From NCBI GenBank assembly GCA_964585805.1, contig CAZPFE010000001.1:1-40135 (forward strand): DNA of 40,135 nucleotides, written 5' to 3'. Both the position numbers and the translations under genes were made by a program. Source of the DNA: an uncultured Candidatus Saccharibacteria bacterium (GTDB lineage Bacteria > Patescibacteriota > Minisyncoccia > Minisyncoccales > GWA2-38-27). The notes under the pieces were generated by a model. That model was not told where the DNA came from. It was given only the letters and a program-made list of their open reading frames with translations, and made no database searches. Of this stretch, positions 1 to 40,135 are shown in pieces; the stretch's first letter is position 1; every line of letters begins with the position of its first letter.

Positions 1-38
1 TTAAAATTAATCTATCTCAAGGTTAAAGAAACAAAAAA

Positions 39-479
39 TTACCCTACCTTCCCTCCTACTTCTTCAACTACCTTTTTCGCCGCTTCAGAAACACTACATC
101 CTTTAATAGTTAGTGGTTTAGTTAGTTTTCCTTTAGCCAAAATTTTAACTTTAGGGTTTTTGCCTTTAATTTTTGAAACAACTCCTTTTTTTATCAATGA
201 CTTAGGAGTAACAATTTCTTCCTTCTCAAAAAAACTTTCCAACTCTCTTAAATTAACAATAACTTCTAACCCTCTATCCTTTTTTACAGAACCTTGTCTA
301 TATCCCCTTAGTTTTGGATGTTTTTTAATTAACTCTCTAATCGCAGGAGGAAGCTTTCTTCCTGCCCGAGCTTTTTGTCCTTTTATTCCTCTCCCAGAAT
401 AAGTTCCTCTTTTACCACCTCTGCCAATTCTTTTTCTTTTTTTTAATTTGTGGGCTGGTTTTAGTTGATGTAACTGCAT
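39..479 (-). CDS. rplO: 50S ribosomal protein L15
   Basis: Translation contains the L15 glycine/arginine-rich N-terminus KRIGRGGKRGTYSGRGIKGQKARAG. It is the last gene after rpsE in a spc-type cluster. The ORF-track start at 485 is a GTG, so the ATG at 477-479 (MQLHQLKP) is preferred. Confidence 0.9.
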   Translation of the reverse strand: MQLHQLKPAHKLKKRKRIGRGGKRGTYSGRGIKGQKARAGRKLPPAIRELIKKHPKLRGYRQGSVKKDRGLEVIVNLRELESFFEKEEIVTPKSLIKKGVVSKIKGKNPKVKILAKGKLTKPLTIKGCSVSEAAKKVVEEVGGKVG

Positions 480-506
480 AATCACTTTTATATTATAACT
501 TTTAAA

Positions 507-1061
507 CTAAACTTTATTTTTTTCTTCTATCTCTAATTCTTCTTCTCTTTTGCTATCTTTTTCATCTTTTCTTTTTAAAGAAGTAACCAACCTTAAAGAT
601 TGTAGGGCTTTTAATGTTGCTCGAGCATTGTTAATCTTATTACTTGTCCGCCCGATTATTTTAGAAGAAATATTTTTAATTCCTGCCAAATCACAAACTA
701 TCCTCACCGTTCCTCCGGCAACCAAACCCTTTCCTTTTTTTTGAGGCTTTAATAAAACTTTTGCTGCTCCAAATTTTGCTTCTACCTGATGAGGAATCGT
801 CTCATTAACAATTAAAACTTTAATCAGATTTTTCTTTGCCTTCCTGGTTGCCTTTTCAACTGCTTGAGCAACATCCGCCCCTTTTGCTAATCCAAACCCA
901 ACCATTCCTTTCCTATTTCCTACAACTACTGCTGCCCTAAAGCGAAATCGTCTGCCTCCAGCAGTCATCCGCATAACCCGAGTTAAATCAATAAGCTTTG
1001 ATTCTAACTCCTCTGTATCTTTATTTTTTATTTCTTCTTGTTCTTCTGTTTTTGCCAACAT
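507..1061 (-). CDS. rpsE: 30S ribosomal protein S5
   Basis: S5 core is present (RVMRMTAGGRRFRFRAAVVVGN, GFGLAKGADVAQAV, IIGRTSN). It sits between rplR and rplO and has acidic/lysine-rich N- and C-terminal tails. Confidence 0.92.
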   Translation of the reverse strand: MLAKTEEQEEIKNKDTEELESKLIDLTRVMRMTAGGRRFRFRAAVVVGNRKGMVGFGLAKGADVAQAVEKATRKAKKNLIKVLIVNETIPHQVEAKFGAAKVLLKPQKKGKGLVAGGTVRIVCDLAGIKNISSKIIGRTSNKINNARATLKALQSLRLVTSLKRKDEKDSKREEELEIEEKNKV

Positions 1062-1085
1062 ATTTAATCATTAAAATTTAAAAAA

Positions 1086-1433
1086 TTAAAATTTTAATCC
1101 ACCTTCTCGCGCCCCTTCTGCTAATGCTTTGACTCGCCCATGATATTTGTATCCTGCCCTATCAAAAACTACTTTTTCAATCTTTTTTTCTAAAGATTTC
1201 TTGGCAATTAGTTTGCCCACTTGATAAGCTTTTTCTGTCTTTGACATCTTTTTATTTTTTAACTCTATATCACTCGCTGAAAACAAAGTCCTTCCTTTTT
1301 CATCATCAATTAATTGAGCATAAATATGCTTGGCTGATCTAAAAACACAAAGGCGCGGAATTTCCTCTGTCCCTTTAACTTTTGCTCTAATTCGACGATG
1401 CCTTCTATATCTTTTTATTTGTTTTTCTAACAT
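1086..1433 (-). CDS. rplR: 50S ribosomal protein L18
   Basis: L18 pattern [31 protein letters not shown] and C-terminal [25 protein letters not shown]. Operon position fits. Confidence 0.93.
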
Positions 1434-1463
1434 AAATAACCAGTAATCTTAAAAATTTCAAAA

Positions 1464-2009
1464 TTATTGACTTGCTCCTATTGCTTTCTTTCCTACTTTT
1501 CTTCTTACCTCCTCTCCTTCATATCTAATACCCTTACCTTTATATGGTTCAGGAGGTCTAATTTTCCTAATCTTTGCTGCTATTTGTCCTACTTTTTCTT
1601 TATCAATTCCCGCAACAGTGATTATATTTTTATCTACTGAAAACTTAATACCTTCTGGTTTTTTTACTAAAACAGGATGAGAAAAACCTACTTTTAAAAC
1701 TAAATCCTCTCCCTGCATTTCCGCTCTATAACCAACCCCTTGCAGTTCTAACTTTTTTTCATATCCTTTTGTTACTCCTTCTATCATATTAAAAATAAGC
1801 GTTCTTTCTAAACCCCAAAAAGCCTTTGTTTTTTTTGTTTCTTTTTTAGGTGAAACTATAATTTGATTTTCTTTTATCTCAACTTTAATTTCTGGTCGAA
1901 CAATTCTTTTTAGTTCGCCTTTTGGTCCTTTAACTATCACTTCGTTGTTATTTATTTTTATCTCCACTCCAGTGGGTATTAAAATTGGTTTTTTGCCTAT
2001 CCGTGACAT
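1464..2009 (-). CDS. rplF: 50S ribosomal protein L6
   Basis: MSRIGKKPI.IP.GV start and the PEPYKGKGIRY motif. Position between rpsH and rplR. Confidence 0.93.
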   Translation of the reverse strand: MSRIGKKPILIPTGVEIKINNNEVIVKGPKGELKRIVRPEIKVEIKENQIIVSPKKETKKTKAFWGLERTLIFNMIEGVTKGYEKKLELQGVGYRAEMQGEDLVLKVGFSHPVLVKKPEGIKFSVDKNIITVAGIDKEKVGQIAAKIRKIRPPEPYKGKGIRYEGEEVRRKVGKKAIGASQ

Positions 2010-2025
2010 AATTTTCTGTAGTTAT

Positions 2026-2430
2026 TTACCATATTTCAAATAAAACTTCGCCTCCAATATTTTCTTTTTTTGCTTCCTTAGCTGTAATCACTCCTTTAGA
2101 GGTTGAAATAACTAATAAACCTTTCCTCTTTTTACTTTTAATTATTTCTTTTGCTGAACTATAAATTCTTTGTCCTGGCTTAGAAATTCTCCTAAAACCA
2201 TCTATAACTCCTTTTTCCTTTTTCCCTGTTTCTGAAATTTCATATTTCAACCAAATTTCAATCATTCTTCTTTCTTTTCTTCCTCTTTTTCCTACACTAA
2301 CAACAAAACCTTCTCTTGCTAAAAGTTTAGCAATCTCAAATTTAAACTTAGAAAAAGGAATAAGAACCTTGTCTTTAAAGACAGCCTGAGCATTCCATAT
2401 TCTATTTAACATATCTGTTACTGGATCCAT
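2026..2430 (-). CDS. rpsH: 30S ribosomal protein S8
   Basis: N-terminal DPVTDMLNRIWNA and C-terminal GGEVLFEIW are typical S8. Operon position fits. Confidence 0.92.
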   Translation of the reverse strand: MDPVTDMLNRIWNAQAVFKDKVLIPFSKFKFEIAKLLAREGFVVSVGKRGRKERRMIEIWLKYEISETGKKEKGVIDGFRRISKPGQRIYSSAKEIIKSKKRKGLLVISTSKGVITAKEAKKENIGGEVLFEIW

Positions 2431-2458
2431 AGTTATTTCTAAAATAATAACTTTATAA

Positions 2459-2644
2459 TTACCAACTTGATTTTCTTACTCCTGGAATTTCTCCTCTATT
2501 TGCCATTTCTCGAAAACATATTCTACATAAACCGAAATCTCTCATATATCCTCTTTTTCTACCACAACGAAAACAGCGATTTATTCTTCTGGTACTATAC
2601 TTTGGTTTTTTCTTTGCTTTAGCAATTTGTGATTTTTTTGGCAT
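2459..2644 (-). CDS. rpsN: 30S ribosomal protein S14, short zinc-ribbon (type Z) form
   Basis: 61 aa with CFRCGRKRG...CRICFRE (CxxC...CxxC) and a terminal W. Lies between rplE and rpsH. Confidence 0.92.
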
Positions 2645-2652
2645 AAAATTTT

Positions 2653-3210
2653 TTATTTTTCTTTAATTGGCAATCCGGCTAATTTTAATAATTCTATTCC
2701 TTCTTCCTGTCTCTTTGCTGTGGTAACAATCACAATTTCAAAACTAAAAATTATCTTAGCATTTTCAGGATTAATCTCAGGAAAAACAATATGCTCTCTA
2801 ATCGGAATAGTTAAATTTCCTTGTCCGTCAAAAGAAGATTTTTTAATTCCTTTAAAATCTCTCGAACGAGGAAGAGTAATATTAATTACTCTATCCAAAA
2901 AATCGTACATCCTTGAACCTCTCAAAGTTACCATTGCCCCTACACTCATTCCTTTTCTAACTTTAAAAGAAGATATTGACTTTCTTGCTTTAGTTAAAAC
3001 CGGTCTCTGGCCACAAATTAACGATAGATCACTCAAAATACTTTCAATAATTTTTTCTTGTTCAGCTGAAGTTTTCCCGCTAATTAATTTTCCGAAACCA
3101 ACATTAACCACTATCTTCTCCAATTTAGGCACCATCATTAAATTCTTATAACCAAACTTTTCCATCAAGGCGGGCACTATTTCTTTTTGATATTTTTCTT
3201 TTAATCTCAT
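2653..3210 (-). CDS. rplE: 50S ribosomal protein L5
   Basis: [36 protein letters not shown] and [11 protein letters not shown] match L5. Operon position fits. Confidence 0.93.
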
Positions 3211-3227
3211 AACTTATTTATTAACTT

Positions 3228-3551
3228 CTAAATCTCCTGACCGCATTTTTTACAAATTCTACTTTTTACTCCATCAACAATCTTATACCCTACTCGAGTG
3301 GCTTTCCCGCACTTTGAACATATAATTTTAACATTTGAAACATCTAAAGGCGCAGGAACTTCTATAATTTGCCCCTTTTCTCCTTCGCGTCGCGGTTTGA
3401 TATGTTTCTTTTTAATATTTATTCCTTCAACAATAACTTTTCTCTTCTTAGGCAAAGAACTAACAACTTTTCCTTTTCTCCCTCTATCTTTCCCGCTAAT
3501 CACTAAAACCGTATCTCCTTTTTTAATTTTCATTTTAATCGGCTTACTCAT
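3228..3551 (-). CDS. rplX: 50S ribosomal protein L24 with a C-terminal CxxC...CxxC motif
   Basis: KOW motif KKGDTVLVISGKDRGRKGKV. Start chosen at MSKPIKMKIKKGD (ATG 3549-3551), 10 nt after the rplN stop. The longer ORF-track start at 3572 would overlap rplN. Confidence 0.88.
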   Translation of the reverse strand: MSKPIKMKIKKGDTVLVISGKDRGRKGKVVSSLPKKRKVIVEGINIKKKHIKPRREGEKGQIIEVPAPLDVSNVKIICSKCGKATRVGYKIVDGVKSRICKKCGQEI

Positions 3552-3561
3552 AATCATAATA

Positions 3562-3933
3562 TCAAACAACATCTTTAGCTAAATTTATAATTTTATCAAA
3601 CCCCTTCTCTTTAAGTTCTTTAGCAACAGGACCAAAAATTCTTGTCCCTCTTGGATTTTTACTTCCTCCTTCTAATATAACCACTGCATTATCATCAAAA
3701 CGGATATAAGAACCATCTTTTCTTCTAAATTCTTTCTTTTGTCTCACAATTACAGCTCTTACTACATCGTGCTTTTTAACCGGTCTCCGAGGTTCAGCTA
3801 CTTTTACTGCTCCTACAATAATATCACCTAAAGCAGCATATCTGCGCCGCGTTCCTCCCAAAACCCGGATACATTTTATTATCTTTGCGCCACTATTATC
3901 AGCAACTTTTAAAACTGTCTCTGTTTGAATCAT
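3562..3933 (-). CDS. rplN: 50S ribosomal protein L14
   Basis: [25 protein letters not shown] is the canonical L14 N-terminus. Confidence 0.95.
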
Positions 3934-3965
3934 AAAGGTTTTTTGTTCTGTTTTTTATTTTAATA

Positions 3966-4199
3966 TTATTTTTTCTCAATCACTTTCCATCTTTTTTCCT
4001 TGCTTAAAGGTCGACATTCCTCAATAACTACTTTATCGCCAATCTGATATTCTCCACTCTCATAATGAGCTTTATATTTCTTATGAACCGGATATCTTTT
4101 TTTGTATTTAGGATGCATTTTAATTCTTTCCACTTCTACCACTAACGTCTTCTCCATTTTATTAGAAACCACTATTCCCTCTAAACGTTTTTTAGGCAT
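3966..4199 (-). CDS. rpsQ: 30S ribosomal protein S17
   Basis: [28 protein letters not shown] and RPLSKEKRW motifs. Position after rpmC. Confidence 0.92.
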
Positions 4200-4245
4200 A
4201 ATTTTATCTTTTATACTCTATATTTTTCTATATTTACCTTTATAT

Positions 4246-4275
4246 TAAATAAACGATTTCTAAATAAACGATTTC
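4246..4275. repeat. Perfect 15-bp tandem duplication (TAAATAAACGATTTC x2) in the rpmC-rpsQ spacer
   Basis: Read directly: 4246-4260 is identical to 4261-4275, followed by a partial third unit (TAAT). Confidence 0.9.
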
Positions 4276-4295
4276 TAATTATAATACCATTCTTT

Positions 4296-4496
4296 CTAAT
4301 TGTCAATTTGATTTTTCCTTTCCCTTAAAATGGTCAAAATTCTGGCTATATCTTTTCTTGTTTCCCTAATATCTTTAATATTTTTAACTTTTCCAGCCGC
4401 TAAATCAAAACGGAATTGTCTTAAATCCTCTCTTTTTTTTCTTAAAAGAGATTCTAATTCTGATGTAGAAATTCTTCTTAATTCTGCTGCCTTCAT
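4296..4496 (-). CDS. rpmC: 50S ribosomal protein L29
   Basis: 66-aa helical protein with ELRRISTSELESLLRKKREDLRQFRF. Lies between rplP and rpsQ. Confidence 0.88.
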   Translation of the reverse strand: MKAAELRRISTSELESLLRKKREDLRQFRFDLAAGKVKNIKDIRETRKDIARILTILRERKNQIDN

Positions 4497-4513
4497 ATGT
4501 CTAAGTCAATTTT

Positions 4514-4930
4514 TTAATCTTCTTTTTTAACAAACTTAGTTTTAATCGGTAATTTATCCGCCGCCTTTCTTAATGCTTCCTTTGCTTGTTCTTCTGGTAT
4601 GCCTTCTAATTCAAAAATAATCCTTCCAGGAGTAATTGGAAAAACATAATGATCTACTGAACCTTTTCCTCCACCCATTGGCACCTCATTGCCTTTTTTA
4701 GTAACTGGTTTGTCTGGAAAAATTCTAATCCAAAGCTTTCCTCTTTTTCTCAAATATCTAATTATCATTCTTCTTGCTGCTTCAATCTGCCGAGAAGTAA
4801 TCCATTTAGTTCCCATTGATTTCAAACCATAACTCCCAAAAGCAAGCGAACTACCTCGCTCTCTAATTGTTTTTGCTGCTCTCTTTCTCCACTTCCTATG
4901 TTTTACCTTTTTTGGTGCAAGTATTGCCAT
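4514..4930 (-). CDS. rplP: 50S ribosomal protein L16
   Basis: PKKVKHRKWRK, FGSYGLKS, TSRQIEAARR and MGGGKGSVDHYV motifs. Confidence 0.93.
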   Translation of the reverse strand: MAILAPKKVKHRKWRKRAAKTIRERGSSLAFGSYGLKSMGTKWITSRQIEAARRMIIRYLRKRGKLWIRIFPDKPVTKKGNEVPMGGGKGSVDHYVFPITPGRIIFELEGIPEEQAKEALRKAADKLPIKTKFVKKED

Positions 4931-4960
4931 AAAATTTAAAAAACTTAAATTTTCAATTAA

Positions 4961-5644
4961 CTAATCAAATTTTTCTCCTTTATAAATCCACACTTTCACT
5001 CCTATTACTCCATAAGTACAATAAGCTTCAGTAAAAGCATAATCAATATCTGCTCTAATAGTTTGACGAGGAAGTTTTCCTTCGGCTAACCATTCTCTTC
5101 TTGCAATTTCCACCCCATTAAGACGACCCGAAACTTCCACCCTCACTCCTTTTACTTCTTTAGTAGACATTACTTTACTTATCGCTTGTTTCATTGTTTT
5201 TCTATAATTTGCTCTTTTTTCAATTTGCTGAGCCACCCATTGAGCACATAAACTTGCCGAAAGCCAAGGATTACGCACTTCTCTAACTTCCAAATTGATA
5301 TTTTTTATAAAATTACTCTCTTTATTTTTCTTATTTATCTCCCCTAAATTTATCTTAAAAACCTTTTTTAATAACTTTTTTCTTATTTCTTCTACTCCTT
5401 CCCCTCCTTTACCAATTATAACTCCTGGTTTACTGCTAAAAACAACAATGTTTATTTTTGCCGGAAATCTTTCAATCTCTACTTTCTCAATACCAGCATT
5501 TTTTTCTCTTTGAAATTTAGAAAAAAATTCTCTAATTTTAAAATCTTCTTCCAGTTCTTTAGGAAGATCCTTATAAAATCCTCGTGAAAGCCAATCTTTT
5601 GTCTCTTTAATTCTAAATATTTTAGGATGAACTTTATGTGCCAT
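4961..5644 (-). CDS. rpsC: 30S ribosomal protein S3
   Basis: MAHKVHPKIFRI start, KH-domain GKGGEGVEEIRKKL, and C-terminal GVRVEVSGRLNG..IAR. Carries a Lys/Asn-rich insertion (KINLGEINKKNKESNFIKN). Confidence 0.92.
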   Translation of the reverse strand: MAHKVHPKIFRIKETKDWLSRGFYKDLPKELEEDFKIREFFSKFQREKNAGIEKVEIERFPAKINIVVFSSKPGVIIGKGGEGVEEIRKKLLKKVFKINLGEINKKNKESNFIKNINLEVREVRNPWLSASLCAQWVAQQIEKRANYRKTMKQAISKVMSTKEVKGVRVEVSGRLNGVEIARREWLAEGKLPRQTIRADIDYAFTEAYCTYGVIGVKVWIYKGEKFD

Positions 5645-5665
5645 AAAATTTTTTATTTTGTTTTA

Positions 5666-6049
5666 TTATTTACTTATTTTTTTCTCTTCTTTTGTCTTTT
5701 CTTTTTCATCTGCCTCCTTAATCTTTCCTAAAACTAACGTAATATGGGAAGTTCTTTTTTTAATAGGATTAGCCAATCCTCGTGAACGAGGCATCCATCT
5801 TTTATAAGTCGGACCTTCATTAACAAAAATTTTAGCAATATATAAATCATTATCTTCTATCTGAAAATTATGACGAGCATTAGATACTGCTGACTTTAAA
5901 AGCTTAGCTAAAGGTTTTGCTGCTTTTTTAGGGGTAAACTTCAAAATACGCTCGGCTTGATCAACCCGCTTATAACGAATAAGATCGGCAACCAATCTTA
6001 CCTTTCTGGGAGAAATTCTCAAATAATTTAATTTACTAATAATCTCCAT
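5666..6049 (-). CDS. rplV: 50S ribosomal protein L22
   Basis: LRISPRKVRLVADLIR and KRWMPRSRGLANPIKKRTSHITLVL motifs, with a Lys/Glu-rich C-terminal tail. Confidence 0.92.
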   Translation of the reverse strand: MEIISKLNYLRISPRKVRLVADLIRYKRVDQAERILKFTPKKAAKPLAKLLKSAVSNARHNFQIEDNDLYIAKIFVNEGPTYKRWMPRSRGLANPIKKRTSHITLVLGKIKEADEKEKTKEEKKISK

Positions 6050-6071
6050 AAGTTTTCGTTATAATCAAATT

Positions 6072-6371
6072 TTATTTATTTTTTTCTTTGGCTTTTGCTT
6101 CCTGCTCTCTCTGCATCTTTCCTCCATGCTTAATAAATTTAGTAGTCGGAGCAAATTCTCCCAACTTATGACCAACCATATCTTCTGTCACTTTAACAAT
6201 AATATGCTCTTTGCCATTATGAACACCAAAAGTAAAACCTACCATTTCTGGGACAATGGTACAAGCACGAGACCATGTCTTAATCACCACTCCATCATCA
6301 GGCTTTAAGTTCTTAATCTTCTTTAATAATTTTTCATCTATATATGGACCTTTTTTTATACTTCGTGCCAT
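6072..6371 (-). CDS. rpsS: 30S ribosomal protein S19
   Basis: [19 protein letters not shown] and [10 protein letters not shown] motifs. Confidence 0.93.
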
Positions 6372-6426
6372 ATTAATATAAATTTCTCTTTATATAAATT
6401 TCCAAATCTAACAAAGTTTAAATTTA

Positions 6427-7242
6427 TTATTTTCTACTCTTCTTTTTTCTTCTTTGTAAAATATATTTGTCACTTGCTTTTTTCTTTCTTGTCTTTACCC
6501 CTAATGCATGCTTTCCCCAAGGAGTTTTTGGATATCTCAGTCCAATCGGCGCTCTTCCTTCTCCTCCTCCATGAGGATGATCCACCGGATTCATTGCCGA
6601 TCCTCTAACAGTTGGTCTCCAACCTTTCAGACGTCTTCTTCCTGCTTTTCCTATGATTTCGTATCTCCATTCTGGATGAGAAACACTGCCAATAGTAGCA
6701 AAACATTCACCCCAAAAAGATCTAATTTCAGTAGAGGGCATTTCTAAATTAACACATTTTTCTTCATGAGCCAATACCTTAGCGCTTGTTCCTGCTGCCC
6801 TAACAACACTTCCTCCTTTTCCTGGATATAATTCTACATTGTAAACAAGGGTACCTACTGGAATATTTTTCAATTTCATTCTGTTTCCTATTTTAATTTC
6901 TGCTTTTTCTGAACAAATTACCTCATCACCAACTTTCATATCTTGAGCAGCCAATCTGTAACGTCTTTCTCCATCCTCGTATTCTAACAAAGCAATAAAA
7001 GCCGTTCTATAAGGATCATATTCTAAAGCAATAACCTTTGCCGGAATATCCATTTTTTCTTGGCCAAAATCTATTATTCTATACAATCTTTTTACTCCCC
7101 CTCCTCTATGACGCACTGTTATTCTGCCTGAATTATTTCTTCCTGCTTTCTTTTTTAATGATAAAAGCAACCTCTTTTCAGGCTTTTTCTTGGTTAATAT
7201 CTTTGTCCCTGATAATCCTTTTTCCTTTCTTTTAATTACCAT
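6427..7242 (-). CDS. rplB: 50S ribosomal protein L2
   Basis: [26 protein letters not shown] and [14 protein letters not shown] motifs. Confidence 0.95.
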
Positions 7243-7256
7243 ATTATAACCTTATT

Positions 7257-7787
7257 TTATCTTAATAATAATTCTATCTTTTGATCTTTTTTAATAGTTA
7301 CTATTGCTTTTTTATATCCCTTTCTCCATCCAAGATATCTGCCCAACCTCCTTCTTTTTCTATGTACATTTATAATTCTTACCTTAACAACATCAACACC
7401 GTACACTTCCTCTACTGCTTTTTTAATCTCTATCTTATTCGCCTCTTTGGAAACCTTAAACACATACTTATTTTCCTCACTTAAAATAGTGGCTTTTTCA
7501 CTAATATGAGGAGCAATCAAAATTCGATAAGCAATTTCTGGAATCTTTTTCTTGTCTTTTTTCAAGGGCTTGCTTAATTTTTTACCATCTTTTTCTTGGT
7601 CTTTTTGTGCTTTTTTCTTTTCTTCCTTGTCTTTCTTTTCTGCCTTCTTTCCTGTCTTTTCCTTTTTCTTAACTTCCAAATCAGCAGGCTTCGTCTCCTC
7701 CTGTTTCTTCGCTTTATCAACTTCCTTATCTTTTTTCTTTTCTTTTCCCTTTTTATCTTTTTTGAAAATATTCAATAAACCTGCCAT
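7257..7787 (-). CDS. rplW: 50S ribosomal protein L23 with an ~85-aa Lys/Glu-rich N-terminal extension
   Basis: The C-terminal ~90 aa (ILIAPHISEKATILSEENKYVFKVSKEANKIEIKKAVEEVYGVDVVKVRIIN) is the L23 core. There is no in-frame Met between residue 1 and the core. The ATG lies 9 nt after the rplD stop. Confidence 0.85.
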   Translation of the reverse strand: MAGLLNIFKKDKKGKEKKKDKEVDKAKKQEETKPADLEVKKKEKTGKKAEKKDKEEKKKAQKDQEKDGKKLSKPLKKDKKKIPEIAYRILIAPHISEKATILSEENKYVFKVSKEANKIEIKKAVEEVYGVDVVKVRIINVHRKRRRLGRYLGWRKGYKKAIVTIKKDQKIELLLR

Positions 7788-7795
7788 ATCCTATC

Positions 7796-8431
7796 TTATT
7801 TTAATTTAAAAACTTCCTTAATTACTTCTATTGATTTTTTGGGCATTATTAAATATTTATAAGAAAGAATATCTAAAACATTTAAATCTTTTGCCTGGAT
7901 TGTTTCTATTTTAGGAATATTCCTAAAAGATAAAATAATATTTTTATCTATTTCCGGCAAAGCAATTAACCCTGACCCTTCTTTTAAAAACAACTTCTCT
8001 GCTATTTCTTTAGCGATTTTTGTCTTTGGTTCGTTAATTTTTAAATCATCTAAAACTAACAATAATTTCTCTCTAACTTTTTCAGATAAAACCATAAATA
8101 AAGCCTTTCTTCTCATTTTTTTTGGTATCCTCTTCTTAAAAACTTTTTCCGGGCTTGGACCAAAAGTCACTCCTCCTCCTTTCCAAATAGGGGACCGAAT
8201 AGACCCATGCCTTGCTCGACCAGTTCCTTTTTGTCTCCAAGGTTTTCTGCCTCCTCCGCTTACCTCTCCTCTATCCTTTGTTTTAGCAATCCTTCTTCGT
8301 CTATTTGATTGCTGAGCCAAAACTACTTGATGAACTAAATCAAGATTCATTGGAACCTCAAAAATATCAGCTGGCAATTCCATCTTTTCTACTTCTTCTT
8401 TATTCTGATTGTAAACTAAAATTTCCACCAT
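7796..8431 (-). CDS. rplD: 50S ribosomal protein L4
   Basis: GGGRKPWRQKGTGRARHGSIRSPIWKGGGVTFGP motif. Operon position fits. Confidence 0.94.
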   Translation of the reverse strand: MVEILVYNQNKEEVEKMELPADIFEVPMNLDLVHQVVLAQQSNRRRRIAKTKDRGEVSGGGRKPWRQKGTGRARHGSIRSPIWKGGGVTFGPSPEKVFKKRIPKKMRRKALFMVLSEKVREKLLLVLDDLKINEPKTKIAKEIAEKLFLKEGSGLIALPEIDKNIILSFRNIPKIETIQAKDLNVLDILSYKYLIMPKKSIEVIKEVFKLK

Positions 8432-8439
8432 ATTGAAGA

Positions 8440-9042
8440 TTATCCTCTAATTTCTAATAATGTCCCTCTTCTGCCGGGGACCGCTCCTTTTATAGCCAAA
8501 AGATTATTTTTAACATCTACTTTTACAACTTCCAAATTTTTCACTGTTACTCTTTCTGAACCCATCCGTCCTGGCATTTTTCTTCCTTTCCAAACCCTTT
8601 GAGGAAAAGCAGAACCAACTGAACCTAAAGACCTCTCTTCATGTTTTGTTCCATGAGTCGCGGGCAAACCAGCAAATCCCCATCTCTTAACTCCTCCTTG
8701 AAAACCTTTTCCTTTAGAAATACCTGAAACTTTTACTTTATCTCCTTCTTGGAAAATAGAAACATCAATCTTATCACCGGTTGAAAAACTTATTTCTTCT
8801 CCTTCCTCTTTTCTAAACTCCTTAAGATATCTGTATGGTTTATTTCTTTGTGGTTTCTTTATTTTTTTCTCCTTTTCTATTTTTTCAAAACCAATTTGAA
8901 TCGCCTCGTAACCATCTTTTTCTTTTGTTTTAATTTGAGTAACAAAACAAGGTCCTGCTTCAACTAAAGTGACAGGAATAACCTCTCCTTTCTCATTAAA
9001 TATCTGCGTCATTTCTAATTTTTTACCTAATATAAACTTCAT
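8440..9042 (-). CDS. rplC: 50S ribosomal protein L3
   Basis: MKFILGKKLEMTQIF is a typical L3 start, and FQGGVKRWGF..GLPATHG is present. The ORF-track N-terminus (MPGYYPVFYCITSAA, 9043-9087) reads through a GC hairpin and is not L3-like. Confidence 0.9.
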   Translation of the reverse strand: MKFILGKKLEMTQIFNEKGEVIPVTLVEAGPCFVTQIKTKEKDGYEAIQIGFEKIEKEKKIKKPQRNKPYRYLKEFRKEEGEEISFSTGDKIDVSIFQEGDKVKVSGISKGKGFQGGVKRWGFAGLPATHGTKHEERSLGSVGSAFPQRVWKGRKMPGRMGSERVTVKNLEVVKVDVKNNLLAIKGAVPGRRGTLLEIRG

Positions 9043-9166
9043 AGCAGCAGAAGTTATACAATAGAAAACCGGGTAATAACCCGGCATCCACCACGGTTAT
9101 TATTCTATTCGTTAAAAACTAACTTTTTAATTTTTTGAATTTAAGCATTTATTATTAAAACTATAT

Positions 9167-9499
9167 TTACAACTTTACCTCAATGTCTACTCCTGCCGGC
9201 AAATTCAGATTCATCAATGCATCAATTACTTCTTGTGTAGGATCTAAAACATCTATTAAGCGCTTATGGACCCTTATCTCAAATTGTTCTCTACTTTTCT
9301 TGTGAACAAAAGAAGAACGATTAACAGTATATTTCTTAATTTCTGTTGGCAAAGGTACTGGTCCTGCAACTTTTGCTCCATACCTTAAAGCTGTCTCTGT
9401 AATCTGCCGAGCGCTATTATCAATAATCTTGCTATCATAAGCTCTCAACTTTATCCTAAACCTTTGTTTAATCTCTTCTTTTTTCTTAACCTTCGACAT
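9167..9499 (-). CDS. rpsJ: 30S ribosomal protein S10
   Basis: [26 protein letters not shown] and [12 protein letters not shown] motifs. First gene of the S10 block. Confidence 0.94.
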
Positions 9500-9513
9500 T
9501 TCTGTTTTTTATA

Positions 9514-9545
9514 AAAATGTATCGAATTATAATTCGATACATTTT
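9514..9545 (-). terminator. 32-bp perfect palindrome between tuf and rpsJ (putative terminator/attenuator or operator)
   Basis: AAAATGTATCGAATTATAATTCGATACATTTT is its own reverse complement. On the minus strand it starts 6 nt after the tuf stop. It runs into TTTTTAT and ends ~14 nt before the rpsJ ATG. Confidence 0.45.
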
Positions 9546-9551
9546 ATTTTC

Positions 9552-10748
9552 TTATTTTATAATTTTAGTCACCACTCCTGCTCCAACTGTCTTTCCTCCT
9601 TCTCTAATTGCAAACCTTTGTTTTTCTTCCAAAGCAACAGGAGAAACTAACTTAATCTTCAAACTTACTGTATCGCCTGGCATTACCATTTCTGTTCCTT
9701 CTGGTAAAGTTACTTCTCCTGTTACATCAGTTGTCCGAATATAAAACTGAGGTTTATAACCATTAAAGAATGGAGTATGGCGACCACCTTCTTCTTTTGT
9801 TAAAATATACACTTCTGCTTCAAACTCTGTATGAGGAGTAACTGTCCCTGGTTTAGCCAAAACTTGTCCTCTTTTCACCTCTTCTTTTTTGAGTCCTCTT
9901 AACAAAATACCAACATTATCACCAGCTACACCTTCATCAAGAGTCTTATTAAACATTTCTATACTTACTGCCACTGTCTGTCTGGTCTCACCCAAACCAA
10001 CTAACTCTAACGGATCATTTGTTTTAACTACTCCTCTCTCAATTCTTCCGGTAGCAACAGTTCCTCGTCCTTCAATTGAGAAAACATCTTCAATTGCCAT
10101 TAAGAACGGTTTATCTTTATCTCTTACTGGTTCAGGAATATAATCATCTAAGGCTTTTACTAACTCTAAAATAGGTTTTGCTGCCTCATCATCAGCTGAT
10201 TGAGCCTCTAATGCTTTTAAGGCAGAACCTTTAATTACTGGAACTTCATCGCCGGGAAACTCATATTTATTTAAAAGTTCTCTTATCTCAGATTCAACTA
10301 ACTCAATCATTTCCGGATCATCTACCATATCTGTTTTATTTAAAAACACTACTATATAAGGAATACCTACTTGACGGGCGAGTAAAACATGTTCTCTTGT
10401 TTGAGGCATAGGACCATCTGGAGCAGAAACAACTAAAATTGCTCCATCCATTTGAGCAGCACCAGTAATCATATTCTTAATATAATCAGCATGACCAGGA
10501 CAATCTATATGAGCGTAATGTCTTTTTTCTGATTCATACTCCAAGTGAGAAACAGAAATTGTTAACCCTCTTTCTCTTTCTTCTGGGGCAGCATCTATTT
10601 GATCAACCGCTTTTTCATCAACATTCATTCCTTTTAATTTTAAAACATGAAGAATAGCTGCAGTTAAAGTAGTTTTACCATGATCAACATGGCCAATAGT
10701 TCCAACATTTACATGAGGTTTTGTTCTTTCAAATTTTCCTTTTGCCAT
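9552..10748 (-). CDS. tuf: Elongation factor Tu
   Basis: GTPase motifs [18 protein letters not shown] and NKTD, with full-length similarity to EF-Tu (398 aa). Confidence 0.97.
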
Positions 10749-10909
10749 ATATCTATTAATACCAAATTACAAGTCTAAAATTACAAACAAAAATTAAATT
10801 TTTGTTTATAATTTAGAACTTGCAATTTGCTAATTTAAATTTTTTATTTTCTAATTTTTTAATTTTTAATGTTAATATATTATTATTTTTCAAAAAAAAT
10901 GTCAATGTC

Positions 10910-13015
10910 TTATTTTCTTTTTCCTTCTATTATTTCTTGAGCTATATTTTGAGGAATTTCTTGATAAGAATCAAACTCCATAGTAAATGTCCCTCTTCCT
11001 TCTGTTAATGACCTTAACCCAGTAGCATAACCAAACATTTCTGCTAAAGGAACCTTGGCATCAATAACTTTCAAATTTAATCTATCTTTAGTTTCTTCAA
11101 TCCTTCCCCGTCGAGCAGACAAATCAGCAATTGTATCTCCTAAAAATTCAGCTGGCACAACCACTTCTAATTTCATAATTGGCTCAAGTAAAACCGGCTT
11201 TGCTTTCTTTGCTGCTTCTTGGAAAGCAATAGAGGCAGCAATTTTAAAAGCATTTTCCGAAGAATCAACTTCGTGAAAAGAACCATCATATAAAGTTGCT
11301 TCTATATCTATCATTGGATAACCAGCCACAATCCCTTTATCCATTGCTTCTTTTACTCCTTTTTCTACTGCTGGAATAAATTCTTTAGGAATAATACCTC
11401 CTTTAATTTCATCAACAAAATTGAAACCTGTTCCTCTTTCTCTTGGTTTAATTCTTAACCAAACATGACCATATTGTCCTCGCCCTCCTGATTGTCTAAT
11501 ATACTTACCTTCTGCTTCAGATTCTTGTTTAATTGTTTCTTTATAAGCAACTTGCGGACGACCCGCCTTTACATTAACCTTAAACTCTCTTCTCATTCTA
11601 TCAATAAGAATATCCAAATGTAATTCTCCCATTCCTGAAATAACAGTTTCTCCTGTTTCTAAATCTTCTTTTACTCTAAAAGTCGGATCTTCCTCAGCTA
11701 ATTTCTTAAGAGCGATTGCCATTTTTTCCTGATCTGCTTTTGATTCAGGTTCCACCCTAATAGAAATAACTGGTTCAGGAAAAGTAATACTTTCATAAAC
11801 AACAGAACACCCTTCTTCACATAATGTATGACCTGTCTTAGTACTTTTAAGCCCTACTGTTGCTGCAATATCTCCAGCAAAAACTTCTTTTACTTCTTCT
11901 CTTTCAGCAGCATGCATTCTTAAAATTCTTCCAATTCTTTCTTTTTGGCCAGTTGTAGTATTTAAAACATAAGAACCGCTGGTTAAATGACCTGAATAAA
12001 CTCGAAAATAAACTAAAGTCCCAACATAAGGATCGCTAGCAATCTTAAAAGCAAGGGCTGAAAATTTTTCATTATCATCTGGCTGTAACTCAATTTCCTC
12101 ACCAGTTCGAGGATCTATTCCTTTTGCCGGCGGCATATCTTTAGGACTTGGTAAATAATCGCAAATAGCATCAAGTAAAGGTTGAACTCCTTTGTTTTTC
12201 AAAGCTGAACCACAAAAAACAGGAATTAATTTATAACTTAAAACCGCTTTTCTTAATACTCTTTTTAATTCTTCTAAGGAAATTTCTTCTTCTCCTAAAT
12301 ATTTTTCTAATAAACTTTCATCTTCAGCAGCAATTTTTTCAATCATCTTCTCTCGCCACTCTTTTGCCTGATCTAACATATCAGCCGGAATCTCCTCTTC
12401 TTCTACGATTTGACCAAAATCCCCATTAAATCTAAGGGCTTTCATTTTTAATAAATCAATCACTCCACTATGTTCTTCTTCTAGTCCAATCGGAATTTGA
12501 AGAGCTACAGCATTAGGAGAAAGTTTCTCTAAAATAGAATTAAAACTTCTTTCAAAAGAAGCACCCATTCTGTCCAGCTTATTAATAAAACAAATTCTTG
12601 GGACGCTATATTTATCTGCTTGCCTCCAAACTGTTTCTGACTGAGGTTCTACACCAGCAACTCCATCAAAAACAACAACTGCCCCATCTAAAACCCTTAA
12701 AGAACGCTGAACCTCGGCTGTAAAATCAATATGACCAGGAGTATCAATAATATTTATTTGATATTCGTTACTTTTCTCCCTTTCTTTATCGCTTGGAATC
12801 CAAAAACAAGTTGTTGAAGCAGAAGTAATAGTAATACCTCTCTCTTTTTCTTGTTCCATCCAGTCCATAATTGCCTGACCATCATGAACTTCCCCAATCT
12901 TGTGGGAAATACCCGTATAAAAAAGAATTCTCTCGGTAGTTGTAGTTTTCCCAGCATCAATATGAGCAATTATTCCTATATTGCGGACTTTTTCAATTGG
13001 ATATTTTCTAGGCAT
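10910..13015 (-). CDS. fusA: Elongation factor G
   Basis: [23 protein letters not shown] and NKLDR motifs. 701 aa, located between rpsG and tuf. Confidence 0.97.
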
Positions 13016-13050
13016 AAATTATCATTATTTAAATTTATCACTATTAAAAA

Positions 13051-13521
13051 TTACCAAGCAAAATGAACAAATGCCCGATTTGCTTCAGCCATTTTATGAG
13101 TATCTGTTTTCTTTTTAACCGCCCAACCAGTATTATTAGCTGCATCCATTAATTCTTCTGCCAATTTTTCTTTCATTGGTTTCCCTTTCTTCTGTTTTGC
13201 CCCAGTTATTAACCAACGCATCGCCAAAGTTAATCTTCTTTCACTTTTCACTTCCACTGGCACTTGATAAGTAGCCCCTCCTACTCTTCTTGACTTAACT
13301 TCTAACAATGGAGAAGCATTTTCAAGCGCCTTTTCAAAAACCTCTAAAGGGTCTTTACCTGTCTTTTCTTTAATAATATCAAAAGCACCATAGACAATTT
13401 TCTGAGCTATTGTCTTCTTTCCTTTTCTCATTACTTGATTAATAAATTTTGCTACTTCCACGCTATTATACATATAATCAGGAGGAACAAGATGTTTTTT
13501 TATCTTCTTTCTCCTTGCCAT
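13051..13521 (-). CDS. rpsG: 30S ribosomal protein S7
   Basis: [32 protein letters not shown] and the terminal RAFVHFAW. Confidence 0.95.
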
Positions 13522-13573
13522 AGTTTTTGCTTTGCAAAAACTTTTTTATTTTTTAATATTTTCAACAAATTCT

Positions 13574-14005
13574 TTATTGATTGTCTTTTTGACTCCCTTT
13601 TTCCTTCTTTGTTCCATATTTACTTCGTCCTTGCTTTCTTCCTTCAACTCCAGCCGCATCTAAAACTCCTCTTACTACATGATATCTTACTCCCGGTAAG
13701 TCCTTTACCCTTCCTCCTCTTATTAAAACAACTGAATGTTCTTGAAGATTATGACCTTCTCCTGGAATATAAGCTGTTACTTCCATCCCGTTTGTCAAAC
13801 GAACCCTTGCCACTTTTCTTAAAGCAGAATTAGGTTTTTTAGGTGTAGTAGTAAATACTTTAACACAAACTCCTCTTTTAAAAGGAGAAAAATATTTTGT
13901 TGGCTTATTCTTCAAAGTATTAAAACCAAAACTAAGGGCTGGCATCTTAGCCCTCTTTTTTTTCTTTTTTCTTGGTCTTTTAATTAGTTGTTGAATAGTT
14001 GGCAT
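13574..14005 (-). CDS. rpsL: 30S ribosomal protein S12
   Basis: [29 protein letters not shown] and [14 protein letters not shown] motifs. Confidence 0.96.
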
Positions 14006-14136
14006 TGTTGTGATAAAAAATTTAATTTAGACAAAACAAAAAAAACGTTTTGTTTTTTATTTTTTTTATTTATCCTTTTATTTTTTAATAAAACCTATCA
14101 AATTAGAAATAAAAAGTCAATAAAGAATGACAAAAA

Positions 14137-14164
14137 CAAACAAACAAACAAACAAACAAACAAA
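14137..14164. repeat. Tetranucleotide microsatellite (CAAA)7 upstream of rpsL
   Basis: Read directly: seven uninterrupted CAAA units. They lie in the 189-bp spacer between the stop of the 14195-15460 gene and the rpsL start. Confidence 0.9.
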
Positions 14165-14194
14165 CGCGATTACACTCTTCCGACAAACAAATCT

Positions 14195-15460
14195 CTATTG
14201 CTTCTTAACTATTTCTTTAAATCTAACTTTACGAGTTTTAGAAGCTAATATCTTATTTATTCTATACTCTTTATAAGCCCTTTTCTTTTCATCCACCCAT
14301 TTCTCAAACTTTACAATATAAATTTTTAAGAAGTAAACCAAGGCTAAAGAAATAATCAAAGGTAAAAAGAAAGAATCTAAGAAAAAGTTATTTGTTAAAC
14401 CAGTAGAAATAGTGGTTGCCCCTAAAACTCCTTTTTTATTAACAATAATTTTTACACTATCTGATACAGAAGGTAAATTATCAGCCGAAACATTTACTGT
14501 GTTTACAAGAACAGTTTCGCCAAAAGAAAAATTATCAGCTCCAAGCAGTTTTACCCTAAAAGTAATTTCTTTCTCTTGACTAGCGACCAAATCTCCTATA
14601 TCTAAAAAAGATATATTTCCACTTACTTGCTTGCCATCAACCTCTAAAGTATTAGGCAAATAAAACATTTTAGGAGGAAGTATATCCTTTACTTTTACAT
14701 TTTTTACCCCACTGCCTTCTGCTTTTACTTTAATCAAAAAGACAATTATTTCATCTGGATCTGCGCTAACTTGTTCTTTTGAATAATCAGTCCCATCAGA
14801 TAAATTCTTGGCAAATTTTTCTACTTTTAAGTTTGGTGTTGAGCTTACATTAATAAAAACCGTATCTGAGGCTGAACCAGCGGACCCGGTACAAGTTATT
14901 TTATATTCTTTTTTAGAAGTTATTTCACTTGTTGATTCTGATCCAGAAACAGGTTTTGTTCCTGACCAATCACCAGATGCCTGACAAGAATCAGTTCCTG
15001 AAGAAGTCCAAGATAAGGTTACTTTTTCGCCGTAATTAACACTTACTGGACCATCGGAACCATTTGCTTTGATATCCACAAAAGGAGCGGCTGAAGTAGT
15101 AAATGTTTTATCCTCTCCATAAGCAGTCCCTGCGCTGTTTTGAGCAACTGCCCTATAATGATAAGTAGTATTTGGCTCTAAACCGTTTACCTGAATACAA
15201 TATACTCCCGGACTAGACAATTCTTTTTTAGGTGTTTCTTTGCCATAGTTTGTTGTCTCTCCATACTGAAACCAAACATAAGTAGTAGAATCGCCGCCCA
15301 TATCTGTTAATTCGCCGACAAAAGTTACTGAAGTGCCTTTGACAGTTGTTTTTGCCGGACAGCTTTCCGCAAAAACAATACCTGTATAAAAATAGAAAAG
15401 AAAAACAAAAAGGATTATCAGAAAGATATTAAATTTCAATACATTTTTAACTTTCATCAT
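14195..15460 (-). CDS. Membrane-anchored surface protein with FN3-like, Ig-like and DUF11-like repeat domains
   Basis: N-terminal hydrophobic signal/anchor. FN3-like module (VWFQYGETTNYG...LEPNTTYHYRAVAQNSAGTAYGEDKTFTT). Ig-like module (LSWTSSGTDSCQASGDWSGTKPVSGSE...ITCTG). A further beta-rich repeat domain, then a C-terminal TM segment plus a long Lys/Arg-rich tail. Confidence 0.7.
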   Translation of the reverse strand: MMKVKNVLKFNIFLIILFVFLFYFYTGIVFAESCPAKTTVKGTSVTFVGELTDMGGDSTTYVWFQYGETTNYGKETPKKELSSPGVYCIQVNGLEPNTTYHYRAVAQNSAGTAYGEDKTFTTSAAPFVDIKANGSDGPVSVNYGEKVTLSWTSSGTDSCQASGDWSGTKPVSGSESTSEITSKKEYKITCTGSAGSASDTVFINVSSTPNLKVEKFAKNLSDGTDYSKEQVSADPDEIIVFLIKVKAEGSGVKNVKVKDILPPKMFYLPNTLEVDGKQVSGNISFLDIGDLVASQEKEITFRVKLLGADNFSFGETVLVNTVNVSADNLPSVSDSVKIIVNKKGVLGATTISTGLTNNFFLDSFFLPLIISLALVYFLKIYIVKFEKWVDEKKRAYKEYRINKILASKTRKVRFKEIVKKQ

Positions 15461-15469
15461 ATAATCTTT

Positions 15470-16138
15470 TTAGTAAGTAACAATAGCTGGTTTAGTAATT
15501 ACTGTTGGTAATTTGGGATTAACAGTAAGTTGAACAGAATCAGTATCTGAATCAGTCCCATCTTGATCATAACAAGTAAGAACAAAATTCAATGTTCCAG
15601 TACTTGTTGTGGTATAAGTTTCTGATCCAGAAACAGGTTTTGTTCCTGACCAATCACCAGATGCCTGACAATAAGAAGCATTTTGGGAGGACCAAGACAA
15701 AACTACTGTATCACCATATTGGACAACACTTTCACTTATTTTTAAATCAACACTCACTGGCAAGCATTGAGTAGTAAATGTCTTATACTCCCCATAAGTA
15801 GTTCCAGCCCTGTTTTGGGCAACCGCCCGATAACGATACTGAGTACAAGGATCTAAATTATATATATCCTGACAAAACAAACCTGTTCCATAAAAAGGCA
15901 TACGGCTTGTCTCACTATAATCAGATGAGCTTGCTTTTCCGTATTGAAACCAAACATATAAATTAGGATCACCACCATCATCAGTGATCTCTCCTACTAA
16001 AGTAGCAGAATCGGTTCTTACCTGAGTGGTATCAGGACAAGTAGAAGCAGATACATAACCAAAAAGAGAAATTAATATCACTAAAAAAAATAAAGAAATT
16101 AAATTAAAATATTTATTTTTTATTATTTTTGTTTTCAT
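15470..16138 (-). CDS. Secreted FN3-like/Ig-like surface protein, short paralog of the 14195-15460 gene
   Basis: Same architecture: signal, VWFQYGKASSSDY...LDPCTQYRYRAVAQNRAGTTYGEYKTFTT, then LSWSSQNASYCQASGDWSGTKPVSGSE...LTCYD. It has no C-terminal anchor. Confidence 0.7.
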   Translation of the reverse strand: MKTKIIKNKYFNLISLFFLVILISLFGYVSASTCPDTTQVRTDSATLVGEITDDGGDPNLYVWFQYGKASSSDYSETSRMPFYGTGLFCQDIYNLDPCTQYRYRAVAQNRAGTTYGEYKTFTTQCLPVSVDLKISESVVQYGDTVVLSWSSQNASYCQASGDWSGTKPVSGSETYTTTSTGTLNFVLTCYDQDGTDSDTDSVQLTVNPKLPTVITKPAIVTY

Positions 16139-16197
16139 TTTTTTATATTATTTTTTATATTTTTTTATATTTTACTAAAAATTTTATTTTTTTATTC

Positions 16198-16223
16198 AAA
16201 AGGAGAGATTGCTCTCTCCTTTT
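16198..16223 (-). terminator. Putative intrinsic terminator after the 16230-16925 gene
   Basis: AAAAGGAGAGA-TTGC-TCTCTCCTTTT hairpin starting 7 nt after the stop. The minus-strand RNA ends in a UUUU run that is part of the stem base. Confidence 0.45.
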
Positions 16224-16229
16224 ATGCTT

Positions 16230-16925
16230 TTACTTCGTCTGCACTGCCGGAGCGGGTAAGGTTCTGGCTGTTGGTGGAGTATATGCCGGTGGAACAGTAT
16301 ATACAGTAGGAGGCGAACAACACGGTGGTGGTGGTGGTGGAGAATAATATGAAGAATGATGATACCCAAAAAAGAACCATCCTCCTCCACCTCCTCCTCT
16401 ACAACACGGATTCCACCACACCTGAGGAGGGGCTTTCTGAGGAAGTTGTTGAGTAGTATGTTGATAATAATAACTATCTCTCAAGCAAAGATTACCACAT
16501 TCCTGAGCAACAAAGAGTCTCCACTCTCTTCCTCTACAATTAACTACAAAAGAAAATCCAACTAAGTAGCTGCCTCCTTTCCACACAACATCTCTTTTCA
16601 CCCCGGAGCCATAAATCATCCAGACGAAATACGAGCCTGAAGGTAAAGTAATTTCTCTTGCTCCTTCTGCACTTTCCAAGATCGCGGTATAAAGATCATC
16701 TCCCACTCCTGGCTCTGCAACTTCCAACCTGCTTTTTATTAAATAACCATAAGAAACAAATTTAGCATGGAGATCAGAAACACTTCTTACCCCTCCTGGA
16801 ATTAGCGGATCTCTCCCGACATACCGCCAGGAGAATCCATAAGAAAAAATTACCGCTATTGCTATTACTATTACCATTACAAACTGCTGTCTCTTTACCT
16901 CTTTCATCTCTTTCATCTCTTTCAT
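16230..16925 (-). CDS. Hypothetical single-pass membrane protein with a Cys/Gly/Pro/Tyr-rich C-terminal tail (compositional outlier)
   Basis: GGAGG sits 6 nt upstream of the ATG. N-terminal TM (FVMVIVIAIAVIF), then a globular region. Tail is WWNPCCRGGGGGGWFFFGYHHSSYYSPPPPPPCCSPPTVYTVPPAYTPP. Two 60-nt blocks counted by hand gave 57% and 47% GC, against ~30% in the flanks. Confidence 0.6.
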   Translation of the reverse strand: MKEMKEMKEVKRQQFVMVIVIAIAVIFSYGFSWRYVGRDPLIPGGVRSVSDLHAKFVSYGYLIKSRLEVAEPGVGDDLYTAILESAEGAREITLPSGSYFVWMIYGSGVKRDVVWKGGSYLVGFSFVVNCRGREWRLFVAQECGNLCLRDSYYYQHTTQQLPQKAPPQVWWNPCCRGGGGGGWFFFGYHHSSYYSPPPPPPCCSPPTVYTVPPAYTPPTARTLPAPAVQTK

Positions 16926-16994
16926 CTCTTTCCTCCTTCTTCTTTTTGTTCTTTTAAAGCGCTGCCTTAATTTTAAAACAATCTCTAACTCTTG

Positions 16995-17672
16995 TCAATA
17001 TTTAATCTTTGCTCCTACGATAATCCTTTTATAATCTTTTCCCGGTGGCCAACAACTGGTTAAAACTAAAACATTATCTTGATTATTAAAAACAGGAATT
17101 GATTCTCCTTTGTTTAAAATTTTTTTATCAAAAACTATGTAGCGATATTTGCAGTAATCATAATAAATTATAATCTCGTCACCCTTCTCCAATTCAGACA
17201 AACGACTAAAAATCCATTCATATCTTACCTTAGGCCAATTTAAAGGAGCAGAATGACCTAAAATAATTGTCTCTCCTTTTTCTCCAGGTAAAGACGATGA
17301 CGGATAAAAAACCGCTCCTTCATCCAATAATTTTTCAAAATCTATTTCCTTGTTCTCTTTTTTAGGAAAAATTATTGGCACAGAGAGATTAATCTTCGGA
17401 ATTTCCAACCAATCTGTTTTTTCACTAAAAACACATTTGGTTTCTTGTCTTTCTAATAATTTTCTTGTCCCTCCTCCTCCTTGTTTAGAAACAGAAAAAG
17501 TGATTTTTTGTAAAAAATCACCAACTATTTTAGTTACCACCTTATAATTAAAAAGCCAAGAAACATCTCCCCAATTAATAACTAAAAAAGCAAAGAGAAA
17601 AAAAATTACAAAATACTTAAAAAAAATCTTTTTTTGCTTATCAAGATTAAAATACATTTTAGCGGATAACAA
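16995..17672 (-). CDS. Sortase-family transpeptidase
   Basis: N-terminal TM anchor and the catalytic triad pattern: ILGHSAP (His), LVLTSCWPP (TLxTC-like Cys) and KRIIVGAK (Arg). Confidence 0.7.
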   Translation of the reverse strand: MLSAKMYFNLDKQKKIFFKYFVIFFLFAFLVINWGDVSWLFNYKVVTKIVGDFLQKITFSVSKQGGGGTRKLLERQETKCVFSEKTDWLEIPKINLSVPIIFPKKENKEIDFEKLLDEGAVFYPSSSLPGEKGETIILGHSAPLNWPKVRYEWIFSRLSELEKGDEIIIYYDYCKYRYIVFDKKILNKGESIPVFNNQDNVLVLTSCWPPGKDYKRIIVGAKIKY

Positions 17673-18696
17673 AATCGTGAGGTATTAGTTTGATTAAATC
17701 TAAATAATCAACTAACAAGAAGGAACCTAAAATAATCATTAAAATAAAAGATTTTAAAATTAAATCTGAATGCTGAACATCTAATTTAATAAAAATAGAA
17801 CAAAGAGAGATTAAAACAACAAAAATTAAAAACGCATAAGTGATAATTTGAGTAATCAGATAATAGCGGGAATTCAAGAAAGAAAAAAATTTAAAAGCAA
17901 AAGAATTATTTTTATTATCTACAATTCCTTCCTTTTTATTTTCTAAAAAAGTGTTTTGACCTAAAACCGCTGTTTTTTCTTCTCCTTTGTTATTAACTTC
18001 ATTCTCATTTTTGGTTTCGTTGTTCTTCTCTTCTTTTTTTGTTTTTATTCCCAATGACTTATTGGTTTCTTGCTTACTGGAAAAACCCCGCGTCTTTATT
18101 GAAGGAAGAGTAATGATTGGAGTTGTTTGAGAAGAACCAAAAAACTGAACAACAACTATAACATCTTTGTTTTGAAAATTCCCTCTAACCACAGCAATGC
18201 CAACCTCTTTATAAAAAGGACTGAGCATATTAGCGCGATGAGAAGGAGATTGAAGCCAAGCATCGTTTACTTCTTTTGAATCAAGAAAGCCAATTGCTAA
18301 ATTTTCCCCAGCAACTTTATAGTTATAACCAACTTTTCTAAGCCAGGACCAAGGAGTTAAACCTTCAGGACTCTGATGAGCAAAATAACCTTTCTTAATC
18401 ATATCTTCTGCTTTTAAAAAAGCTGCTTTATCTAATAAAGGATTTTCTTTTAAAGGATTTAACCCTAAAGAAACCCTTTCCTGGTTTAATAATTGAATCA
18501 AGTCAGATTTAACAATAGCGCCAAAAAAAGAACTTTTCGGCAAATAAATAAAAAGAGGAAGAGTAAAAAGTTTTAAAACAACAATAATTATCAAAAACCA
18601 AAATAAAACATTACTCTCAAGAATTTTGGGCCGAAAATTATTTTCTTGGCAAGGAAAAAGGAATCTTTTAATTTTAGGAAAAATACTTTTTGTCAT
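17659..18696 (-). CDS. CAP/SCP (YkwD-like) domain membrane protein
   Basis: Has an N-terminal TM. The CAP-domain pattern is LNQERVSLGLNPLKENPLLDKAAFLKAEDMIKKGYFAHQSPEG...VAGENLAIGF...AWLQSPSHRANML...VGIAVV. A Lys/Asn/Glu-rich linker and C-terminal TM segments follow. Confidence 0.65.
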   Translation of the reverse strand: MTKSIFPKIKRFLFPCQENNFRPKILESNVLFWFLIIIVVLKLFTLPLFIYLPKSSFFGAIVKSDLIQLLNQERVSLGLNPLKENPLLDKAAFLKAEDMIKKGYFAHQSPEGLTPWSWLRKVGYNYKVAGENLAIGFLDSKEVNDAWLQSPSHRANMLSPFYKEVGIAVVRGNFQNKDVIVVVQFFGSSQTTPIITLPSIKTRGFSSKQETNKSLGIKTKKEEKNNETKNENEVNNKGEEKTAVLGQNTFLENKKEGIVDNKNNSFAFKFFSFLNSRYYLITQIITYAFLIFVVLISLCSIFIKLDVQHSDLILKSFILMIILGSFLLVDYLDLIKLIPHDFVIR

Positions 18697-18733
18697 TGTT
18701 TAATTATGCTTACTTTTTCTTGAAAAATCAAGA

Positions 18734-18758
18734 AGCCGTTGATAAAAATTCAACGGCT
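18734..18758. terminator. Hairpin AGCCGTTGA-TAAAAAT-TCAACGGCT downstream of the 18772-19062 gene
   Basis: 9-bp stem read directly. T-rich on both sides (CTTTTTAT on plus; TTCTTGATTTTT on minus), so possibly bidirectional. Confidence 0.45.
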
Positions 18759-18771
18759 CTTTTTATGCGAA

Positions 18772-19062
18772 TCAATAATCATCACCTAGCACTTTTTTGT
18801 GCCGGTATTCCGCTTTTCTCGCGCCCTCTATCACCTCCTTTCTATAATGGCCGAGTTTAATTCCTCTTTTTTCAAAAAAATTTGTAAAAATTCTTTTACA
18901 TTCCTCGATCTCCATCCTGCCTCCTATCGCTCGATAGAAGGCGAGAACCTCTGAAAAAAGGAGTTCAGGATATTTAACAATTATCCCTTCCCCTTTCAAG
19001 GGAATATTATAACTTTTAGTAAGACCAATCAAAACCTCTTCAAATCTCTCTCTTTCATTCAT
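18772..19062 (-). CDS. Hypothetical small cytoplasmic protein (96 aa)
   Basis: Start placed at MNERERF (ATG 19060-19062), which is preceded by GGAGGAAAAAA. The longer ORF-track start would overlap tRNA-Glu. No recognisable domain. Confidence 0.5.
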   Translation of the reverse strand: MNERERFEEVLIGLTKSYNIPLKGEGIIVKYPELLFSEVLAFYRAIGGRMEIEECKRIFTNFFEKRGIKLGHYRKEVIEGARKAEYRHKKVLGDDY

Positions 19063-19107
19063 TTTTTTCCTCCTTCTTTTGTAAAAATTAATACAAAGAA
19101 CAGACAG

Positions 19108-19179
19108 TACCGCCACGGGGAATCGAACCCCGATTACAAGATTGAAAATCTTGTGTCCTAACCGTTAGACGATGGCGGC
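19108..19179 (-). tRNA. tRNA-Glu (anticodon UUC)
   Basis: Reverse complement is GCCGCCATCGTCTAACGGTTAGGACACAAGATTTTCAATCTTGTAATCGGGGTTCGATTCCCCGTGGCGGTA. It folds as a cloverleaf with anticodon stem CAAGA/TCTTG and loop TTTTCAA. T-arm is CGGGG-TTCGATT-CCCCG. CCA is not encoded. Confidence 0.88.
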
Positions 19180-19252
19180 AAAACTTAATTTTTTATTAAC
19201 TTAAAATTTGAAAAAAATCAATATTTTGATAAAATTTATATAAATTTTAGTT

Positions 19253-20467
19253 ATGAAAATTTTAGCCATTGACACATCCTGCGACGATACTTCTATTGCA
19301 ATTGCTGATTTTTCTCAGAAAAAATCAAGCTTTTCTTTTTCTTTGCTGGCAAATATTGTTTCCTCTCAAGTAGAAATTCATAAAAAATGGGGTGGCGTTT
19401 ATCCGACTTTAGCAAAAAGAGAACACCAAAAAAACCTTACTCCAGTCCTAACAAAAACTCTTAAAAAAGCAAAACTGCTTAAAAAAAGAAAAGAAATAAA
19501 AGAAATAAACGCCAAAAAAATAAAGAAAATCAAAAAATTTTTAGAAAGAGAACCTGAGTTAGCTGAAGAATTAATATTTTTTTTAAAAAACTACCAGAAA
19601 CCAAAAATTGAATCTATTGCTGTTACTATTGGACCAGGATTAGATCCGTGTTTATGGACAGGAATAAACTTTAGTAAAGCAATTGCTTATTTTTGGAATT
19701 TGCCAGTCATTCCTGTTAACCATCTTCAAGGACACATTTTTTCTGCTTTTTTAGGAAGAAACATTTCTAAACTTCAGACATTAATCTCTAATCCTAATAA
19801 ACTACTTCCAGCAATTTGTTTAATCGTTAGCGGCGGTCATACTCAATTAATCCTGATGGAAAAAATTGGCAAATATAAGCTCATTGGTGAAACAAGAGAT
19901 GATGCTGCTGGCGAGTGTTTCGATAAAACAGCTCGTATTTTGGGATTAAGTTATCCTGGCGGTCCAGCAATCGCAATTGAAGCAAAAAAATACTGCCCTA
20001 CTAAAAACTCTATAGAAATTAGTTTGCCTCGACCAATGATTAAACAAAATAATTATGATTTCAGTTTCTCTGGATTAAAAACTGCTGTTCTATATAACTT
20101 CAAAAAACAACCCTTAAAAATCAGGAAATCAAAAAAATATGTCCAAATAATGGCAAAAGAAATTCAGCAAACTATAATTGATATTTTAATAAAAAAAACA
20201 ATTGAAGCTGCAAAAAACTCCCAAGCAAAATCTGTAATTATTGGCGGCGGAGTAACCGCAAACAAAGAACTTCGCCTTCAATTCAAAAAAATCCTTAAAA
20301 AAGAAAAAATAAATTTTATTCTGCCTGAAACAAAATTTTCTACTGACAACGCAGCTATGATTGCTTTAGCCGCTTGCTTTCAAAAACAAAAAACCAAAGA
20401 TTATCAAAAAATAAAATCAGAGCCTAATCTTACTTTTAATCAAGAAAGTAATAATAAAAACTTCTGA
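19253..20467 (+). CDS. tsaD: tRNA N6-adenosine threonylcarbamoyltransferase TsaD (Kae1/YgjD family) with a Lys-rich insertion
   Basis: ILAIDTSCDDTS start, metal-binding VNHLQGHIF, VSGGHTQL, DDAAGECFDKTARILGL.YPGGP and GGGVTANKELR. An extra ~35-40 aa Lys-rich segment occupies about residues 74-112. Confidence 0.88.
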   Translation: MKILAIDTSCDDTSIAIADFSQKKSSFSFSLLANIVSSQVEIHKKWGGVYPTLAKREHQKNLTPVLTKTLKKAKLLKKRKEIKEINAKKIKKIKKFLEREPELAEELIFFLKNYQKPKIESIAVTIGPGLDPCLWTGINFSKAIAYFWNLPVIPVNHLQGHIFSAFLGRNISKLQTLISNPNKLLPAICLIVSGGHTQLILMEKIGKYKLIGETRDDAAGECFDKTARILGLSYPGGPAIAIEAKKYCPTKNSIEISLPRPMIKQNNYDFSFSGLKTAVLYNFKKQPLKIRKSKKYVQIMAKEIQQTIIDILIKKTIEAAKNSQAKSVIIGGGVTANKELRLQFKKILKKEKINFILPETKFSTDNAAMIALAACFQKQKTKDYQKIKSEPNLTFNQESNNKNF

Positions 20468-20489
20468 AATCACAAAATTAACTTTTTAT

Positions 20490-21233
20490 ATGAAATATTT
20501 TTTTTATACCAATCATTATATTTTTTATATCTCTTTAGGTTTAACTCCTAGTATAATCTGGCTAATTTTTTATCTTAAAAAAGACATTCATCCTGAATCA
20601 AAAAAAATGATTTTAAAAATATTTCTTGGAGGGATGCTAGCTGCTATCTCGGCGGCAATAATAGAAATCATTGCCGAAAAACTGTTATCTTTAATAATAA
20701 AACCATCTTCTTTCTTGTTTATTCTTTTTTATTATTTCATAGGAGTTGCTCTTGTTGAAGAATTCTCAAAATATTTCATTGTTAAAAAAGAAGTCCTAAA
20801 GAATCCTGAATTTGATGAACCAGTAGACGCAATGATTTATATGATTACTTCTGCTTTAGGATTTGCTGCTTTAGAAAATATTTTTACAATATTTCCTGGC
20901 TTAAGAAATCTCTCTTTAATAGAAGCAACATCAATAACAACTTTTCGTTTTTTAGGAGCAACTTTTCTCCATGCTCTCTGTTCAGGAACAATAGGATACT
21001 TTCTGGCTTTATCTATCTTTAACAAGAAAAAAATTCCTTATATTTTTATAGGAATAACGCTTGCTTCTATCTTGCACGGACTTTATAACTTTTCTATAAT
21101 AAATTTAAATAAAGATTTTAATTTCTCACTTTTAATAATTTTTATTTTAGTTTCTTTAGCCTTATTTATTTCTTTTGCCTTTAAAGAAGTTAAAAAAATA
21201 AAAAGTATTTGCACAATAAAAATAAATAAATAA
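20490..21233 (+). CDS. PrsW-family intramembrane metalloprotease
   Basis: Polytopic membrane protein with the PrsW signature motifs VEEFSKY (EExxK), FAALEN and FLHALCSG / LHGLYN. Confidence 0.65.
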   Translation: MKYFFYTNHYIFYISLGLTPSIIWLIFYLKKDIHPESKKMILKIFLGGMLAAISAAIIEIIAEKLLSLIIKPSSFLFILFYYFIGVALVEEFSKYFIVKKEVLKNPEFDEPVDAMIYMITSALGFAALENIFTIFPGLRNLSLIEATSITTFRFLGATFLHALCSGTIGYFLALSIFNKKKIPYIFIGITLASILHGLYNFSIINLNKDFNFSLLIIFILVSLALFISFAFKEVKKIKSICTIKINK

Positions 21234-21235
21234 TT

Positions 21236-21829
21236 ATGACAAAAAGTTTTTTTGAAAAACTCAAAAAAGGAATGAATATTGAAGATTTAATAGAAGAAAA
21301 TGATGACTTAAAGAAATCTGATAACGAGCAAGAAGAAAAAAATCAGGAAAAAGAAAGAAAAACTGAAAAAACATCCAATAAAAAGAAAAAACAAAACAAG
21401 AAAAAAATTGAAATCAAAAAAGAAAAAACAGAAAAAAAAGATACTCCAAGAAAAAAATCTTCTTTTATAGAAAAGTTAAGCAATGAAAAAGAAAAGATAA
21501 AAGGAGAATTAGCGATTGACCTTTACCAAACAGAAAAAGAAATTGTAATTCGGGCGCCCATTGCTGGAATTAACCCAGAAGAATTAGATATTAGTATTGA
21601 AAATGATATGGTTCAGATTCAAGGAGAAAGAAGAGAGCCGGAAGAAGATTGGCAAGAATTCATTATTAAAGAATGTTTCTGGGGACCTTTTTCCCGGGAA
21701 ATAATCTTACCAGAAGAAGTAGATGCTTCTCGGGCTGAAGCTTACTTTAAAAATGGAATTCTTGTAGTTAGATTGCCAAAAATTGAAAAATACAAAAAAA
21801 GAAAAATTATTATTAAAAGTGAAGAATAA
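21236..21829 (+). CDS. Hsp20/alpha-crystallin small heat-shock protein with a Lys/Glu-rich N-terminal extension
   Basis: The C-terminal ~100 aa match an alpha-crystallin domain (AIDLYQTEKEIVIRAPIAGINPEELDISIENDMVQIQGER...FSREIILPEEVD...AYFKNGILVVRLPK). Confidence 0.8.
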   Translation: MTKSFFEKLKKGMNIEDLIEENDDLKKSDNEQEEKNQEKERKTEKTSNKKKKQNKKKIEIKKEKTEKKDTPRKKSSFIEKLSNEKEKIKGELAIDLYQTEKEIVIRAPIAGINPEELDISIENDMVQIQGERREPEEDWQEFIIKECFWGPFSREIILPEEVDASRAEAYFKNGILVVRLPKIEKYKKRKIIIKSEE

Positions 21830-21834
21830 ATTTG

Positions 21835-21918
21835 TGTCCTCGGTGGGATTCGAACCCACAACCCTATAAAGGGACAACGTCCTAAGCGTTGCGCGTATAC
21901 CAATTCCGCCACGAGGAC
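21835..21918 (-). tRNA. tRNA-Leu (anticodon UAG), long variable arm
   Basis: Reverse complement is GTCCTCGTGGCGGAATTGGTATACGCGCAACGCTTAGGACGTTGTCCCTTTATAGGGTTGTGGGTTCGAATCCCACCGAGGACA. Anticodon stem CAACG/CGTTG with loop CTTAGGA. Variable arm CCC..GGG. T-arm GTGGG-TTCGAAT-CCCAC. Confidence 0.88.
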
Positions 21919-21950
21919 TTTTTTTATTTTTACATCTTTTTTAAACAATA

Positions 21951-21979
21951 AACAACCCCTCTTTTGGAAAGGGGTTGTT
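21951..21979. terminator. Bidirectional intrinsic terminator hairpin
   Basis: AACAACCCCT-CTTTTGGAA-AGGGGTTGTT is followed by TTTATTTATTT on plus and by TATTGTTT on minus. It lies between the 22012-22404 gene (minus) and tRNA-Leu/Hsp20. Confidence 0.6.
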
Positions 21980-22011
21980 TTTATTTATTTCTTCAATTAT
22001 TTCTTTAATTT

Positions 22012-22404
22012 TTAAATTCCTGTTGTCGGTGGTAAATAATATTGCTGAGTCGAATCTGGAATCTGAACAGGAGTTCCTGTTATATAGCCTATCAATCTAA
22101 CTAACCCTTTCGCAGCAAAAGCAACCAAAACTCCAATCAAGGCATAAAGAACAAAATCCCTTGCTTTTTTTGTTGTATCTTTATCTCCCTGAGCTGTAAC
22201 AAAATAATAACCGGCAATAATAATAAAAATAGCAGCAACAATCAATAAGATAGAAAAAAGCCAGTCCAAAACATTATTAAGTAATTGCATCGTCTCAATA
22301 TCAGGTGCCGGTGTGGGCGCTGTCGTCTGAGTCTGAGCCATAACAACTAACGGCACTAAGTGTAAGAACAAAGCTGCAATTTTCTTTAACAATTTCATAA
22401 TCAT
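22012..22404 (-). CDS. Small secreted two-TM protein, TrbC/VirB2-like (T4SS-pilin-like) fold candidate
   Basis: Signal peptide ending VVMAQTQ and a Thr/Pro-rich linker. Two hydrophobic helices are separated by a short polar loop (IIAGYYFVTAQGDKDTTKKARDFVLYALIGVLVAFAAKGL). Paralogous to the next gene. Confidence 0.45.
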   Translation of the reverse strand: MIMKLLKKIAALFLHLVPLVVMAQTQTTAPTPAPDIETMQLLNNVLDWLFSILLIVAAIFIIIAGYYFVTAQGDKDTTKKARDFVLYALIGVLVAFAAKGLVRLIGYITGTPVQIPDSTQQYYLPPTTGI

Positions 22405-22473
22405 AATTTTTAATTTTTATAATCTTGTATTCATAATAGTTTTCATAATAATAACTTCGACCTTTTTAACTAT

Positions 22474-22872
22474 CTAATTATAAGGTGTATCTATGCCAAA
22501 GATATTTCCAAATAAAGCAATCAACCCTTTTGCTGCAATAATAATTAATAAACCTATTAATGTCCATAATATTATCTTTTTTCCAGTTTCAACCTGTTTA
22601 GGATTTGTAGCAGCTGTAACAAAATAATAACCACCTACCACAATCATCAAAGGAGCAAGGACTAAGGAAATGTTATATAAAAAATCTATTACCGCGTTTA
22701 ACAATTCTGCAAAACTATTCCATTGCAATGGATTATCAATAGTAACTGAAGTTGATTGAGAAGATGGAGATGGTTGATCAGATGGTTGATCAGGTGAATC
22801 TGCTTGCGCTTGAATAAATAAAGGAAAAGCAACAATTAATAAAATTAATATTTTGATTATTTGTTTTCTCAT
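22474..22872 (-). CDS. Small secreted two-TM protein, TrbC/VirB2-like (T4SS-pilin-like) fold candidate, paralog
   Basis: Signal peptide ending FIQAQA and a Ser/Pro/Gln-rich linker with DQPS repeats. Same core as its neighbour (VVGGYYFVTAATNPKQVETGKKIILWTLIGLLIIIAAKGL). Confidence 0.45.
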   Translation of the reverse strand: MRKQIIKILILLIVAFPLFIQAQADSPDQPSDQPSPSSQSTSVTIDNPLQWNSFAELLNAVIDFLYNISLVLAPLMIVVGGYYFVTAATNPKQVETGKKIILWTLIGLLIIIAAKGLIALFGNIFGIDTPYN

Positions 22873-22880
22873 ATATTACT

Positions 22881-23417
22881 TTAAGAATTTATTTTTTTGA
22901 AAATCAAGCTATAATGGTAAGCGCCAGCGTCAATTTCTTTATCTAACTGAAATCCCCCTATTTTTTCTACTAAATCCTGAACTTCTTTTTTAGAAATTTT
23001 CCCTTCTATTGAAATTATTTCCTTTTCTGGAAGCCAATCAATAATCAATAATAATCCATCTTTCCTAAGAACTCTCTTTGCTTCTTTTATTATAGCACTT
23101 TTATCCTCTACTTGAAAGAGAAGATTAACAATAAAAACTAAATCAACTGAATTATCATTTAAAGTTGAACCTTTTTCTTTTTCTAAATCAGAAACTATAA
23201 GCTGCACATTGTTAATATTTTCTAATTTCAATCTTCCTTTTAAAGATGATAAGGGTTCTTGTTGAATATCTATACCATAAACAAAACCATCTTCTAATTT
23301 TTTTGCTAAAGAAACTACAAAATCTCCTCCGCCACAGCCAAAATCTGCTGCTATCATATCTGGTTTTAAATCAAGCTGATCTAATATTTTTTCTGGATGA
23401 AGGAAAACACCCATCAT
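22881..23417 (-). CDS. Class I SAM-dependent methyltransferase
   Basis: Motif I is IAADFGCGGGDF, followed by acidic loop YGIDI and motif-IV-like VDLVFIVNLL. Substrate unknown. Confidence 0.7.
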   Translation of the reverse strand: MMGVFLHPEKILDQLDLKPDMIAADFGCGGGDFVVSLAKKLEDGFVYGIDIQQEPLSSLKGRLKLENINNVQLIVSDLEKEKGSTLNDNSVDLVFIVNLLFQVEDKSAIIKEAKRVLRKDGLLLIIDWLPEKEIISIEGKISKKEVQDLVEKIGGFQLDKEIDAGAYHYSLIFKKINS

Positions 23418-23430
23418 TTTTTAAATTATA

Positions 23431-25899
23431 TCAAACACACATTGCTGAAGCAACTTTATCTCCTTCATCTAACCTCATTATCCTCACTCCTTGAGTTGCC
23501 CGACTAATTATTGGAATTGAAGAAATTTTCGTTCTAATAACTTGACCTTTTTGAGAAATAATAATTAAATCCTCTTCATCAGACAAGATTGAAGAGAATA
23601 CTATCTTCCCTGTCTTAGATGTTATATTAGCCGTTTTTATCCCGCTTCCACCTCTTTTTTGGAGACGGTACTCTTTTAATCTTGTCCTTTTTCCATAACC
23701 ATTCTCAGTAACAATCAATAAGTACATATCTTTTTTCTTTTTATCTTCCTCGTTAATAATATTCATACCTATCACCTCATCATCCTTTCTTAGAGAAATG
23801 CCTCTAATTCCAGCTGCTGTCCTTCCCATTTCTCTTATCTCTTTCTCTTTAAACCTTATAGATTGACCATTTCTTGTTACTAAAATAACCTCACCCTTTC
23901 CATCACTCTTTTCTGCTTTTTGCAGAAGATCTCCTTTCTTTAGTTTAATAGCAATTAGTCCTGACCTTCTCACATTTTTAAATTCTTCTAATTTTACTTT
24001 TTTTACTAATCCCTGTCTTGTTGCCATCAAAATTTCTTTTATTCCTTTGTCAAAATCTACTTTCTTGTTAATAGTCAACATTGATAAAATTTTTTCGCTT
24101 GAAGAAATTTCTAAGAAATTCATTATCCCTCTTCCTCTAGCCACTCGTGTTCCTTCTGGAATTTCATATACCAAGGACTTGAAAACTTTACCTGAATCAG
24201 TAAAGAAAAATATCTCATCATGGGTTTGAGCCAAAAGGAAATGTTCTACTACATCGTCTTGTAAGGTTTTCATTCCTAATATCCCCTTCCCTCCTCTTTT
24301 CTGAATTTTATAAGTAGATGGATTGATTCTTTTAATATATCCACCTTGAGTCAAAGTAATAATTGTTTCTTCTTGAGGGATCAAATCTTCTTCTGCTATT
24401 TCACCAACTTTTTGAAGATAAACCTTCGTTTTCCTTTCATCACCAAAATTTTCCTCTATTTCTTGTATCTCTTTTTTAAACACTTCCCTTATCTTTTTGG
24501 GGCTCTTTAAGATTGCGGTCAATTCTTTAATTTTCTTTTTCATTGCCAACAATTCATCTTCAATCTTCTTTCTTTCTAACTTTGCCAAAGAAGCAAGTTT
24601 TGTTTCTAAAATAGCGTTTGCTTGAATTTCTGTTAAATTAATTTTTTTCATTAAATTTCTCTTTGCTTCTTCTCTGTCTTTTGAGGATTTAATAATCTTT
24701 ATAACTAAATCTATCTTCCCCAAACACTTATGCAATCCTTCTAAAATATGGGCTCTTTCCTTTGCTCTTTCTAAATCATATTTTGTTCGCCTTGTAATTA
24801 CTTCAATGCGATGAGCAATAAAATAATTTAAAATTTCAACCAAAGAAAGCAGCTTAGGCTGAATCCCATCAACCAAAGCAATCATATTAAGATGATATGT
24901 TCTTTGGAGATCAGTAAACTTATATAATCTATTTAAAATTTTTTGAGGATAAGCATCTCTCTGAAGATCAATGACTATTCTCAACCCCTCTTTATCTGAC
25001 TCATCTCTAATATCTCTTACTCCCTGAATTTTCTTTTCTTGAACCAACTTAGCCAATTGCTGAATCAAATTTGTTTTTTGAACTTGAAATGGAATTTCAC
25101 TAATAATAATTTTTGTTTTTCCTTTTTCCTCCCTTATCTCTGCCTTTCCTCTAACAACTATCGGTCCTTTGCCTTGAGAATAAGCAGAAATTATATCTTT
25201 TTTGCCATAAATAATTCCTCCAGTCGGAAAATCAGGACCTTTTATAAACTGGAACAAATCTTCTACGCTTGCTTCTGGATTGTCAACTAAATAAACAAGC
25301 GCTTGGCAAACCTCTTTAATATTATGAGGAGGAATATTAGTCGCCATTCCAACGGCTATACCTAAAGAACCATTTAAAAGAAGCTGAGGAATTGGTGAAG
25401 GCAGAACCACTGGCTCTTTTCTCGTCCCATCATAATTATCGCGAAAATCAACTGTCTCTTTATTAATATCTTTTAACATTTCCTCGCCAATCTCTGACAG
25501 CCGACATTCTGTATATCTTTGAGCAGCCGGTGGATCTCCGTCTATTGAACCAAAATTTCCTTGTCCTTGGATTAAAGGATAGCGCAAAGAAAAATCTTGA
25601 GCCATTCTTACTAAAGCATCATAAACAGCTGCATCGCCATGTGGATGATATTTACCAAGAACCTCACCTGTCACTGCTGCTGACTTCCTAAATTTTGCTC
25701 CATGAGTTAAACCCAAACCGTACATAGCATATAAAATTCTTCTCTGAACCGGTTTTAATCCATCTCGAACATCAGGTAAAGCCCGAGAAACAATTACTGA
25801 CATCGCATAATCAATATAGGACTCTTTCATTTCTTCGGTAATCTCCCTAGGTATTACTTCTCCAATTTTTAATTTTGATTTTTCTTCTTTTGAAACCAT
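23431..25899 (-). CDS. gyrA: DNA gyrase subunit A
   Basis: [41 protein letters not shown] and AAQRYTE (catalytic Tyr region), with C-terminal beta-pinwheel repeats. 822 aa. A ParC identity cannot be excluded from sequence alone. Confidence 0.88.
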
Positions 25900-25910
25900 A
25901 TTTTTAATTT

Positions 25911-26267
25911 TTATTTATTTTCTTCATTTTTTATATTTTTACTTGTATTCTCAGTATCTGTCCCTAAAGACGATTCAAGAAAATCTTCCTTATTTGGCGT
26001 ATCAGTTGTCAATATCTCATATATTTTTTTCATCTCCTCTTCTGAAAACGGAAAAGAAACTTTTCTTTCCTGGTACTCTTCTTCTAAATTTATAGAAGGA
26101 AATTTAATTTTTTCAAAAGTATTACCATTTAACACTTCTTTCACTTCTCTTTTAAAAAGAACCCACCATAAATAAAGCAACATCGCTCCAATTATAGTTA
26201 TCGTTATCCATAAAATTAATTTCCTTTCCTTTTCTGGTCTTTGTTGAATTTTTTTTAAAAAATTCAT
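25911..26267 (-). CDS. Hypothetical single-pass membrane protein
   Basis: ORF with one TM ([22 protein letters not shown]). Its start overlaps the stop of the upstream gene by 4 nt (ATGA). No recognisable domain. Confidence 0.45.
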
Positions 26268-26899
26268 TCTTCTAAAACAATTATTTTTGCTTCATCATTA
26301 GAAATATCCTTTTTCTTAAGTGAAATTTTCGGCAAGGGTGAAATTGATTTCAAACCTAAAATTTTTAAAAATGATTCCAATTTCTCCAATTTATTTTTTA
26401 TTTTAGAAGATTGATAATACATTGGAATAATAACCTTTGGCTCTATTTGAGACATTACCTTAACCGCCTCCTTTGGATCAAACGACTCGCCTCCTCCAAC
26501 AGGAAGCATCAAAATATCTACTTCTCCTATTTCTTCTACTTGTTCTGGACTTAATTCCTTTTGACCAGTTCTTCCTAAATGACATATCTTAATTTCCTCA
26601 CTCTCTATCAGAGAAATTAACGAATATTGACCACTCTTCGTTTTTGTTTGAATTGTCTGAACAAAAACACCTTTTAAATCATACTCTCCTTGCTGAAAAA
26701 TAACAAATCCTCTTTCCTCTAAATCCTTTATTTCTTTATCTTCTTCAGAAATAGTGCTTAACAAAAAAATATCCGCTTCTAACTTCGGACCCCGAAAACC
26801 TTTTTCCTTATCTAAAGGGTCTATTAAAATAGTTACTGCTTTCTTATTTTGTTGACTATTTATTTTAAAGCAAGTTTGCCCATACCACTGAATATTCAT
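26264..26899 (-). CDS. MBL-fold (UPF0173-like) protein with degenerate metal-binding motif
   Basis: MNIQWYGQTCFKI...ILIDP...ADIFLLS resembles the metal-dependent hydrolase family that starts MKITWLGHSCF. The expected HxHxDH is replaced by STISEEDKE. Confidence 0.55.
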   Translation of the reverse strand: MNIQWYGQTCFKINSQQNKKAVTILIDPLDKEKGFRGPKLEADIFLLSTISEEDKEIKDLEERGFVIFQQGEYDLKGVFVQTIQTKTKSGQYSLISLIESEEIKICHLGRTGQKELSPEQVEEIGEVDILMLPVGGGESFDPKEAVKVMSQIEPKVIIPMYYQSSKIKNKLEKLESFLKILGLKSISPLPKISLKKKDISNDEAKIIVLEE

Positions 26900-26987
26900 A
26901 AAAATCTTATATTAAAGATAATAATTTAAAAAAAGAATTTATAAATTTTATCATAATCAATTCTTTCTTCAACTATTAATTTTTTAG

Positions 26988-27059
26988 TGCCCCTGGAGGG
27001 AATCGAACCCCCATCCCAGGCTTAGAAGGCCCGTGTTCTATCCGTTGAACTACAGGGGC
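26988..27059 (-). tRNA. tRNA-Arg (anticodon UCU)
   Basis: Reverse complement is GCCCCTGTAGTTCAACGGATAGAACACGGGCCTTCTAAGCCTGGGATGGGGGTTCGATTCCCTCCAGGGGCA. Anticodon stem CGGGC/GCCTG with loop CTTCTAA. T-loop is TTCGATT. Confidence 0.88.
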
Positions 27060-27063
27060 AAAA

Positions 27064-27390
27064 CTATTTTTGCTCTTCCTCTTTTTTCAATTGAAAAATA
27101 TCTTTATACTGTTTTTTATCTATTTTTTTAATCTTATCTTCATCATCCCGCCAGTGTTTAATTACTTCTTTATAATTAAACCTATCCAAAACTAAAGATT
27201 CATTCACTGGCTCCAGCTCAATTCCTTTTATCATTTTATTATATTTATAATAACAAATTAAAGCAATAATTATTGTCAAAAAAATAATCACCAAACAATC
27301 CTTAAAAAAATTCTTAGCAATAATCAAGATAGATTTTCTAATCATTTTCCTTATTCTTTCTGTGTTATTCATTCTTATCTTCATAAGCAT
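27064..27390 (-). CDS. Hypothetical single-pass membrane protein, distal gene of the pilMNO cluster
   Basis: ORF 13 nt downstream of pilO with one TM (LVIIFLTIIIALICYY). No recognisable domain. The exact start is uncertain because there are several in-frame Met codons. Confidence 0.4.
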   Translation of the reverse strand: MLMKIRMNNTERIRKMIRKSILIIAKNFFKDCLVIIFLTIIIALICYYKYNKMIKGIELEPVNESLVLDRFNYKEVIKHWRDDEDKIKKIDKKQYKDIFQLKKEEEQK

Positions 27391-27403
27391 TAAAGAAATT
27401 ATA

Positions 27404-27961
27404 TTATTTTACAAAAACCTTTAACACCACAACCGCTTTAATTAAATTATTCTTTGATAAATTCGTCTTTTCTTCTTTTTTGTTTAATTTTTCTTTTTCT
27501 ACTGAGTTAATTGTAATCTGTTGAACCTTCATCAAAAATGGACTATATTCTATTTTTCCAAGAAATTTTAAAAAACTAATATAATCACCAAGCAAATTCA
27601 TTTGAAACCCTATTGATTTCCATAAATCTTCTTTATCCGATTTTAAACTAACAGAATTAACCTCAAGGAGGAGATTATTTTCTTTTGCTGTTTCTTCCCA
27701 AAATTGAATTAAATTAATTGGCGCTTGACTATCAGTAAAAAGAGAATCTATTTTCTCCATATCTTCTTTTATCTTTTCTTTATCTTGATAGCATTTTAAA
27801 TTCTCAATAATTTTTTCTTTCTTCTTTATTGAAATAATTTTTGAAGATTTTTGTTGAACTCCTAAAAATAACGGATACACTACTCCTACGACCAAAAGAA
27901 GTAAAATAAAAAAAGGAAGAATATAGTAAATAAAAACATTTTTCTTCTCACTTAAACCCAT
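27404..27961 (-). CDS. pilO: PilO-like type IV pilus assembly protein
   Basis: Bitopic protein (N-terminal TM, coiled-coil, then a ferredoxin-like C-terminal region) immediately after pilN. The call rests on architecture and gene order, not a strong motif. Confidence 0.55.
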   Translation of the reverse strand: MGLSEKKNVFIYYILPFFILLLLVVGVVYPLFLGVQQKSSKIISIKKKEKIIENLKCYQDKEKIKEDMEKIDSLFTDSQAPINLIQFWEETAKENNLLLEVNSVSLKSDKEDLWKSIGFQMNLLGDYISFLKFLGKIEYSPFLMKVQQITINSVEKEKLNKKEEKTNLSKNNLIKAVVVLKVFVK

Positions 27962-27970
27962 AATATGGAA

Positions 27971-28543
27971 TTATTTATACTTTAAAATTACAAAAAAGTT
28001 AATATCTCTTGGCTTTACCCAATTAGAAGGAGGAAAATAGATATCTTTAAAACATTCACTCTTTTGAAGATTTTCTCTAAAATTAAACAATTTATCTCTA
28101 TCAGAAGCAAAACCAGAGACAGAAATCTCTAATTTTCCTTTTTCTTTCTGATCATTTCCTCTTTTGTTGCCTTCTTTATTAATAGAAGAAAGAGATATAC
28201 TTCTAACAAACACACCTTCAGGAATGACCTCTGCAAAATCCTCTAACACTTGGTTGAAATAAACTTTCTGTTGATAAAAAGAATTAAGTTTTTTTAAACT
28301 CTCATTCATTAATTTTATTTTATTTTCAAGAGAAACAATACTTTCTTGTCCATCTCTATCTTGAAAATCAATTTTTTTTTGTTCTTCTTTTATTTGGTAA
28401 TAAAAATAAACATTAAATAATAAAAGTAAAAATATCAAACATATTATAAAAAAACCTAACAAAAACCAAAAAACTAAAATTATTCGCTTCTTCTTTTCTC
28501 TTAAAAGATATTCTTTCTCTTTTGGAGGCAAAAGATTTATCAT
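27971..28543 (-). CDS. pilN: PilN-like type IV pilus assembly protein
   Basis: Canonical MINLLPP N-terminus followed by a TM segment and coiled-coil. The start overlaps the pilM stop by 4 nt. Confidence 0.7.
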   Translation of the reverse strand: MINLLPPKEKEYLLREKKKRIILVFWFLLGFFIICLIFLLLLFNVYFYYQIKEEQKKIDFQDRDGQESIVSLENKIKLMNESLKKLNSFYQQKVYFNQVLEDFAEVIPEGVFVRSISLSSINKEGNKRGNDQKEKGKLEISVSGFASDRDKLFNFRENLQKSECFKDIYFPPSNWVKPRDINFFVILKYK

Positions 28544-29697
28544 AAAACATCTTCCTCTGGTTTAACTCCTCGTAAAGCTAAACCAAGAGCAGTTACATAA
28601 CCAAGTGATTCCTCATATGAAATTTGAGGAATTTCTTTTAAAGGTTGAGGCAAAATATTAATCCAAGGGTTACCTAATTCCGTTAAAATGCCTAATTCTA
28701 AAGAAAGATAAGTAGTTAACCCTTTTAAATTCGCTCCCCGTCCACAAAGAATAACTTTTTTTATTTCTTTTTCTTTTGGTAAAGGTCCAATTTGGTTAAT
28801 ATGAGTTTGATAATATAGAAAGTATTTCTTTATCTCCTTAACTAAATCTGATAAAATCTCTTCTGTCGCCTGAAAAATCTTCTTAAGTTTTTGACTCCTC
28901 TTATGTTTCCCGCTTAAATCAAGCCCATATTTTCTTTTTAATTTTTCTGCTTCTTTTAAATCTATTTTTAGTAATTCGGCTATTCTTTCAGTAATACTAT
29001 GGGAAGAAAGAGGAATTGAAGAAGTAAAACAAATTGAGTAACCAGAAAAAAGAATAAAACTTGTTGTACTCCTGCCAAAATCTATTATAAAAATCGGAAA
29101 AGGACTAACTTCATTTCTTATCAAAGCCCGAACAATAGATTGCGATTCAACCTCCATTGCCTGAACAACTAAACCAGCTCCTTTAAAACATTCAAGATAA
29201 TCATCTATAATATCTCTTGGAAAAGCAGAAATCAAAATATCTTGTGTTTTCTCTTCCTGTCTAAAATGACTCTTACTATTAGCAAAAAAACGATTTTTAT
29301 CTTCTGGCAAAATCTGAAAATCAAGATAAACATCATTTATTGCAAAAGGAATATAATTTTCTGCCTCAAACAAAACTGCTGTTTCTAATTCTTTCTTGCT
29401 CATTTTTGGCATTCTAATAATCTGAAAAAATGATTTTCTTTCTGGTAAAGAAACAATAACATTATTTTCTTTTAATTTTTCGCCTTTGACATTCTGGATT
29501 GCTTTTTTAATTTCTTTAATAAAAATATCTTTATCTCTTACTTTTCCTTCTTCTATAACACCTGGTTCTAAACTTGTTTTACCCCAAGAAGATAAGGTAT
29601 AAAAATTCTTTTTTCTTTTGAGTTTTGCTATCTTCAAAGATAAATCAGAAACATCTATCCCAAAAGATTCAGGTTCTATTTTTAGAAAATCAAACAT
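28540..29697 (-). CDS. pilM: PilM, actin-like type IV pilus assembly ATPase-fold protein
   Basis: FGIDVSDLSLKIAKL start, internal IIDFGRSTTS and ILCGRGANLKGL phosphate-binding-like motifs typical of PilM/FtsA-like proteins. Followed by pilN and pilO. Confidence 0.8.
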   Translation of the reverse strand: MFDFLKIEPESFGIDVSDLSLKIAKLKRKKNFYTLSSWGKTSLEPGVIEEGKVRDKDIFIKEIKKAIQNVKGEKLKENNVIVSLPERKSFFQIIRMPKMSKKELETAVLFEAENYIPFAINDVYLDFQILPEDKNRFFANSKSHFRQEEKTQDILISAFPRDIIDDYLECFKGAGLVVQAMEVESQSIVRALIRNEVSPFPIFIIDFGRSTTSFILFSGYSICFTSSIPLSSHSITERIAELLKIDLKEAEKLKRKYGLDLSGKHKRSQKLKKIFQATEEILSDLVKEIKKYFLYYQTHINQIGPLPKEKEIKKVILCGRGANLKGLTTYLSLELGILTELGNPWINILPQPLKEIPQISYEESLGYVTALGLALRGVKPEEDVL

Positions 29698-29723
29698 ATA
29701 TTTCTACTTCTCTATCTTTAAAA

Positions 29724-29732
29724 ATTATAACA
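29724..29732 (-). promoter_or_regulatory. Candidate extended -10 box (TGTTATAAT) upstream of pilM
   Basis: The minus strand reads TGTTATAAT ~27 nt upstream of the pilM ATG. There is no good -35, and TATAAT-like strings are common in AT-rich DNA, so support is weak. Confidence 0.25.
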
Positions 29733-29887
29733 TAAAAATTAAAAACTACTTAATTTTTTCTTTTCTTTTTTTATTTTTCTATCCTCTTTATTCATCTTTT
29801 ATTACTTTATTATACTTAAAAGAAAAAAATTAAAAAGAAACCTTTCTTTTCTTTTCTTCTCTTCTCTTTTCTTATTATCTTATCTTT

Positions 29888-30020
29888 TCCTCCCCCTCCT
29901 TTGGAGGGGGAGGATTAAGGAGGGGAAGTTTTATTCCCCATCCCCCTCCTCACCTCCCCCTTCCCTTTGGGAAGGGGGAGGATTGAAATAAAAAAAGAAG
30001 AGGGACGATTAAGGAGGGGG
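29888..30020. repeat. GC-rich composite palindromic element, copy R1 (modules A + B)
   Basis: Module A is 29888-29914 (TCCTCCCCCTCC-TTT-GGAGGGGGAGGA). Module B is 29953-29981 (CCTCCCCCTTCCC-TTT-GGGAAGGGGGAGG). GATTAAGGAGGGG tails follow at 29913-29925 and 30007-30020. Nearly colinear with 37316-37440. Confidence 0.9.
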
Positions 30021-30095
30021 TATTTTGAATTTTAAATTTTGATCATTTGAATTTATTTAGGATTTAGAATTTTGGATTAAGGCAAGAATAATTAT

Positions 30096-31544
30096 CTATT
30101 GACTTTCACGCCACTTCAAAATTTTAAAATCGCTTTCAGCATAAGGAACAAAAGGCGGCGGATTATAAATTAAATTTGAGTCAACATAATTTTCTCTCTT
30201 TAAATAACCTGAAACAACAAAACTTCCTGAACTCCACTTAGTTCCCACTCTTCCATTGCTTACTATTGCTCCAGTAATTTCCAATTTATCTTTGATATTC
30301 CAATAGTAAAGATTTCTACCAAAATGTCCTTTTTGAGCAATAAATATTCCTTGAAGAATCATATTATTAGGCGAATCAGGAGAAATTAAAATATTCTTTT
30401 CAGCAATAAGAGCTAAACCGTCTGAACCATCTTGATTAACATATTCTATATTCCCTGGCAAAATTATTGTTGTCTCTTTATTAGAGTTAATTAAGTTTGC
30501 GGAAGCAATTGTAATTTTCCCTTTAATCTTTCCTTCTATCCAAAGATTATCTTCAACAAAAACAACCGGACAAGAAGCAGAAATATTAAAAGTAGCATAA
30601 TAATACTCTTTACTTATCCGAAAATAATCATAATGCCATCCTTCTTCCGAACTATAAGCAAAATCTTTTTTAAGACGAGTAATAATTCTCACCTCAATAG
30701 TCCCATCTTGATTAGATATTAAATGATATCCTTTTCCTTGAGGATTAACTTCTTTAGCCGGCGGCAAATAAAGAGATTGTAACTGAGCTTTATCTTTAAT
30801 TTGAGCTAAATCTATAGTAATGCTATCAAAATCAAAAGGAGTTGCTGGAAATTGAAAAAGATTTTTATTGCCATTTGCTGTTGTGAAAACTCCTGGACAA
30901 AAACAAGTTGATCCTTCAAACCAACAACCAGCGCTAATAGGGCAAGGATTACAACCAAAACTAGAAGTGCAAACCCATTTATCTTTAGCCGAAGTAACAA
31001 GTGATTTATTTTCCCCATCCATTCTTATTCCTCCGTTTGAATGATAAAGTCCTCTAATTTCTCTATCAACTCCTGCCCAAACATTATCATTAAGCAAATA
31101 AGCATACTTAGCAACAGAGCTCCGAGCATATAAAACATTTATTTTTCTCTTAACATCTGGTTCATTATTGGTCCAACCAGTAGATGTAACATCTCTACTT
31201 ATTATCTCTCCACAATAATTTTCTGTCTTTTTTTCTAAGGAAAACTTACCTAATAACTGCCCCGAAGGAGAATAGTAATCTTTAGAAAGATTGCAAGAAT
31301 CTCCCAATCCATGATTAAGACACCAGCGATAGTAATTCAAACCTGCCTCAGCAATTTCTAAAGACTCTTTCCAAGCTACTCTCTTTTTTGCCTTCTTTAA
31401 TTCAGTTAAAGTAACATTTAGAATAGCATTTAAAATAATTAAAAAAATTAAACCAAAAACTAAAGAAAGGCTAATTATAATTGAACCTTTTTCTTCTTTT
31501 TCTATTTTTTTATTAAATCTTTTTTCAAATGTATCTAAAATCAT
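30096..31544 (-). CDS. PilX-like minor pilin / pilus-associated Cys-rich protein (482 aa)
   Basis: N-terminal KG|SIIISLSLVFGLIFLIIL hydrophobic segment is followed by AWKESLEIAEAGLNYY (PilX_N-type A..AEAG motif). Contains the Cys-rich stretch WVCTSSFGCNPCPISAGCWFEGSTCFCPG. Lies 3 nt after the preceding prepilin gene. Confidence 0.5.
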   Translation of the reverse strand: MILDTFEKRFNKKIEKEEKGSIIISLSLVFGLIFLIILNAILNVTLTELKKAKKRVAWKESLEIAEAGLNYYRWCLNHGLGDSCNLSKDYYSPSGQLLGKFSLEKKTENYCGEIISRDVTSTGWTNNEPDVKRKINVLYARSSVAKYAYLLNDNVWAGVDREIRGLYHSNGGIRMDGENKSLVTSAKDKWVCTSSFGCNPCPISAGCWFEGSTCFCPGVFTTANGNKNLFQFPATPFDFDSITIDLAQIKDKAQLQSLYLPPAKEVNPQGKGYHLISNQDGTIEVRIITRLKKDFAYSSEEGWHYDYFRISKEYYYATFNISASCPVVFVEDNLWIEGKIKGKITIASANLINSNKETTIILPGNIEYVNQDGSDGLALIAEKNILISPDSPNNMILQGIFIAQKGHFGRNLYYWNIKDKLEITGAIVSNGRVGTKWSSGSFVVSGYLKRENYVDSNLIYNPPPFVPYAESDFKILKWRESQ

Positions 31545-31547
31545 CTT

Positions 31548-32576
31548 TTAAAAATTATCTTTTAAATTTCTCGGCTGAACAAACGAATTCAAATCAAATG
31601 ATTGAGGAGAACGATCAGGATCAACATCAATTTTTAAATGAATTTTTATTAGTTTTGTGTCTGATAATCTAGCTGGATACTCTTCTATTTTATTTCCAGA
31701 AGAATCATAATATTCAAAAATAGGAGAATCGTTTCTAACATAAGAACTTAAAATGTAAAATTTCTCTTGATCAGATGGATATTCCACTGGCGAGGAAGTC
31801 GGTTCAATCACTCCTTTCTTCAGTTTATTATCATCTTCTGGATTCTTTTCTGTCCAAATTAACTCAACTTTCAATTTCATTGAATGATGAGGATTAATCC
31901 AATTGCAATAGGGATCAACTTGCGTACTAGCATCAGCCACAATATTTATATTACCATCCGCTGCTTGATCAGTAATATCAAATGTTAACAAACCTTGCCA
32001 AGTAGCTGGACAATCAGAACATCCTCCTTTACAAATATTACCTATCTTTTCTCCATCTACAAAAATTTCAGCATACTCCCGGGACCAACCAAAATCTCCT
32101 TCAACTGAAACTTTTAATTGAGCGCTTTCTAAAGTCCCGTTCAAAAAATTAGAAAAATTTACACTACAAGATCCTCCTTTCAAATAACTCACACACTCTT
32201 TAGTTTTTGATTTAATCTCTGTCCCTCCTAAAAAATACCTCACCCTTTCTACTTGTCCATCCTTATCAATGTCGCTGTAAAAAATAATTTCATTATCATC
32301 GGCTTCCTCAATAGGATAAGAACCGTCATCTCCTTGAGATATTTCTCTTATTTCTCTTACCATAGTACTAATTCCTCTTTCTGCTTCTTCTATTGCGTGG
32401 GCTTGTTGAGAATTATATCTATAATCTTTAAAAAGAGAAAAAATACCATTTGAAAGAGCAATAAGAATTAAGGAAAAAATCACAATCACTACAAGCGTTT
32501 CTACTAAAGTAAAACCATTTTTCTTTTTTTTGTTATTAAATTTCTTTTTATTTAAATAATTTTTTAACATTTTCAT
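31548..32576 (-). CDS. Prepilin-type N-terminal cleavage/methylation domain protein (342 aa, Cys-rich)
   Basis: KKKNG|FTLVETLVVIVIFSLILIAL is a class III signal with Glu+5. The large C-terminal domain has several Cys pairs. Confidence 0.75.
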   Translation of the reverse strand: MKMLKNYLNKKKFNNKKKKNGFTLVETLVVIVIFSLILIALSNGIFSLFKDYRYNSQQAHAIEEAERGISTMVREIREISQGDDGSYPIEEADDNEIIFYSDIDKDGQVERVRYFLGGTEIKSKTKECVSYLKGGSCSVNFSNFLNGTLESAQLKVSVEGDFGWSREYAEIFVDGEKIGNICKGGCSDCPATWQGLLTFDITDQAADGNINIVADASTQVDPYCNWINPHHSMKLKVELIWTEKNPEDDNKLKKGVIEPTSSPVEYPSDQEKFYILSSYVRNDSPIFEYYDSSGNKIEEYPARLSDTKLIKIHLKIDVDPDRSPQSFDLNSFVQPRNLKDNF

Positions 32577-32630
32577 TATTTTTTAATCTGTAATTGCTGA
32601 CCACTTTGGTAATAGCTTAATTATTATTAT

Positions 32631-32828
32631 CCCTATCCCCCTCCTTACCTCCCCCTTCCCTCTGGGAAGGGGGAGGATTGAAAAATAAAGAGGAGGATGA
32701 TTAAGGAGAGGGAGATTCCCTGCTCTCCCTGCTCTCCCTGCTCTCCCTGCTCTCCCTGCTCTCCCTGCTCTCCCTGCTCTCCCTCTTCCTCCCCCTCCTC
32801 TGGAGGGGGAGGATTAAGGTGGGGGAGG
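32631..32828. repeat. GC-rich composite palindromic element, copy R2 (module B, 9-bp tandem array, module A)
   Basis: Module B is 32648-32676 (loop TCT). (TGCTCTCCC)x7 occupies 32721-32783. Module A is 32787-32813 (loop TCT). GATTAAGG tails are present. Confidence 0.9.
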
Positions 32829-32886
32829 TTCTACTTTTTTATTTCGTCACCAAACTAATTAGATAGCGCATCTAAACAATTAATGT

Positions 32887-34635
32887 CTATTCTGTCCTTG
32901 TCAATAATATAACAGCACTTTTATCTCCAGAAACAGATACGGTTTGGTTTTTAGATTCATAACCAACCATTTGAACATCTAACGAATAATTCCCTTCTTT
33001 TAAAGGAATAAAGTATGTCTGTCCTTTCTCGTCTGTTTCTTGGGTTTTATCATAATCTAAATCTGAATTATATAATCTAACATTTGCTCCAAAAATTGGC
33101 TCTCCACTATCTGCATCTTCCACTTTTATTAAAAGAGAATTTTGAGAACTAATATATAAAGAAACTGACAAATTTGTATCAGGAGACAAACTAATAGGTT
33201 GAGGAGAAGGATCTGTAGATTCCAAATCTAAGTCACTGTCTGGATTTAAAGAAAAAGTATAATTATCCCATTCTAAATTAGTAATATTAACTTCACCATC
33301 TGAATCAGAAATAAAATCCTGATTAAACTTATAAATTGGTTGATCAGATGTATCTGTGCCAATTATTTTTTCTCCTTTAAGATTAAAACTTATATCTCCT
33401 ATCGGCATAGATTGATTATTAACCCAGGAAACTTGCCAATCATAAAGCTTTGGACTAACACCTTCGTCTGAAGTATAAAAACTTGCCTTCACCTTTAACT
33501 TTGAATAAACACTAACATCCAAATTGCTAATATCTATAGGTGAAGAATTGAAACCAAACGAATTGCCAGGCAAATCTATATCTGGAATCAACTTCCATTG
33601 ATCATCAGTATAATATAAAACCTGATAAGTAATTTGCGTATTAGTTGGTTGACTATCATCAAAAGAAAATTCCTGCCATTTTACTAATCCTTCTGGTTCA
33701 ATTGGAATTGAAATAAGAAGTCCTGAATTACTACTATCTTCTAAAACAACAGTTCCATTCTCTAATATAAGATTAGAAATAGCAGATATTTTTTCTTGAT
33801 CAGAAAAAGAATCAGAAAAATTATCTAACCCTTGAGAAGAAAGAGTTTTCACGAAAAAAGAACTAACTTTATCTATTGAAAAACTAATTTCAGTTAATTT
33901 TCCTGTTAAAATTATAGGATTTGGCTTTTCGGGATTTGCTATTTCATCTATACCATAAGTTTCTTCACTGGTATATCCATCCTTAAAAACAACTATTTTA
34001 TAGGTTCCCGGCGCTAAAGAAAAATAATGTTTTCCACTGTCAGGGGTTGCTGTTTTAATTACTTCTCCGGTTTGAGGATTTATAACTTGAATAAAAGGAG
34101 AAGAAACCATTTTACCCGAAGCATCAAAAACAGAAACATAAAGTATTCCTCCAGTATCGGAACATTCTTGAGCCAAATTTTCCGGCGCAATATCAGTAGC
34201 AAGAACCGTTTCTCCCTTTGTTATCCCTGACCAAGAAACCTTGACCTCTACTCTTTTATAATCATTAGGACAATCATCTTCTGGACTGGCTATTCCATCA
34301 GCTGGATCAATCACATAATCTACCCTTTCTTGGATAGTATAAACTACTCCATTTAAAACTTCTGTCTTGGAAGAATCTAAAACTCCATCCGGAAAACCTC
34401 CCTTTATCCCAATAGAATTATAAGGTAAATTTCTTATCCTCTCTAATTCTCCTTCAGCAATAGCTGTAGCAGTCACTTTGTTTTTATTAAAACCAACTAA
34501 TTTTAAAGAAAATTGATAAGACAAAAAAAGAGCTAAAAAAATAACCAAAGTTAAAAAAGAACCTATTAAAACTTCAATTAAAGTAAAACCTTTATTTTTT
34601 GTTTTAATATCCAAACATCTAAACGTCATTATCAA
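32887..34635 (-). CDS. Giant prepilin-type protein (582 aa) with carboxypeptidase-regulatory-like beta-sandwich domains
   Basis: TKNKG|FTLIEVLIGSFLTLVIF is a class III signal. Two CarboxypepD_reg-like segments are present (GILYVSVFDASGK...PGTYKIVVFKDGYTSEE and IKVEDADSGEPIFGANVRLYN...EGNYSLDVQMVGYESK). Confidence 0.75.
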   Translation of the reverse strand: MIMTFRCLDIKTKNKGFTLIEVLIGSFLTLVIFLALFLSYQFSLKLVGFNKNKVTATAIAEGELERIRNLPYNSIGIKGGFPDGVLDSSKTEVLNGVVYTIQERVDYVIDPADGIASPEDDCPNDYKRVEVKVSWSGITKGETVLATDIAPENLAQECSDTGGILYVSVFDASGKMVSSPFIQVINPQTGEVIKTATPDSGKHYFSLAPGTYKIVVFKDGYTSEETYGIDEIANPEKPNPIILTGKLTEISFSIDKVSSFFVKTLSSQGLDNFSDSFSDQEKISAISNLILENGTVVLEDSSNSGLLISIPIEPEGLVKWQEFSFDDSQPTNTQITYQVLYYTDDQWKLIPDIDLPGNSFGFNSSPIDISNLDVSVYSKLKVKASFYTSDEGVSPKLYDWQVSWVNNQSMPIGDISFNLKGEKIIGTDTSDQPIYKFNQDFISDSDGEVNITNLEWDNYTFSLNPDSDLDLESTDPSPQPISLSPDTNLSVSLYISSQNSLLIKVEDADSGEPIFGANVRLYNSDLDYDKTQETDEKGQTYFIPLKEGNYSLDVQMVGYESKNQTVSVSGDKSAVILLTRTE

Positions 34636-34740
34636 TAAATATATTTATTATATATTTTTGGGAAGAGTTTTAAAATATTTAATATTTATTTTCTCTCATC
34701 CCTCCTCTCTTCTTCTTTATTTTTTCCTTCTCTCTTTACT

Positions 34741-35022
34741 CTCTCCTCCCCCTCCTTTTACTTTCTTCTCCTCCCCTCCTCTAGAGAGAGAGGATTAAGG
34801 AGGGGGAGGTTTTTTATTTCCTATCCCCCTCCTTACCTCCCCCTTCCTTTTGGGAAGGGGGAGGATGGAAAAATAAAGAGGAAGATTTATCCTCTCTTTA
34901 CCTTCCTCCCCCTCCTTTGGAGGGAACTCTCTTTTTATCCTCCCCCTCCTTTGGAGGGGGAGGATTAAGGAGGGGGAGGAGAGGGGAAAGAAAAAGAAAA
35001 AGAGGAAGAATCAAGGAGGGGG
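34741..35022. repeat. GC-rich composite palindromic element, copy R3 (multiple intact, truncated and orphan modules)
   Basis: Orphan A left arm at 34744-34755. Degenerate A at ~34767-34794. Module B at 34836-34864 (12-bp stem, loop TTTTG). Truncated A at 34904-34925. Intact A at 34938-34964. GATTAAGGAGGGGG tails follow. Confidence 0.9.
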
Positions 35023-35061
35023 CGATCCCTTCTCTTCTTTTTTTATCGGAAAAAGAAAATT

Positions 35062-36276
35062 CTAAAACCCTTGAACAATACCATAAATTGGTTGAATAAT
35101 AGAAATTGCAAAAAATCCAACTGCCGCTCCAACAATCAACATTAAAAACGGTTCAATAATTGAAGAAAGATTTTTAGTAATATTATCAACTTCTTCTTCA
35201 TAAAAATTGGCCAGGTGCTCCAAAATTTCTGCAGTTTCTCCTGTTTCTTCTCCAACTTTTATCATTTGGATTACCAAAGAAGGGTAAATATCTTTATAAT
35301 TCCCCAAAATATCTGACAATTTGGTTCCTTTTTTAATTTCTTGAGAAGATTTTAATAAAGCCTGACGATAATAAACATTGCCTAATGTATTAGCAGTAAT
35401 TTTTAATGACCTATCAATAGAAACACCTGCTTTTATTAAAGAACTAATTGTTCTTGCTGTCCTAGCTGAATTTGTTTTTTGAATAATAGAAGAAACAAGA
35501 GGTATCTTCAAAAAAATTTTATCTTTAATTTTCCTACCTTGTTCTGTTTTTAAAAACCCTCTTAAAAGAAAAAAAGAAAAAATGAAAAAACTAATAACTA
35601 AAAACCAATACTTAGCCATAAAATTACCACTGGCAATAATAATTCTGGTAGTAAGAGGTAAATTAATTTTTAAATCAGAAAAAACTTGCGATAACTTTGG
35701 AATAACCATTATCATCATTAAAATTCCAATAATAACCATTGCTGTTATTACTACTAAAGGATACATCATTGCTCCCCTAACCCGAGAAACAAGTCGGTGG
35801 TCTTTTTCCATCTGTTTTGCCAAAACAGACAAAACTTCTTCTAAAGAACCCGATTCTTCTCCAACTTTTATCATATTTATAAATAAATCATTAAAAACAT
35901 TTGGATAAAGAGCCAAAGCCTGGGAAAGGTTTTTTCCCTTAACAATTTCCTCTTTAAGATTAAAAATTATTTTTTTAAAATATTTATTTTTTGTTTGTTC
36001 AGCTAAAACATCTAATGCTCGAGGAAGAGAAACGCCGGCGCTAACCATTACTTTTAAATTCCGAGTAAACATTACTTTATCTGTTAAGGAAATCTTTGAA
36101 AGAAAAGGAATGACAATTCCTTTTTTAACAGAAGAAGCGCTCTTTACTTTTGCTGAAATCAATATATATCCTTCCTCTCTAAGTTCTTTTGCTAAATTAT
36201 GCTTATTTTCTGCCTCTTTATAACCAGAAATCGTCTCTCCTTTTAAATTTTTAGCAATATAAAAATAATTAGGCAT
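35062..36276 (-). CDS. pilC: Type IV pilus / type II secretion platform protein PilC (GspF family)
   Basis: 404 aa with duplicated GspF-type cytoplasmic domains and three TM regions (VGEESGSLEEVL and VGEETGETAEIL repeats). Confidence 0.88.
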   Translation of the reverse strand: MPNYFYIAKNLKGETISGYKEAENKHNLAKELREEGYILISAKVKSASSVKKGIVIPFLSKISLTDKVMFTRNLKVMVSAGVSLPRALDVLAEQTKNKYFKKIIFNLKEEIVKGKNLSQALALYPNVFNDLFINMIKVGEESGSLEEVLSVLAKQMEKDHRLVSRVRGAMMYPLVVITAMVIIGILMMIMVIPKLSQVFSDLKINLPLTTRIIIASGNFMAKYWFLVISFFIFSFFLLRGFLKTEQGRKIKDKIFLKIPLVSSIIQKTNSARTARTISSLIKAGVSIDRSLKITANTLGNVYYRQALLKSSQEIKKGTKLSDILGNYKDIYPSLVIQMIKVGEETGETAEILEHLANFYEEEVDNITKNLSSIIEPFLMLIVGAAVGFFAISIIQPIYGIVQGF

Positions 36277-36288
36277 AAATTTATTAAA

Positions 36289-37245
36289 TTAATATTGCTT
36301 AACCGCTATTCCATATTTTCTTGCTTCTTCAGCGTAAAATTTCTGAATTTGGGCGGAAGAAAGAGCTCCTTTATAAATACGAACATTATCAATAGACCCT
36401 TTAAAAGAAAAACTAGTATTACCGCTCCATCCACAACCATATGGATAAAGTGTCCCAATAGATAAAGGTCTATTAGCATCTCCTCTGCTAGGATTCCAAT
36501 TATTAATATTATGTGTACTATTTTTAACTAATTCTCCATTAAAGTATATTTTAACATTTTTATTGCTTCCAGTTAAAACAATGACTATATTATTCCATTT
36601 ATCAACAAAAAGCGCTTTACCACTATTAACAGACCAGCCAGTAGATCCAACTAAATATACAGTTATTGTTTTGTTTGATTTATAGACAATTCTATAATTA
36701 TACTGGCCGCTCCCATTCCATGGTTTTGAAATTAAATCTCCATTCGACTCTCCAGAAAACGGTTTTACCCAAAGAGAAATTGTAAAATCACCACCTCTAT
36801 ATTCGAAATCACTAAAACTATTAGAATAAGGGATATAAACCATATCATTTACTCCATCAAATCTTAATGAATATTTATTTTTGTTCGGAGTATCAGTATT
36901 ATAAATAGCCCCACAAATAGTTCCGTTATGTCCATAACCACTAGAATCTTTAGCAATAGTACCACTTCCTTCATCAAATTCCCATTCTCCAATTAATTGA
37001 TCACCAATAGAATGTTTAACTTCTGCTTCAAATTGTAAACCTGCTGCTCTTTTTGCTTTTTCTCTTGCTCCTTTGAGAGAAACCATTACTATACTTGATA
37101 ATAATCCTATTATTGCTATTACTACTAACAACTCTATTAAAGTAAAGGCCTTTGGTGATAGTGATGATTTTATTGGAAATAGTGTTTTTATTTTTTCTTT
37201 TTGAAAGTTTATTATCTTTTTTAATTCTTTTATCCTTTGTTGCAT
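36289..37245 (-). CDS. Prepilin-type protein with a LamG/concanavalin-A-like lectin domain (318 aa)
   Basis: SLSPKA|FTLIELLVVIAIIGLLSSIV is a pilin N-terminus. Laminin_G_3-like features include LRFDGVNDMVYIP, DFTISLWVKP, WNNIVIVLTG, IYFNGELV and SIDNVRIYKGALS. Confidence 0.75.
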   Translation of the reverse strand: MQQRIKELKKIINFQKEKIKTLFPIKSSLSPKAFTLIELLVVIAIIGLLSSIVMVSLKGAREKAKRAAGLQFEAEVKHSIGDQLIGEWEFDEGSGTIAKDSSGYGHNGTICGAIYNTDTPNKNKYSLRFDGVNDMVYIPYSNSFSDFEYRGGDFTISLWVKPFSGESNGDLISKPWNGSGQYNYRIVYKSNKTITVYLVGSTGWSVNSGKALFVDKWNNIVIVLTGSNKNVKIYFNGELVKNSTHNINNWNPSRGDANRPLSIGTLYPYGCGWSGNTSFSFKGSIDNVRIYKGALSSAQIQKFYAEEARKYGIAVKQY

Positions 37246-37272
37246 AATTCTGTTGATTGCTGTTCTATTTTA

Positions 37273-37562
37273 ATCCCCATCCCCCTCCTTTTTCCTCCCC
37301 TTTTCTCTTTTCCTCTCCTCCCCCTCCTTTGGAGGGGGAGGATTAAGGAGGGGGTGGTTTTTATTCCCCATCCCCCTCCTCACCTCCCCCTTCCCAAAGG
37401 GAAGGGGGAGGATTTGAATAAAAAGGAAGGGGAGGATTAGATGAGATGTTTTTTCTTTCCAAAAGGGAAAGAAGAGAGGAAGGGAGAGAAGAGGAGTTTT
37501 TTCTTCTTAAAAGAATAATAAAAAATTAAAAAGATTCTATCAAGGAGAGGAGGATTGAAGAG
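37273..37562. repeat. GC-rich composite palindromic element, copy R4 (B-flank remnant, modules A + B, purine-rich tail)
   Basis: Flank remnant ATCCCCATCCCCCTCCTTTTTCCTCCCC at 37273-37300. Module A at 37316-37342. Module B at 37383-37411 (loop AAA). Degenerate GGAGGATTAG/GGAGGATTGAAG tails extend to ~37562. Confidence 0.9.
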
Positions 37563-37621
37563 ATATTTTTTCCTTTTTTCTTTTCATTTTGTCGCCGAAC
37601 TGATTGGATAGTGCAAATAAA

Positions 37622-38638
37622 CTATATATTCATTCTTTTTCCAATATAATCAGTAAAATCTGCCAACCGAGATGAATAACCATATTCATTATCATACCAA
37701 GCTAAAACTTTAACAAGATTATCCTTAACCATAGTTTCGTTTAAATCTAAAATTGAAGAATATTCTTCTCCTTTAAAATCAGTAGAAACTAAAGGATCCT
37801 CTTCTACTCTAAATATCCCCTGAAAATTACTTTCTTTTGCCGCTTTTTTAAAAACTTCGTTAACTTCTTCTTTTGAAGTACTTCTTTCTACTTCAACAAT
37901 TAAATCTAACAAAGAAACAGTTGGACTTGGCACTCTAACTGCTATCCCATCTAATTTACCATTAACCTCAGGAATTACTTTGCCAATTGCTTTCGCCGCT
38001 CCTGTGGTTGTGGGGATAATATTTAAAGCAGCTGCTCTTGCTCTTCGCAAATCTTTATGAGGTAAATCCAAAATACGCTGGTCATTAGTATAACTATGAA
38101 CTGTTGTCATAAATCCTTTTACTATCCCGAAATTATCATTTATAATTTTAACGATTGGCGCTAAACAATTAGTTGTACAAGAACCCATATCAACAATTTT
38201 ATCCTGATTAGAATTAAACTTGTCTGCATTAACACCTAAAACAAAACTTGGTATTTCTTCTGATTTTGCCGGAGCAGATATTATAACTTTTTTTGCTCCT
38301 GCTTTTAAATGTTTACTTGCTCCTTCTAAATCTCTAAAATGTCCTGTACACTCCACTACTATATCTACTCCTAATTCCTTCCAAGGCAGTTTTTCAGGAT
38401 CCATTTCTGCAAAAACAGGAATTTTTTTTCCTTCTATATAAATATTTTTTTCATCAAAATCTATTTCTTTCTCATACTTACCGTAAACAGAATCGTATTT
38501 TAAAAGATGAACAAGAGTTTTATTATCAGTTAAATCATTAATAGCGACTACTTCCAAGTTAGGATATCTTTCTATTATTTTTCTAAATACTGGTCGGCCA
38601 ATCCGACCCAAGCCATTAATCGCTACTTTTATAGCCAT
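37622..38638 (-). CDS. gap: Type I glyceraldehyde-3-phosphate dehydrogenase
   Basis: INGLGRIGR Rossmann N-terminus, active site SCTTNCLAP, and C-terminal WYDNEYGYS. Confidence 0.95.
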   Translation of the reverse strand: MAIKVAINGLGRIGRPVFRKIIERYPNLEVVAINDLTDNKTLVHLLKYDSVYGKYEKEIDFDEKNIYIEGKKIPVFAEMDPEKLPWKELGVDIVVECTGHFRDLEGASKHLKAGAKKVIISAPAKSEEIPSFVLGVNADKFNSNQDKIVDMGSCTTNCLAPIVKIINDNFGIVKGFMTTVHSYTNDQRILDLPHKDLRRARAAALNIIPTTTGAAKAIGKVIPEVNGKLDGIAVRVPSPTVSLLDLIVEVERSTSKEEVNEVFKKAAKESNFQGIFRVEEDPLVSTDFKGEEYSSILDLNETMVKDNLVKVLAWYDNEYGYSSRLADFTDYIGKRMNI

Positions 38639-38672
38639 ATTTTTAGTTAATTTTTAATTTTATAATTTAAAG

Positions 38673-38912
38673 TTACTCTTTAATTCCTAATAACCGGCAA
38701 ATTTTTTCTTTATCAAAACCAATAATAATTTCTCCATCAATATCAACCACTGGCACACCCATTTGACCTGATTTTTCCCTCATCTCTTTTTGCGCTTCTT
38801 TATCTTCTAAAATATTAACATCTTCAAATTCAATATTATGTTCTTTTAAAAATTCTTTTAAAGTAAAACAATAAGGACAAGTTGGTGTGGAGTAAATTTT
38901 TATTTTTGGCAT
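38673..38912 (-). CDS. Glutaredoxin-like protein (YruB/NrdH-like, CPYC)
   Basis: 79 aa with IKIYSTPTCPYC, GVPVVDIDGEIIIGFD (cis-Pro and GxD of the thioredoxin fold). Confidence 0.85.
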   Translation of the reverse strand: MPKIKIYSTPTCPYCFTLKEFLKEHNIEFEDVNILEDKEAQKEMREKSGQMGVPVVDIDGEIIIGFDKEKICRLLGIKE

Positions 38913-38952
38913 ACACTCTTTTTTATTTTTTTATTATCTATATTATTTTTTT

Positions 38953-40032
38953 CTAATTACCACAACCTCCACTACCAGAAGAGCCTGACGAATAATCCTT
39001 TGAAAAGCCAATGTCTGCTTGAGCGGTTGTCAATTGTTGATCACAAACACCCGGCTCCTGAGAAAAACCGCAACACAACAACTCTTTTACTGCTTCGGCG
39101 CTTCTTCCTCCAAAATTAAATTCACTTTCTTTATTTCCATTAAGTATTAAAGTGGGAGAACCTGTGATTCCATATTTTTTTTCTAAAGAAAAATCCTCTT
39201 TTGCATACTTCAATCCCCTATTCGCATCACTCATACATTCATCTAATTGAGATAAATTAATACCTACTTTTTGCAAGCAATTTGAACTTTCGCCTTTTTG
39301 AATATAACAAGAAACATAATCCCAATATTTATCTCCTTGCTCCTCTCTAATACAAATTTGTCTTAAATTTTCTTGAGCCTCTTTATCACCATGCATTGAA
39401 GTAATTTTCCCATTGACTATTTCTCCTAAATATCTTACTTTTACATCTTTTATTAAAGAAGGAATTTTTTTATTAATTTCACTTAAAATTCTCTGCATTT
39501 GCAAACCAAAAGGACAATTGCTTACCACAAAAGCTTGTAATAAAGGAGTATCTAATTTCTTAATTGCTTGGCAGGATTCTTTTGAGTTTTTCTTATTATT
39601 AGTAGAATTATTATCAGAATTATTTTGATTACTTGCTAAATTTTCTTCTATATTAAAACGTTCAGGATAAAAATACTTACCATCTAAAGTAACATAACTT
39701 GTAAGATTGGTCCCCCCTAAACTAACCGTTACCTTATACAAACCTTTATCTACAGAATCTTTTTCTACATTTACTAAAGAAACTTTTAACCTTCCTTTAA
39801 GAAGGATGTTATTAATAAAATTAACCGTTCTTTCACCTATTTCTTGAGGAGGCAAAACATTCTTTTTCTCTTTTTTATAAAAAAACCAACCAGCTGTTGC
39901 TAATCCTCCTAAAACAAAAATTAAAAGTAAAAGTAAAACTATTTTTCTTTTCTTTTTTTTAGTTAAAAATTTAGCATTGTTTTCTTTCTCTATTTTTGAA
40001 TTTGACTCTGAAGATATATTTTCTTTAAACAT
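38953..40032 (-). CDS. Membrane-anchored DsbA-like thioredoxin-fold protein with monothiol CPFG motif
   Basis: Has an N-terminal TM and an Asn/Ser-rich linker. The DsbA/Thioredoxin_4-like pattern is FVVSNCPFGLQMQ...QGDKYWDYVSC...KYGITGSPTLILNG, which includes the cis-Pro. Gly occupies the second position where the CxxC Cys is expected. Many additional Cys residues and a Gly/Ser-rich C-terminus. Confidence 0.6.
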   Translation of the reverse strand: MFKENISSESNSKIEKENNAKFLTKKKKRKIVLLLLLIFVLGGLATAGWFFYKKEKKNVLPPQEIGERTVNFINNILLKGRLKVSLVNVEKDSVDKGLYKVTVSLGGTNLTSYVTLDGKYFYPERFNIEENLASNQNNSDNNSTNNKKNSKESCQAIKKLDTPLLQAFVVSNCPFGLQMQRILSEINKKIPSLIKDVKVRYLGEIVNGKITSMHGDKEAQENLRQICIREEQGDKYWDYVSCYIQKGESSNCLQKVGINLSQLDECMSDANRGLKYAKEDFSLEKKYGITGSPTLILNGNKESEFNFGGRSAEAVKELLCCGFSQEPGVCDQQLTTAQADIGFSKDYSSGSSGSGGCGN

Positions 40033-40082
40033 ATATAATTTCTATTTTTTAATTTATAATTGCCAACCAATTTTGATTATTT

Positions 40083-40135
40083 TAATCCCCATCCCCCTCC
40101 TTTTTCCTCCCCCTTCCCAAAGGGAAGGGGGAGGA
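40083..40135. repeat. GC-rich palindromic element, copy R5 (module B), truncated by the window end
   Basis: AATCCCCATCCCCCTCCTTTTTCCT flank (matches 37272-37296 exactly; the next bases also agree apart from a one-C difference in the C-run) followed by module B at 40106-40134 (loop AAA). Confidence 0.85.

Follow-up and report, generated by a model that had tools for sequence, protein, structure and literature searches.

Nested G/C-rich palindromes occupy five intergenic spacers

We wanted to establish what the composite G/C-rich palindromes are that occupy the five long spacers past 29.7 kb of the window (the whole 40,135-nt stretch of DNA analysed here), among which lie several pilus genes. 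As the initial annotation had described, these spacers are non-coding and bordered by minus-strand genes, and they contain all of the hairpins in the window, namely four perfect copies of module A (TCCTCCCCCTCC-3 nt-GGAGGGGGAGGA) and five copies of module B (CCTCCCCCTTCCC-3 nt-GGGAAGGGGGAGG). Exact copies of A lie at 29888-29914, 32787-32813, 34938-34964, and 37316-37342. Module B, given as a perfect 13-bp stem in all five copies, is exact at 29953-29981, 32648-32676, 37383-37411, and 40106-40134, but the copy at 34836-34864 has one stem mismatch. The shared flanks (CCCCATCCCCCTCC preceding B and ATTAAGGAGGGGG following A), the colinearity of 29888-30020 with 37316-37440, and the view that these are not CRISPR repeats were likewise borne out. 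Half-sites of A and B with up to one mismatch numbered 23 and 10, compared with 0.15 and 0.02 expected from dinucleotide shuffles, and these counts were reached in 0 of 100 shuffles. In the first 29 kb, said to be free of copies, we found no exact A or B copy and four half-sites with one mismatch, all within coding sequence.

Each A or B hairpin sits in the middle of a longer, nested palindrome that has C-arms and G-arms on its outside and is built from CCWCCCCCWCC/GGWGGGGGWGG boxes (C-boxes of 11-14 nt) in the canonical order C-arm, TTAAT, C-box, 3-nt loop, G-box, ATTAA, and G-arm. Loop orientation is flipped between otherwise co-oriented copies (pair I6). Fold energies were -25.3 kcal/mol for the A stem, -27.6 kcal/mol for the B stem, and about -80 kcal/mol for hairpin trios; z lay between -5 and -6.5 for either strand. 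The statement that no T-runs follow the modules did not hold for the + strand, on which the G-arm after A leads into TTTTATT (29929-35), TTTTTTATTT (32835-44 and 34810-19), or TTTTTATT (37358-65); relative to the genes, every T-run in the window is antisense.

Three of the five spacers hold elements with terminal inverted repeats

Terminal inverted repeats (TIRs) with the ends TGTAATTGC…GGATAGYACA were recognised in three of the five spacers, at 32589-32870, 37251-37615, and 40055-end, each on the + strand. The first is a complete MITE-like element of 282 nt, identified by an nhmmer TIR profile and by alignment, with a left TIR at 32589-32614 (TGTAATTGCTGACCACTTTGGTAATA) and a right TIR at 32845-32870 (…GATAGCGCA; profile hits with E = 1.9e-06 and 4e-05). 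Between these lie a C-arm (32631-32644), the B hairpin, seven copies of a 9-nt tandem repeat ((TCCCTGCTC)x7, 32717-32779), the A hairpin, a G-arm (32815-32828), and the T-run at 32835-32844. When this element was aligned with the L077, L086, L034, and L054 copies, similarity began exactly at TGTAATTGC. On either side of the element, the 7-mers TTTAATC and TCTAAAC agree at 5/7 positions, compatible with a target duplication that has decayed; the stop-to-start distance minus the element is about 21-28 nt, and the insertion is common to the window and L194, a relative with a 97% identical PilC protein.

The second MITE-like element (37251-37615, 365 nt) begins 6 nt past the GAPDH stop and ends 5 nt ahead of the pilin start. 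Its left end (37251-37275, TGTTGATTGCTGTTC…), degenerate and internally deleted, aligns to the family consensus, and its right TIR lies at 37590-37615 (…CTGATTGGATAGTGCA; E = 2.2e-06). A C-arm (37275-37288), the A hairpin, a G-arm (37344-37357), the T-run at 37358-37365, a further C-arm (37366-37379), and the B hairpin follow one another, and the triple hairpin folds at about -80 kcal/mol. The flanking 7-mers match at only 3/7 positions, and so the intact duplication is gone; decayed duplications at the window's own copies count against a mobile-element reading. The third element (40055-40135; nhmmer TIR E = 0.0026), 22 nt upstream of a DsbA-like gene start, is the left part of a copy truncated by the window end, with a left TIR at 40055-40085 (TATAATTGCCAACCAATTTTGATTATTTTAA, carrying an internal deletion of ~10 nt), a C-arm (40087-40100), and the B hairpin in which, as had been pointed out, the window ends. 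An independent Logan contig (L001) has this TIR too and likewise terminates in the repeat.

The remaining two spacers, 29698-30095 and 34636-35061, have no TIR recognisable by the profile, which again counts against the mobile-element reading. The array at 29698-30095, between the gene at 30096-31544 and pilM, comprises the A hairpin, a middle hairpin (G-arm 29916-29928, T-run 29929-29935, C-arm 29936-29949), the B hairpin, a distal G-arm (30010-20), and AT-rich repeats with a period of ~8 nt (TTTGAATT-like, 30021-30085). The A-middle-B stretch folds as three hairpins (about -83 kcal/mol on either strand), the A-B doublet is ~80% identical to L065, L093, L187, and L023, and the AT-rich flank recurs in AUK069, L019, L068, and L173. 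The array at 34636-35061, between pilC and a pseudopilin gene, contains a degenerate A (34765-34790), a G-arm (34796-34809), a T-run (34810-34819), a C-arm (34819-34832), the mismatched B, a partial A (34904-34924), the intact A hairpin, and further G-arms at 34966-34979 and 35012-35022.

Target duplications, a candidate autonomous partner, and empty sites in relatives

The ends of the MITE are imperfect inverted repeats of ~26 nt, TGTAATTGCYAACCAMTTYGGTAAC … GTTACCRAAKTGRTTGGATAGYACA, both of which align as such. The similarity between L077 and L025 (93% over 234 nt) is bounded exactly by TGT and ACA, and these boundaries also hold across MAGs and the window. We looked for target-site duplications, a check proposed in the initial annotation, at 37 distinct elements elsewhere, each of 450 nt or less. 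The 7-bp flanks were identical at 7/7 positions in 14 and at 6/7 in 9 elements (23/37 in total, 62%), compared with 2.3% for permuted pairings and 0/37 when the flanks were shifted by 7 nt. There were 22 distinct duplicated sequences among those elements, and the targets are short AT-rich intergenic sites, nWTWAWn, with 7 bp duplicated. An element of 1174 bp (L140, 3897-5070) has the ends of the MITE and rve domains, and the best NCBIfam match of its transposase is the IS481 transposase (189.6 bits versus 72.7 for IS3), a score that falls under the NCBI curated cutoff of 224; its reading frame is interrupted at an A8 run. Deletion derivatives retain remnants of the transposase C terminus, and no transposase was found in the window or among the at least 99 genome loci listed. 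The published range of IS481 accommodates TGT…ACA termini with a 7-bp duplication (PMC10045372). Judged by its sequence, the 1174-bp element encodes an IS481-like DDE transposase.

Comparison of orthologous spacers, which had also been suggested, revealed presence/absence differences. Relatives with 65-67% PilC identity have zero hairpins in 15-21 kb, and their spacers orthologous to 34636-35061 are 87-105 nt long, AT-rich, and hairpin-free. In L194, module number differs even though the PilC proteins are 97% identical; the flanks of the same spacer are nearly identical, and a block of ~89 nt with A units is absent. Because this indel is bounded by repeated C-boxes, it resembles slippage or recombination rather than transposition. 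Further, the site upstream of gyrA is an 11-nt gap in the window but holds a core in L010. The suggestion of a miniature mobile element of the REP/BIME or Correia type was therefore right in kind, given the TIRs, the target-site duplications, the dispersed copies, the autonomous element with the same ends, and the empty orthologous sites.

The palindromic core is carried on several backbones in many genomes

We retrieved at least 99 genome loci, and 92 metagenome loci have the TIR. The low-GC set, which combines the window with 54 genome loci from 12 CPR MAGs (55 sequences), contains at least 94 hairpins, of which 76/94 are intergenic and only ~19/94 are near this TIR; most perfect hairpins in other MAGs lie outside the TIR backbone. 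Minimal MITE copies of 82-119 nt are without the core, and the core is found on other backbones in CAYYED (with 6-bp duplications CCTAAT and ACTAAT) and AUK069. As far as these sequences indicate, the core is separable, since at least two other backbones, with ends differing from those of the MITE, carry it. In a subfamily with GGTTTGATTGTTATTAT, the core position is constant. Hairpin loops have received further insertions (L105, L182, and L189). The box is strongly conserved across divergent lineages, including MAGs in which GAPDH and GyrA share only 66-70% identity with their counterparts in the window, and its 11 nt display lineage "dialects" (CCTCCCCCTCCC, CCTCCCCCTTCCC, and CCCTCCCCCACC).

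The neighbours in other genomes are housekeeping genes, among them gyrA, gyrB, recA, ligA, leuS, GAPDH, metK, and ribosomal-protein genes, implying that the pilus setting is incidental; an association with pil genes elsewhere was sought and none was found, and the proposed link to the pilus or DNA uptake was not upheld, copies also being absent from coding DNA. Elements lie 0-50 nt from gene ends, in the same orientation as the genes in 11 cases and in the opposite one in 12. B-type units are antisense in 22 cases and sense in 8; this count is on non-independent copies, and an orientation bias is possible. Box conservation and such a bias would each be compatible with sequence-specific recognition or with some host function. 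Counted on the sense strand, G·U and A·C mismatches stand at 163:132. From the sequences compared, the family appears in many Patescibacteria (CPR) genomes, is abundant in some, and is not pilus-specific.

Proposed origin and alternative explanations

We consider it likely that the composite repeats are small non-coding mobile-element insertions, in which an IS481-mobilised MITE hosts a separable G/C-palindrome cargo. The MITE would be moved in trans by the IS481-like DDE (rve) transposase of the 1.17-kb autonomous element with matching ends; this layer would explain 32589-32870, 37251-37615, and 40055-end, where insertion would expand operon gaps of ~10-30 nt to spacers of 300-400 nt. The cargo, a nested palindrome of C-boxes and their complements, may then multiply locally, split, flip its loops, and lose units via slippage or recombination between repeated boxes, which would yield the A/B doublets and arrays of all five spacers.

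A less probable but still plausible explanation, compatible with the MITE layer, is that the palindromes are REP/REPIN-like with their own enzyme (e.g. a RAYT-type Y1 HUH transposase recognising the hairpin) and entered MITEs secondarily, using them as non-coding sites where insertion is safe. The core's occurrence alone and in at least three unrelated backbones, its box kept at 66-70% protein identity, the insertions in hairpin loops, and the presence of single copies, inverted pairs, and clusters, as in REP, REPIN, and BIME, would all suit it. However, no HUH/Y1 gene occurs among the genome fragments in the top 25 Pfam families listed, the 5' GTAG conserved in REP is missing, core position is invariant in the GGTTTGATTGTTATTAT subfamily, and the sole clean indel between close relatives has the C-box boundaries of slippage or recombination. 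We regard it as improbable that the hairpins are kept mainly for an RNA-level host function (intrinsic or bidirectional termination, protection of 3' ends, or RNase III processing that segments operon transcripts), with mobility secondary. REP and Correia elements do affect transcripts by termination, stabilisation, or processing, and here the stems are intergenic, very stable on both strands, and followed, on the left-to-right MITE strand, by a terminator-like TCTATTTTTTATTT. Against this, the window's T-runs are antisense to genes, MITE orientation is 11:12 relative to co-directional genes, termination does not require identical stems genome-wide and across lineages, relatives lack hairpins at orthologous sites, and an Rfam search of the repeats returned zero families at threshold.

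Action via non-B DNA or RNA (G-quadruplex, i-motif, or H-DNA from homopurine/homopyrimidine mirror repeats), modulating transcription or replication or producing phase variation through adjacent short tandem repeats, is very unlikely. All six G3+N1-9 quadruplex motifs in the window, including a (GGGAGAGCA)n repeat, lie inside elements and on the gene-sense strand, and the boxes, read directly from the sequence, are near-perfect mirror repeats; yet each G-arm adjoins a complementary C-arm, favouring hairpin or duplex, and core-adjacent tandem repeats in other MAGs (TACTTCC and CGCTTCA) are not quadruplex-forming. That the boxes are protein recognition sites, either uptake-type sequences for a competence-like pilus or sites bound by a regulator or a nucleoid protein, seems more doubtful still. 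Uptake sequences of Neisseria and Haemophilus are frequently inverted pairs within terminators, and the 11-nt box has its dialects, but exact boxes are absent from 29 kb of mostly coding DNA, copies cluster in a few spacers, pilus genes are not associated elsewhere, and relatives with the same pilus locus are entirely without boxes. An assembly or low-complexity artefact has a negligible probability. The window and many contigs terminate inside copies, as expected of assembly breaks at a multicopy repeat (in other MAGs, the listed positions place at least 14 contig ends within ~100 nt of a hairpin), and synteny breaks between the window and L194 fall inside elements and could be chimeric joins. 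Against this, the same elements recur, with TIRs that agree and duplications specific to each site, in independent NCBI, Logan, ENA, and JGI assemblies from many samples, and the window and L194 have orthologous copies in common.

If the repeats are mobile MITEs with palindromic cargo, their intercistronic RNA hairpins (-25 to -28 kcal/mol, or about -80 kcal/mol for a trio) could stop exonucleases or be RNase III targets, and dispersed copies could act as substrates for genome rearrangement. We found no earlier description of this family, but its kind is already known, being that of MITE, BOX-like, or REP-like repeats.

G/C hairpin modules in the long spacers of the pilus locus

The genes between 28.5 and 40.1 kb lie on the minus strand only, in the order DsbA-like, glutaredoxin-like, GAPDH, a pilin with a LamG domain, pilC, a pseudopilin with a CarboxypepD_reg domain, a pilin-like gene, an unknown gene, pilM, pilN and pilO. 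Five of the intervening gaps are long, measuring 103 to 426 nt. The initial annotation had described two perfect hairpins, A and B, in these gaps, and an exact search recovered module A (TCCTCCCCCTCC-NNN-GGAGGGGGAGGA) at 29888, 32787, 34938 and 37316 and module B (CCTCCCCCTTCCC-NNN-GGGAAGGGGGAGG) at 29953, 32648, 37383 and 40106; the further B copy at 34836 is present, with one mismatch in the stem that had been called perfect. The same search found no exact copy of either module in the first 29 kb, as had been noted, and the observed A/B counts were approached in none of 100 dinucleotide shuffles. The flanks shared by the modules are also real, and 29888-30020 is colinear with 37316-37440. 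We agree that the modules are not a CRISPR array, as the spacing is irregular, unique spacers are absent and the copies are scattered over the locus. The statement that no T-runs follow the modules was mistaken: on the plus strand, which is antisense to every flanking gene in the window, T-runs follow the G-arm of A at 29929, 32835, 34810 and 37358. We conclude that the hairpin repeats are a real feature of the locus.

Dispersal of the hairpins across CPR genomes

The motif CCTCCCCCTYC-N3-7-GRAGGGGGAGG, scanned against one genome per species, matched at least 99 loci. Among the matches listed, those in high-GC genomes are single and chance-like, and the low-GC loci come from a dozen CPR MAGs, including AUK067, AUK069, CALGBJ, several labelled Saccharibacteria and one Paceibacterota. 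Together with the window, the 54 low-GC genome loci among these matches make 55 sequences with 94 hairpins, at most seven in 5 kb, and 76 of the 94 are intergenic according to a crude ORF caller. At least 14 contig ends, counted from the listed positions, lie no more than about 100 nt from a hairpin. Among hairpin-bearing MAGs, one has a GyrA with 70% identity to the window GyrA and another a GAPDH with 66% identity to the window GAPDH; homologues of the window PilC carry the names Parcubacteria, Nealsonbacteria and Pacebacteria. These similarities place the source among the Patescibacteria.

The initial annotation had offered a link of the hairpins to the pilus as one possibility. We reject a pilus-specific element because the hairpin neighbours in other MAGs are housekeeping genes (gyrA, gyrB, recA, ligA, leuS, GAPDH, metK, tRNA synthetases and ribosomal proteins). 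A DNA uptake sequence (DUS/USS) was rejected as well, given that the first 29 kb hold no exact boxes and all window copies sit in five spacers. TIGR-Tas arrays were set aside because the units have no variable spacers, and a phage origin was set aside on a search of viral contigs, which gave one hairpin match and zero TIR matches.

Structure of the G/C core

Most genomes have the unit in a longer form, the nested palindrome CCCTCCCCCACC-TTAAT-CCTCCCCCTCCC-NNN-GGGAGGGGGAGG-ATTAA-GGTGGGGGAGGG, every part of which is a variant of one near-mirror-symmetric box, CCWCCCCCWCC, or of its complement. The window unit is split, with the G-arm retained by A and the C-arm by B, and a third hairpin, consisting of G-arm, T-run and C-arm, forms between A and B. 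Folding energies were -25.3 kcal/mol for A alone, -27.6 kcal/mol for B alone and about -80 kcal/mol for the trios (either strand). The loops occur in complementary forms (TTT/AAA and TCT/AGA), even among co-oriented copies.

Short tandem repeats of 7-9 nt adjoin the arms of the core. A perfect 9-nt repeat, (TCCCTGCTC)x7, lies at 32717-32779 inside a MITE of the window and reads on the gene-sense strand as (GGGAGAGCA)n, a G-quadruplex-type microsatellite; TACTTCC and CGCTTCA repeats occupy the same place by the core in AUK067, and TTTGAATT-like runs lie beside it in several genomes. The loop of the central hairpin contains an AT-rich insert of about 110 nt at two loci (L105 3720-3986 and L182 2174-2440) and a small nested palindrome, CCGACTTATGTCGG, at two positions of a third (L189 1547-1724 and 4888-5066). 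Insertions seem to favour hairpin loops as hot spots. In another genome (L010 3090-3125), a solo G/C core upstream of gyrA adjoins a perfect palindrome of unrelated sequence, GTTGCTTAACCAGGTTAAGCAAC.

A MITE backbone that has moved by transposition

In one MAG, two copies (L077 and L025) share 93% identity over 234 nt; the similarity begins exactly at TGTAATTGC and breaks off exactly at …GGATAGCACA. Their left end is common to other MAGs and to the window (32589, 37251 in degenerate form, and 40055), and upstream of this end the sequences of different copies are unrelated. When the left end is aligned with the right, the two form inverted repeats of about 26 nt, and full-length copies are flanked by 7-bp direct repeats of the local sequence, such as GATAAAT, TTTTATT, CCTTATT and CATTAAA/CATTATA. 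Among 37 distinct elements of at most 450 nt, the 7-bp flanks were identical at all seven positions in 14 and at six positions in 9; matches of six or more occurred in 2.3% of permuted pairings and in 0/37 elements when the flanks were displaced by 7 nt. The duplicated 7-mers comprise 22 distinct sequences, with the target preference nWTWAWn. A metagenome scan with the left TIR yielded 92 further loci, all of 25-44% GC.

The elements measure 82-510 nt (282 and 365 nt for the window copies) and contain only short chance ORFs. They show every MITE feature that was examined, namely a small non-coding body, sharp TIRs, a duplication of fixed length, an autonomous partner, and presence or absence at orthologous sites. 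The earlier suggestion of a REP/BIME- or Correia-like miniature mobile element was correct as to the kind of element. The motif GCAATTACA, found by start codons, invites a reading as a sigma-54/sigma-70 promoter; this was rejected because the motif forms the tip of the left TIR; in L077 it follows a stop codon on the other strand. We conclude that the element boundaries and duplications are the product of transposition and not of a conserved regulatory module.

The window holds one complete element at 32589-32870, whose flanks TTTAATC and TCTAAAC match at 5/7 positions. The element at 37251-37615 has kept a good right end, its left end is degenerate and deleted, and its flanks match at 3/7, so that both of these window copies have decayed duplications. 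One from 40055 to the end consists of the left end and B, cut by the window end; TIR matches in the window fall at 32589, 32870, 37615 and 40057. Without the three elements, stop and start codons would be about 10-30 nt apart, as is normal for this genome. A/B arrays are also present in the spacers 29698-30095 and 34636-35061, where a TIR profile search found no recognisable ends; these arrays may represent older copies with decayed AT-rich ends, or cores that arrived otherwise.

An IS481-like autonomous partner

The same two ends bound a 1174-bp element at position 3897-5070 of locus L140, which encodes an integrase-core DDE transposase (rve, rve_3) and is the only full-length autonomous element seen. 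The best NCBIfam match of this transposase is the IS481 family model NF033577, at 189.6 bits (IS3 scored 72.7), although this is below the NCBI curated cutoff of 224. IS481 elements have TGT…ACA termini and target duplications of 2-15 bp, mostly 6 (PMC10045372), and the TGT…ACA termini and 7-bp duplication of the MITE fall inside this reported range, even if 7 bp is not the commonest length. A further departure from the family is that the L140 frame is broken at an A8 run, which splits it into ORFs of 109 and 210 aa; possible explanations of the split are a pseudogene, a homopolymer error and expression that depends on slippage. Elements of 250-620 nt that keep remnants of the transposase C-terminus are deletion intermediates. 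A tblastn search with the L140 protein found no transposase in the window or the fetched genome loci. We conclude that the partner of the MITE is IS481-like, and the family offers a tractable pair of transposase and ends from an uncultivated phylum.

Presence, absence and rearrangement in relatives

The order pilB-pilC-pseudopilin is conserved in four relatives (L196-L199) whose PilC is 65-67% identical; these have zero hairpins in 15-21 kb and pilC-pseudopilin spacers of 87-105 nt. The spacer upstream of gyrA in L010 is 139 nt long and contains a core, and its syntenic counterpart in the window measures 11 nt. No precise empty site for a window copy was found in very close relatives; the insertions are common to the window and to L194, a relative with 97% identical PilC. 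The pilC-pseudopilin spacer of L194 is without a block of A units of about 89 nt, and this indel is bounded by repeated C-boxes.

Synteny between the window and L194 stops inside elements on two sides (32577-32886 and 37246-37621 in the window; 9881-10191 and 5314-5654 in L194). The upstream neighbour of the pilin is GAPDH in the window and DHH/PGK in L194, and the downstream neighbour of the pseudopilin is the pilin-like gene in the window and a thioredoxin-reductase-like gene in L194. These breaks are due either to recombination between repeats or to a chimeric assembly join. We also note that the LamG-domain pilin is one 318-aa ORF in the window (36289-37245) and two ORFs in L194 (5655-6215 and 6243-6554; 186 and 103 aa), a difference that a frameshift or a pseudogene in either genome could explain.

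The G/C core as separable cargo

Core and backbone occur apart as well as together. The ends and duplications are present in minimal elements of 82-119 nt, which have no G/C hairpin, and other elements contain unrelated inserts. Conversely, about 19 of the 94 perfect hairpins (genome loci, among the matches listed) lie within 450 nt of the TIR described above. In the MAG CAYYED the same G/C hairpins form arrays inside a second MITE-like backbone (L016 5600-5945, L073 2022-2185 and L041 150-395), which has different inverted ends (GGTTAT…ATAACC, or GGTTATTGGCYAAATGA…ATATARCC) and is flanked by 6-bp duplications, CCTAAT in L016 and ACTAAT in L073. At least seven copies in AUK069 (L012, L043, L046, L053, L067, L084 and L011) place the core at the centre of a palindromic repeat of more than 250 nt, in which it is flanked by AT-rich runs with a period of 7-8 nt (TTTTGAAT, AGATTTA) and, further out, by long inverted parts. 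Most contigs bearing this repeat start or stop inside it. At L004 7630-8000, five tandem 38-nt units each consist of a CTCCTCCCCCTTGAAGAGGAGGAGGA hairpin followed by a GGTTTTTTAT T-run. The L004 array resembles five stacked mini-terminators.

In the GGTTTGATTGTTATTAT subfamily the core always occupies the same following position, and our search for a core-less copy of this subfamily found none. Taken together, the core-less minimal elements, the other backbones that carry the core and its fixed position in the GGTTTGATTGTTATTAT subfamily indicate that hitch-hiking of the core certainly occurs. A bolder proposal would make the C-box palindrome a self-propagating or specifically recognised DNA/RNA module, present across several Patescibacteria lineages and captured repeatedly by unrelated MITE backbones, which would be driven by a candidate enzyme or binding protein and not by passive hitch-hiking and slippage, as a bacterial counterpart of mitochondrial GC clusters or REPINs. 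We put this forward tentatively and consider it rather improbable.

Possible functions of the repeats

An intrinsic terminator is suggested by the combination of a stable G/C hairpin and a T-run. The terminator-like face of the window elements is, however, directed against the genes, with the T-runs antisense to all of their neighbours, and the MITEs of the relatives, at 0-50 nt from gene ends, are oriented with co-directional genes in 11 cases and against them in 12; this candidate was rejected. The 22 antisense and 8 sense B-type units are not independent copies, and a strand-asymmetry count that looked for selection at the RNA level gave 163 G·U and 132 A·C mismatches on the sense strand (ungapped extension). 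When Rfam was searched in the gathering and E-value modes, only three tRNAs reached the gathering threshold and the hairpins gave sub-threshold miRNA-type matches. Effects of the repeats on RNA stability, processing and termination would plausibly be side effects and not the reason for their existence, by analogy with REP and Correia elements, which have such effects.

The boxes also resemble Shine-Dalgarno sequences: the repeats are rich in GGAGG/CCTCC, and the sense RNA carries CCUCCUUA, despite an SD-like motif (GGAG, GAGG or AGGA within 20 nt upstream) in 3/48 window genes (starts e.g. 507-1061 and 9552-10748). The source organism apparently does without Shine-Dalgarno initiation. Mimicry of SD or anti-SD sequences is therefore unlikely to matter, because only 3/48 genes have the motif. 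Finally, six G-quadruplex motifs (four G-runs of at least 3, with short loops) occur in the window, on the minus strand only and inside elements only, always beside complementary arms. The sequences GGGAAGGGGGAGGTGAGGAGGGGGATGGGG and (GGGAGAGCA)n are candidates for G-quadruplex/i-motif or hairpin formation.

Implications for CPR genomes

The genomes of CPR/Patescibacteria are considered streamlined, with little mobile DNA. In this locus, essentially every long intergenic spacer is accounted for by the MITE family and its G/C cargo, and the insertions break up operons that were formerly tightly packed. A reading of these spacers as regulatory regions for the pilus genes is to be avoided. Module content varies between genomes with 97% identical PilC, and elements coincide with synteny breakpoints and with contig ends, so they matter for the quality of MAG assembly. 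The relevance of the family lies mainly in CPR genome dynamics, annotation and assembly.

Comparison with known repeat systems

A full-text literature search returned no description of repeats of this family. The IS-derived MITEs (Correia/CREE of Neisseria, RUP of Streptococcus pneumoniae and MITEAba12) resemble it in being small and non-coding, with TIRs and a target duplication, in having many intergenic copies in either orientation and an autonomous IS with the same ends, and in that the whole element can fold as a long RNA hairpin. They differ in that the ends and transposase of the present family are IS481-like (TGT…ACA, 7 bp), whereas Correia duplicates TA and RUP is linked to IS630; in its CPR/Patescibacteria host; and in its interior, a nearly pure G/C homopurine/homopyrimidine nested palindrome within a genome of about 30% GC. 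Correia itself (26-nt TIRs, TA duplication, 100-155 bp, Neisseria) was rejected since the TIR sequence, the 7-bp duplication and the CPR host all differ.

The BOX elements of Streptococcus pneumoniae (boxA-(boxB)n-boxC) are likewise modular, intergenic and dispersed, with a variable number of internal units and a stable structure; they have no sequence similarity to our family, which, unlike BOX, has an autonomous IS with matching ends, clear target duplications and G/C-palindrome modules. The REP/BIME/REPIN sequences of Enterobacteria and Pseudomonas, with their RAYT, are also short, GC-rich extragenic palindromes of high copy number that occur singly, as inverted doublets or in clusters, break assemblies and can mediate rearrangements. 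Some copies of our family ride in a TIR/TSD transposon, whereas REPs do not, and the stems are flanked by TTAAT/ATTAA or arm boxes, with no REP-type 5' GTAG head; the family is therefore not REP in the strict sense. Among the 25 commonest families in a pooled Pfam scan of the 8-kb pieces around matches, no RAYT was identified. The modular interior of our elements recalls both BOX elements and BIMEs. Overall, we place the repeats outside Correia and strict REP elements, and likewise outside CRISPR arrays, uptake sequences and ordinary terminators.

The GC clusters of yeast and other fungal mitochondria are G/C-rich palindromes in the AT-rich non-coding DNA of a compact genome, polymorphic between close relatives and spread by a mechanism that is unclear; they are not known to be associated with TIR transposons. 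Their host is an organelle, whereas ours is a bacterium, and the sequences are unrelated, yet the two share the same setting of G/C palindromes within AT-rich spacers.
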